From Mustelus asterias (taxonomy: Eukaryota), in the NCBI RefSeq assembly GCF_964213995.1, contig NC_135822.1, forward strand, positions 25,048,001 to 25,112,000: 64,000 bases of DNA, given 5' to 3'. Position 1 is the first letter of the stretch. Every line of letters begins with the position of its first letter. Positions 1-64,000 of the stretch are shown here, piece after piece. The notes beneath the pieces were generated by a model. That model did no database searches. It was not told the origin of the DNA and saw only the letters and a program-made list of their open reading frames with translations. The translations under genes and the position numbers were made by a program.

Positions 1-133
1 GATTCTCCTTTGCCTTATCTGACAAAGCAATCTCCTGTCCCCTTTTTGCCCTCCTGATTTCTCCCTTAACTCTACTCTGACACCCTCTACACTCTTAAAA
101 GGATCCACTTGATCCCAGCTGCTTATGATTTGC

Positions 134-1037
134 ATGAGAATTTATGGGGCATGGTTAGCAAGTTTGCAGATGACACCAAGATTGGTGGCATAGTGGACAG
201 TGAAGAAGGTTATCTAGGATTGCAACGGGATCTTGACCTTGATGGGCCAGCGTGCCAATGAATGGTAGATGGAATTTAATTTAGATAAATATAAGGTGAT
301 GCATTTTGGTAGATCAAATCATGGCAGGACCTAGTCAATTAATGGTAGGGCATTGGGGAGAGTTATAGAACAAGAAGACCTAGGAGTTCAGGTTCATAGC
401 TCCTTGAAAGTGGAGTCACGGGTGGACAGGGTGGCGAAGAAGGCATTTGGCATGCTTGGTTTCATTGGTCAGAACATTGAATACAGGAGTGGAACATCTT
501 GTTGAAGTTGTACAAGACATTAGTAAGGCCACACTTGGAATACTGTGTACAGTTCTGGTCACACTATTATGGAAATGATATTAAACTAGAAAGAGTGCAG
601 AAAAGATTTACTAGGATGCTCGCGGGATTTGATGGTTTGAGTTATAAGGGGAGGCTGGATAGACTAAGACTATTTTTCCCTGGAGCGTAGGAGGCTTAGG
701 GGTAATCTTATAGAGGTCTATAAAAGAATGAGGGGCATAAATAAGGTAGATAGTCAACATCTTTTCCCAAAGGTAGGGGAGTCTAAAACTAGAGGACATA
801 GGTTTAAGGTGAGAGGGGAGAGATACAAAGGATCCAGAGGGGCATTTCTTTCATTCAGGGGGTGGGTACAATGTTATCTTTTAAAAAGCATTCAGACAGT
901 TACATGGGTAAGATGGGTATAGAGGGATATGTGCCAAATGCAGGCAATTGGGACTAGCTTAGTGGTAAAAACTGGGTGGCATGGACAAGCTGGGCTGAAG
1001 GGCCTGTTTCTATGCTCTAAACTTCTATGGCTCTATG
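134..1037 (+). mobile_element. CR1 (HER1-like) LINE, 5'-truncated, degraded RT C-terminus + 3' UTR
   Basis: Translates to KFADDTKIGG...LYKTLVRPHLEYCVQFWS...LERVQKRFTRML with stops and frameshifts; ends in CR1-type tail (ttctatggctctatg). Confidence 0.92.
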
Positions 1038-1554
1038 AATGATAGAAGAAAATCCTATAAACTACCCTGTGACTAAACAGGCTAAATATTCAATCAAATT
1101 TATTTAAAATTTAATTATATAAAGTGTAGGACCAGGCACCCAGTTGGCAATTCCCAAAAGTCTCTATCCCTCTAATGCCCATTCTCTCAAATATTCACCC
1201 ACTTCTGCCTCCCCAGCAAGTTTGTGCCATACATTCACCACCCTTTGCATAAAATAATTCAATATAATCAACCTGCTTAGACTCCTCGAAGCTTATGCTT
1301 ATGTCTTCAATTTTAGTATTTTGACAATCCTGAACAATTTATCTATTTCCTTCTTCAAGTTATTCTTCAATAATATCTCAAAAGCCCTCTCTCTTCGTGA
1401 CTCAACATTGCCCACTCTTCACCTTCTGCCCATATCCAGTTAGCTACATATTGTTCTGCTGGTTTCAGTGAGCTATCTACCAAATTCAGAATAGTCTCAA
1501 ATCTCTCTGTTTAGGCATTTCCTTCACATATTGCCAAGTACAATCTCTACCCAT

Positions 1555-1839
1555 TGTGGTGAACCATCGTTGGTTCCCACTGTGGGATTGTTCTAATGTT
1601 GTTGTTGGGTTGTTCTAATGTTGTTGTTGGGCTAGGGTGGGATTGATACACCTGTGGTTGTAACTGTTGTGGCACATCCCAGTCGGGCTCCGCCTCCTGG
1701 GAGAGGTATAAGACCCCCTGCTCGGGCGGGACCTCTTCAGTCTGGGATAGTGTGTTAAAGTTCTGATAGTTCCATTGTTAGTTAATAAAAGCCTTCTTTT
1801 ACCGAAGCTTTGTGCCTCGTGTCCAATTGATGCGCATCA
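1555..1839 (+). mobile_element. Solo LTR (285 bp) with 5-bp TSD
   Basis: Starts TG (1555), ends CA (1839); CCCAT directly repeated on both sides (1550-1554, 1840-1844); TATA-like gtataaga ~1707 and AATAAA 1784-1789 inside. Confidence 0.85.
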
Positions 1840-2853
1840 CCCATACAAATCTACAACAGGAGAGGTATCTTCCTTCTACCCTGAAGGAATTGCCAATGTG
1901 GGTGATGAGTACCCCACTGTACTTTGTCCAAGTGATCATGGGGGAACCTTAGGTTGTTGACAGGGTGTCTGACTATCTGCTTGTACCCAGACAATGAATT
2001 CGTAGTGGTTGAGAAGTTAAAGTTTGAATGAAAGAAGGTTGGTCATAGAGTGTTACAGCACAGAAAGAGGCCCTTCAGCTTATTGTGTCTGTGCTGACCA
2101 TCAAGCACCTATCTATACTAATCCCATTTTCCAGCACTTGGTCTGTAGCCTTGTGCCAAAAAGATTGGTCTGTAGCCTTGTATGCTATGGTGTTTCAAGT
2201 GCTCATCTAAAACAGTGATTATATTCCAGGTGGGGGAAGATTTGGTTAGGGGAGAGTTGAATGATTGTGTAATGGGTTTTGGGGTGATTGGGTGGTGATA
2301 TCAGGAATTTGGAGGGCAATTATGGGTGCTCTTGAAAATAGGGTGGCTTATTGATGTTAGTGAGAATTTGCGGACAATTGAATGGCATTGGAGAGGTTTG
2401 GGTTATAATGGCTGGATTGGCTGGCGTTATTGAGAGAGCTAATGAAATTGGAAGATACTAGTGGTAGTTGGGGATATTAACAAGGCTAGGTGGCATAGAC
2501 GTATCTTTGAGTTAGTGTTATTTACAGGATTATTGGTACTGCTTAATGTGGGCTTTTAATGGAGTCATTTATAATATGTATGGATACACTTATTAGGCTG
2601 TTTGTAAGGTTGTTTTTTTACAGATATTTGAGATTTTGGGGATTGCTTGCAGACTGTGAAAGGATATTTGAGGGGTTTTTTGGGGGAGGGAGGGAGGGAG
2701 GGGGGGGAGGTGATATATGTATGTTTGAGGGGTATTTGCGGTGTTCAATCTCTCTTCTTCCGGCATCTCTCTACAGCCGTCGTCAGATCAACCGCTGGGG
2801 TTGAGTGTGACTCCGCTGGACTTTAACCCTAAAGGCCGGATCCGAGCCGAGAA

Positions 2854-2935
2854 ATGTGGGGCTTTCTCCGACGGTGGATCCCCAACTTTGGGTGGATTTC
2901 CCTGACTTCGAACCCCATAGACAGCTTGCTGCAGG
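2854..2935 (+). CDS. TMEM82: TMEM82 coding exon 1 (MWGFLRRWIPNFGWISLTSNPIDSLLQ-G)
   Basis: ATG 2854, donor G|gtgag at 2936; DSLLQG resembles recalled TMEM82 DSVLQG; phase 1 fits exon 2. Not in the ORF track. Confidence 0.88.
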
Positions 2936-3014
2936 GTGAGTTGGTGGCCGGAGTGCGAGAGGCCAGTCTATAAATTGAGCACCTTTTAAAATATCGCCCA
3001 CTTTCTGTTCATAG

Positions 3015-3087
3015 GTGTGATCGCGGCTTGTGCTGTCTCTATTCTCAACCATTTGCTGCGGATTAACCTCCATATCCAGTATTTGAA
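3015..3087 (+). CDS. TMEM82: TMEM82 coding exon 2 (GVIAACAVSILNHLLRINLHIQYLN)
   Basis: ttctgttcatag acceptor, AA|gtaagt donor, 73 nt; hydrophobic segment like TMEM82 GLIGALGVLVLNSLLKV. Confidence 0.88.
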
Positions 3088-3545
3088 GTAAGTTTAATGA
3101 GGGGGAACTTTCTTTAAGTGGCGGTTTCCCCAAAGGCCTCCCTATCCTAAATCCAAATCTTCTCGTGGTATTCTCCGAGAGGGACACAGACAAGTGTGAT
3201 GTGAGACAACTAAATGAGACTAGCCCCCAGAGGCTGATTACATTGTATTAGCCGTAATCACATCGTTAAAGGGCTACTTAGACTGGTTAAATACCAGTTC
3301 TTGACTTTCTGCAGCGAGTTTAATTCGACTTTAATACAAATCCAGCTTTTTCGAGGCTAGCTGAAGCTGAGTAAGTGATCCTGAATGACCATTGTTGCAG
3401 AATGTCTCCCTCGCCACTAGTTGTCACTAAGTTTACACATTAGTAACGGCGAACGCCTCGAAACTCGCCGTTATTATTTAATTTATTATTGTCACATGTA
3501 CCGAGATACACTGAAAAGTATTGTTATGGATCAGTATATAAGTTA

Positions 3546-3812
3546 ATTTATTTATTAATCACAAGTAAGGCTTACGTTAACACTGCAATGAAGTTACCGT
3601 GAAATTCCCCTAGTCTTCACAGTCAGGTGCCTGCTCAGGTCAATCCACCTAACCAGCATGTCTTTCCTATTGTGGTGGAAACCGAGCACCTGGAAGAAAC
3701 CCACGCAGACACGGGGAGAATGTGCAGACTCCGCACAGACAGTGACCCAAGCCGGGAATTGAACCCAGGTCCTTGGCGCTGTGAGACAGCAGTGCTAACC
3801 ACTGTGCCACCC
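3546..3812 (-). mobile_element. HE1-like tRNA-derived SINE (alternative-tail subfamily)
   Basis: Reverse complement reads gggtggcacagtggttagcactgctgtctcacagcgcc...ggttcaattcccggcttgggtcactgtctgtgcggagt; tail ...aacttcattgcagtgttaacgtaagcc. Confidence 0.88.
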
Positions 3813-4733
3813 ATAGCAATGTAATTCAAATAATTGTTCATTTCTTTTGTTAATATAGTATTTATACTCGCCCTCACTATAACCCTTCATAATATACCTC
3901 ACCCCTCTGCAGAACAATTCTTGATAACCACTCTACACTGACAGATCCCATACACCTCACTAAGTTTGATAACACCCTCCGACATCATGCACTTTTGAGA
4001 AGTGTGAGATACATAAGGGTGTCATAATCAGGCGTGTGACATACACTGACCACTGAGTAAGAGGTAAAGTGGGCTGACTGGCTTTTCTCATCAACTTTGA
4101 TCTTGTAACTCTGAAATGGAATACTCTACCATACTTCACTGCACACCACATCCTCAATGTAATATTCCCAGATATGCCTTCCAGCCTGTATTGTAGCCTA
4201 ATATACCGCACACTCCACATTGTTACAGTCTCTGAAATACCTCACGCTCCTCAATGTGACAAATCTCTCCACCTTTCTCTTCTACTCCAAGCCACTCCTT
4301 CAAACCTCTCTTTGACCTGTCCTAATCCCCTGTGAAGTGACATGGGACATTTTACTAGATTAAGGGCACTTTAAGGCTGCAGGTTTTTGTTGTTAAATTC
4401 TTGGTAATCAGTCACACATAATGTAATTGTTAACTTGAACAAAGAGGTATCATTGCAGCTGAGATTAGGTGAATTTTACTGTCCCACCCGCTATGGGAAT
4501 CGGAGCAGGCGAGGGGCGAACAATGGAAAGGTCCATTGACCTCGGGAGAGATTTTCTGGTTTCAGGACAAGCGCGGCCAGAAAATCCCACATTAACTTCA
4601 ATTTTGAAAACAAAAAAAAATGAGCACTTCACATCCCGTTTGTAGTTCACTGCAACTCCCCCCGCCACCACCCCCCCCCCCCCTCTTCAGTTTCTTTGCA
4701 GCCTTGGAGGGTATTGGCTAATCTCCTTTGATC

Positions 4734-6912
4734 CATAAGACGTAGGAGCAGAATTAGGCCACTCGGCCCATCGTGTCTGTTCCGCCATTCAATCATGGCT
4801 GATATTTTTCTCATCCCCATTCCCATGCCTTTTCCCCATAACCCCTGATCCCCTTATTAACCAAGAACCTATCTATCTCTGTCTTAAAGACACTCAATGA
4901 CCCGGCCTCCACAGATCCCCCCTCATCCTTCTAAATTCCAACGAGTACAGACCCAGAGTCCTCAACCGTTCCTCATATGACAAGCTCTTCATTCCAGGGA
5001 TCATTCTTGTGAACCTCCTATGGATCCTTTCCAAGGCCAGCAGATCCTTCCTTAGATACAGGGCCCAAAACTGCTCACAATTCTCCAAATGGGGTCTAAC
5101 CAGAGCGCTAATCAGCCTCAGAAGTACATCCCTGCTCTTGTATTCTAGCCCTCTCGACATGAATGCTAACATTGCATTTGTCTTCCTAATTGCCGACTGA
5201 ACCTGCACGTTAATCTTAAGAGAATCTTGAACAAGGACTCCCAAGTCCCTTTGTGCTTCTGATTTCCTAAGCATTTTTCCATTTAGAAAATAGTCTATGC
5301 CTCCATTCCTCCTTCCAAAGTACATAACCTCACATTTTTCCACATTGTATTCCATTTGCCACTTCTTTGCCCACTCTCCTAGCCTGTCCAAGTCCTTCTG
5401 CAGCCCTCCTGCTTCCTCAATGCTACCTGATCCTCTACCTATCTTCGTATCATCTGCAAACTTAGCAACAGTGCCTTCAGTTCCTTCCTCCAAATCGTTA
5501 ATGTATATTGTGAAAAGTTGTGGTCCCAGCACTGACCCCTGAGGCACACCACTAATCACTGGCTGCCATCCTGAAAAAGACCCCTTTATCCCCACTCTCT
5601 GCCTTCTGCCAATCCTCTATCCATGCCAGGATCTTACCCTTAACACCATGGGCTCTTAACTTATTTAACAGTCTCCTATGTGACACCTTGTCAAAGGCCT
5701 TTTGGAAATTAAATAAATCACGTCCACTGGTTCTCCTTTATCTAACTTCCTTGTTACATCCTCAAAAACTCTAACAGATTTGTCAGACATGACCAACCAT
5801 TGACGAAACGGTGCTGACTCAGTCCTATTTTATCATGCACTTCCAAGTACTCTGCGATCTCATTTTTAACAATGGACTCTAAAATCTTGCCAATGACCGA
5901 AATCAGGCTAACCGGCCTATAATTTCCCATCTGCTGCCTCCCTCCCTTCTTAAACAGTGGTGTTATATTAGCTACTTTCCAGTCCTCTGGGACTCTCCCT
6001 GCCTGCAGTGATTCCTGAAAGATCACCACCAATGCCTCTACAATTTCCTCAGCTATCTCTTTCAGAACCCTGGGGTGTAGTTCATCTAGTCCAAGCGATT
6101 TATCCACCTTCAAACCTTTCAGTTTCCCCAGAACCTTCTCCTTAGTGATGGCCACTACATTCATCTGTTTCCCCTGATTCTCCTGGAGCTCTGGCATCCC
6201 ACTGGTGTCTTCCACCGTGAAGACTGATGCAAAGTAACTATTCAGTTCATCTGCTATTTCTTTGTTTCCTATTACTTCTCCAGCCTCATTTTCCAGTGCT
6301 CCAATGTCTATTTTTGCCTCTCTTACCTTTTATATATTGGAAAAAACTCTTCCCGTCTTCTTTTATATTACTAGCTAGTTTACACTCATATTTCATCTTC
6401 TCCCCCCTTTATTGCTTTTTTAGTTGTCCTCTGTTCACTTTTAAAGGCTTCCCACTAATCCTCGTCACTTTGTATGCTTTTTCTTTTGCTTTTATGCTGT
6501 CCTTGACTTCCTTCGTCAGCCATGGATGCCTCGTCTTCCCCTTAGCATATTTCTTCCTCCTTGGGATGAATTTCTGTTGTGCCTTCCGAATAACTCCCAA
6601 AACCTCCTGCCATTGCTGTTCCACTGTCTTCCCTGCTAGGGCTCCCTTTCCAATCAACTCTGGCCAGCTCCTCCCTCATGTCTTTGTAGTTACCTTTATT
6701 TAATTGTAATACCATTACATCTGATTCCAGCTTCTCCCTCTCAAACTGCAGGGTAAATTCTTTCATATTATTGTCACTGCTCCCTAAGGGTTCCTTCACC
6801 TTAAGTTCCCTAATCAAGTCTGCCTCATATTACACATCACCAAATCCAGATTTGCCTGTTCCTTGGTCACAAGCTGCTCCAAAAAACCACCTTTTAGACA
6901 TTCCACAAATTC
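4734..6912 (-). mobile_element. CR1 LINE ORF2 fragment (linker + RT), frameshifted, with internal deletions
   Basis: ORFs 4894-5595 (GVPQGSVLGPQLFTIYINDL...KFADDTK), 5754-6215 (PEDWKVANITPLFKKG..NYRPVSL), 6409-6657, 6542-6817; CR1 3' UTR at 4734-4890. Confidence 0.96.
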
Positions 6913-6919
6913 ATTCAGT

Positions 6920-7036
6920 CAAGAACTTGTAGGTAAGGGGATCAAAGGTTACAGGGAAAAGGTGGGAGAATGGGGTTGAGAAACTTATCAGCCATGATTG
7001 AATGGTGGAGCAGACTCGATGGGCTGAATGGTCTAA
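6920..7036 (+). mobile_element. CR1 3' UTR fragment, inverted relative to the adjacent element
   Basis: atcagccatgattgaatggtggagcagactcgatgggctgaatggtctaattctgctcctatatcttatg. Confidence 0.85.
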
Positions 7037-7528
7037 TTCTGCTCCTATATCTTATGATCCTTCATGGCACTTAAGGCTACACTCCTTCTACCTTTCTCAA
7101 CACAGTCACGATATTCCCTCAGTAGGTTTTCTTCCTATCGCTCAGTCACTTCCAAGGTTATGTGCAAGGGTCTTCCTAATCATGGTCTACATGCTACCTT
7201 TCAGTAACATACAGTCCTCTTCTATATATGCCCCCAGCTTTACCTCTCTCCCATTATCATTGGCTCCAGATCTGTAGCTGTACTGTTTGGTTGTCTGCCC
7301 GATATTACGTCTAAGGTGATTCACAACTTCCTACAGATCAATGTACAATATTTTACACCCTATCCCTTCTTCCATGCTGTTGAATCCTCACCTTCCCTTT
7401 ACCACCTTCAGGATCAATTTCTCTAAAGCTGTCCTTGTTCAGATGAGATGTTAAACCAAAAACTTGCCTACTTGACCTAATATCTCAGCTGGGTGTTCAG
7501 GATCTCATGGCACTGTTCAAACAATGAG

Positions 7529-7835
7529 GGCGGCACAGTGGTTAACACTGCTGCCTCACAGTGCCAAGGTCCCAGGTTCAATTCCGGCCATGGATCACTG
7601 TCTGTGTGGAGTTTGCAATTTCTCCCCATGTCTGCGTGGGTTTCCTCCGGGTGCTCCAGTTTCCTCCCGCAGTCCAAAGGTGTGCGGGTTAGGTTGATTG
7701 GCCATGCTAAATTGACCCTAGTGTCAGTGGGATTAGCAGGTTAATAAGGGTTATGGGAATAGCGCCTGGGTGGGATTGTGGTCGGTACAGACTCGATGGG
7801 CCAAATGGCCTCCTTCTGCACTGTAGGAATTCTGT
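7529..7835 (+). mobile_element. HE1-like SINE (CR1-tail subfamily)
   Basis: A-box ggcacagtggtta, B-box ggttcaattcc, conserved body, tail ggcctccttctgcactgtaggaattct. Confidence 0.9.
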
Positions 7836-8254
7836 GACTCTATTATTTCTCACACAAAGCCAGGGAAAAACAGTCAAATTTATCATCCATCTCATTGATG
7901 TTTGTGGGATCTTGCTGTGTGCGAAACAGCTGCCACATTTACCCCTGTGAAATAATTCATTGTATGCAAAGTGCTTTGAGTCATTCCTGAGAGAAAATCC
8001 ACACGATGGTTGTGTCCTGCAGTAATTGGAGGGGAAGGAGTGGGGAGTAATGAGATTCAGACTTGATCCCACCTGACAGGAAAATAGAATTGGAGGGAGT
8101 CATCCCAGAAGCATTCTCTGATGGTCTCAGCAACTGGTACGAGGAGTGCACACAAAACCAGGATCTCTTCAGGCTGCTGTACTCTGAAGACACTGGGGGA
8201 AAAACAAATATTTTGAATCAGTCATGAGGAAGGTCTGCCATTTTATTGTTTCAG

Positions 8255-8432
8255 TGAACCTGCCCGGGTTGGAGCCAAAGTTCCCAGATTGCATTCCCAG
8301 CGACAAATTCTGGATTTCCTGCATTTATGCACCCTGACCATCCTATTCTCCATCGTGGGATCCAGAGTGTCCTCTCTGGTGGTGCTGGAATTCTCCCTTC
8401 GAATCATTTCCATGCTGCTTTCCAACAATCAT
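8255..8432 (+). CDS. TMEM82: TMEM82 coding exon 3 (EPARVGAK...IVGSRVSSLVVLEFSLRIISMLLSNNH)
   Basis: ttattgtttcag acceptor, CAT|gtaagt donor, 178 nt; VGSRVxxLVVLEFSLR is characteristic of TMEM82. Confidence 0.95.
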
Positions 8433-9079
8433 GTAAGTTTCTGTGGTCTTTATTACTTTTGTCAGGGTGACACACAGAGTCAGTGTAACATCCAGAAGGA
8501 TCTCTGCCCATCCAGATTTCAGGGTTTGAAGGTCATGTTAGGAAATTGATATTGCCATAAATATAGGAGAGTCCTTTAGTGGAATGGGAGGTCAGAGCAT
8601 GTGATGAATTCTGGATTAGGAGTACACTGATTGTTACTCCGCGTCTTTTGCACGACTCTGTGTGTAGCCTTGGGATTCTGTTCCAGATGTGTTTAGACCA
8701 ATTGTACAGCTGTTGTTGCCCAAGCTGTGTAGTGCAGAGCAGTCATCAGATCTGGGATCTTACTGGTCTGTATGGCTTAGTACACTTATCAACTGAGTCA
8801 TTTGGGCAGTGTCAGATTCAAGACCTGAGAGTTGGTGCAGATTTGAAAGTTGTAGGAGAACAATCCTAAGGGTTGAGTCATGAAAGAGCTGAGGAAGATG
8901 GGCTTTTAAGTCCTTGAAAGGGGGCAGCTGAGAGGAGCCTTCTTAGACATAAATAAGAATCAGTGTGGAAACCGTAAAGCTGTACCACTACAGGCAGCTA
9001 AATGCAAGCAACTAAGCAGGTACAGAAGCACAAGTAGAGAAATGTGCACATAGCGAACAGCAGTTGGTATTGTTGCCCT

Positions 9080-9712
9080 TACTGAATCCCCCACTGTCAA
9101 CATCCTTGGGGTTACCATTTGACCAGAAATTCAACTGGACTGGCCACATAAACACAGTAGCTACAAGAGCAGGTCAGAGGCATACAGCAGCGAGTAACTC
9201 ACCTCCTGACTTACCAAAGCCTGTCCACCATCTACAAAGCACAAGTCAGGAGTGTGATGGAATACTCCTCACTTGCCTGGATGTGTGTGGCTGCAACAAC
9301 ACTCAGGAAGTTTGACACCATCCAGGACAAAACAGTCTGCTTGATTGGCACCACATCCACTCCCTCGACCACCGATGCTCAGTAGCAACAGTGTGTACTA
9401 TCTACAAGATGCACTGCAGCATTTCGCCAAAGATCCTTAGACAGCACCCTTTAAACCCATGACCACTTCCATCCAGAGGGCAGCAGATATGTGGGAACAC
9501 CGCCACCTGCAAGTTTCCCTCTAAGCTACTCATCATCCTGACTTGGGTCAAAATCCTGAAATTCCCTTCCTAACAGCACTGTGGGTCAACCCACAGCACG
9601 TGGACTGCAGCGATTCAAGAAAGCAGCTCACCACCACCTTCTCAAGGGCAACTAAGGATGGACAACAAATGCTGGCCGGCCAGCGACGCCCATGTCCCAT
9701 GAATGAATTTTT
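9080..9712 (+). mobile_element. Degraded LINE 3' fragment (second LINE family)
   Basis: Decayed RT C-terminus-like text (gaccagaaattcaactggactggccacataaacac...) and 3' tail agcagctcaccaccaccttctcaagggcaact, also seen at 26670-27105 and on the second SINE family. Confidence 0.7.
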
Positions 9713-9812
9713 TAAAAGTTATTGGGGTACCAATTGACAGATAACTATTTTTAATTGTAAAGTTAATTTGCTATGTGAACAGTGTAAGACTAAACTTTCC
9801 AATGGTTTTTAG

Positions 9813-10229
<417 letters not shown>

Positions 10230-11469
10230 TGACAGGATAGTGCGCAGGATGGAGTAGTCTGCTACCTCTAATAGCTGTGAAGTGAAAGGGCAAAGCCAAG
10301 GTCACCCATGGCCACACCCCTAGTGGCTAACTGTGACACTTCTGTACAGACCAGAATCATTTCCAGTTCCTTTACATGGTCTGTGCTGATTTAACTGACC
10401 TAAACCAGGGCAGCTGTTGGAACTTCAGTATCTCAGCATTAAGGAAAAAAGTCAGCCAAGGTTCTAGGCTTGATCACTGTCCAGTGATTCTTTCTGGAAA
10501 TTGTGCAGATGAGGGGTGTGGTTGGATCAAGTCTGCTGTGAAACTCCCATGGAAAAATGTCCTTCCAAGATTCATTGTCCAGGAACGCCCGTAAAGGAGG
10601 GACAGAATATTGGATGGTAGCCAGCAACTGTGGAACCTGTACTCCAGGAAGGAGTTAGTGTCCTCAGGAGACGAAATTGGGACAAAATGTGAAAACTCTG
10701 CAAGTTTCACTGTTTGACCTCCCTTTTGGAGAAATCCTGCCAGTTTTTATTCTTGTTAACTGGTCATTTTACATAAGGTTCCCTAGTTCACCCCAAGTCC
10801 TCCTGTGTACAGGGTTGTATGGCCCTGCAGTATCTGTAATCTGTGGAAACTTGGAAATGCAGGAGTTTATGGGGGCGGCAAGTGCGGAATGCATTATGGT
10901 CTTTGCATCAATGGAAAGAAATGATAAGAACCAGGAATTTGTTATAAGAGGTGATGGTGAGGTTCTAAGCAGCTGCAGGCTGCCCAGCTCCTCTGTGTAC
11001 CCATCCCTCCTTCACCTGACTATTGGTAGCAGAGTCTTCAGCTGCCTGAGTCCTAAATATACACATCCCTCCACTATATAAAACTCTTCAACCCAGCCTT
11101 TGTGTGTTAGTCTCTGATTCAGTGTTTCTTTCCTTTATCCTTATTGTGAAGAATTTTACAACAGGTCATTTGGCCCAACTGGTGTTTATGCTCCATGTAA
11201 GCCTCCTCCCACCTTGCTTATTCTCGCCCTATTAACATACCCTTCATGTTTTTATCCAGCATCCCCTTAAATCACCAATGCTATTCGCCTCAACAGCCAA
11301 GGTAGTAGAAAGTTCTACATTCTCACCAGGTTTTAGGTATATAAATTTTTCCTCAGTTCCTCACTGGATTGAATAGTGACAATGCTGTATCTAGCAGTTT
11401 TGGTGGCACTGTGTTGCTTTTGTGTCAGAAGAGCTTAGCGGTCAAGGAGGTTATGTTCATGACATTTTT

Positions 11470-12130
11470 TTATTCGTTCATGGGACGTGGGCGTCACTGG
11501 CTGGGCCAGCATTTATTGCCCATTCCTGAGGGTAGTTAAGAGTCAACCACATTGTTATAGAATCCCTACAGTGCGGAAGGAGGCCATTCAGCCCATCGAG
11601 TCTGCACTGACCACAATCCCATCCAGGATCTATCTGTATCCCCGCATATTTACCCTGCTAATCTCCCTGATACTAAGGGGCAATTTATCATGGCCAATCC
11701 ACCTAACCCACACATCTTTTGTCTGTGGGAGGAACCTGGAGCACCCGGGCAAAACCCACGCAGACACAGGGAGAACATGCAGACTCCACACAGACAGCAA
11801 CCCAAGCCGGGAATCGAACCCGGGTCCATGGCGCTGTGATGCAGCAGTGCTAACCACTGTGCCACTCTTTGTAGTGGGTTTGGAGTCACATTTGGGCCAG
11901 ATCAGGTAAGGACGGCAGATTTCCTTCCCTAAAGGACATAAGTGAACCAGCTGGGTTTTTACGACAATCGACAATGGTTTCATGGTCATCATTAGACTTT
12001 TAATTCCAGATTTTTATTGAATTCAAATTTCACCTTCTGCCGCAGTAGGATTCGAACCTGGGTCCCCAGAGCATTACCCTAGTTCTCTGGGTTACCAATC
12101 CAGCGACAATACCACTAACCATCACCTCCC
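11470..12130 (-). mobile_element. Second tRNA-derived SINE family with a nested HE1 SINE (11556-11866, -)
   Basis: Head at ~12050-12130 (ggattcgaacctggg), tail at 11470-11555; interrupted by a complete HE1 copy. Confidence 0.8.
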
Positions 12131-12773
12131 TCATGTCCAACACACACCATTAACAAGCAGTAAGAGCAGGAGTAATTCCTGGTCAGCCATGTGATGGAAA
12201 CAAGTTGGAGCTGCCACCCTCACTATCCATAACTCCAGGCTGCAACTTGTATGTAAAGGTGCATGTTCCAACAGCAACTCAGATTCCCTGAGTGTGATCT
12301 GTAACAACATAACACCATGTTGTTATTTATTTAGTTTTGAACTCATTTCCTCTTCCCCTCCCCACCAAGTCGAGACATCTGCTTACCACGTCAAAACCTT
12401 GATCAGACTTTTCTTTTTTAGAGAAAAAGAGCTCAGCCTGTTCAGTCTTTCCTGTTATTTGTAGCATCCCACTTCTGGCATTATTTTTTAAAATCATTTT
12501 GATTTAAAAATTCTCATCAATGTTTGCAAGTCCCTGCATGGCCTGGCCTCTCCCTATATCTCCACTTAACAAACTGTCACATATCAGCTCCTCTAATTCT
12601 GGCCTCTTGGGCATCCCAGATCATAATCACTCCTGGTGGCTGTACCTTAAGTTGCTAAGGCCCTAAACTCTAAAATTCCCTCCCTAAACCTCACTGCCTT
12701 TTGACCACTTTCCTCCTGTAAGACAGTACTTAAAACACATCTTTAATCAAGCTTTTGGTCATCTGCCCTTATG

Positions 12774-12928
12774 GGTGGCACAGTAGTTGGCACTGCAGCT
12801 TCACAGCACCAGGGATCCGGATTCAATCCCAGTCTTGGGTGACTGTTTGTGTGGAGTTTGCATGTTCTCCCCATGTCTGCGTGGGTTTCCTCCGGGTGCT
12901 CTGGTTTCCTCCCACAATCCAAAGATGT
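12774..12928 (+). mobile_element. HE1-like SINE, 3'-truncated
   Basis: gggtggcacagtagttggcactgc...gtgggtttcctccgggtgctctggtttcctccca. Confidence 0.8.
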
Positions 12929-13067
12929 TCAGTGACTTTGTCAACCTGCACTACTACTTCTAATGATTTGTGAATTTGTACCCTGGATTCGTGAACCAGC
13001 TTGGGACATTTTTATGTTAAATGTTTGGATGGTGCCATTGCAACTGATCTCTTTTGTCATGTTTCAG

Positions 13068-13255
13068 AGGAGCAGAAGCAGAATCCAAGTGAGCAGAGTA
13101 TCTATCAGACAGTAGGTGTGAGGATGGGTGGGCTGCTGATTTTGACCCTGACTGTTGGGACGTGGGCGGATGTGCTCCACGTTCTCTTATCGCTGGTTGG
13201 AGAGATGTTGTGTCTGCTTCAAGCAGGAACAATGATAAAGGCCTGTAGACAACAG
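13068..13255 (+). CDS. TMEM82: TMEM82 coding exon 5 (EEQKQNPSEQ...VRMGGLLILTLTVGTWAD...KACRQQ)
   Basis: gtttcag acceptor, CAG|gtaag donor, 188 nt; QTVxVRMGGL motif. Confidence 0.96.
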
Positions 13256-13959
13256 GTAAGCGAGTTCCTTGCCTTCTTCAATATCAGAGGTGACTGGATC
13301 AGACCATACCTTAGCATGAGGTAATACCCCTTCCAGATGCTGATTGCCAGAAACATTGTGTTCAAAGGGCTAATTCAGTGTAAAACATCCAGGAATTCAT
13401 TTGGTCCAACCTCCTCACTTACATAATTCCTTGTCTTGTTTTCTGCATTCTTCCATCACTTGGTTTAATAATTTTTAAAAGTTGATGCATTTCTGTTTGC
13501 ATCTCAATTCGTAATGACATTCACGCATGCTTCCAAAGAAAATAGTAATGTTAACAGTGCAATTACCAGCTGAACACTCACTGCTTGCAGACTCAACTCC
13601 ACATGGAGATGCACCCTCTGCATGTTCACAAATGTCTTCACACAAACTCCATGTCCACATTCGTCTCTACATATGCACACTTCCTTTCATGCTTACACAC
13701 TCGAGAACATTTATTTGTGCTAGCACTCTTTTCTGGTGTTGAATGCTTTTTCCAGGTTTGGATACATATACCTTGGTTTTTTCGAATTTCCTAATCCGTA
13801 AACATTTCACCCTGTGAAAGGATGCCTGGGCAGTAGAGTCCGAGCTCACCCATTAAGTGTGAGTCTAAGTTAATGGTGGGCAGCTGGTTCCTGAGGCACT
13901 GAATGCCAACAGAAGTCTGCACCTTTAGTGGAGGATGGGGGGTGGAGCAAATTTTAATA

Positions 13960-14285
13960 AAGAAAGAAGTACTTGCATTTGTATGGTGCTTTTCATAGCA
14001 ACTGGATGTCTCAAAGCACAATCAAATATGTTTGGAGTGTGGTGACTGCTGGTAATGTGGGAAATGTGATGGGCAATTTGTACCACAGCAAGCTCCCACA
14101 ATAGCAATGTGAGGATGATCGAATAATCTGTTTTTGTGCTGTTGATTTGAGGGATAAATATTGGCCGGTACACCAGGCGATAACTCCTCTGTCATTCTTT
14201 GAATTACAACTTGCTATGGAGTGGGACTTGAACCCAGAGCCTTGTGACTCGGAGGCCAGAATGCTGCCAACTGAACCACTGTTGC
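13960..14285 (-). repeat. Ancient SINE remnant (Deu-domain/SacSINE1-like family, tentative)
   Basis: Decayed family recurring at ~18580-18700, 22540-22780, 24150-24630, 55150-55660; tRNA-like head gggacttgaaccc...gtgactcggaggc. Confidence 0.5.
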
Positions 14286-14320
14286 CACATTAAATTTAAA
14301 CAGTAAATTATGTTTTACAG

Positions 14321-14434
14321 GATTCCTCAGAAGTCAATCACAGGGGGACAGTAAGACAACCCCAGCAGAGTGTACAGCAGCGATCGAGAGTATCTGACAC
14401 ACAAATCCTGGATCACCAAAAAGACAGCAGCTGA
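14321..14434 (+). CDS. TMEM82: TMEM82 last coding exon (DSSEVNHRG...HQKDSS*)
   Basis: ttttacag acceptor, phase 0, TGA 14432-14434; spliced CDS 1044 nt = 347 aa, similar to mammalian TMEM82 length. Confidence 0.85.
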   Translation, partial: DSSEVNHRGTVRQPQQSVQQRSRVSDTQILDHQKDSS

Positions 14435-15360
14435 GTGGAGAGTGAACTCGGACCATTCAAGAACATGCTGCCATTTGGGACAGTTCTGAGGTTTAACTCC
14501 TTTCAATTAGTTTTTAATTTGCTGACTGTATACGCTAGAAACCTGGAGTGAGAGGTAAAGGTTGCAGGCAGCCAGACAGGGAAACTACCTTTCTCTTCAA
14601 TACCAGGTTTTGGTGGTGTGTATAAAGAAACACATTGTGGGAAGTGTATGTATTGGGATTCCAACTGCCTCATTGTCACATGAGGAAGGTAAGTATGCCA
14701 AGGGGGCATTTCTCCTCAAGCGAACATCTGGAACCCTCTCACTGGTTTGTAAACTGGGCACATGTTTCTGTGGGGGAAGGGCCATACACACACACTTGAC
14801 TGCACATTCCAATTTATTTCTTATGGTAAATTTTTAAAGCTGAAAATCAGGCTCTGTGAGACAGGAAGATCTCAGATTTGATCCCCTGGTCTGTGTGGCA
14901 TTTGCTGATCTCAGTTGGGGTGGTGCTAGGGGGTTACAATTAGGGTAAGCACCCCTGAGCTAGGGATGAAAGAAATACGCCAGAGATCCTATTGTTTGCT
15001 ATCAGTGATCACTGCTTAAAGTCTCTGTGGACATTGGGTGAGGGATGGGATTGGGCTGAGTTTTATTTCTCCCCAGAGTCAAATACTCTGCTGGCACTCA
15101 ATGTCTAGGTCGCCGTGTGAAGAATGGAAATGGGGAGATCACTGGAAGATGCCTTGAATCTATGAAACACTTAATTGGGCAAGGGTTGGTACATTCAGGG
15201 TAGGGAGAAAATTGGATGGGAAAATTGTGAACTCAGTTACATGAGACCTGTAAGTGATTTAAAGTGATTTTGTCTGTTAACCGGTCCATTAATTGTTGGT
15301 GATCATCTCCAGTTTGTTTCTGTCACATTCTGTATAAAGTTAATTGAAAGTGTTTCAGTC

Positions 15361-15366
15361 AATAAA
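15361..15366 (+). terminator. Candidate polyadenylation signal of TMEM82
   Basis: AATAAA ~930 nt after the stop, preceded by U-rich sequence. Confidence 0.55.
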
Positions 15367-15644
15367 TAGTCAGAGGAAGAAAACTGCATTGTCAGTGTTA
15401 TTACTCCAGGAACAAACATGTGAAGGTATGAGCTGGGATGAGTTGAATATGATGCGTATCCCAAGAGTTTCTTTACCAGCATTGGGTAAGGAACTGCTCT
15501 CTGGTCTCAACTGAGTACTGGTGCTACACTTGACCTCAAGAGTCTGAATTAAGAGAGAAAATCTGATTATTCCCACACCCGAGGACTATATGGTGGATCC
15601 TGCTGGAAATCTATGTGTGGAGATCAGATGCAGACAGAATTAGA

Positions 15645-16170
15645 ATCATAGAATCACTGCAATGCAGAAGGAGGCCATTCAGCCCATCGAACTGCACCGA
15701 TTCTCCCACAGAGCATCCTATGCAGGCCATATGCCTGTGACCCTGCGCATTTACTCCTAATCCCCTAACCGACACATCCTGGGACACTAAGGGGCAATTT
15801 AGCATTGCCGATCCACCTACTATCACTAGTTGTGATGCTGTCAGGTCAGATGCTGTGTGGATGGTCAGTATCAAAATCCACAAATTAGGAGAGATCACTT
15901 AATCTGAGTCTAGAGGCTGTCCAGTGCACTGACCTTGGGACTCGTGTGAATGCAACTCGGCGCATTCAAGAATTTGGCAGCCTTGTAAATCATAGAAACC
16001 CTACAGTGCAGAAGGAGGCCATTCGGCCCATCGAGTCTGCACCGACCACAATCCCACCCAGGCCCTACCCCCACATATTTACCCGCTAATTCCTCTCACT
16101 TACGCATCTTAGGATTCTAAGGGGCAATTTTTAACCTGGCCAATCAACCTAACCCGCACATCTTTGGACT
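15645..16170 (-). mobile_element. Two HE1-like SINE 3' halves (15645-15818, 15989-16170)
   Basis: catagaa...tgcagaaggaggccattc(a/g)gcccatcga...taaggggcaattt. Confidence 0.8.
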
Positions 16171-16386
16171 GATTTTTGTTCCATTCTGTGGGAACTCAGT
16201 ATGTGAGGGGCGGTTTTGAGCCTGCTCTCAGCACCTGCGGGAATGGTGGCACATGCTCAAAGTCCGGCAACACTCAGGAAAGCACAATTCGTGCTGGCGA
16301 GTTTTCAAGTTCCCATCTTCCAGTCCCCTTGTGGCAGAGTAGTGTGAAACATGCCGCAGGATCCTAGGAGACTCATTTGAACCCCG

Positions 16387-16458
16387 CTGCTTCAAGCAGG
16401 AACAATGATAAAGACCTGTAGAAAACAATTAAACAAGCTCCATTTCTTTAATATCAGA
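16387..16458 (+). repeat. Short genomic duplicate of the TMEM82 exon5/intron5 junction (source 13214-13288)
   Basis: 27 identical bp ctgcttcaagcaggaacaatgataaag, then cctgtaga-aaca and ttct(t/c)aatatcaga; donor GT destroyed in the copy. Confidence 0.85.
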
Positions 16459-16947
16459 ACTCGTTCTGGTAGAGTGGGGGTAGAGTGTGCCCTGCCTCTG
16501 CTCCACTCCATCCAGCAGTCTGGTCAGGGCTCCCTCCGAAAAGCATGGTGAGGACTTCTTGGTGGCCATCCCCTGCAGACATTCTGGAACAAGTGCTGCG
16601 GAACCATTTATACAGAGCTCCCCAGTGATTGCAGTGGTTAAGTTGTTGCATGGCTGGCGAATCAGAGGGAACACTCCCCAGGAGTGGGGTGATTCTTGTG
16701 AGCATACAATTATTGCTGATGAGACATAAGAATCAGTCTGAAATCACACCAGCGCATCGGTGGGAAACACTTCATTTTTTGTGCCGGAACCAACGCTGCA
16801 ATTTTTTTTGGTAAGACTTTTCATCCTGTGTCTTTATGTCTCAGTTTTCTGCAGATTGATGTTGGGCAATCCAACTGGATTCTCCAGAGAATCAGGACCA
16901 GTATCAGAACAAATGTGTTAAAAGTTTTGTATTCTCCTAATAATGAG

Positions 16948-17240
16948 GGTGGCACAGTGGTTAGCCCTGCTGCCTCACAGCGCCAGGGATCTGGTTTGAT
17001 TCCCAGCTTGGGTCACTGTGTGGAGTTTGCACGTTCGCCACGTGTCTGCGTGGGGTTTCCTCCGGGTGCTCCGGTTCCCTCCCACAGTCCAAAAGACACG
17101 CTGGTTAGGTGCACTGGCCATGCTAAATTCTCCCTCGGTGTACCCGGACAGGCGCCAGACTGTGGTGACTAGGGGATTTTCACAGTAACTTCATTGCAGT
17201 GTTAATTGTAAGCCTCTTTGTGACAATAATAAGTAAACTT
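16948..17240 (+). mobile_element. HE1-like SINE (alternative-tail subfamily)
   Basis: HE1 head plus tail ggatttt cacagtaacttcattgcagtgttaattgtaagcc...aataataagtaaact. Confidence 0.88.
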
Positions 17241-17950
17241 AATGTTCAGAGGTATGTGGATTTCCCAGCAGGAATCACTAGTAATGATGTTTCATGTCCA
17301 CTGGGTGGCGGGACTAACTCAGTTGGATTTATTTCCTGGAACATTATTTGTCATTTATCCAATTTCCCTCACTCCTCCTCTCCTCCTGAAGGGGTAAAGT
17401 ATAGGAATGCTGGAACAAGATAGGACTTGACACCAAATGAAAAAATGATGTTATTTATTCACAGAAACTGTTGCTAAAGCAGAGAATGCTATGGAAACAA
17501 CAGATCCACATCTGAAATAAAATCAAACAGCTTCATGTTTTTTATTGGGATCCTCCATCACTGAAACATTACCCCATCCTTATTTTTTCAGAAGCTCTCT
17601 ATTTCCAACATTTTCTGTTCTTGTATCAGATTCTCAAGGTTCATTTATTCATTTTTATCTGTTACAAACCCAACAGCATTGCAATCTACATAAGAACAGA
17701 TAGGAATTCACACCACTAAAATCTTACACAAAGAAATGGTTGAGATAATGAGTTGGCGTGAATTCTCTATTGTTAAGTCAAGTTACTACAGAAAAACATG
17801 CAATTGTATCATTCTTTTTGTGACCTCAGAGCACTCTTCAGCCAAAGAATTACTTTTGAATTGTAGTCATTGTTTAATGTAAGAAACATCCTTATCCCAC
17901 AATTTAGTTAAGTGGAAAGGCTGATAGAAAGCAGAGGTTAAATTATCCAA

Positions 17951-18091
17951 ATATGGGCTTTGACAAAGGGTCATCTGGACTCGCAACATCAGCACTTTTC
18001 TCTCCTTACAGATGCTGCCAGACCTGCTGAGATTTTCCAGCATTTTCTCTTTTGGTTTCAGATTCCAGCATCCGCAATAATTTGCTTTTAT
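17951..18091 (+). mobile_element. Short retroelement (Penelope-associated repeat, tentative) with 13-bp TSD
   Basis: ttaaattatccaa repeated at 17938-17950 and 18092-18104; body acagatgctgccagacctgctgag; decayed relatives at ~17570-17630 and ~23880-23950. Confidence 0.7.
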
Positions 18092-18348
18092 TTAAATTAT
18101 CCAATATCTCAATAGTCCTATAAGGGTCAAGCACAGAATTTAATCAATTAATGAATCACATTTATGTATTTGGTGTGAGCCATCAAGTGTCCATGTTGTC
18201 TGGGAGTACATGTGCATTGTGCTAGGATAGCTCACGCCAGACAGGAATAGTTGGATTGGTAATAGATGGCCACTGAGGTTGATCTGCTGTGCTGTGCAGA
18301 GAATACAGAACAATAGTGAATGTCTCAGAAGGGCTGCAGCCAATTCCA

Positions 18349-18480
18349 TCAGTATAGCCTTCTCCTGTAAATGTAGTAAGTCAGTGACATGGCACCCAGC
18401 AGGAGTAACACTCCACAACATCCTCGGATTATGGTATGTTCAGGTTCTTCTTTCCTAGCATAACGCTCTATAAAGCCAGA
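18349..18480 (-). CDS. bcl2l16: Bcl-2-family protein (Bcl-wav/bcl2l16-like), coding exon 2: end of BH2 + TM anchor (SGFIERYARKEEPEHTIIRGCCGVLLLLGAMSLTYYIYRRRLY*)
   Basis: Minus-strand acceptor ttctttctttctcag at 18481-18482, phase 0; completes GGW|SGFIERY; hydrophobic helix followed by RRR tail; TGA 18349-18351. Confidence 0.9.
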   Translation of the reverse strand, partial: SGFIERYARKEEPEHTIIRGCCGVLLLLGAMSLTYYIYRRRLY

Positions 18481-19204
18481 CTGAGAAAGAAAGAAGGTAG
18501 CACAGTTTGAAATGAGGAGAAATACTTGCTTTATATATTGCCTTATCACATGTTGCAAAAAACATTCAGTGCGCTCCAAGGTGTCACAAACAGCAATGAG
18601 ATGAATGACCAGTCTATCAGTGCTTCATGTTAGTTCAAGGAAGAATGCTAACCAGGAGAACTCTCATGTTCTTTTTCATACAATGTCATAAGATTTTTAA
18701 TGTCTGCCTGGGACCTTTAGCACTAAAAGTTGATCCTGCCTTTGTTTTGGTTGTGTTTAAAATCCAATAGCCTATCTCATATTGAGTCCACTTCACTCAA
18801 CCCAGAGAGGATTGGGTTGCGATGATTGTGAGGAGGGGGTTTGCATTTGTGTTTGACTCTTCAGTTCTTTGAGCTCCTGGCACAGCCTTCATATCATCCA
18901 ATCAATGTAGCATATACCCCTTGTGTGAATATATAAATTGTATATGAACTTTACCCTCCCATTTCACAAGAAGGGAGAATGTGGCTCTTTGCAGTTAGCA
19001 GAGTTGAGCCACTCAGTGGTGCCGGAAAGAGGGAATTAATTCCCCAGTGAACAGATCACACTTGTAAATGTCTAACTCCACAGAGACTAAGAGACCAGCT
19101 ATTGTCTTTGTAATATTGAATCATAGAATGGTTACGATACAGAAGAAGGCCACTTATTTTGCCCACTCACCTAACTTGTCTATATCCCTCTGTATATTCT
19201 TTGG

Positions 19205-19745
19205 GGATGGCAGCGTGTGCTCAAAATCCAGAGAGCGCGTTTCACGTCGGCGAGTGTCCGAGTTCCGATCTTACTGGCCCCTCGTCAGTGGAGAAGCATG
19301 AAACATGCCGCGGAATGGCAGAATGCTAATTTTAATATATTAGCATGTCATTAGCGAGCACTCCCTCCAGGACCTCACCCCTTACCAGATATTCAGCGGG
19401 CACCAGCATGATGGCACGATGGCGCCACTTACAACAGGTTCACCTAGTCGTAAGGTCCCACCCCCCCCCCCCCGGGGGGGTGTAAAGGTAAGTAAAGCCT
19501 CCAGAGGAGAGGGACATGATCGGGAAGTTGCCTAGAAAGGCCCCCTAGCACTGCTCTCTGGCTCAGCCCCTTAGTGCAAGTTGGCACTGCCAGGTTGGCA
19601 CCATGCTCATGTCAACATAATAGTGCCAAGGGGCAGGCCCCAGTGGGAGCCTTATGGGGGGCTGGAAGGATTCATTTAGATGTGGTGGCTGGGTGTAGAC
19701 TGCGGAGCTGCAAACTCCCTGGGGGAGGTGGGGGGGAGATCCGTC
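19205..19745. repeat. GC-rich non-autonomous transposon-like repeat (decayed)
   Basis: CpG-rich patch in AT-rich intron with C-run/G-run hairpin 19459-19482; shares motifs (ggcactgcca, gaaacatgccgc) with 16200-16385 and 43173-44014. Confidence 0.5.
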
Positions 19746-19873
19746 CAATTAATCAGATTATGATTATTTTGTGAATCTTTTATCTGTTTTGTGATCATTT
19801 TTATTTTTAAGCATGTTTGCCATCTGCCCACAAATGTGTCTATGTTAATCTATTTTTGACAACGTATAATTGA

Positions 19874-20186
19874 TCATAGAATCCCTGCAGTGCAGAAAGA
19901 GGCCATTCAGCCCATCAAGCCTGCACCAGCAACAATCCCACCCAGGCTCTATCCCCCTAAAGCCATGTATTTACCCTGCTAATCCCGCTGGCAATAAGGG
20001 GCAATTTAGCATAGCCAATCAACCTAACCTGCACATCTTTGGACTGTGGGAGGAAACCGGAGCACCCGGAGGAAACACATGCAGACACGTGGAGAACATG
20101 CAAACTCCACACAGGCAGTCACCCGAACCAAAATTGAATACGGGCCCTTGGCGCTGTGAGGCAGCAGTGCTAGCCACTGTGCCATC
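19874..20186 (-). mobile_element. HE1-like SINE
   Basis: Full head-to-tail copy on - strand. Confidence 0.88.
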
Positions 20187-20446
20187 CAATTCGGCAGAAA
20201 CTTTTGGCATAACATAATTGGTGAACAACAAAAGCATAAAATAACCAATTAGAAAGGGGAAAAATGCAAAGACTAAAATACTTTACCAATGAAAAATAAG
20301 GAAATTGACCCATGACCTCATGGTCATGATAGACACAAGAACTATTGTGAAGGTCACAGCAGTGATCTGGTTCCATGACTGAAAAACTGAGAACTAGTGA
20401 TCAAATCTTTTGAAAATAGTGATTTTGCCTGCTTTGCTGCTGATAA

Positions 20447-20761
20447 ATCATAGATCATAGAATCCTACAATGCAGGAGGAGGCCATTCGGCCCATCGAGT
20501 CAACACAATCCCACCCAGGCCCTATCCCCATAACCCCATGCATTTACCCTAGCTCGTCCCCCTGACAGTAAGGGGCAATTCAGCATAGCCAATCCACATA
20601 ACCCACACATCTTTGACTGTGGGAGGAAACCGGAGCACCCGAAGGAAACCCATGCAGACATGGGAAGAATGTGCAAACTCCACTCAGACAGTGACCCAAG
20701 GCAGGAATTGAACCTGAGTCCCTGGCGTTGGGAGGCAGCAGTGCTAGCCACCGTGCCACCC
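20447..20761 (-). mobile_element. HE1-like SINE
   Basis: Full copy on - strand, CR1-type tail. Confidence 0.88.
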
Positions 20762-20982
20762 CTAGGGGTCATGCGAAGTGTGGGATGTCACATTTTTTAG
20801 GAGTCAGACAGGATCAAGGTGGAAAGTCCCGTCTGGAGACTAACCAAACCACTAACACTCTGATTGGTGCAGCTTCTCACAATACCACTGTTGCTAGGCA
20901 GTAAGTTACATGCCAGTTAGTGCATTTAAACTATTTTGGTTGCATTGCCTCAGGGTCACTATGTAAAACCTGTCATACTCAC

Positions 20983-21423
20983 CCATCCTCCACTTTCTCT
21001 AATCTTTGGACACACATTTCTCTCCACGTACTGTCCCACTCTGAATTCCAGCTCCTCTAGCACGGACGCCATGCCATTTTTCTGACAGTATATGGCCAGC
21101 TGCCCAGCCAAGACATAAATAGAAAGGATCCCACTCCAGGTCAGTTCCTTCTTCTGCCAGGGTTTCTCTGGTTGGAAATGCTCATCCAGCATCGTGAATA
21201 AATAGTCGCAGGCATTGTCAGCGCAAACCTCCCTGAAAATCCGGGGCCATCGCTTGAAGAAGATGGGATATTTCTCCAGGAGGTCATTTCCTGCATGTCT
21301 CAGGGCTGCTGTAGCCACGCTGGGAGCAGGTTTTGATGTCCTACCAGTCACGTACCTGATGTAATCCTGTGACATTATATAGGCCTCCTTCACCATATGA
21401 TCATTGCTTTGTTCAGTTGTCAT
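20983..21423 (-). CDS. bcl2l16: Bcl-2-family protein (Bcl-wav/bcl2l16-like), coding exon 1: BH4, BH3, BH1, start of BH2
   Basis: 147 codons: BH4-like EAYIMSQDYIRYVT, BH3 ALRHAGNDLLEKY, BH1 ELTWSGILSIYVLAGQL, BH2 IRESGGW|gtgagt. The phase-0 intron after GGW is the position used by Bcl-2/Bcl-xL/Mcl-1-type genes. In-frame upstream TAA (21478-21480) fixes the start. Family call is strong; the specific ortholog is from memory. Confidence 0.92.
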
Positions 21424-22184
21424 TTGAAATGGCCACGATCTGTGAAATGTGTTTGGTTGCTGAGCTGCTCTGTGCTGTTATGATGGAATTGGACTCTCAA
21501 GTATCAGGAGACGGTTTGCAGCATCTAAAAATAACAGGGACGGCATCAGGGTGACCAGGCCAGGGAAATATCCTGGCAAAATGTCAGGGCTAATATTCAG
21601 AAATACAGTGTGCAAAGTGTAATTAGTGATTTTTTTAAAAATCAAGCTACTGATTGCATTCCTCGTGTTACTGTTAATCATGAGACTTCTGGGTAAATTT
21701 GAAGAAATGTGCCTCGCAGTGAACTAAGTAAAAGTAAAGCTCCAGAACAGCAAAAAAGAAAGTCTGGGATCTTCATTTACCTCAAATAGCTGAACATATC
21801 CAACCCACACACCCAAATGCTCACCCCTGTCACCCATGCTGGCATGTGCTTGAGTGTGCTTAGCAAGGGTAAGATTGGACTTTGCTGTAGTGCCCTTGCT
21901 GACACTCCAGGTGTAGGCCTTCGTGAAAAGAAGAGTCACCTGGTTGAGGTACTGGGAGGTGCACATACTCCGTGAAGTCGACCTCAGCCTGAGTCAGCAA
22001 CTTTAGGCTGGAATGTATAAAGATAATGAAATGCCTTATGAAGTGAATGGTTTTCATTCTGCTGGGGACATGGGAGTGTCAGTTTTGGAATCCAGCTAGA
22101 CAGGATTAGATTGTCTGATCAATATCAAGTTTCATGTATCAAGTATCAGCTTGGTCCCACAAAGTACATTTCGAGTTATAGAAG

Positions 22185-22503
22185 TTATAAAAATCCTACA
22201 GTGCAGAAGCAGGCCATTTGGCCCATCGAGTCTGCACCAACTCTCCAACAGAGCATCCCATTCAGACCTAATCCCTGTAACCCCACATATTTACCCCACT
22301 AATACCCCTAATCCACACACTAAGGGGCAATTTAGCTTTTAGCATGGCCAATCCACCTAACCTACACATGTTAGGACTGTGGGAGGAAACCCATGCAAAC
22401 ACGGGGAGAACATGCAAATTCCACACAGCCAGTCACCCAAGGCCAGAATTGAACTTGAGTCTCTGGCGCTGTGAGGCAGCAGTGCTAACCACTGTGTTAC
22501 CCA
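22185..22503 (-). mobile_element. HE1-like SINE
   Basis: Full copy on - strand. Confidence 0.85.
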
Positions 22504-25500
22504 TAAAAGATAACTGACTATTTAATCTAGTAGTTTTGGTTGAAGAATAATGATCAACTGGGACAACTCCCCTGTTTGTCTTCAAATTGGAGATCTTTTA
22601 AATCCATTTTAATAAATAGATGGTTTAGGTTAATAGCTCATCTAAAACACAGCACCTACAATAATGCAACACTCCCTCAGTGCTGCAGTGAAGTGTCAAC
22701 CTAGATTAAATGCTCACGTCACATGAGTTGGATTCAAACCCATGAAATTCTGATTCAGGGGAAACAGTGCTGTTATCAACAGCTAAAATAAATAAAATAA
22801 CGAAGGCAAAGAGCATTAAAATGATTTAAACAACAATTGGATGCTAACTGGGAGACTCCAGGGTTAAATCAAAGTGGGCTGAATGGCATTGTTCATTTCT
22901 CATTATCATGTACTATTTCTTTGCTATTGCCTGTGCTTGTCTGATATCATTCAAATTTAATTAGAATTTAAAAATTGCTTTGATTAACCACAGACAGGGC
23001 CTAGCAGCTGTGGCTTTGATACAACGACACTACAAGTATAAACAAGACTGTATAAAAGTTGTCTGTCTTTTGGGGCAGGTTTAGATTTTGCTTTTATTTT
23101 GGCCTTTTGAATGTACTGTCACTGTAACAAAAAGACTAGAAATAACAAGTCATTGCTCCAGTGAGCACCAACTGGAATTGTAGAGATCAGCTCATTTGGA
23201 TGCTCAGAGATACAGTTAATTGCTGAGATGATAGATTTTTGGATAAGCTGTTGATATAGGATGTCTCACACATCACTGCGAATCAGTGAACCAACGTAGC
23301 CCAGAGAAAGAGAGAGCAATGAGGGGCAGATGGTGACCGGAACAATTATGATACCACTGACAATGAACACAACCAGATCAGAAACAGAAAAGAATACATC
23401 TCTCTAATGTGACCACAGCAGAACAGACAGGGCCAGGAGCTGCTGTTAATGAAAAACGGGGGAATCACTGAGAGGCACAAGACTGGGATGGATGAGAACT
23501 AAAGGAAGACAGAGAACTGGGTGGATATCACTGAGACAGCCAGTTTCAAACTAGCCATTCTGCCGAATATAAAGAAAACAGGTAAGGATACTGTCATTGA
23601 ATGTTCCTGATCAATGCCTGTTACTTTGTGGGAACTATCGGAGACACTCCATTGCAGCCACCAGAATTTTGCTGAAGGAAAATATTATTACTGTGATAAC
23701 ACTCAGGATATGCTTCTATGAGATCAAAAGTATTGATGCTTTGAATCAAAACTTACATCTAGAGCAATACAGTGGCAAATCATAAATTCACCTATTACTG
23801 CTTTTCTGCAGAAAAGGATACCTGGGTTTGATATTGAAATGAGGCATGGACAAGGGTTTGGTCTATCGAGCTGACAGGGGTCTGATGCAAACTCATTAAC
23901 CTGAAATGAAATCTCTGTTTATCTCTCCGCAGATACTGCCTGACCTTCCAATCTGATGATTTATTCTGAATGTAATTATCAAACTAGGTGGGTGATTATA
24001 TATCTGTCTAATTTTTCCAGCTAACCCAGCCACCAAAATGGCTCCCTTGTGTTGACATGGGTTTGGGGGCACTCAGACTCCAGTTCCTAGGACAGAACAC
24101 AAAACTATTCTAAATTCAACACTAAATTTGGAATCTCATTCAGAAAAAATAAACTTTCACAGCCTCAGGACATCCCAAAGATCCTTACGACCAATTAATT
24201 ATTTCAGAAGTGTAATCACTGCACTGCAACAATAATAGGAAATCACAGCAACCAATTTGCACACTGCAAGGTCTCACAAAAAACACTGAGATAAGTGACC
24301 AAATTTTGGTCAATGTTGGTTGAGGGATAAGTGTTAGCAAGGATACCGGGAGAACAACTCAGTTCTTCTTCAATTGGGATTTCAGTTTGATACTAAAATA
24401 AGGCAAAAAAATGAAGGTTTGGTCTCCAGGGCTAACAATAGTCTTTTGCATTTACCTTAAAAGAAAGACTAGTCCTGCATTTAACATTTCATCCAAAAAA
24501 TAATACGGCACTTCCTCAGTACTACACTGGTGTCAGCAAGAGTATTTACTTATGTCTCTGTGGTGAGGCTTGAACTATAATTATCTGACTCAGAAGTGAG
24601 AGGGATAGTGCTGAGCTAAAGCTGACATACTTCGGGTGCGGGGCCCAAAGGAAGGCTGGTATGGGAAATGGGACACTGATGCTAGCCTCTGAGGTTGAGG
24701 TTGATACTTGAGATAGTATGAGTGATCTTCACTCTGTATCTATCCTTCTGTGTATCTGACCCATGAGTACTTCATGGGACAATGTAGAAGGAGGTCGGCC
24801 TTTGTATGTAATCTATGCTTTAGCTGGTAGAGTAGTATTTAATGGTGTGGAGAATTAGTGTCGAGGGAAATTTATGCTTCACGTAACATATGCTGCAGTT
24901 GACTTGCAAATTCCTCTTGGACCACTGAGGGCAGAATTTAATGCCCAATATCAAGAGTTTGGTGACAGAAAGATTTAACCGAATGAGGGGAAAGCACTTG
25001 GGGACCTGCTGCCTTTCTACCTCTGCCCTGATTAATGCCACCCCGCTTTCAATTGAGGCCCTTAAACGGGCAATTGATGCCCACTTAAGGGCCTCATCCC
25101 ACTGCTGCTGCTATTGACCCAGCAGCGTGCGGGCAGGAGACTCACAATGCAGGAAGCCTTAAAGGTGAGCCGTGTCATCTGGGGAGGGGGAGGGATCTCA
25201 TTCAGAGGCACAATGACTGATCACGGGCCAGGCATTTGGAAGGGGGGTGTTGACCCATTGAGAGGCGCTCCCCCACTCATACTGCTGATCTCCTCCCCAC
25301 CTTCCCCTCCACTGCAATCCCCACCCCACGACCTCACTCCCACATCATTTATCTGTGGTCTGGGTCTCTTGGTGACCCTGGGCCCCAGGTCCGTGCATTA
25401 CTGGTGACAGAAATCTCCCGCCAATGTTGTTACCAAACAATATACAGCTCAGCAGCTCTCAGGGTAAGGGTGGTGGAATTTTTGACCCCCCTTGAAATAT

Positions 25501-25689
25501 TTCATTTCCGCAGCCTAACACCACCAATTTAATGGGAGAAAAGTTCGCAAATATTGGTTGAAAAATCTTTTCCTGATATCGCATGGTACTTAAACCCCAC
25601 TTTCTTGCTTTGCCCCTCAGGAGTTTTGACTTAGAAAGCTTCAGGGGTATTTAGACAGGATAGGTGAATGAGAAAGAACATGGAAGATG

Positions 25690-26672
25690 GAACACAATGT
25701 GAAATTCCACTTTGGTAGGAAACGCAGAGTATGCTTTAAATGGTGAGAGATTGGTAAGTGTTGATGTTTAAAACGACCTGGGTGTTCTTGTTCATGAGTC
25801 ATTGAAAGCTAGCAGGCAGGTGCAACAAGTAATTAGGAAGGCAAATGATCTATTGGCCTTGAGCTTTATTGCAAGAGGATTTGAGTACAGGAGTAAAGAT
25901 CTTGCTGCAATTGTATAGTCTTGGTGAGACTGCACCTGGAGTATTGTGTACAGTTTTTGTCTTCATACCTAAGGAAGGGTATGCTTGCTAAGGAGTGAGT
26001 GCAACAAAGGTTCACCAGACTGATTCCTGGGTGTGATAACCCCCATGAGTTCCATGGGGAATCTCTAATTCATTGAATATGAGTTCCCTTGGTAACAGGC
26101 AATGGCCTATCCAAGTGGAACTCAACACCTGAGCCCTTTATAAGGCTGACACTGGGACAGGTCTGAAGAACTATTGTCCTGTTTGGGACTTGTGTATGTA
26201 CAACATGAAGTAAGGCTTTAATTTGTGCTTAACAATAACTGTTGCTCCTTTCCAGTTGAGCTTCCTGAGTTATTGCATTAGGATAGTAGGATTGTTCTGT
26301 GAGGAGAGATTCAGGAAACTGGGCCTGTATTCCCTAGAGTTTAGAAGATTAAGAGGCAATCTCATTGAAATGTACACAATTCTAACAGGACTTGACAAAG
26401 TAGTTGCAGGAAGGATGTTTCCCCTGGCTGGGAATCTAGAACCTGGGGACACAGTCTTAAATGGCCTATCTTTTATCCTGAGACAAGGAGGAATTTCTTC
26501 ACTCAAAGGATGGTGAATCTTTGGAATTCTCTATCCTGGGGGACTATGGAGGTTTAGTCATTGAGTATGTTCATTGTGATTGATAGACTTATAGTAAAGA
26601 CATCAAAGGACATGGGGATAGTGTGAGGAAAATGGCATTGAGAAGATCAGCCATGATCTAATTGAATGGTGA
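25690..26672 (+). mobile_element. Degraded CR1 LINE 3' part, interrupted by a solo LTR
   Basis: ctggagtattgtgtacagttt...LGLYSLEFRRLRGNLIEMY..., then CR1 3' UTR. Confidence 0.88.
26032..26277 (+). mobile_element. Older solo LTR nested in CR1
   Basis: TG...CA ends; splits the CR1 phrase ctgattcctggg|...|gata; degenerate TSD ctggg/ttagg; tataag internally. Confidence 0.6.
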
Positions 26673-27599
26673 AACAGGCTTGCTTGGATGAGTGCAGCTC
26701 CAACAACACTCGAAGTTCAACACCATCCAAGTCAAAACAGCCTGCTTATTTGGCATCCCTTCCACAAACATTCACTTCTTTCACCTCTGATGAACAGTGG
26801 CAGCAGTGTGTACCATCTATAGGGAATTGCATCGCAGGAACTCACCAAAGCTCCTTAGGCAGCACCTTCCAAACCCATGACAGCTATCATCTAAAAGGAC
26901 ACCACCATCTAGACGTTGCTCTCCAAGTCACTCACCATCCTGACTTGGAAATACGTTGCCAATCCTTCACTCACTGGGTCAAAATCCTGGAATCCCCTCC
27001 CTAACAGCATGGACTGGAGTGGTTCAAGAAAACAGCTCACCACTACCTTCTCAAGGGCCATTATGGATGGGCAATAAATACTGGTGATGCCCACAGCCCA
27101 TAAACAAAGTTAAGAAAAGGCCTGTTGTGGTTCCTATTTCCTAAGTTCCTCTGAAGAAACTAATTGAAGACTTGACCTCAATAGGAAAATGTCTCTTAAA
27201 ACAGCTGGCAAGGGATTCCAGCACTCAAAGGGTTAAGCAAATTGTTGTTTCTCATCTCCAGCTGGTAGTCAATTTAAAGGAAAGAGAATCCTAGGGAGGG
27301 TGGAAGGTTAATTTTCTGTGCGACTGGTTCAGTTCAGATTCTTCCTCCCCTTTAAGTAAAATTAGCCATAAAGTTAAATTGGGATAGAAGTCATTCTCAG
27401 TTGATAACCAAATAAATGCTTCAGTTGGAACAGTTTGCAAAACTAACAGCAGGACAGGCTATTTCTTGTCAGAGACATGTCATCCGCCAACCAACTTTGA
27501 AATAAATTAATCTTATCTTAAAACCACCATGTAACGTATTTATGATGACAGTGTGTGACTGCATGGAAATTAGTCTGTGTGGAGTGGGACGATTAGGGA

Positions 27600-27816
27600 G
27601 CAACTTCCTGTTTGCTGTACTAATGCCCCAGGAATTCATTTTCCTTTTATGGTAAAGTGAAGCAGAGGTAGGCGGTCAGACTTCCTTGAGTAAGGGAGTG
27701 AGATGATCAGAAGCAGTACAGACTCACTGCAGTTTAGTCTCTAGGCTCTGAAGGAGGTGTGCTTGTGGAAGAAAACCAACAAGGCTGTACCCTTAGACAA
27801 CAAAGCTCTTCCTTTG
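27600..27816 (+). promoter_or_regulatory. FBLIM1: Putative FBLIM1 promoter and non-coding first exon with CArG box
   Basis: CCTTTTATGG 27643-27652, ETS-like acttcctg ~27603, strong donor TG|gtaagt at 27817; first coding exon has an acceptor at 29616 only 13 nt before the ATG. Confidence 0.5.
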
Positions 27817-29629
27817 GTAAGTGCTCCAGTGAACTGTGAATGAAATGGATTTGTCGACGTCCTTTAGTCAGTAGGATAGTTATCTCGGATGTTATATGCT
27901 GGGGTACTTTCAGGCAGATTTGGAAATCGATGATATGATTGTGGGGAGCAAATGTGTATGTTTTATACCTCCCTTTGCTGAATGTGCTGACACTTGCTGG
28001 GATATAGCTTCACAGGCCCCAGCGATCCTCTGGCACCCCATTCATATGGCTATTCTTCATACATGAGCCGAAACAGTGAATGTTGCTAGGACCTTCCCCT
28101 CAGCTGATATCCACAAACATGCATCTTGCAGCAGTAGTCACTCAACTTTGATCAAAAGTGAGAATCCTAGCCAATTTATTTCCTGTAACTAGTACCGGTC
28201 CAGTTACAACCTTTCACCACCACTCCAACTACAATTAGCTAACATGGCACATACCCGGATTTAGGCTTGGGGTGTTCCTAATCTGTATGTACAATACTGG
28301 GTGGGCCCTTATACTGAGAGATTTAGTAGATGTTTGACATCTGTGGTTAATTACACTGTAATATTTTCTAATATGTCCATGTAGCTCACATATCCCTTGG
28401 TCCACTTCTACTGACCCTGAGTCTCATTTGTTGTCAAGAAATAAGGACCATGAGGTACAAAATGTTGCATTTGTGTTTGTGTATCAAGGGCTGCAGCTTG
28501 TGACCTTCAAATTGATCACATCTTGTAGAGAGAAAAGGGCAGTTTGGTTCCTCACCATCACAAGTATGGTGTTTAATTGCAGTACCTACCATGTGACACT
28601 TTAAACCAAAATATATCTGAACTGGTGCCACGAAGGTCTGGTTCAGTTTATGGCGACACAACAATCTGGTGTACAATCACTTAAATTTGCCCATTGAGTC
28701 TTGCCGGAAGTGAGAGTTTCCTTGATACAGTTCATTCCTAAGTAACAGTTGAGATAAGGACACACCCTATCCCAGCAAACTTTGTCTTTAGCTCCTGCAT
28801 TGAGCAACTTCCACTAAAACACTCCTATTGATTTGGAATCATATTTTCTGTAAAAACATAAATATCATGGTGGGGGCGGGCGGGGGAGGGGGAAGCCAGA
28901 TCTGGTTGCTATGTTTACAGACATAGTAAATGCATTACAAGGAATTTTTCTGGTATTTGCAGCAAAATTGTAAACCCAAATTCAACACAATGAAGTAAAT
29001 TACAGCAGTCACTGTGTTTAAAGGTCCTGTTTGCACTCCTGGGCGGAATTATTGTTTGCAATTCACTCAAGGATATGCCATTTTTTTTCCTTTCTTAAGT
29101 TGCCAGGGGAAACATTAGTGTCAGTATCGCTGATCAAAGATCAAAGGTTGGGACTCACTCCCAGGTTTCTACTGATATCACTATGAAATTAACCACCATA
29201 AAGTGAGGGTGTGACTTGGGAAGGGCAGAGACTGGCTTCTCTCAAGGCTTCCTGACAGATGCCTGGATGAATTGGGGAAAGGGTCCTGTATTCCTTTATT
29301 CTGGGGCATGATACTAGTGCTCATTCACTACACCATGCACTATCACACATGAGTTTGTTCTGAAATTCTTAAAAGAAGCTAGTTTCTCTGAGTTCCTCTC
29401 TTGACTCTTATATTCCAGTAGCACCAACATTCCTCTCCCAGTTACAGCTCACACCACCATTTCTTTATAATACCTCTACAATGATTTTCACAGTAACTTC
29501 ATTGCAGTGTTCTAAGCCTACTTGTGACACTAATAAATAAACTTTATCTTGGATACTGCAGACAGGTGAATGCACATTAATAATCTAGTATCACACAGTG
29601 TTGTTTGTGCCTTCAGATATTATACATGA

Positions 29630-29864
29630 ATGATGTCTCAGGCAAAGAAGGTCTCTTCAGTTTACATTCAACTTGCTATTCCTGGGAAAGTCAACACTCC
29701 AAAGATATACAACTCTGTTGAACCCTCAAGGGCAGACAATCGTGTACATCAGAAACCAGTGCCATCAACACTCAAGCCTGGGAACTATCCAAATGGATAT
29801 GGAAACAAGGGGGTAAAAGGAATGGTAGGGACTATTCCATCAACCTTTATTTCTGCTGATGAAG
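29630..29864 (+). CDS. FBLIM1: FBLIM1 (migfilin) first coding exon with filamin-binding motif
   Basis: MMSQAKKVSSVYIQLAIP resembles recalled migfilin KRVASSVFITLAP; acceptor cttcag 29616, donor G|gtaaga 29865. Confidence 0.88.
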
Positions 29865-29954
29865 GTAAGAAGGAAACTTTGTCCGGTTCAGTTACGAGCT
29901 TCTCAACAGTGACAGACTTAAATGCTATAAATTACCGTGGGCTCTCTGGACTTA

Positions 29955-30290
29955 GAAATCATAGAAACCATACAGTGCAGAATGAGGCCATTCGGCCCAT
30001 CGAGTCTGCACCGACAACATTCCCACCTATCCCCGTAATCTCACACGTTTACCCCGCTAATCCCTCTAACCCCTCTAACCTATGCATCCCAGGACACTAA
30101 GGGGCAATTTAGCACGGCCAATGCACCTAACCCACACATCTTTGGACTGTGGGAGGAAACTGGAGCACCCGGAGGAAACCCACGCAGACACGGGGAGAAC
30201 GTGCAAACTCCACACAGACAGTGACCCAAGCCGGGAATCGAATCCAGGTCCCTGGAGCTCTGAGGCAGCAGTGCTAGCCACTGTGCCGCT
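29955..30290 (-). mobile_element. HE1-like SINE
   Basis: Full copy on - strand. Confidence 0.9.
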
Positions 30291-31122
30291 CCTGACATGT
30301 AGCTGGAAATAATGATGCCATTGCAACTATGTATATTGGGATTGTTTGAGATGCAATATGGTAGAGAAGCAGGCAAAAATAAGCAAACCATGGACAGGAC
30401 ACTTCAGGGTTTGATTGTAAGGCTACCAAACAACATGAGGGGAAATGCATTACTTGTTATGTTGCTGAACCACAGAGACAACAAAAGTCCCAGTGCAGTT
30501 CCTTTGCAATGCTGAATTAGCCAATCTCTCAAAGTGGTGCTTGGAGGATTGGTACATAACACTCAGCAGCTCTATACTCGGCAGAGGAAAAGTTGACCAG
30601 GATTTATGGTCCTTCCTGATCATTATTCAGTTCTTGCTGTAAATTGCTTGTATGTAAGACATTAGCTGGAGTGGGCTTGTCGGTGATAGCTTCATGGTCA
30701 TGCATCCTGCCAAAGCTGCCTCAAATTAGTCCTATGGTGAAGAATCAAAAGGTAAGCTGGCATCCAAATAGGTAACCTACTCAGTTTCCAAAGAGGAGGG
30801 GAGAAAATGGAAAAAGAGCTAATCCAGTTTTTCCAAACAGTTAAAATCATGTTCGCTGAGTAAGGTCAAATACCAAACTTGATATCTCAGAAATTAACTA
30901 AAAGGAATTGTTGGTATTTTAAGTTTCTTTCATTTCTACAAACAAACACACATTCTTTGTCAAATCGAACCACTATTGTGAAATCTATCACCTGGCCCGG
31001 TATGGAAGCTCTGCATATAAGAGAGGGAGAGAAGAGTCAGCGTGTCACAGCAGCTTGGCATGGGTGTGTCCTGTGTCCTACTTTGCCCTTTACAGCCCTT
31101 ATTGTGATTTTATTTTTTTCAG

Positions 31123-31301
31123 ATTTGCCCCCACCACCTCCCCCTGCTTCAGAGAACACAAGAGATGCTTTTTACTCCAATGAGTTACCACTTCCTCCAC
31201 CTCCACCTCTGCAAACCTGTGAGAGACCAGTCCCATCCTTAGCTCATTCCAACCAAAGCAGGCTACAGAAACCATATGTTGGAACAGGTCCAAAACAGCA
31301 G
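31123..31301 (+). CDS. FBLIM1: FBLIM1 exon, proline-rich (DLPPPPPP, ELPLPPPPP; EVH1/VASP-type)
   Basis: tttttttcag acceptor, CAG|gtaggt donor, 179 nt, phase 1->0. Confidence 0.88.
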
Positions 31302-31534
31302 GTAGGTGAAGCAAACACACTTCAGTATTCCTCTTCATCCTCCCATCTTGAAATTCCTGAATCTCAATAGGACATAGATCCTTGGAGACCTCCAAGCCTT
31401 TGATATGTGAACCCAGACGGTGAGCACAGAATGCTCTCCAGTGGCTTCACAGTCATGCACAATCCTGATTTCCAATCTTCGGGTGATGAGAGAAAAACTT
31501 GAAAGAAAACAGATTCAAATAAGTAATGTTTATA

Positions 31535-31835
31535 AAGTAAAGTTTATTTATTAGTCACAAGTTGGCTTAACATTAACACTGCAATGAAGTCACTGTGAAA
31601 ATCCCCTAGTCACCACACTCCGGCACCTGTTCGGGTACACTGAGGGAGAATTTAGCATGATCAATGCACCTGACCAGCACGTCTTTCGGACTGTGGGAGG
31701 AAACCGGAGCACCCGGAGGAAACCCACACAGACACGAGGAGAACGTGCAGACTCCGCACAGACAATGACCCAAGCCGGGAATCGAACCTGGGTTCCTGGC
31801 GCTGTGAGGCAGCAGTGCTTGCCACCATGCCACCC
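31535..31835 (-). mobile_element. HE1-like SINE (alternative-tail subfamily)
   Basis: HE1 head plus aataaacttt-type tail. Confidence 0.88.
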
Positions 31836-31885
31836 TTAGGTGATTTAACTCGCACTGTTTTTGATTAATTCCTTCTTTCTACCAG

Positions 31886-32000
31886 GAATTCTCTGCATCC
31901 TCCAAATCTGACAGGCATCCATTTGTGGGATTCAAACAGGACAATTCCTTGACTCAAAGGGTGAAGGACAAGCAGAATCAATTACCAGATTCAGGGTCAG
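31886..32000 (+). CDS. FBLIM1: FBLIM1 linker exon (EFSASSKSDRHPF...LPDSGS)
   Basis: ttctttctaccag acceptor, CAG|gtaggt donor, 115 nt open; needed to bridge phase 0 to phase 1. Not in the ORF track. Confidence 0.8.
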
Positions 32001-33287
32001 GTAGGTGGCCTACCTGACATAGACGTTTAATGCATTCACCTTCAGGTTCTAAGGTATTACTGGGATTGCAGCACGGTGAGTTCAGAATGCAGCCAGTCCA
32101 CAAATTTATATCTTGCTTCTGTTATCTTATTCGTCACCTACTGTCATGCATTTTGTTTCAATAGTTAGAAAACCTTTAAGCCAACACCTCAGAATTAATT
32201 ACCAATTTGGTGGCTGGACTGGGTAAAACTTGTAACAAATATCCTCCGAAAGAATCTCATAACATTGCTGCAGTGAATTTGTAAATTATACTTTGAATGG
32301 GGATACTGTATGTAGAAACATAGAAAATAGAAGCAGGAGTAGGCCATTTGGCCCTTCAAGCCTGCTCCACCATTCATTTGGATCATAGCTGATCATCAAA
32401 TTCAATATCCTGATCCCTTTAGCCCCAAGAACTATATCTAATTTATTCTTGAAATCACACAATGATATAGAGCATTAGACAAATGTGACCAATAAATTAG
32501 TCACTGGCCAGATATGACCAACTGAGACTTGAGATATGGCTAATAGACTCAGTCATTGGGTGTATGATCTCAATACTTGTATTAATTGAGTGTTTGCATG
32601 TGAATTTTAATCTTGTGTCCACAATTTATGGTGAAAAGTCACTGATCTTTGGTAGCAGGTGCAACAACATTAATATGCAATATTAATATGCAACATTAAT
32701 ATGCCATATTAAAGTATTGAAAAACATATTGGAGGACTTCATAGAGATGCAAGAGAATAAATTATGTCAAGTTAAGATGTTAGGTAGCATAACCAAAAAC
32801 TTGACAAAAGTGATAGATGTTAAGAGGGCTTTAAAAGAGTAGTAGGAAATTGAAAGATAGAGGGAGAAGTGTGAGAGCATGGGGGACCTGGATAACTAAA
32901 GGCAAATGTAAAACCACAGAATGTATGCAACTTGGGATTTTTCAGCTTTGGTTTCTGATACACTGGGTACCTTATTTCAACTGCCTTCTTAGAGAGTGTC
33001 CTACCGAGCCCGTGTAATTCCTGATGAGGCTGGGGTCAGCTAGTGTCTGAGAGTCTTGGCCAGATTGGGACCTGTAAGTTCCTAAGAATCCTGAATTATC
33101 TGGAATGTGATGCTCTATGAATTTTGGTTTGATTAGGATCCGGCTAGTCTGTGGGAATCCAGACCTGCCTTTGATATGCTAGTCCCTGAGTTATGGTCAT
33201 GCTGGGATGCACTGAAACTAAATTTCTGAATCATGATCTTGTTGGGATGTGCTAATCTCTGTGTTCATGGCTTTTTCCCTCTTTCAG

Positions 33288-33457
33288 ATGTCTGTGCATT
33301 TTGCAACCAGCTGGTTCCACCGAGTATGCCCGCTGTTGTGGCCATGAATAACATATTCCACGAGGATTGCTTGAAGTGTAGAAAATGTCAGTGCGGACTG
33401 GTGGGAAAAACTTATTACAATATAAATGACCACCCTCACTGCGACTCCTGCTATCTG
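33288..33457 (+). CDS. FBLIM1: FBLIM1 LIM1 exon (DVCAFC...HEDCLKCRKC...CDSCYL)
   Basis: LIM zinc ligands C-x2-C...H-x2-C-x2-C-x2-C...C-x2-C; ctttcag acceptor, CTG|gtatag donor; 170 nt. Confidence 0.95.
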
Positions 33458-34014
33458 GTATAGCTGCTATTTCTTTCATATGGAATAGCTTATTTTCTTT
33501 CTATAAAGTTCCTGCTTTTCTCCCTTTCTTTCTGGAAGGCGTTGATTCTTGTTGTGATACAGTTTGCAGAATCACAGACTAGTACAGCACAGATTATCTC
33601 ATTTATGATAGTGTTGGAATGTTGTTTGACCATGGCCACATCATTACTATACCTGACTCTGTTCTTACTCAATGGACACTTTAACACACACCAAGATGTG
33701 AATAAGAGAATTACCCTGACCTTCAAGAATGGTTGCCAGTCTCTCAATGTGATACTATAATTGACTGTGCCATTCTTCCATAGTAGAAACCCTCTTGAAG
33801 ATAGACTGGTGGTAGCATATCCCAGATGTTCATCTTATCTTCAACCCTAGGTTCCCCAGCAACCAAATCTTTCCTCCCTCATAACTATGGGGAACAGAAA
33901 TTTTATTTTTTCTCAAAATATCTCCCGTTCAATCAGCTCAGCAAGGTGAAGTATCCAGTTAGTTCCAATATGAACGTGCAGAGGTCAAATTGGGATATGC
34001 ATTATGCAGATATG

Positions 34015-34463
34015 GTGACTATCCTTCCCATTATGAGGGGAGACTGAGTGGACTGGGCTATACTCATTGGAATTCAGAAGAATGAGCGGAGATCTTATAG
34101 AAACATATAAGATTATGAAGGGAATAAATAAGATAGAAGCAGGGAAGTTGTTTCCACTGGCAGGTGAAACTAGAACTAGGGGGCATGGCCTCAAAATAAG
34201 GGGGAGCAGATTTAGACTGAGTTGAGGAGGAACTTCTTCATCCAAAGAGTTGTGAATCTGTGGAATTCCCTGCCCAGTGAAGCAGTTGAGGCTACCTCCA
34301 TTGAATGTTTTTAAGGCAAGGATAGATACATTTTTGAACAGTAAAGGAACTAAAGTTATAGTGAGTGGACCTGAGTCCACGAAAAGATCAGCCATGACAT
34401 TGAATGGCAAGCAGGCTCGAGGGGCTAGATAGCCTATTCCTGCTCCTAGTTCTTATGTTCTTA
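34015..34463 (+). mobile_element. CR1 3' fragment
   Basis: ctgggctatactcattggaattcagaagaatgag...cctgctcctagttcttatgttcttat. Confidence 0.9.
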
Positions 34464-34643
34464 TAAGGTCTTTCTTTCTATGTCTTCCCACCAAGTGTCA
34501 TCCTTCAAGAAAGGGAAAAAAAAGTTTAATAAAAACTCTCAGCAAAGTTGCCTAATCTGTTACAATGTGCACAACATCATGCATCAATATCCTTCTATCT
34601 CGTAGTGTGCTTACTGAGTCCTTTGCGCCTCTTTAAACTGCAG

Positions 34644-34822
34644 GACACCTTGGAGAAATGCAGCAAGTGCAGAAAACCAATACTGGACCAGATTATAAGA
34701 GCCATGGACAAGGCTTTCCATCCTGAGTGTTTCACATGTGTTGTCTGTAACCGGCTCATTGGAAGTGAGCGTTTTGGAGTGAACCAGGACAGTGAGATTC
34801 ACTGTCTCGAAGACTTCCAGAG
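34644..34822 (+). CDS. FBLIM1: FBLIM1 LIM2 exon (DTLEKCSKC...AFHPECFTCVVC...HCLEDFQR)
   Basis: ctgcag acceptor, AG|gtatgg donor, 179 nt; zyxin-family LIM2. Confidence 0.96.
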
Positions 34823-35979
34823 GTATGGTTCCAGCATTCCTGTACAATGTTTCAGCAAGGGCTTTGTGTAGATTCTCAGCTCCCGAGTCAATCACAGGTA
34901 CACTCATGCCTAACTGAGGTACTGCAAAATTAATTAAAATCTCTTGTACACTCCCTGGTTTGGTGAATAAATTTACAATGTGGTATGGTGCTGATCTCAA
35001 TCCCTGCTCTGAGCAGGGTTTGTCAGGAAAGCAATCAGATGCTATAGTTAGTTAGCCTCAGCATCCCCATTAAGAGAAAAATTCAGTGATCCCTGCTTTA
35101 AAGTATATGGCAATGTACATTTAATGATGGCTGAATCAGGCTCTGCTGTGACATATTAATTCTGAAGAACTTTTCCTTCAGTCAGGCCATTACTGCACCT
35201 ACCTGTTTTGTAATGACATCCAGGGTTTCTGCCTTCATCTCTGCCCAAAAGTCCATTCCAGGTGCTGACTGCCCTAGGTATGAAGAATTTACTGGTATCA
35301 GCCTTGCAGTCAAAGGGAAAACGTGATTAAAAGATTGCTCCTTTACTTGCCATTTTCACAAAACCAATGTGGTCTTATTGAAGGCATTCAGGAAAGGTCA
35401 GAGCAGTAAATAATGGCTGTGTTGCCTTTTAATATTCAAGGTGACTCAAAATATTATCAGTTTTCATTGGGAATCTTGCACTAGACTGCAACACTATCTT
35501 CAATCAGCATGTGGCACTGTTGTATTTTGGAACTGCTGCTCAGACCAATCACAAATTGGGTTCTCCATGTTGACTGGCTGCAAATTATTAATAGGATTTT
35601 ATGACCAAAACTTGCCCAATTATTGAACAGTTCTTGCTGTATGTCATTCAAAATAACTGGAATAGATTAGCACCAAGTGGTCCATGTGCTTTTCAAAATC
35701 CAGATAATGTTCAAAAGTAAAGATGACACCATGAATAGATTTCCACCATCCGATAGGAGGAAACAGCTTGGACAAGCGTAATTATTTTTCCGTTTTTAGT
35801 TTTTTTTCATTCTGCGCAGGAGTCACCTAATATGTTGGTGACTGGCTTGGGGACGGCAACAACTTGTACTTCCACATACATGTTGGACCCAGTTCTCACG
35901 TGGATAACTCACATGTGGATTCCCTCAGTCCTTCATGCTTGGACCTAAAATAGGAAAGTTATTAAAAGTTATTTCTCGG

Positions 35980-36318
35980 GGAGGCGATGGCCCAGTGGTA
36001 TTATCGCTGGACTATTAATCCAGAAACTCAGCTAATGTTCTGGGGGTGTAGGTTCGAATCCTGCCGCAGCAGATGGTGGAATTTGAATTCAATAACAAAA
36101 TCTACTGATGACCATGAAACCATTGTTGATTGATGGAAAACCCATCTGGTTCACTAACGTCCTTTAGGGAAGGAAATCTGCCTTCCTTACCTGGTCTGGC
36201 CTACATGTGACTCCAGAGCCACAACAATGTTGTTGACTCTCAACTGCCCTCTGGCAACTAGGGTTGTGCAAAAAATGCTGGCCAACCAGCAACACCCATG
36301 TCCTGGGATTGAATAAAA
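35980..36318 (+). mobile_element. tRNA-derived SINE, second family
   Basis: gatggcccagtggtattatcgctggact...ggttcgaatcc; same family at 49610-49915 and 11870-12130(-). Confidence 0.8.
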
Positions 36319-36760
36319 CAATCTTACTGATGGCTCAGATGATAAATCAACAATCATGTGTGCAGCTGAGCAATGCAGATGACAAGATTCTCGGCGGTGG
36401 AAGTGAGGTGTTACAAATGGACTCAGCTCTCTGGCTAGGAAGGGAAAGAATAACCAGTGGATCCTGATCAGATGGAAAGTTTATATTTGTCGATATTGAG
36501 CGAAGGCAGCATCAGGTTTGTCTCTTGAGCAAAATAATTTGCTGATGCACAATATCTAGGTCTAGATGTTTGTGTCAAGATCCCAAATGGCTTTCTGTGC
36601 ATGTAGAACTGTTTCCCAAGTCAGCACTTTTGGTTGAGCTTGGGAGAAAATTAGTGGGGTGAAATAAACTGCCTTCTTCAAATATTGCTAGTTATTTCCA
36701 GAAACAATCATTGTGATTAAAACCTGTGCACTTTCTGATGTTTGTTTCTTGAATCCACAG

Positions 36761-36881
36761 GCAATATGCTCCACAATGTTCTGTCTGTAAAATGCCAATT
36801 ATACCAGAAGCTGCAAAGGAGGAATGCCTCAACATTGAACTGTTCGGACTCCATTTTCATGTCAACTGCTATAGATGTGAG
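36761..36881 (+). CDS. FBLIM1: FBLIM1 LIM3 N-half exon (QYAPQCSVCKMPIIP...FHVNCYRCE)
   Basis: atccacag acceptor, GAG|gtgaga donor, 121 nt, phase 2->0. Not in the ORF track. Confidence 0.95.
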
Positions 36882-37854
36882 GTGAGAATCTGTATTCAAA
36901 GAAAGAGATTCTGCATTTGAATGCTTATTTTCATTATTTCACAGCACACCTAGAACTGGATATGTTGGTTATGTGGCTGAGTAACTGAGCTGGACAAACC
37001 TTGAAGGCACCAGCTTTGATTTCCTCTCTGTGTTGATAGTTAGTCTCAGCTGAAGCTGTGGTTGGAGGCACTATAACACTTGGAAAGGAAAACATCAGTT
37101 CCCACTCTGGTCACTCTCCAGTGTATTAGGATTAAAGGAAGACCGGATCAGGCCAAGCTGTGATGACCCCAGAAAGTTGAATAGCTTACAACCCTCTCTA
37201 TAGTTTCACAGTCACTGGTACAACCCTGGAGAAAGTGATCTTTATGATGCTGTCTTTTGTCCCTTCAAATTTACTAGCGAAGGACAGCAATAATTCTGAC
37301 TGGGTCAAATTTTCTGGCTGTCTGTATTGTGAGACACACTGGGTGTTTTTTTTAATCCATGTTGTTCATAATCCATATTTATGTGCTGTTAAAGAAGAGG
37401 ATTTAGTACAATTTTATCTCCCCAATGTTGGGGTGGTGCAATCTTTGTGTCAACATCACAGAGTAAAACTGCCTCAACTGCAATATGGAAATAAATGTGA
37501 AGAGGAGGACATAAAAATTAAAAATGTTAGCTTGGCTGTCGCCTTCAAATCAGGAAGTTATGTGTTTGAGCCATATTAGAGCTTAGGCAAGTACAGGATT
37601 CATTTTGTAGGAATTCTCCTGCTCATCCACTACAACTTTGGTACAGGAGCTACAGAAGCCCTGCAAAAATAATGCAAACTGTATTTATGCCATTTGTAGG
37701 CTCTCGTCACAAATTTTCAGCAGACATTCTGGAGAACTCGTGCAGCAAATTCATTCCTGTAATCTAGGCTGATGTCCATGTGGATGCTGTCTTGGTGGAA
37801 ATGGTATTCTTCAGATGAACCATTCCACATGTGTACTGTATTGGTTTTCTTACT

Positions 37855-38345
37855 TAAGCAAAGACGTAAATGCATTAGAAGCAGTTCAGAAAAGGTTTAC
37901 TAGACCAATACCAGGAATGGGCAGGTTGTCTTATGAGGAAATGTTAGAGGGGTTAGTTTTGTATCCCCCGAGAGTTTAAAAGAGGTGACTTGATCAAAAC
38001 CTTTACGATCCTGAGGAGTATTGATAGGGTGGATGTGGAGACGATGTTTCCTCTTGTTGGAGAATCTAGAACTAGGGGTCACTGTTTAAAAATAAGGGGC
38101 TGTTCATTTAAGATAAGGATTTCTTTTCTCTGTGTTGTTACTCTCTGGAAATCTCTTCCTCCAAAGTCAGTGGAAGCAGAGTCTTTGAATAATAAGGCAG
38201 AGCTCAAAGATTCTTGATTAACAAGGGTGAAAGGTTATCAGGGGTAGGTGAGAACAGGGGTTGCAGTTACAATCAGATCAGTCATGATCTTATTGAATGG
38301 CAGTGCAAGCTCGAGAGGCCAAGTGGCCTACTCCTAATTTGTATG
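37855..38345 (+). mobile_element. Degraded CR1 3' fragment
   Basis: gcagttcagaaaaggtttactagac...gaatctagaactaggggtcac...gtggcctactcct. Confidence 0.82.
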
Positions 38346-39149
38346 CTTGTAACTGCCTGTTCAGATGGACTTTATCACCAATACTATTTGAAGAGGGACA
38401 CAAAGTCCTGACTAAAATTCCTCTCTCGATAACACTGCCAAAAACAAATTTGCTGTTGGTCAATCAACTCGTGTCAGGAACTTTGCTGTCACAGAACGGC
38501 TGTTGCATTTGCCTATAAAACAATAGTAAATGCATTTCAAACTATTGAAAAATCTCTTTCACAATTAAATGTGAGAAAGTTCCACATAAATACAGGTTTA
38601 TTTTTTTAAAAACTGGTGGTTGCCAACTCACTTGCAGCATTTATGCATTGCTAAACCTTGCTTGTGTAATTTGTTATGCATTAGTAGTCTTTGCTCAGTC
38701 TGCACTGATTAATCAATTCAAATGAGTGCACAGCAACCCTTGGATTGAAGTCAATGTCACATGAGGAGGTGCAGTATCAGCTAAACATCTAGGGCTCAAA
38801 GTGCAAAAATTGCAAGAGTTCAGTGAATAAACACAGCACACGTGGCAATGAGTCATACAGACCAGGAAAGTCCCAGGTTCCGTCACCAGTCTGCAGAGTT
38901 GGATGATACACTGTTAGCGCTATACAATAGGCCTCAGGAGTTCAGGAAGGGAAAAAAAACCATATTTCTGTTCCCAATCACATTCTAGAATCTCCTGTTG
39001 GAATATGGATGTCAGTCGAAGGCAGGATCAGACTTAGCTATTTGCAATACCAACTTTAATACCTCACATTTCAGCCTAGGGTGCCAGTCGTCATTGCTTT
39101 TACTTTCCCCTTTGAGACAGGAAGTTGGGCAGAATCAAAGAGACTAAAC

Positions 39150-40212
39150 ACAGTGGTGGGTGGTTCTGGTGGTGTTTTTCCCACTGATCAGAATGGCAGG
39201 ATCCCAAACCAGATTCTGCGCTTGGAAGGTCATTGCTTCTGCACAGGCCTGTTCCCCTCCAAATCACCTAGCCGTCAGCTAGCAGGTTTGAAGATCTGGG
39301 CATCATATGTAAATGCCAGTCCAGCACACTCGTATCATTCTCTCCAGCCTGCCGGTCCTCACAGGACCATGCAGGATGTCCAGAATCCAGAGACAAAAGG
39401 CTATCAGTCTCAAGAAGAAATCTGCACCTTGGTTCAACCATCCTTCCCCCCCGAAATCATCCCATCACCTGCGAGATGCCTATGCTTCACATGGACCTAC
39501 ACCCACGCCATCTAGAGTTATTGTGCAAACTCTTTCTGTAACATCCATTTGACCCCCTTGTTTGTGAGCATTACATGCAGCCTTGTCAGGGTCCAGCTTC
39601 CCTCCCCTTGGTCTTCACTTTTGTCTTCCATCGTTAGTCATCTACATCCATCTCCTTGCACATCTACCTGCCTCTCACCCCCATCCCCTGACCTTGCTCA
39701 GGCCTCCTTCCACATTGGCCCCTTGTCCTCATCAGCACACTCATCCCGTCGAACTTTTGGACTGTTGGGAATGCAGGGTCCATGAGTCCGGCAGCACAAT
39801 GCTGCCCAGTTCCATGCTGAGCTGGTGCTTATGGAGGGCACAAATTAGTCTGCCCCAGCAGAGTGGCATTCAGCATAATAGGAGTGGCAATATGCTACAG
39901 CAAGTAGGATATGTACCTTGCGCTCACCTCAAAGTCTCAAGTGACCTGAGATCCACCTTGTGCATGTCACTCTTCTTCAAAAAGATCTGATGCTGACATG
40001 ATTTCGCCCTTTTGCGTGACACAAGATTGGAAGGCCTGGCGAGATTTTGGCGATCAGCAGTTTTAATGAGCATTCATGAGATGAGAATAGTGTTCATGCA
40101 ACCAAGTAACAGGAGAGCCGACTAGCCATTGGGAGACTTAATTGTTTTTATGCCGGTGGGTTTCTGACTTTTGGCTCCTGCCTGCCATGAGCCAGATGGA
40201 AAAATCGCTCCG
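39150..40212. repeat. Decayed GC-richer transposon-like insertion
   Basis: Composition shift with ends resembling ggtggtgtttttccc / ggaaaaatcgctcc; stacked uninformative ORFs. Confidence 0.4.
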
Positions 40213-42879
40213 GTTGTGTTCAAGTCCCATTACAGAGAAATGAGCACAAAATCTAGGTTGCCATTTTACTGTAGGAGGCGGTCAGAGGTGCCAAATTTCA
40301 CATGTGGCATTCTACCACGTCTGTCCTATAGGGTTGATGGAAAAGATCCCATAGTTAGGCACACTACGATTAAGGAACAGAGCCTTAAAATTAAAGTGAA
40401 GACCAGAATTCTCCGATGTTGTATGCCCCACCCCTGCTGCCAGCGAGAATGGATAATTTGGCAGTCAGCCAAATCTCCATTCACTGCAGTGGGACTGGAG
40501 AATCCCAGTCGCAGGCTAGGTTCAGAGAATTCCAGCCAAGATCTTTCAGGAAAACACTTATACCTGCAAAAGGCAGTGGATGTTTGGAATCCTTCCACAA
40601 ACAACAATTGATACTAGGTCAATTGCTAATTTCAAATCTGAGACAGGTTAGCAAAAATCTATCAAATGCAACAGGGATAAGGGGCAAAGGCTTCTAAATG
40701 GAAATAGGTCACTGGTCAGCCATAATCTGATTGACTGATAAAACAGACCCAAGGGGCTAAATATCCTATTCACATCCATATTGTGTGTGTTTCACATCAC
40801 TGTTTTGAATAAGAGCAGGAGAGTTCTCCCCAGTTCCTAACCAATACTCCTCCCTTAATAACAATCTCTTGCTAAACTCCCCTTTGGAATGTACTGTTCC
40901 TCTTAGACTCCTATATACAGTGAATGGAGTCACACTTATTAAATTCAATCATATTTAAAATTGAGTTAATGACAAAAGGATTGGAATTCTAAAAGTCAGC
41001 TTATTTAACCGACATTCACTTAAGTAGGCTTTTCCATGTACATTCAGACCATTGATCAGCCCATTGGATTGTCTTACTCTGCTGCCAAGTTTCACCCTAT
41101 TATCAACATGTTGACAATTTCTGTAAAAAAAAAATAAAGTTTTAAAATCCTACCAATCCATTTAAATTCTCTTTGTATTAGTAAACAACACGAGGTATAC
41201 TCTTGTCACAGTTGAAGGTAAAACTTTAGATAGTTCTAACACTGTATACTTTTTTTGGATGACTCTCCTCATGAATTAACCATTGTTCAAGAACTAGCAT
41301 TTCAAGTGTAAGCAGGAAGGCATTTCTTACAAGAGAAACACAAATAGTCAACCATTTTTCATTCCATTAATATAACAGAATTGCTGAAGTAGATTGCTGT
41401 CCTTTGCTCTAACTTTGACCGATATGCTGCGTGGTAGCAAGTTCCATTTGACCATTCACTCAGAGTTTGCTGTCCAGTGCATCTAAAAGCTGTCCACTAT
41501 TAGACATGTTTATGCACATTTAGGATTGTTAATCTTTTGTATTGTGAATGATTGAAAGTGCAAGCTAACAGCACAGCAAGAGGAACAGGACAACAAACCG
41601 TATACATCCTAAACAGGTTGAAGGACTAAGAAATGAACAGAGAAAGAAATGAATGTATAAATTCAACGTCAAATCCTGTGCAAAATAAAGAGGGGGAAAT
41701 ATTGGAAAGAGTAAGCGAGACCAAAGTGTAAACATTTTCAAAATGTGAAAATGTTCAACCATTAATGTCTGAAGAATGATTAATTTTCAATGCCAGAGGT
41801 TAACTGGTATTTATTAACCATTATTGTGTTGTCAGTAAGGTACTTGTGTTTATGATGAGACAACTTTGCAGTAATTCTAGTTTGCATTGACCATGCAAAT
41901 ACAGCAATCATGCAATTTCACGACATTCAATGCAGCTAATTGGTGAGGCGAAACGATGTCTTTGCAAAGCTTTTGGCAGAGCTACACAGCGCTGAACAGA
42001 GCATCTGCTCTCAGCTTAAGTTGCTGTACCATTTCTGCATAAACAATATTGTGCCGTCATCCTCAGTTTTTTAAAATTTTGCTCAAGGGATGTGGGCTTT
42101 GCCAACCAGACTGGCATTTACTGCCCCTAATTGCCCTGGATAAGGTGCAGCTTTTTGGTACAACTGAATGGCTTGCTAGCCCATTTCAGAGGGCAGCTGA
42201 GAGTTAACCATGTTGCTCTGGGTGTTTAGACACATGGGCCAGACCAGGTAAGAAGAGCAGATTCATTTTCTAAAGGAGAGTCATGGACCAGGTAGGTTTC
42301 TGCAACAATCCAGTCACCATGACCAATACCCAGCTTTTTATTTTGACAGGAATTTCTGTCTCATCATCGTAAGATTCTCCAAATAAAATTACTGAGAAAT
42401 CCATACACAGTTTATTTTTACATGTTGAACACAAAGACACTATGTAGGGAAACATCAGCTACCTCTTAGCCCATGAAACCTAAATGTGAGTTGTTTGTAA
42501 AAGTCAAGTTTTAGGAATCTCCAAATGTGTGAAGGAATAGTGTTGGAGTTTAACCAGCTGCCAGGCACATTAACAATATGTTGCTCATCTTGCTGGAGCC
42601 ATTTTATCCATTAAGCTATTCTTTTATAGGATTATTTAGATTTGAGTAGCAAGGATATCAGCCCCACCATGCCATTTCATGTTCCAACAATGAGTCAGGT
42701 TAGGCAAGGCTGGTTGTTCAACCATAAATAATATCTAGGATGCTGCATATCTGTCTGACTCAGTTAATTTCTAGAGCTGCCAGACGAATGCCTTGGTTCA
42801 AGTCCTCCAGTAGTAGTTGTATTTTTCAAATGCATTAATATTTCTGAAAGTTCTCGACTACCAAATGACTAAATGTATT

Positions 42880-44780
42880 AACATTTTGATTAGGTAACTG
42901 GATAGATAAGAGCAGTGCAGTATCTGTAGAGGATGTTTGCTAAAATGTCACCTGGAGGCTTGATAGAAAAAAGATCAAGCATATGGTACAAAGAGAATTG
43001 GAGCAGGATGGATAAAATTGGTTCAGAGATAAAGCAAATGACATTGATTGGAAATAGCATAGCTTAAGGCCAATGATCGATCTATTTTTGTTTTTGGTGT
43101 ATAGATTTTTTAATATTTGATTTATATTGATATAAAGAGATTATTTGAATTTGGACATTGGAAATATAGGAGGCGATTCTCCCAAAAATGCTGAACTGGC
43201 GGGAAAACTGTTCTAAATCCTGGCTGTTTTCTCAGTTCAGCTTCTCACCTGAATCTCCACACCCTGTGCACTGCAGAGGTCCCAGTCGTGTATCTCATTA
43301 AAAACTCAGGGAGGCGGGGCCTATTCGCACCAGAGTTTGACAGTTCTAGAACTCTGCGCATGCGCAGTGGCCCCCGATCTGTCAGACTCCCCGTTTGCTG
43401 GCCAGCTCAATCACTGGCCAGCCTGGGACCACTGCAATGCTGCTTCTCCAGCCCCCGCCACGGCCCGATCACGACCCCCACAGCAATTCCTGGGCCAGCC
43501 CTGACCCTCCCCGTCCCAGAGCGACCCGATGCACAGCCCAACTCCCCTGGCAGTGGCGATTCTCCCCCCAGGTCAGACGCCCTCCTCCATCCCAGACCAA
43601 TCCTGTCTGCAGTGGCAGCAGGACCCCCCACTGATCGCCCCTAGGCCCCACCCACAATAGGCCCTGCCCAGTGGGCAGTGCCAAGATGCCCCTTGGGCAC
43701 TGCCAGGGGCACCATCCCCCCACCACCCAACCCCCTGGGGGGGGGCCCCGTTTGCCCCCCCTTCATTCCAGCAGGGTCTCCCACTAGTTGCCCAAACGTG
43801 GGGAGCTAGTCTGAACCCCGCTAGAATGAAGTACTCCAGGCGGGGTGGGCCCGATAATGACCTAATAAACATATTTAAAACATGTTAAATTTAAATTACT
43901 TACCTGCCTTCTCACCGGTTTCCAGCGTGGTCTGACCGCCACTCCTGACGCATGCGCAAATCCCTGTTCAAGGCCGACTGACAGAAAAGTTGCAGGTCGC
44001 GATGGGAGAATCGCGGCCGTAATTTAAAATTATTTAAAATACAAATATAGATGGATTGGCAGTTGCTGAGGAGGACATTGATAGGCTAGAGAATTGACAT
44101 TTCGTGGAAGATATAATTTAATTAAGCATGAGGTAATAAATTTTGTGATGGGATTATACACACAATGGAAAAATACTTGTATGTTGATGAGCAAAGAGAC
44201 CTACCAGTTCAAATACATAATTCCCTGAAAGTACAAATGCAACTAGAAACAGCATTTGAGTTTTATAAATAGAAACAGAGTGCAAGAGTAAAGAAGTCAT
44301 GATAAATTTGCATGATATATTGGTTAGGCCTGTGAGACTACTTTGTGTGGCTTCAGCTGCCCTATTGGCGGAAGGACATGAAAGCGGTAGTGAGTGTGCA
44401 GTTTAGATTCAACAGGTTGACACCATGGGTGAGAAACTCAAGATATTAGAATTACTTACACTGGAGTAGAGAAGGCGAAAAAGCAAGTTAACGTGTTCTT
44501 TATGAGAATACTGAAAGACCATATTGCTGGTTGAGGAGTTCGCAGAGTCATCAATTTAAAATTGTCGCTAAGGGAGTGAGGACAGAAGTTAGAAATTTAT
44601 TTACATAGCACGGTACTAAAGTACAGAAGGCTCCAGCACAAGAAATGGTTAAGGTAGAGACTTCTAAAGAAAATTTGGATAAGATCTGAAGCAGATGAAA
44701 ATGCATAGCTTTGGGAGAAAGTGAGATGGTGGAGTTAGTTTTAGCTCAAGCAAAGAGCTGGGGCAAATGGCCATGTTCTA
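42880..44780 (+). mobile_element. Highly decayed CR1 RT fragment interrupted by a MITE
   Basis: Residual CR1 phrases (ttggttaggcc...gaaggacatgaaag...ctggagtagagaagg) either side of 43173-44014. Confidence 0.6.
43173..44014. mobile_element. Non-autonomous TIR element (MITE-like), GC/CpG-rich
   Basis: Perfect 12-bp inverted termini gcgattctccca (43173-43184) / tgggagaatcgc (44003-44014); no transposase ORF. Confidence 0.75.
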
Positions 44781-46234
44781 AATGTTCACAGCCGTATCAG
44801 ATATGTTAGCACTCTCCTTTAACTGTGCCTCAAAGAATAGTCATTAATTATTCATTGGACAATCGACAAGTTTGGGCCCCTGCTTGACGGACAGCAAGCA
44901 CTAAGAATTCTTACTGAACAGCATTAAAATAAAAATGTAGAGCCATCATACTCCCAACAGTAGTAAGGATACACACGTACTAACTGAAAAATGGTTTGGA
45001 AGTTTAGAGCAGCAGGAGCATCTGCTTCCTTCTCTGATACCCAATCATAACAGATAATAAATCGTTTATTTGCAAGTGTATGCTTATGGACCTAACCTCC
45101 AAGTACTAGAAACTGCCATCTCAGCCACATAGCTTCCTCGTCAGCAATGATGGACATCTACCTTAAGAATGGAGAAAGATCTAAGCAGAATAACTTCAGA
45201 TATGCTAATCATTTTGTTGTTAGCAAAATACTATAATGCATATCAAGCACTACCAATTACTTAATCCATGTTATCATGCATGAGACTTTGGCAAACTACA
45301 GGTTCTTTGCTGCTTGCTTCCTGGACAGGTTGCTGACTGTACACCTTCCAAGTAACAAAAATTGGTACACACTGCTTTTTCTTCATTCTGGGCTTTGCCA
45401 CTCAAAGGCAATGCCATATTTAAATCCATTATTCCAAATATAATGCTATTATAATAGCAGATGGATATGAAGTGTGGATACTGACAGCAAACTGCTATCT
45501 GGAGGATGTAAAGTGTGAAGTGTGCACAAGCTGTAATATTTGGAGTGTTGTCTGCACTATTTTGTGTGTGAACTATTATACAATACCTGACATGTATCTT
45601 GTCTTTGTGAAATTAATGAAGTTAATATCCTAACATTAGCAATAAGCTGCACTGCAAGGTGATACATAATACCATTATAATATGGAGGTGTTTTATTGAA
45701 GCAGCAGGAATAGATTAGAGGTTAAGGGGCAATGTTAGAGAAGGTATGTTTCAAATTGGATGGAATGGTATTATCCACTTTGCTTTGCACTCAAAGTGAA
45801 GGATCTTGGTTCTGAGAAATGAAATGGTTCGGGCATCTAATGCTAGCATTAAGCACTCCCAGATCAGGTATAGTATTGCCATATGCAGGGTGTGGCTCCT
45901 AGTCTGCCCCAAGCACGATTGATACAGATAATGCTAATTTAGGGACAATTGTGCTGCAGGAACTGGATTGAGATTACTCGTTTATTTCACACAGGGTCTT
46001 TATATCCAAAAACCGAGACTTCTGGCTTAGCAGTCTGGCTTGGATGTGAACCAAGGTCCCAGGAGGCAAAAGGTCAATGTCCTATCTACCCAATTCTCCC
46101 TATCACTAGTGTTGGGATGTATCGGATTAGGAGGCTGGTTGCTGAAGTTGACACATAATGACCAAGTGAATATTCTGAAATGTCTTGTATACTCAGCCTC
46201 TGAATTAAGTGCTCCATATGGTCTTATGTTACAG

Positions 46235-46345
46235 AAATGTGGAATTCTTTTATCGCCTGACCCAACCGAAAAAGGGTGCTTCCCTCTGAACAAGCAGATC
46301 CTTTGCAAGGCTTGCCACATGCAGAGTACCAGCTCCACTACTTGA
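46235..46345 (+). CDS. FBLIM1: FBLIM1 last coding exon (KCGILLSPDPTEKGCFPLNKQILCKACHMQSTSSTT*)
   Basis: atgttacag acceptor, phase 0, completes LIM3 (GC(F/Y)PL...CKxCH); spliced CDS 1110 nt = 369 aa. Confidence 0.95.
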   Translation, partial: KCGILLSPDPTEKGCFPLNKQILCKACHMQSTSSTT

Positions 46346-46793
46346 AGATTCTAGATCTGAGCAGAGCTGAAATTATTTCAGTTTGTGAACTACTGTGTAA
46401 TTTCTCTATTGTTGCAAATTTATCTTGGCCCATTTATGAAGATTTCTAACGGACTACATCCAAACCCTAAACCTCTGAAAGATTATTTCTCATGGGTTTA
46501 CAGTAGAAACTTCCCCCTATGCAAATCTGAAGGTTACAGGCTTTATTCCTGCTAAACAATGATCTCACCTAGGATCAAGTCTAAGGAAACTAGTGTTGAA
46601 ATTATCCAGGGTTTCCTGAACTTTGATTTCTACTGAAGTGCACATATTTTGACATGAATGAGACCATTGGTGGATTTGATTGTAATGTCCCACATCGTCT
46701 AGCTGACTTCCACTCACTGTCTTGGCTTACATACGAAGAGTGGTTACTTGGTAGGATACCGAAAGCAACTGCTGCCTGTGCAACCATATCACG

Positions 46794-46877
46794 TGAGCTC
46801 CGAAAGCTTGTGTGGCTTTTGCTACCAAATAAACATGTTGGACTTTAACCTGGTGTTGTTAAACTTCTTACTGTGTT
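46794..46877 (+). mobile_element. Penelope-type terminal-repeat fragment with 12-bp TSD in FBLIM1 3' UTR
   Basis: aaccatatcacg at 46782-46793 and 46878-46889; body ctccgaaagct...gctaccaaataaacatgttggactttaacctggtgttg matches 55372-55440. Confidence 0.8.
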
Positions 46878-47045
46878 AACCATATCACGGCAGAAGATGA
46901 AGTGTTAAGAAATTAACTGCCAAAACACCATTGGCAAAAGGACTTAGTTCAGGATTTAGCTTAGTGTCTATTCTGTTCCTTCTATAACCATTGAAGAATT
47001 GTTCCCAATTCTCATGTTTTTGTTGGAAAAAAGCCTTTCTTTAAA

Positions 47046-47518
47046 AATAAAATGACTCCATAGCAAGAGAAACGAAATGGAGAATCTGTGGTAGACCAGA
47101 CTGTGATTCATTGTTTCTATGACATCACCTCACCTTGCTCTAATGCAAAGGATGATCTATTTAAAACTGCTTTAAATGTTGATCTTTGGTGTTAGCTTTC
47201 ATGGTATTGGTTTTGTGGAGACAGTGGTCACCTTGGAAGCAGCAGCAGTGGCCAAAGAAACCAGTGCAATGTGTCATCTTGACATCAGTTAAACACACTT
47301 CTGAGTTGTAATGATGCCATCACTATAACTGCATTCTTTCTGTAGTGACATTGTGCTGCTAACAGTTTTCCATGGTTGTGTGTTAACCAAAATACAATTG
47401 CATCCCACGCATGCAGTGAAATTGAACAGACCAGCACAATGTCATTGGTTTACTGCCTATTATAAATATGGATGAGTAGGAAAATTAGCTCACTCAAGTC
47501 CCAAATGGGAATAATAAA
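47046..47518 (+). terminator. Candidate FBLIM1 polyA signals (AATAAA 47046-47051, 47513-47518)
   Basis: Canonical hexamers 0.7-1.2 kb after the stop. Confidence 0.4.
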
Positions 47519-48750
47519 AGCATTTATGGAATGATCTAGTGATTCTACTAAGCTTTAATCTCTATTATTGCCCTTGCCAATGCTTCCCTATTCCAGTTAC
47601 TTTCTGTGAAAGCTATTTCCTTTTATGGGATAATGGCACAAATGTTTTAGATTGTACAACAACAAACTCCTAAGTTTCTTCCCCCACTCACACTTGTTTT
47701 GCATGCCAGTGATGAATTTACACCATCAGCACAGCAACACTCAAAAACACAATTCCTTCTCTATTATTTGCAGACTTCTACAAATGACACAACCTTCAAA
47801 ATGAACCTTTTTGGGGTTTAAATGGTCCCTTTACAGTTTGAGATTATTTTAACTATTAAAGCAGCACTTAAAAATTATTTTCCAGAGAATCAAGGGTAAC
47901 AAGGCTTGCTTTGAAGTTTTCTTTGCAAAGACATTTTACCCAGGTTTCTGGTTAAAATGAAAGAAAACTATGATCTTCCTGTCTACTTTCACTTTTACTC
48001 TGTTCCATGATCTGCAGTCTATTTCATTAGCAGATGCCACTTTTGATGCAAATGTGTTTTAATTTCCCACTGTTAGTATTTTTTTCAGAATAGAACGCCC
48101 ACTCAAAACTGGGAATCAATGGTGTGCACTGTAAACATTTGAATTTCAGCAAAGCTGTGACACAGGTATCAAAACAGAATTCTGTTAACTCAGACCGGTA
48201 ATCAAATCTAGAACTTTCCTATTCTTCCGGAAACCAAGCCTCTCGGAATGTATAATTTTGAAACACTGACATCACAACCAGATTTATGAATGCTCACATT
48301 TTCACTGTTCAAAACTGAAGAAACTTCTGCCTCTCAGCCCACATGATGGAATATTGACACTACATTGAGCCATGGTGTACCGCAGCTGACTTGATAGCGA
48401 TCAGTTGCAAATATCTTGGCTAAATTTACATTCCCCCTAATCAAGCAGTGTTGTGGCCAATTATATGAGCTATATGGAGCAATTTATTTTTGGCATGACA
48501 TTTCCATTAAACCATCAAACTCTTAAATAATCAACTTTTTTCTTTACCGACTTCCCTCTCTCTACCTGCCCTTCATTGAGATTCACTTCTCAAGTTACTT
48601 TAACGCAAAAAGCGGTGGAAATCTAGAAGTCAGAAAGAAAAGCTGATGCACTATGGAAGCATCATATGCTGACTGGTATAAGAAAAAGTAAGACAAGGGA
48701 ATGCACTACACATAATTAGAACATTAAAAAAAAACATTAAAATGTTATAC

Positions 48751-49561
48751 AATGGAATTTAACGCAGACAAGTGTGAGATATTGCACTTTGGAAGGACAA
48801 ACCAAAGAAGAACGTACTCGGTAAATGGTAGGACTCTGAAGAGTGCAGTTGAACAGAGGGATCTGGGAATACAGGTACAGAGTTCCCTAAAAGTGACGTC
48901 ACAGGTGGATAGGGTCGTAAAGAGTGCCTTTGGTACATTGGCCTTTATAAATCGGAATATCGAGTATAAAAGTTGGAGTGTTATGGTAAGGTTATATAAG
49001 GCATTGGTGAGGCCGAATTTGGAGTATTGTGTACAGTTTTGGTCACCTAGTTACAGGGAGGATGTAAATAAGATTGAAAGAGTGCAGAGAAGGTTCACAA
49101 GGATGTTGCCGGGTCTTGAGAAGCTGAGTTACAGAGAGAGATTGAATAGGTTGGGACTTTATTCCCTGGAGCGTAGAAGATTGAGGGGAGATTTGATAGA
49201 GGTGTATAAGATTTTGATGGGTATAGATAGAGTGAATGCAAGCAGGCTTTTTCCGCTGAGGCTAGGGGAGAAAAAAACCAGAGGGCATGGGTTAAGGGTG
49301 AAAGGAGAAAAGTTTAAAGGGAATATTAGGGGGGGCTTCTTCACGCAGAGAGTGGTGGGAGTGTGGAATGAGCTGCCGGATAAAGTGCTAAATGCGGGGT
49401 CACTTTTAACATTTAAGAAAAGCTTGGACGGGTTCATGGATGAGAGGGGTGTGGAGGGATATGGTCCAAGTGCAGGTCAGTGGGACTAGGCATAAAATGG
49501 TTCGGCACAGACAAGAAGGGCCAAAAGGCCTGTTTCTGAGCTGTAATTTTCTATGGTTCTA
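48751..49561 (+). mobile_element. Young 5'-truncated CR1 LINE with uninterrupted RT C-terminal ORF (245 aa)
   Basis: ORF 48752-49489 open to the natural stop (...GYGPSAGQWD*), many CpGs retained, 3' hairpin and ttctatggttcta tail. Confidence 0.96.
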
Positions 49562-49609
49562 ATTCAAATAACAGCAACATGAAGGATAGAATGTTCCTTG
49601 CAAGCAGGC

Positions 49610-50223
49610 GGTGGCCTAGTGGTATTATTGCTAGATTATTGATCCAGAAACTCAGCTAATATTCTAGGGACTTGGGTTCAAATCCTGCCACAGCAGATGG
49701 TGGAATTTAAATTTTTTTAAAAATCTGGAATTAAGAATCTACTGATGATCATGAAACCACTGTCAATTGTCAGAAAACCCCATCTCATTCACGAATGTCC
49801 TTTAGAGAAGGAAATCTGCCATCCTTACCTGGTCTTTACCTACATGTAATTTCAGAGCCACCACAATGTGGTTGACTCTCAACTGCCCTCATGCAACTAG
49901 GGATGGGCAATACATTTGGGCAGAAAGCTGACATAGTGGTTAGCACTGCTGCCGCACAGCTCCAGGGACCCAGGTTCGGTTCCCGGCTTGGGTCACTGTC
50001 TGTGTGGAGCTTGCACATTCTCCCCGTGTCTGTGTGGGTTTCCTCCCACAGTCCAAAGATGTATGGGTTAGGTGGATTGGTCATGCTAAATTGCCCCTTA
50101 GTGTCTGCTGGGATGTGTAGGTTAGAGGGATTAGCGGGGTAAATGTGTGGCCCTGGGGTGGGATTGTTGTCGGTGCAGACTCAATGGGTCTAATGATCTC
50201 CTTCTGCACTATAGGGATTCTAT
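49610..50223 (+). mobile_element. Second-family tRNA SINE (49610-49915) followed by HE1-like SINE (49930-50223)
   Basis: ggtggcctagtggtattattgctaga... then atagtggttagcactgctgcc...ttctgcactatagggattctat. Confidence 0.85.
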
Positions 50224-51759
50224 TGGAACCAAAGAATTTGGGTGATATAAAAACTAAATGGGGGCATTTGGAGCTGAATGGTTCGTGACAAGTCCTCAGG
50301 AGGCAGACGGTGACACTGTTCTTTTGTGGTGGGGGGCGGGGAAAAGGAGGGGTGCAGCAGAAATCAAAGGTTTCCACGTGGGACCTGGAGAGCTCGAATC
50401 CTTACAAGAGAGGGAAAGAAACTCAATTTGCTGTCCCTAGAATCTGCTTTCTTGACCTGGTGCTGCAACTTCCGCCTCCCGCTCCGACTATGGATTAAAT
50501 ACCCGTAGCATATGTCATGTTCCATTGTTTCTAATTTCCTTTTCAGAAGAAAGTTTTTTTTGTATTTATCCTATCAAATCATTTTAACATTTTAAAGACC
50601 TTGTCAGGTCACCCTCAATAGCCTGTGCGCAAGGGATCATAAAACCAAATTTATGTTTAGGCTTCAAGGCGGTGTGTTCTTGCTACCTGCAATTTAAAAT
50701 TGTAGTCAACCAAATCAGCGTAGGAGAACTCCCTGCTCAATTTTAACTACCCCCTCACTAGGCTGGGAGTTTAAAATTATCCTTCTGGAATGTAACACTC
50801 CTTGCATTGTATAAACATTCCAGCCAACACAATGGATTAGCAGGTGAGGCGTATGCGCACACCAGTTACGGACAAAGGCAGTGGTGACTCACCTCCAACA
50901 TCGCAATAATGGTTGGACAGTTACCTGCTTAAAACACAATAGGTTTTAACAAGGGACCTCGTTAGCTGAATAGTTCAAATCAAAATCACCCTGGCACATG
51001 ACCAAGACTTGAGCTGTCTGGATTCCTTTCATTATACAGCTTTTGAACTTTAGCTTCAGTTGCAGTTTAACCTCTAAGCAGAACTGGATACCAGGCTAGC
51101 CTCCTGCCTTTTGACCTGCATCTCACAACATATGGAGTAAACTAATTTCCATGATATACTTGCTGCATCTTCAACCCACTCAACCTGCAACCAAGTTCCT
51201 AGAATCCAAGACCAGGAATTCTGCCACAACCACTGAATGACTCTTCATTACTGAGATCACGTGAAATTATAATTTTTACTTTTATTGTAGTCATTGCCCT
51301 GAACTCTTTCTTTCCCTCGTCCCTTTTTTATTACATGAATGCAAAGATGAATATTGCGAAACCCGTTCCTACGATGTGTCTAAACCAGCCCCCTTGTCTC
51401 GAGTTTGCTGCGGGGTTAATAGAAGAGTGGATCACTCCAAAACTGAAGGGTTAGGGAAAACACACTTCCACTTACAAAGGGGAAAATTAAAAATATCTTG
51501 GTTTGTGGGTGGATGGAGAGAGGAGAAAGCAGAGCTGTTCAAAATTGATGCCCATCTGTTCCTAACAGTTGTATGAATTTCCACCCATTGCTGAATTGTA
51601 CTGCCCCACTGTCAAGAGTGTGTGCCACTTAATATTCGTTCCTTGTCGTGTACCACTACAAAATATTAACTGGTCATTCGAGTGTAAACAGAAGTAACAT
51701 GAAGCAGCAGCATCATGGCCAATTACAGCTAGAGTAAGCAACGTAGCTAGTTACACCTA

Positions 51760-52165
51760 GAGTATTGGGGGCAATTATGGGCACCACAGTTTAGAAAGGA
51801 TGTCAAGGTCTTCCAGAAAGTCCAGAGATTTATTAAAATGGTACAAAAAGGTACTGGAGAAACTGGGGTTGCCTTCCTTAGAGCAAATATGATTAAGGGA
51901 AAACGTAAATAAGTATCCAAAATCATGAAGGAAACCAATACAGCAAGAACACCATTTCCAATGGCAAAAGGGTTGGTAAGAACGATACAAGTAATTGGCC
52001 AAAGGGACAAGAGGAAAGATGAGGAATGCAGGTACATGGTGTGGTGGAGCATCTTAAATAACTGTCAAAGGGAATTTGATAAATACTTGAGGGAGAACCG
52101 TTTGCAGGACTATGGAGAAAGAACATGAGTGGAAATAATTGGATAGCTCTTTCAAAGAGTAGGAA
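51760..52165 (+). mobile_element. Decayed CR1 fragment
   Basis: ctagagtattgggggcaattatgggcaccacagtttagaaaggatgtcaagg. Confidence 0.65.
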
Positions 52166-53419
52166 AGATATATTCAGCAATCTGTGTATCTTGCATTTTG
52201 TTTTCCCTTTCTCCACTCCCCCAAGCCTATGGTTACAAATTCGAAGAACCACATTTTTTTTAACTGTACAGTATTCTAAGGTTTTTGATGTTACATATCA
52301 ATTTAAAGTTATGCATCTTCACAACTGACATCTCAATTTCCCAACGTCTGGGTATACCTCATGCTACAGACCCTCCTCGAACTATATACTTATGACATAC
52401 GTTTTAAGAGCTGGCAGAAATTTGGATTAGAAACAGAAACCCAACATAATGTTTTAGATTACAAAGCCAATCACGCGTTATTTGATACCACATGATGTGT
52501 TTTTGAAAGCACTAGTCTCATTTCCAATTAGGATGTATACTGTGTGACTCAGTGAAATAGTCGAAAAAAAACAGTACAACAATAAATCATACGGCCCAGA
52601 ATGATCAAACTTCAATTCCTGGTCTATGTCAAATAGGTTATGGGGTGGCAATAGCATGGTTTACTTGGGACAAGGAGAAAAAATATCAGCCGTCCTGAAT
52701 GTTTCCCAGAAATCCTAGCTGCCAGATGCTCCGACATTTACAATTTTGTGAAAGCTGTCAAACTACACCACAGCACGGAGAGCAAATAAGAGGGGGAAAA
52801 GAGATTTCTGATGCCAGTTTTCACTAAACTGTGCAAATAAATTGCTGTGTTCCCCTTTTTCTTTCATGCGACATCCACCCCTCCACTCACCAAAATAGAA
52901 TGGCATGCTTGTAATACAAGTTGAATGCTGAAGTTACTGATCTCTTACATGAGCAGTGAAGTTCTGTAATTTAAATGTATATACAAGCAAAATACAGCAA
53001 ATGATTACACACACAAGCCATATCAAAGTTTATTCTTCATGTATTGTGTAATAGAAGGCATCAAGTCCAATTCTCAAAGCTGACATGAGTCAGCAGTTTT
53101 TAAATTTGGTTAGACTGGATTTTGCTACAATTGGTTTTAGGGCTCCTGGGAGGAGGTAAAAAAAAAATCTGCATGATTTGCTGGAAAACAAAAAGGTGTG
53201 TGGATGTTAGCAACAGAATTGTACTCGATAAGGATTATTTTCAGAGTTAAATGGATGATTGGGAACAGAGGCAGAAGAGATTTGAATATCAAAGTAACAG
53301 TAAAAAAACTGCTAAAGCACACTTTAAAAAAAATCAAATCTGCACAATATACACAGAGAAACTCAACGAAACCACATGCAATAGAAGCAACTGGTTAAAG
53401 AACAGTATGTATAAAGGAG

Positions 53420-54755
53420 GTTTCCTCTTGTGGGAGAATCTAGAACTAGGGGCTCACCTGTTTAAAAATAAATTTTATCTCCCATTCAAGAGTCGAGGAA
53501 TGTTTTCTCGGAGGGTCATGAGTCTTTAGAACGCTTCCTCAAAATGCAATGGAAGCAGAATATTTTCAAAGCTAGAGATTCTTGACAAGCAAGGGAGTGA
53601 AAAGTTATCAGAGGTAAGTGAGAATGTGGAGTTGAGGTTACAATCAGATCAGCCATAACCCTATTGAATGGTGAAGCAGGCTTGAGGGGCCGAGTGACAC
53701 ACGCCTAATTCACATGCACGTTTGTGTTATGACCCCATATGAATCACACAGCCAAACTGATGCATCTTAAATATAAGTAATGGCACAATAATGCAAATGT
53801 TACTCATTAGTTTCAAACAAATCACAGATCTTTTACATACTTCTTTGAAGTTTCTTTATACAAAGCTTCACTACAACACATCAGATCAGCAAAACAAACC
53901 AACAACCTCAGATAGCACGGTATCGCATTCATCATCTGTGTAGCATTGATTGATGGTAATGATTCCACCAGATAGAGAAAAAATTCAGTGTACTTTTGGA
54001 CAACTATGAAGTACCCAAAATTCTTCCCCACTCGGGGCCTTAAATGCGGCAACACATTCTAGGATGCATGAATTTGCTTGCATGAGTCACTAGTTTGACT
54101 TCAAATACTGCATCCAGTTCTGGGCTCTCCACTTTAGGATGGATGTGAAAGTATTAGAGATAGTGCAGAAACGATTCATGAGAACAGTTCCAAATATGAG
54201 GAACTTTATTATGAAGGCAGATTGGAGAAGTTAAGGTTTTCCTTGGAGAAAATGAGGTCCAGGAGATTTGTTAGAGTTATTAGAGATTTGTTAGAGGTGT
54301 TAGAGTCCAAAGATGTACGGGTTAGTTTGATTGGCCGTGCTAAAATTGTCCTTTAGTGTCCTGAGATGCGTAGGTTAGAGGGATTAGCGGGTAAATGTGT
54401 AGGGATATGGGGGTATGGCCCGGGTGGGATTGTAGTCGGTGCAGACTCGATGGGCCAAATGGCCTCTTTCTGCACTGTAGGGTTTCTATGTATTCAAAAT
54501 CACGAGGGTTTGGACAAAATAGATTGGGAAACTGTTCCCACTCAAAGGATCAAGAACAAGAGGGCACAAGTTTAAAGTAATTAGTAAAAATAAAACATTT
54601 TTATGCAGTGAGTGGTTAGGGTGGAGGCAGGTTCAATATACTTATCTGAAAAGGAAGGATGTGCAGTGTTACAAGAACCATGCTAGGTGAATTGCTCATT
54701 CGGAAAGCCAGTGCAGACATGATGCACGAAATGGCCTCCTGCACTGTAACAGTTC
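53420..54755 (+). mobile_element. CR1 3' fragments (53420-53710, 54100-54755) with a nested HE1 3' half (54305-54490)
   Basis: gagaatctagaactagggg...; tactgcatccagttctgggctctccactttagg...; HE1 tail ggcctctttctgcactgtagggtttctatg. Confidence 0.75.
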
Positions 54756-54847
54756 TGTGCTTTGAAATTTTAAAGTAAGTAAAACCATAAACAACTCAGC
54801 ATTGTCAGCTGCGGTTCAGCTGGAAACACTCAACTCTTTATCAGAAG

Positions 54848-55138
54848 CAGCACAGTGGTTAGCATTGCTGCCTCACTGCGCCAGGGACCCAGGTTCAATT
54901 CCCAGCTTGGGTCACTGTCTGTGCGGAATTAGCATGCTCTTCCCGTCTGCGTGGGTTTCCTCTGGGCGCTTGGTTACCTCCCACAGTCCAAAAGACATGC
55001 TGGTTAGGTGCATTGGCCGTGCTAATCTCTCCCTCAGTGTACCTAAACAGGCACCGGAGGGTGGTGACTAGGGGATTGTCACAGTAACTTTATTGCAGTA
55101 TTAACGTAAGCCTACTTGTGACACTAATAATAAACTTT
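54848..55138 (+). mobile_element. HE1-like SINE (alternative-tail subfamily)
   Basis: HE1 head plus cacagtaactttattgcagt...ctaataataaacttt tail. Confidence 0.88.
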
Positions 55139-55284
55139 AAAAGATTCTGGGTTCAAGTTTCACTCCAGGTTTTGTGCACAAAAGCTAGCACTGTCCAAGG
55201 TGCCTTCTTCTGGGCAAAAGGACAGAAGCCATCTGCCCTTCAAGTGGGGTTAAAGAGATCCCATGGCACTATTTTGAAGTAAGA

Positions 55285-55475
55285 AATCTCACAACACCAG
55301 ATTAAAGTCCAACAGGTTTATTTGGTAGCACTGTTCCTTCATCAGGTAATTTAGCTGATGAAGGAGCAGCGCTCCGAAAGCTAGTGCTACCAAATAAACC
55401 TGTTGGACTTTAACCTGCTGTTGAGACTTCTTACTATATTTACCCCAGTGCAATGCCGTCATCTCCACGTCATGA
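55285..55475. mobile_element. Penelope-like inverted terminal-repeat remnant containing a hammerhead ribozyme core
   Basis: Long inverted repeat (tctcacaacaccagattaaagtccaacaggtttatttggtagcact / agtgctaccaaataaacctgttggactttaacctgctgttgaga) around CTGATGA-A-GGAGC-AGC-GCTCC-GAAA-GCTA (55355-55383). Confidence 0.75.
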
Positions 55476-58400
55476 CTATTTTGAAGAGCAGGGGAAATAT
55501 CCCTGGTCAACTTTTATCCCCGCATTCAACATCAGAAAAACAGATTTCTTTTAAAAATCACATTACTGTTTGTGGAAGTTTGCTGCACACACTATCTGCT
55601 GTGTTTCCTACAACACAGTGACTACACTTCAGAAGTATTGGCTGTTATGGGTTTTGAGATGTCCAACAATTGTGAAATTCTCTTTTATTTTTAGAGTTAT
55701 CGTCCATCAAAACAATCTGATGGAATTCCCAATGAAGTTACCACTATCAAGTCTTTAAGCACGACATATTCACATGAACAAACACTCCAAAGTATAGATG
55801 GTTTCAAAAACTGTACATGTTTTGAAGAGGATCCCAAGAGTCCACAGGATAATCTTATAGGAATTCTGCTTTTAGGTTCATTTCTATCTTGCCTTTTCGA
55901 CCAAGAGAACCGTCCAAAGTTTTTTTGTAAAATTCATTCGGGGATGTGGGTGGCATTGACTTGGCCAGCAATCATCGCCCATCACCAAATGCCCTTGAAT
56001 TGAGCAGTTAGGCCATTTCAGCAGATATTTAAGAGTAGGTGCAGAGTTCAGTTAAAAGCAATACTACTCACATATACAAACAAATACACACCCATTTTTG
56101 AAAGTACTTTGGCACTTGGTTCAAGTGGAAAATGCAAGACGAAGTAAAAATGGTTCCGAAAGCTGGGCAGCTGTTGAGCTATTATAATTAGCCTTAGCAG
56201 CCGTGTGTCATGGAAAAAAAATAGCCTAAGTAACTGTTTGCGAACCAACTACCTATAAGAAATTTAATGCATATGGATTGTCAAGATCAAATTCAAACAA
56301 ATGCACTCCAGGCCTGAATAGCATTGACAGTCAAAAAAATGGCGAGATTCACAAGAATTGGAAGAGTGTCAGCACTTCATCAGCACTGTAGCAAGTCACT
56401 GCTTTAAGGAAAGAAACAAATAGTACAATATCCCAGAGAAGCAGTATAATTTCCTAACATGTTCATTTTCACAAATGAGTAACAGTAGTTTCATACTCCA
56501 TATGCCCTCAGAATAAGTGGTAAAAATCAAAGTAATAATTTCCACCCTAGCATACGAATAAAACAGACCTAGGAAGGATGAAAAGAAATCCATTTAATCA
56601 GGGAATCAGCCCTACTATATTTACAGCCTTCCTATTGAATAAACCTATAACAAAATCCTGTAGAAGCTGGCTGAAAACTAAGCAGAATACCAGAGAAATG
56701 CACAAATATGCAAAATGATTGATAGGAAGAAACCCAGTTAGAATCTGTGCAGTGCTACATATTGTTTCTGATCGGTTAAGTGCTTTTACGACGGCAGCAC
56801 ACAAGATTTCCACAACATTTTTAGCACTGTTGTGAAATGAACCTAAAAGTAGCATGTTTCTTTAAAATCATTCTCAACCTATAATCCATCAAGCCAAGTT
56901 GTCCTGCCGCCAAGACAATGGGACAGTTGACTGCACCCAGTCTTGCTTCAATGTCTCTTGCACCTGGTTCCAAGTATCAAGCATGTTTTTCAAATTGGAC
57001 TCTCCTCAACCCCCTTGAATCATAAACTAAGTTTGAATACATTTCTCTCCATTTGGGATTCTGAGAGTCAGTCTTACCACTCCTTGTTTCTGCTCTCAAC
57101 TGGCATTTTCAAGAATGACATTTGGCTGAGAACCATAAGTTATTCAATCAGCATAATGCTACTTAGGACAAAATATATATTTATCTTTGAAATTATTCCC
57201 ATTTCTGAAGAATGATAAATATTGTTTCACTTTGTAATAGGTTCCTGTGGCAATGATTTTAATAATCACATGCAACCTTGAAGAAAAGGGCATGATCTCA
57301 GGAGCCCTGGACAGTGGTTCAAGGTAATGTGACAACTTCTGGGTGTCACAATTATCAAGTGAATCTCAGAATAAGGTATGAATAATTTTCAGTAGGATAA
57401 TCGAAGATTTTGCACATACCATATGCATTGAGCTTTGTATAGTAACTAAGTGTTTATGTATTAAATATAACTGTAGTGAAGTGCAAACTGAAAGCCAGTG
57501 ATGACTAAGTACGCAGTTTCCACAACACAAGTTGCTGGGAAACACTTACTGGATCAATGGCATTACCTAGTGTCCATCCGAGTGCACTATGAGGCTAAGC
57601 TGCAGTTATATGTACGAATGGAGTAATCGCAAGCCTACAATCCAAGAGATTATACATATACACTTTTCTTTGAATGATTCTATAACCTACTTGCTTTGGT
57701 GGCTTGTGAAAGATACTCCAGCAGAATATTCTGCCAGAACAGTGTACAAAGTAAAATACATAAACAAAGGGTGGATAAGGTACAACAGAATTGTTGTCTA
57801 AACAAGTGCAAAATTGCATGATGTATGCTTCATAGGTTTTACAAGCTATCACTGCAGACAGAAATACTTCAAAATGCAAAGAGCTAGCCACAGAACAGGA
57901 AATTCCACAATGTCACTCTCAATTTTGCATTGCCATTTAGTTCAGTGAAAGGCCTTATAAGGCAAACAGTTTAAGAAAATAGGCTTAACAAAAACAATTA
58001 CTGCCTTAGCTCTCAAAATATGCACCATGGCAAATGAAAACATTTCCCTCTTCTCACCTCCAAACAGCTCAACTATGGATAATGCTGAGAAGCAAAAACA
58101 GTTTAAAAGGGATCATATCAACCCTGTTTCTCGGCAGTGTTCTTCATGTTTTCTGAAAATACGCATGATTATTTTTATGGCCATGGAGTACGATGTTGAG
58201 CAATAATTGGATCACAATCCTCCATTTATAACAGTTCAAGAATAATTCATTATCCATTAAGCTGAAAAATTAGAAATTCTAAGAATAGGGATTTTATATG
58301 CAAGACTTCCGCACTAATCAGGATGCAGAATTACCCTAGTTACCAGTGCAGTCTTTATGCAATCAGTGAATAAACATACTGGGTGGATACCAAGAAACAA

Positions 58401-60096
58401 AGAACAACCTCGAGAACATAGCCATATCACGAGTGTGTTGCTTTCATAACTCATAACGTAATTACAGGCATTTAAAAAGCCAAGCTAAAGAGTCATCCAC
58501 TTTTTTCACGTCTTCGCAATCGTTCTGCACCATGGGTGTTGGCCCTAGGTTTCACAACCTCAAAAACGGAGCTTAATCCCCTCCTGTTATAAACCATTAA
58601 TAGATGAACAGTAAATCTTGTTAAAGATTACCTATTTGATCAAGGGTTAACTTTTTTTTGAGATTTGTTGATAATTTTCAGCATACCATAGTACATTTTA
58701 TACTCGATACAAAATTCTAAAAAATGGGTCTGTTGAAATACTAGTCTTTCTGCAATTACCAAAATTTGGTTATTGCATCACATTCACCACTTTCGACGGA
58801 TATATCAACTGGATTAAACCATAATTTGCAGTTTCAGTCAACACTTAAGAAAAATATGGCCCCCGTCCAAGCACAGAGCTGCTCACCAGAAACACCGAGC
58901 CATACGATTTTTACATAAATTTCTGGAACCCTTTGTGTATTAAAGACTTAAATTTACAACAAGAGCGTGAGAAACATGTGATCCACCAGGCTAAGTGGGT
59001 ACTTTTGACTGCAGATGTTATGTTTGAATGGTGAAGTAGATACTTTAATGCAAGATTTAATAAAAATATTATATTTCTCGCCTTTCTGAAACACTTACTG
59101 TGTGGTGGCATCACTAACCAAACTGTTGCTCTTTCCCCAGAGAATTCTTTCCTTCACTCCAATCTGTTATAAATTTTAACATATCCTACTATTTTTAAGC
59201 GAACTTGTATCAGTTGATCTGTATAGGTTGCACGTAAAGCCAGTTTTATTTAACGCTATTATTACACGAAATAGCATCTTCCAAGAGAAACCAGATTTTA
59301 AAGATCGGATGGGCTATTAATTGCTTGTTATTCCACTATTTTAAGCCACAAGGTAGTCTACATCTCTGGTATTCCAGCAGTGTATGTGCGCAGCACTCCC
59401 TGTTTGGGCAGATTGCTGCTTGCCACAAAATGGCGGACTCTCCAGAACTTTCCATCACCTTAAAATGGCGCCCGAGTGGAAAAGGAGAGGGGGAGGGGAG
59501 CAGAGACAGGGACAAAGAGGACTGAGAATGGTGGAGTGACGATATTCCTGCAAGAAAACCCCATTCTGAACGAACACAACAGCCGCTTTCTGACAAGAAA
59601 AAGTTATTGGCAACAAGTTTTTTGAAAGTTGTATTTCCTCATATCGGTCATTTCGGCGTTCAAGCCATCTAAAATCTTCCCATATCGTTCATAATATCCA
59701 AAATTTAGTATTAGTCGAAGGAGGCACTTATAGACAAGTTAGACAGAGCTATTCTTTAAATAAAGAGTGGAAATCCCTGGAATTGCGCTTTCTCAGATTC
59801 CTTTCTATTCATCGTGCTCCTGCACCGACAGCAGCTTTTCGAGAACTTTCCTCCCAGTCACTGTAGTAAGCTAAATACCAACTCTGCGCGATTGCGCAGA
59901 AAACACTCCCGGGCCACTTTCTGCGCACGCGCGGTTTCTCCTCCCAGCTGCTGCCGCGGACCTTTGTGCAACACACAGCGTGCCGCATTTTCCGCGCATG
60001 CGTAGATCGCACGATGCGCCCGGGGAGTGGGAAAAAAAGGCTCATCGGGTGTCACGCAGGCGCAGTTTGGTATTCTTCCTTTCGGCTGTGGAGCCA

Positions 60097-60192
60097 GGGG
60101 TGGGGGAGGGGGAGGGGGTGGGGGAGGGGGTGGGGGAGGGGGTGGGGGAGGGGGTGGGGGAGGGGGAGGGGTGGGGGAGGGGGAGGGGGGGG
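60097..60192 (+). repeat. (GGGGGA/GGGGGT)n G-tract array, G-quadruplex-forming candidate
   Basis: About 16 runs of G4-G8 separated by single A/T. Confidence 0.9.
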
Positions 60193-60527
60193 AAGAGGCG
60201 AGGATTCCTCCGCGCGTGCGTGCTGCGGCGGCGAGCCCAGGCGACCCGGGGTTTCGTGGCGCTTGCGCGCCCGCGGCGACGGATCCCGCGCGTGCGCAGT
60301 GCAGTTCAATTTCGGGTCTGGGGACGAACTGTTAGCGTCTCGAGGAAAAAAAAACCGCGTCAGGTCGGGCGGCGCGAGAGAGAGAGAGCGAGAGAGTGTG
60401 CGTTAGCCTAATGGTGGGATTTTACCTCAAGGATTAACCCGGGCCGACAAGGAGCCACCGCCGTCACCGCAAAATAAAAACCGGACTTTCACTCACACCG
60501 AAAAGGGAGCCCTATGACTCGCTAAGG

Positions 60528-60610
60528 ATGGTACGAGAAACCAGGCACCTCTGGGTGGGGAATTTGCCGGAAAATGTGCGCGAAGACAAGATTATCGAGC
60601 ATTTTAAACG
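60528..60610 (+). CDS. SPEN: SPEN (SHARP/MINT) coding exon 1 (MVRETRHLWVGNLPENVREDKIIEHFKR); gene continues beyond the window
   Basis: Near-identical to the recalled SPEN N-terminus (RRM RNP2-like LWVGNL); 83 nt, CG|gtaagt donor; downstream of FBLIM1 as in mammals. Too short for the ORF track. Confidence 0.96.
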
Positions 60611-63600
60611 GTAAGTTTTGGACCGCGCCGTGTGTGTGTGTGTGGTAAACACTCTCTCGGTGAGCGTATTATTGTGTGGGCCCGGCCTCGAGGCCCTTCA
60701 GGGTAAACTGAAACCGGAGAAAGTGCTGGCTTCTTTGCTGCAGCTGTGTGTGTGAGATCGCATACATACACACACACACAAGCTGCTGGTTGAGTTCACA
60801 TCCCTCACTCCGTAAAAGGGGTCACTAGCTGCCTTACAGTATTCCTATTGTTATGTGGCATTGCTACCATCTCGGGTCGATCTGCTCAAACGTCCTTTCT
60901 CATGCCACCCGACAGTTTTCCAATCGCTCAGGAAGATCGTTGACTTTATTTTAAAAAAAGGAAATGAAACATATTATTTCCAATTTTTGTTCTTGCCCGT
61001 GACTTAGCTAAATTTGATTGTGGGAATCCTCTCCGTGTTTTTAAACCTATTGTATTTTACATTCTTCCCCCCCCCCTCCTCCCAAAAAAACGTAAAGTTC
61101 ACAACTGTTTCGTGCTAATGTTGTAAATATTGGTGGCTGCAGCCCCAGGAGAGAGAAAGATGTGAAGATCTGACTGTTTTAAGACACATGGGAGCTGTAA
61201 TGGAGGACAGGGGCTGTCTGTGGGAAACAGAGCTGGGGGAGGGGAACACAACACATTCACTGATAGCAAAGGTCCAAACTGGCGCTCCTCTGCGATCAGA
61301 CACTGCTTGGCCTTGTACAGCAGAGAAAAAAAAAGACAGGCACAAGAAATACTTAAAATTAGCAAGGCAATTTATGCAACGTATCATTTAAACCAATTAA
61401 TGGAAGGAAACAACTTGATCTATCATAGCTTTACAATATTTCAGTTTCTCGGAGAGATTCTGATTTTTTCAGGTATTGCTGCTGAATTTTGCACAAGTAT
61501 ATTTATATCCCAGACAGGAAGCAGCGATCCGAGGTGCAATTAAAAGCATCGTGTAGTCAACGGGCGATATTTGAAAAAAAATGTAACCAGTTGAGTGTAT
61601 AAAGCATAAATTAAACGGTGAAAGGAAGTTACTGAGTTTGCAAAATGTCTATCATGGAAGGTGAAAGGGTTTTTTAAAAAAACGAGGTATTGATGCAAAA
61701 AGGAAATGATAAAATAGGGATACTGAGCGTAGCGTGTGGTGCTCAGCGTGAGTAAAATGGCGGACTCGTTCTCAGCATCAAGCCTCACGTTTGGCATTTG
61801 AAGCATGCACTTGTACCTACCCGTCAAAGGATGTGTAACAAAACCTGATTTACCATTTCTCGTAATTCTCAAAGCTTAAAAGAGCATTGTGTCCTCCAGA
61901 TTCTTGTGATTGCAAAATACTACTCGATATGGTATTTTGAAATATAAATATTTTATATTTTACGTTTCATCTTGCATTTTTAAATATAAGGGCATGGCAG
62001 AACTGACGGAAGATTTATCGTAATTCTTGAAGCCCGATCTTTGAGACACCTTTAAATACTGGGGAGAACTCATGAATTATTCCTTAGGGCAAGCACAAGC
62101 AGATCTTTGAATTCCCAGACGTGTTAGAATTTGACTTTGATTTCTTTCACAATATTAAATATATCTGGTTTTGAACGTTATATGTTATTTAAAAATCAAA
62201 GGAAGAGACCAGAAGACCTAATAAACACAATTGACTTCATCGAGGGATTACAGTAAAGTTTCTGTCTCGTGTCTAAAATTATGCCACCATGTTAAAAATC
62301 CTTACATTTTGGATATTTTAAGCTGTAAAGAATTTAATAAAGCATTGTAAAAGGAACAAATGTATTTGTAGCACCCCTTCAAAACTTTTGCAACTGATTT
62401 AAAATTGCATATCAGGCGTATCGTTGATAAGAGATTCAATATTTGAAAGTCATACTATTTTGTCCAATTTAATACAAGTGGTAATGTGGAGATTGAGTAT
62501 ATTTTGGGCACTCTTCCATGTTTAGATAAAGGCTTTTAGTGAAAGTCTCCTATCTTTTAGGTTTGAGTGCTGGAGTTGCCTAGTTACTGTTGCTTGGTGA
62601 TTTGTAAAAATAAAAGCTTTTAAGTTGTCAGTGTCTGAAGTAAGATCTCGTTTATATTTGGTGAAAGTCCTGTATAAATCATGCATTTATGCCAATGCTG
62701 TGCTTATTCAGACTATGCCTGTTCAGAAGAAAAACTTCTGCGTTGTGATCCACTTGCAAGCATCCTTTTCTGATGATCAATATGCACCCTTTATGACAAT
62801 ATTTTCTAAATTGCTTCTATTTGTATTGCCGAGTAATTTACATGGTATCAATATGCTAATATTTAAACACATGTATGATAAATTTAACATTACTTTGATA
62901 AATTTATCCAATTTACAAAAAAACAAGAGCATGTCTGGAAATACTGTAAGATTATTTTTTGTAATTCAGCCAGAAATTAATGGAAACATTTAGTTACGAC
63001 TCTGAGGAAGGAAAATATGTTTGCACCATTAGCATTTTCTGAAACTGGGTTGTGACTATTTAGAAAAACCTGCATTATTAAAACATTTTAAACTATTATA
63101 ATTGCCACGGTGGTTTACAAGAATTATCGAGAGTAATTTGTGGTTGGCAGAATCTAGTGTCTATTGCTATATTTAATCATAGAAGAGGACTGTATTTCTG
63201 TTATACCAGTTTGAAATGCAAATAAGCCAGTTCCCACCCCTCCCCCACCAGAGAATGAGAGAGAAACGCAAAGGGGAGGGTGCATTAGGTTTCAGATAGA
63301 AATGGTCTGGAACATTGTTTTAAAAGTTCAAATAAATTTAATAGATTGTGAAACAAACATCGTGGCTAATTCATCTGGCGCGACAATATTCAGTGTATTT
63401 ATGTTTTTCATTGTGTTTTATTTTGTAACATTGAGGGAGGATTGAGAGGAAGTCATTGGCATACCTTGAACCCGGTCGATGCCTTATTCTTTTGTTGTGT
63501 GCACTTTATACATTGTCCAGAATTAGGACATTGTAACTAGATGTTTCAGAAGCAAGTCGGTTTCCTTCTGTAAGGAAAAAGGAAGAAGTATGACATAGAC

Positions 63601-64000
63601 ATTTAAAATTACTTAACTTTTCTTGCCCATGTACTGTCATTTTTGTGCATGAAAACAGTAGTCAGAGGCTGTGGGTAGGGCGTGCCTTCCTTGTGGTCTG
63701 TATTTTATTGAAGTAAGCCCGCTTAAATGAAAATAGTTAAACATGACTCAATTGCACTATCAGTCTAAGGAGAGGAATTTCAAACTATACAGTAAAATGG
63801 TGCTAATTGACTGTAGTAGAAATCACTTCACGGTCAGGGTTTGAATTTTGGTCACTTTCATGGCAAAATACATTATGTAATAAATAGATGATACTGGATA
63901 GTCCACCCTTTTCACATACAAAACTATCATTTTCGATTTTGATACAATTGTTTTTTCCCCTAAGAAATAAACTTATTCTTAGTACATAAACTGCCTGTCC

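Follow-up and report, generated by a model that had tools for sequence, protein, structure and literature searches.

The window analysed here, a stretch of 64,000 nucleotides of Mustelus asterias DNA, contains a gene that sequence comparison identifies, with near certainty, as the chondrichthyan ortholog of zebrafish Bcl-wav (bcl2l16). The gene is real, intact and single-copy. By analogy with the zebrafish protein, we consider it quite probable that its product is a tail-anchored Bcl-2 protein located in the outer mitochondrial membrane and promoting Ca2+ uptake via VDAC1.

Results

The window encodes a complete two-exon bcl2l16 gene that is already present in public annotation

The gene lies on the minus strand. 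Coding exon 1 (20983..21423; 441 nt, 147 aa) starts with an ATG at 21423, ends with the residues GGW and encodes the helix 1/BH4 position, BH3, a helix-3 motif, BH1 and BH2 as far as GGW. It is followed by a phase 0, GT-AG intron of 2,502 bp (18481..20982), with the donor GTGAGT at 20982 and, on the acceptor side, a pyrimidine tract preceding the CAG at 18481. Coding exon 2 (18349..18480; 43 aa and a TGA stop codon) encodes the end of BH2, a linker, a conserved di-cysteine, the transmembrane anchor and a basic tail. Candidate polyadenylation signals are located on the same strand at 18087..18144 (ATTAAA at 18144, AATAAA at 18092). The spliced product, with an open frame and canonical splice sites, has 190 residues, all of which are identical to RefSeq XP_078095138.1, 'BCL2 like 16 [Mustelus asterias]' (P0280, corresponding to XP_078095138.1/.139.1/.140.1; residues 1-147 from exon 1 and 148-190 from exon 2). 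The exons, the phase 0 splice GGW|SGF and the 190-aa translation given by the initial annotation were exact, both exons being identical to this record. The assignment of the splice junction rests on the splice signals, on the orthologs and on the identical named model, and its position is the same in all of them. Since RefSeq models are predictions, the identical record supports the junction without proving expression. Exon 1 had a single match in the M. asterias genome.

A 'BCL2 like 16' record was present for each of 19 cartilaginous-fish species among the cluster members, Callorhinchus included. The novelty implied by the initial annotation does not hold: the identical protein and its orthologs in 18 further cartilaginous species already carry this name, so the gene was already publicly annotated. 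Shark bcl2l16 is a known gene, its jawed-vertebrate age is already implicit in public annotation, and as a gene discovery the present finding has little weight. In the literature searched (main texts without supplements; the original Nat Commun 2013 paper, which possibly lists shark or chimaera orthologs, lay outside this scope), Bcl-wav of cartilaginous fishes was nowhere mentioned. The Atlas search returned only generic Bcl-2 clusters.

Phylogeny and a published peptide link the shark protein to zebrafish Bcl-wav

All 13 matches of the first protein search belonged to the bcl2l16 family and were 50-90% identical to the window protein. The top seven were named 'BCL2 like 16' and came from basking shark (90%), sevengill shark (88%), bamboo shark, two rays, Callorhinchus (74%) and coelacanth (63%). 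The link to zebrafish Bcl-wav was provided by its BH3 peptide, printed in the accessible part of PMC6148235 as residues 42-67 of UniProt D2Y5Q2. Aligned by eye, this printed peptide is identical at 25 of 26 positions to residues 42-67 of an unnamed match, P0078, and at 17 of 26 positions to the window protein. P0078, a zebrafish-type protein, shares 49% identity with the shark protein over 187 columns.

In a tree of 59 rows and 144 columns (LG+G4; MCL1, BAK and BOK represented by partial exons, BAX not included, and non-family rows comprising 32 of the matches, picked by hand), 19 bcl2l16-family rows fell on one side of a long branch with support 100/100. This clade joins the shark protein with teleost and anuran orthologs and leaves the other paralogs outside; within it, support was 100/98 for a group of cartilaginous fishes and 98/97 for one of ray-finned fishes. 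AU tests rejected the grouping of the window protein with BOK (p 0.0005) or with BCL2L10 (p 7e-6), the two members with which the initial annotation had considered that it might cluster. When the family was placed as a whole with BOK, BCL2L10, MCL1/L10/A1 or BCL2/Bcl-xL, none of the four placements was rejected (p 0.07-0.30).

Could the gene instead be a different Bcl-2 paralog, whether BOK-like, BCL2L10/Nrz-like or unnamed, or else a relic that is not expressed? Many frog, sturgeon and lungfish orthologs carry the automatic names 'BOK-like', 'bcl-2-like 1/2' or 'NR13-like', and BOK is frequently the second-best paralog match. These points are outweighed by the AU tests, by the existence of separate BOK- and BCL2L10-like loci in the genome and by the match of the published Bcl-wav peptide to the bcl2l16 family; a relic would also be at odds with the open frame, the canonical splice sites and the 49% identity retained to the zebrafish-type protein. 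The identical named record, the 100/100 clade and the AU tests effectively refute this explanation, to which we attach a barely appreciable probability and which includes the unnamed Bcl-2 paralog that had been the fallback of the initial annotation. Its preferred identification, a chondrichthyan Bcl-wav ortholog, was borne out by the named record, the peptide match, the clade and the AU tests.

bcl2l16 is found from chimaeras to frogs

Two profile searches were examined through the best 120 of 205 and the best 120 of 210 matches, unnamed rows being judged in part and by eye. Among the matches listed, named rows came from sharks, rays, chimaera, bichir, sturgeon, gar, bowfin, teleosts, coelacanth, lungfish and frogs, with at least 18 named anuran rows in the second search (best 120 of 210). 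No named row from an amniote, salamander, caecilian, lamprey or hagfish was present among the matches listed, the frog-weighted profile included; this is a weak absence, and a search of 50% clusters can conceal relatives inside a cluster. Outside the bcl2l16 family the scores dropped to E 1e-18 or weaker, and the named full-length non-family matches that were looked up were invertebrate Mcl-1-, NR13-, A1- or Bcl-2-like proteins. Automatic names borrowed from other Bcl-2 members were common for the frog, sturgeon and lungfish orthologs.

The presence of orthologs in cartilaginous fishes (holocephalans, sharks and rays) as well as in ray-finned fishes, coelacanth, lungfish and frogs points to an origin at the jawed-vertebrate ancestor or earlier. 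Sequence comparison therefore supports the proposal, made in the initial annotation, that bcl2l16 arose no later than in that ancestor. In the portions of the literature available to us, the range of Bcl-wav is given as 'aquatic anamniotes' (PMC3995731), 'bony fishes and anurans' (PMC4632309) or 'teleost fish' (PMC6148235). The shark orthologs correct the last two ranges, the gene being at least of jawed-vertebrate age. The lack of a salamander or caecilian ortholog among the matches listed is a lead to follow.

The gene lies between TMEM82 and a likely FBLIM1 gene

The gene order in this region is a mitochondrial carrier gene (+), TMEM82 (+), bcl2l16 (-), a three-LIM gene (+) and a likely SPEN first exon (+). 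Three TMEM82 exons on the plus strand, 8217-8546, 9813-10229 and 12995-13321, matched the Pfam TMEM82 family (E 3.1e-15, 6.7e-66 and 1.9e-25, respectively). A donor follows the exon at 13.0-13.3 kb, and the segment 8217..13321 represents the gene without its first and last exons. On the other side of bcl2l16, a zyxin-family three-LIM gene (29630..36917, plus strand) is likely FBLIM1. Two of its three LIM-like exons matched Pfam LIM, its best PDB match was TRIP6 (E 5e-21) and its N-terminus resembles, by eye, the filamin-binding peptide of migfilin; a PDB search with this N-terminus gave no match. Its start codon and that of bcl2l16 are 8.2 kb apart. The orientations are as the initial annotation had described them, tail-to-tail with TMEM82, as identified by Pfam, and head-to-head with the likely FBLIM1. 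There is no CpG island between bcl2l16 and the LIM gene, and hence nothing to suggest that the two share a CpG promoter.

The only CpG island of the window contains a likely first coding exon of SPEN (60528..60610, plus strand), with a weak RRM match below the cut-off (E 0.018). The SPEN name is presumed from the human N-terminus. Upstream of the window, the mitochondrial carrier gene, which matched Pfam Mito_carr, is likely SLC25A34, named by position. A Pfam scan of 150 further window frames (186 selected, 278 found) returned one TMEM82 exon as its sole match.

A 65.7-kb duplication at human 1p36.21 contains FBLIM1, PLEKHM2, SLC25A34, SLC25A34-AS1 and TMEM82; the gene list given in the accessible part of PMC8468665 includes no Bcl-2 gene. 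This agrees with the earlier claim that the syntenic human TMEM82-FBLIM1 region lacks a Bcl-2 gene. As a candidate site for the loss of bcl2l16 in amniotes, the TMEM82-FBLIM1 interval fits the data, and SLC25A34-TMEM82-bcl2l16-FBLIM1-SPEN provides a candidate address at which to look for relics in tetrapods without bcl2l16.

The GGW intron is shared by Bcl-2 paralogs of opposite classes

The M. asterias genome contains at least 12 Pfam Bcl-2 matches. Labelled by eye, these loci comprise Bcl-xL, BCL2, MCL1, BCL2L10, A1, BOK, two BAK-like and two BAX-like genes in addition to bcl2l16, and the BCL2-, Bcl-xL-, MCL1-, BCL2L10-, A1-, BAK-, BAX- and BOK-like loci all sit apart from bcl2l16. The bcl2l16 gene has the intron at the GGW of BH2 and a tail anchor encoded by the last exon. 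The GGW junction is common to the eight paralog exons for which a donor was seen. The initial annotation had regarded this intron as typical of the Bcl-2/Bcl-xL/Mcl-1 class; it is not diagnostic of a class, because BAK-, BAX- and BOK-like exons of the same genome also end at GGW. Two coding exons have been described, in the excerpt of PMC8998228 consulted, as the pattern of pro-survival Bcl-2 genes. This plan is found in bcl2l16 and also in the Bcl-xL-, BCL2-, BCL2L10- and A1-like genes of the genome.

The protein is predicted to adopt a Bcl-2 fold but departs from the canonical BH1 and BH3 motifs

Exon 1 matched the Pfam Bcl-2 family PF00452 with 59.1 bits (E 6.5e-16) against a curated cut-off of 31.4, and the Pfam BH4 family gave no match to the window protein. 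Structural comparisons were based on a model not of the window protein itself but of its ortholog P0003, with which it shares 90% identity (13-sequence alignment, pLDDT 87.6). The closest fold was that of Bcl-xL (Z 18.6, rmsd 2.2, 138 aligned), followed by Nrz (Z 17.9), MCL1 (16.8), BOK (16.4) and BAX (15.2), all at 16-21% identity; Foldseek agreed (TM of about 0.8 by target). The window protein is accordingly predicted from its ortholog to have a Bcl-2 fold. The absence of a PF00452 match or of a Bcl-2 fold, either of which would have spoken against the initial annotation, was not observed.

Conservation was assessed in 151 of 304 stored proteins, picked by identity and length from word-seeded searches and mostly from teleosts. 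Helix 1, at the BH4 position (residues 9-25; 21349..21399, minus strand), is helical in the ortholog model, and its residues V11, E13, D20 and Y21 are near-invariant. The most conserved segment is a family signature, the helix-3 motif PIFF[KR]RWPR (residues 53-61; 21241..21267, minus strand), in which P53, F55, F56, R58, W59 and P60 are invariant in all 151 orthologs. Mean conservation was 0.93 for residues 52-62, compared with 0.80 in helix 1 and 0.78 in BH3.

In BH1 the core reads TWSG instead of NWGR (21130..21141, minus strand), so that the groove arginine is missing. None of the 151 orthologs has this arginine, and NWGR is kept in 8 of the 10 M. asterias paralog exons that contain BH1. 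These data bear on the idea that shark Bcl-wav promotes survival in the manner of Mcl-1, A1 or BCL2L10, binding BH3 ligands in a non-canonical groove. It would account for the two-coding-exon pattern (as reported in the excerpt of PMC8998228, and as seen in the four gene types named above), for Bcl-xL, Nrz and MCL1 being the best fold matches and for the invertebrate Mcl-1-like and NR13-like proteins among the nearest non-family matches. The loss of the NWGR arginine throughout the family argues against it, as do the pro-apoptotic activity reported for the zebrafish ortholog in the part of PMC3995731 seen, fold scores for Bcl-xL, Nrz and MCL1 that lie within a few Z units of those for BOK and BAX, and the fact that all four sister placements of the family stand unrejected. 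We regard this pro-survival role as highly improbable, and the calcium-promoting protein described at the outset remains our preferred reading.

The BH3 motif (residues 41-48; 21280..21303, minus strand), which contains LRHAGND, carries Asn46 (codon 21288-21286) in place of the canonical Asp, so the window protein lacks the invariant Asp of the LxxxGD motif. L41, G45 and L48 are nearly invariant across the 151 orthologs, in which residue 46 is Asp in 142, Asn in six, Thr in two and His in one. In another set of rows, selected by motif, Asn46 is the only deviation of the window protein at columns conserved at 90% or more. Asp46 is replaced in five of the 19 cartilaginous species (Mustelus and two Scyliorhinus have Asn, Heterodontus has His and Callorhinchus has Thr) and also in two teleost rows. 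As the rows are related, the replacements in cartilaginous fishes amount to about three events. In the chondrichthyan rows displayed, position 47 is occupied by an Asp that might partly substitute for Asp46. The BH4, BH3, BH1 and BH2 motifs of the initial annotation stand only in part: the PF00452 match and a helix 1 at the BH4 position agree with them, while BH1 reads TWSG, BH3 lacks its Asp and no Pfam BH4 match was obtained.

The predicted tail-anchor helix covers residues ~163-183 (18373..18435, minus strand) and is followed by a basic RRR tail; the P0003 model has a helix at 160-189. The best 19-residue hydropathy of the tail, 1.74 at residue 163, is modest and cannot alone separate mitochondria from ER. 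C168 is present in 145 of the 147 rows that have a residue at that position.

Discussion

According to the accessible passages of PMC8038216 and PMC4632309, zebrafish Bcl-wav is mitochondrial, binds VDAC1 via BH4 and raises mitochondrial Ca2+ uptake, and this calcium role acts on actin dynamics and convergence-extension in gastrulation. The same later summaries indicate that its function rests on knockdown and overexpression. Excerpts of PMC3995731 describe binding to Bax and Nrz, with overexpression killing cells through Bax and Nrz antagonising this effect.

An alternative is that the gene is indeed the Bcl-wav ortholog but that its main conserved role is apoptotic, its BH3 engaging Bax or neutralising Nrz/BCL2L10, and that calcium is secondary or teleost-specific. 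The binding to Bax and Nrz and the killing activity just described agree with such a role, as do the near-invariant L41, G45 and L48 and the Asp46 present in 142 of 151 rows. Against this, the affinity of the Bcl-wav BH3 for Nrz is only micromolar (3,570 nM, lost in Nrz R86A, in the part of PMC6148235 available), Asp46 has been replaced by three different residues in five of 19 cartilaginous species, and the developmental phenotype in zebrafish was independent of cell death (PMC4632309, in excerpt). We therefore find a primarily apoptotic role unlikely, and favour the calcium role.

Basic-tailed anchors tend to favour mitochondria. Through its predicted tail anchor, shark Bcl-wav would sit in the outer mitochondrial membrane, where it may raise mitochondrial Ca2+ uptake through VDAC1 as the zebrafish protein does; the retention of helix 1, the helix-3 motif and the basic-tailed anchor suggests the same calcium/VDAC role. 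A protein devoid of the NWGR arginine would be a poor BH3 receptor and hence presumably not a classical pro-survival protein, despite a two-exon gene of the pro-survival type. Asn46 may weaken BH3-mediated binding to Nrz/BCL2L10. The calcium/VDAC role would then be left as the conserved core, canonical BH3 exchange being weak or absent.

More speculatively, Bcl-wav may have left the BH3-in-groove code, having lost the groove arginine family-wide and the BH3 Asp at least three times in cartilaginous fishes. The unique helix-3 motif PIFF[KR]RWPR, frozen by selection, would then be a putative partner site, for VDAC or another membrane calcium-handling protein, and the gene would have disappeared independently from salamanders, from caecilians and from amniotes rather than once with the amniote egg. 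We put this forward tentatively, as a proposal that is doubtful in its entirety. The invariant helix-3 motif is a lead in its own right, and ground sharks offer a natural Asp-to-Asn variant of BH3 that could separate killing from calcium activity.

Compared with known systems, the window gene has the same junction as the RefSeq 'BCL2 like 16' model of M. asterias and shows no difference from it at the protein level. BCL2L10/Nrz, BCL2A1, BCL2 and BCL2L1 resemble it in having two coding exons cut at GGW, a Bcl-2 fold and a tail anchor; they differ in their separate loci, their retention of NWGR and an identity of only about 20% in fold alignments. BOK likewise departs from NWGR (TWGK in BOK) and is often the second-best paralog match, but it is a multi-exon gene at another locus and its direct grouping with the shark protein was rejected, as described above. 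The experimentally studied counterpart is zebrafish Bcl-wav, the function of which has been tested in zebrafish and cell lines only. The two differ in overall sequence (about 49% identity, as measured with P0078) and in BH3, which has Asp in zebrafish and Asn in M. asterias; they belong to the same clade and share the helix-3 motif, the lack of the BH1 arginine and the tail anchor.

Coding region and tail anchor of bcl2l16

Ahead of the bcl2l16 ATG (window 21424-21530, minus strand), the reading frame continues for 18 codons without a stop and is similar to the N-terminal extension of a 215-aa bamboo-shark model. A candidate acceptor near window position 21525 points to an untranslated exon preceding coding exon 1. 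At the other end of the protein, the tail anchor starts with a di-cysteine (window 18418-18423, minus strand; residues 168-169) conserved among orthologs: C168 was kept in 145/147 ortholog rows and C169 in 125, and the pair is a possible acylation site.

Orthologs and paralogs of bcl2l16

Frog, sturgeon, gar and lungfish orthologs widely carry wrong names (BOK-like, bcl-2-like 1/2, NR13-like); these proteins belong in the bcl2l16 clade. The frog proteins share an insert of approximately 6 residues ahead of BH1. Among the matches listed in the protein searches (120 of 205 and 120 of 210), all named tetrapod orthologs were from frogs and none was from a salamander or caecilian; the loss of bcl2l16 may extend beyond amniotes.

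Elsewhere in the Mustelus asterias genome, loci labelled by eye included two BAK-like (L007, L011) and two BAX-like (L010/L013, L012). The second BAK-like exon has NWGQ in place of NWGR and formed a long branch in the tree. Contig C24 carries both a BCL2L10-like and an A1-like gene (L005, L006), the BCL2L10-like exon having a long alanine-rich insert within the Bcl-2 domain.

Genomic context of bcl2l16

SINE-like repeats are numerous in the window, two of them within the bcl2l16 intron. LINE-type reverse transcriptase fragments matched Pfam RVT_1 in two frames at 4894-6329 (minus strand); another, at 48728-49489 (plus strand), was judged by eye, this frame having no Pfam match. The upstream edge of the window is directly preceded by a mitochondrial carrier gene on the plus strand (L017:3731-4255; L014:4924-5148; L015:2131-2367 and 5044-5280). 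This gene is likely SLC25A34, which would extend the match with the human gene block at 1p36.21.
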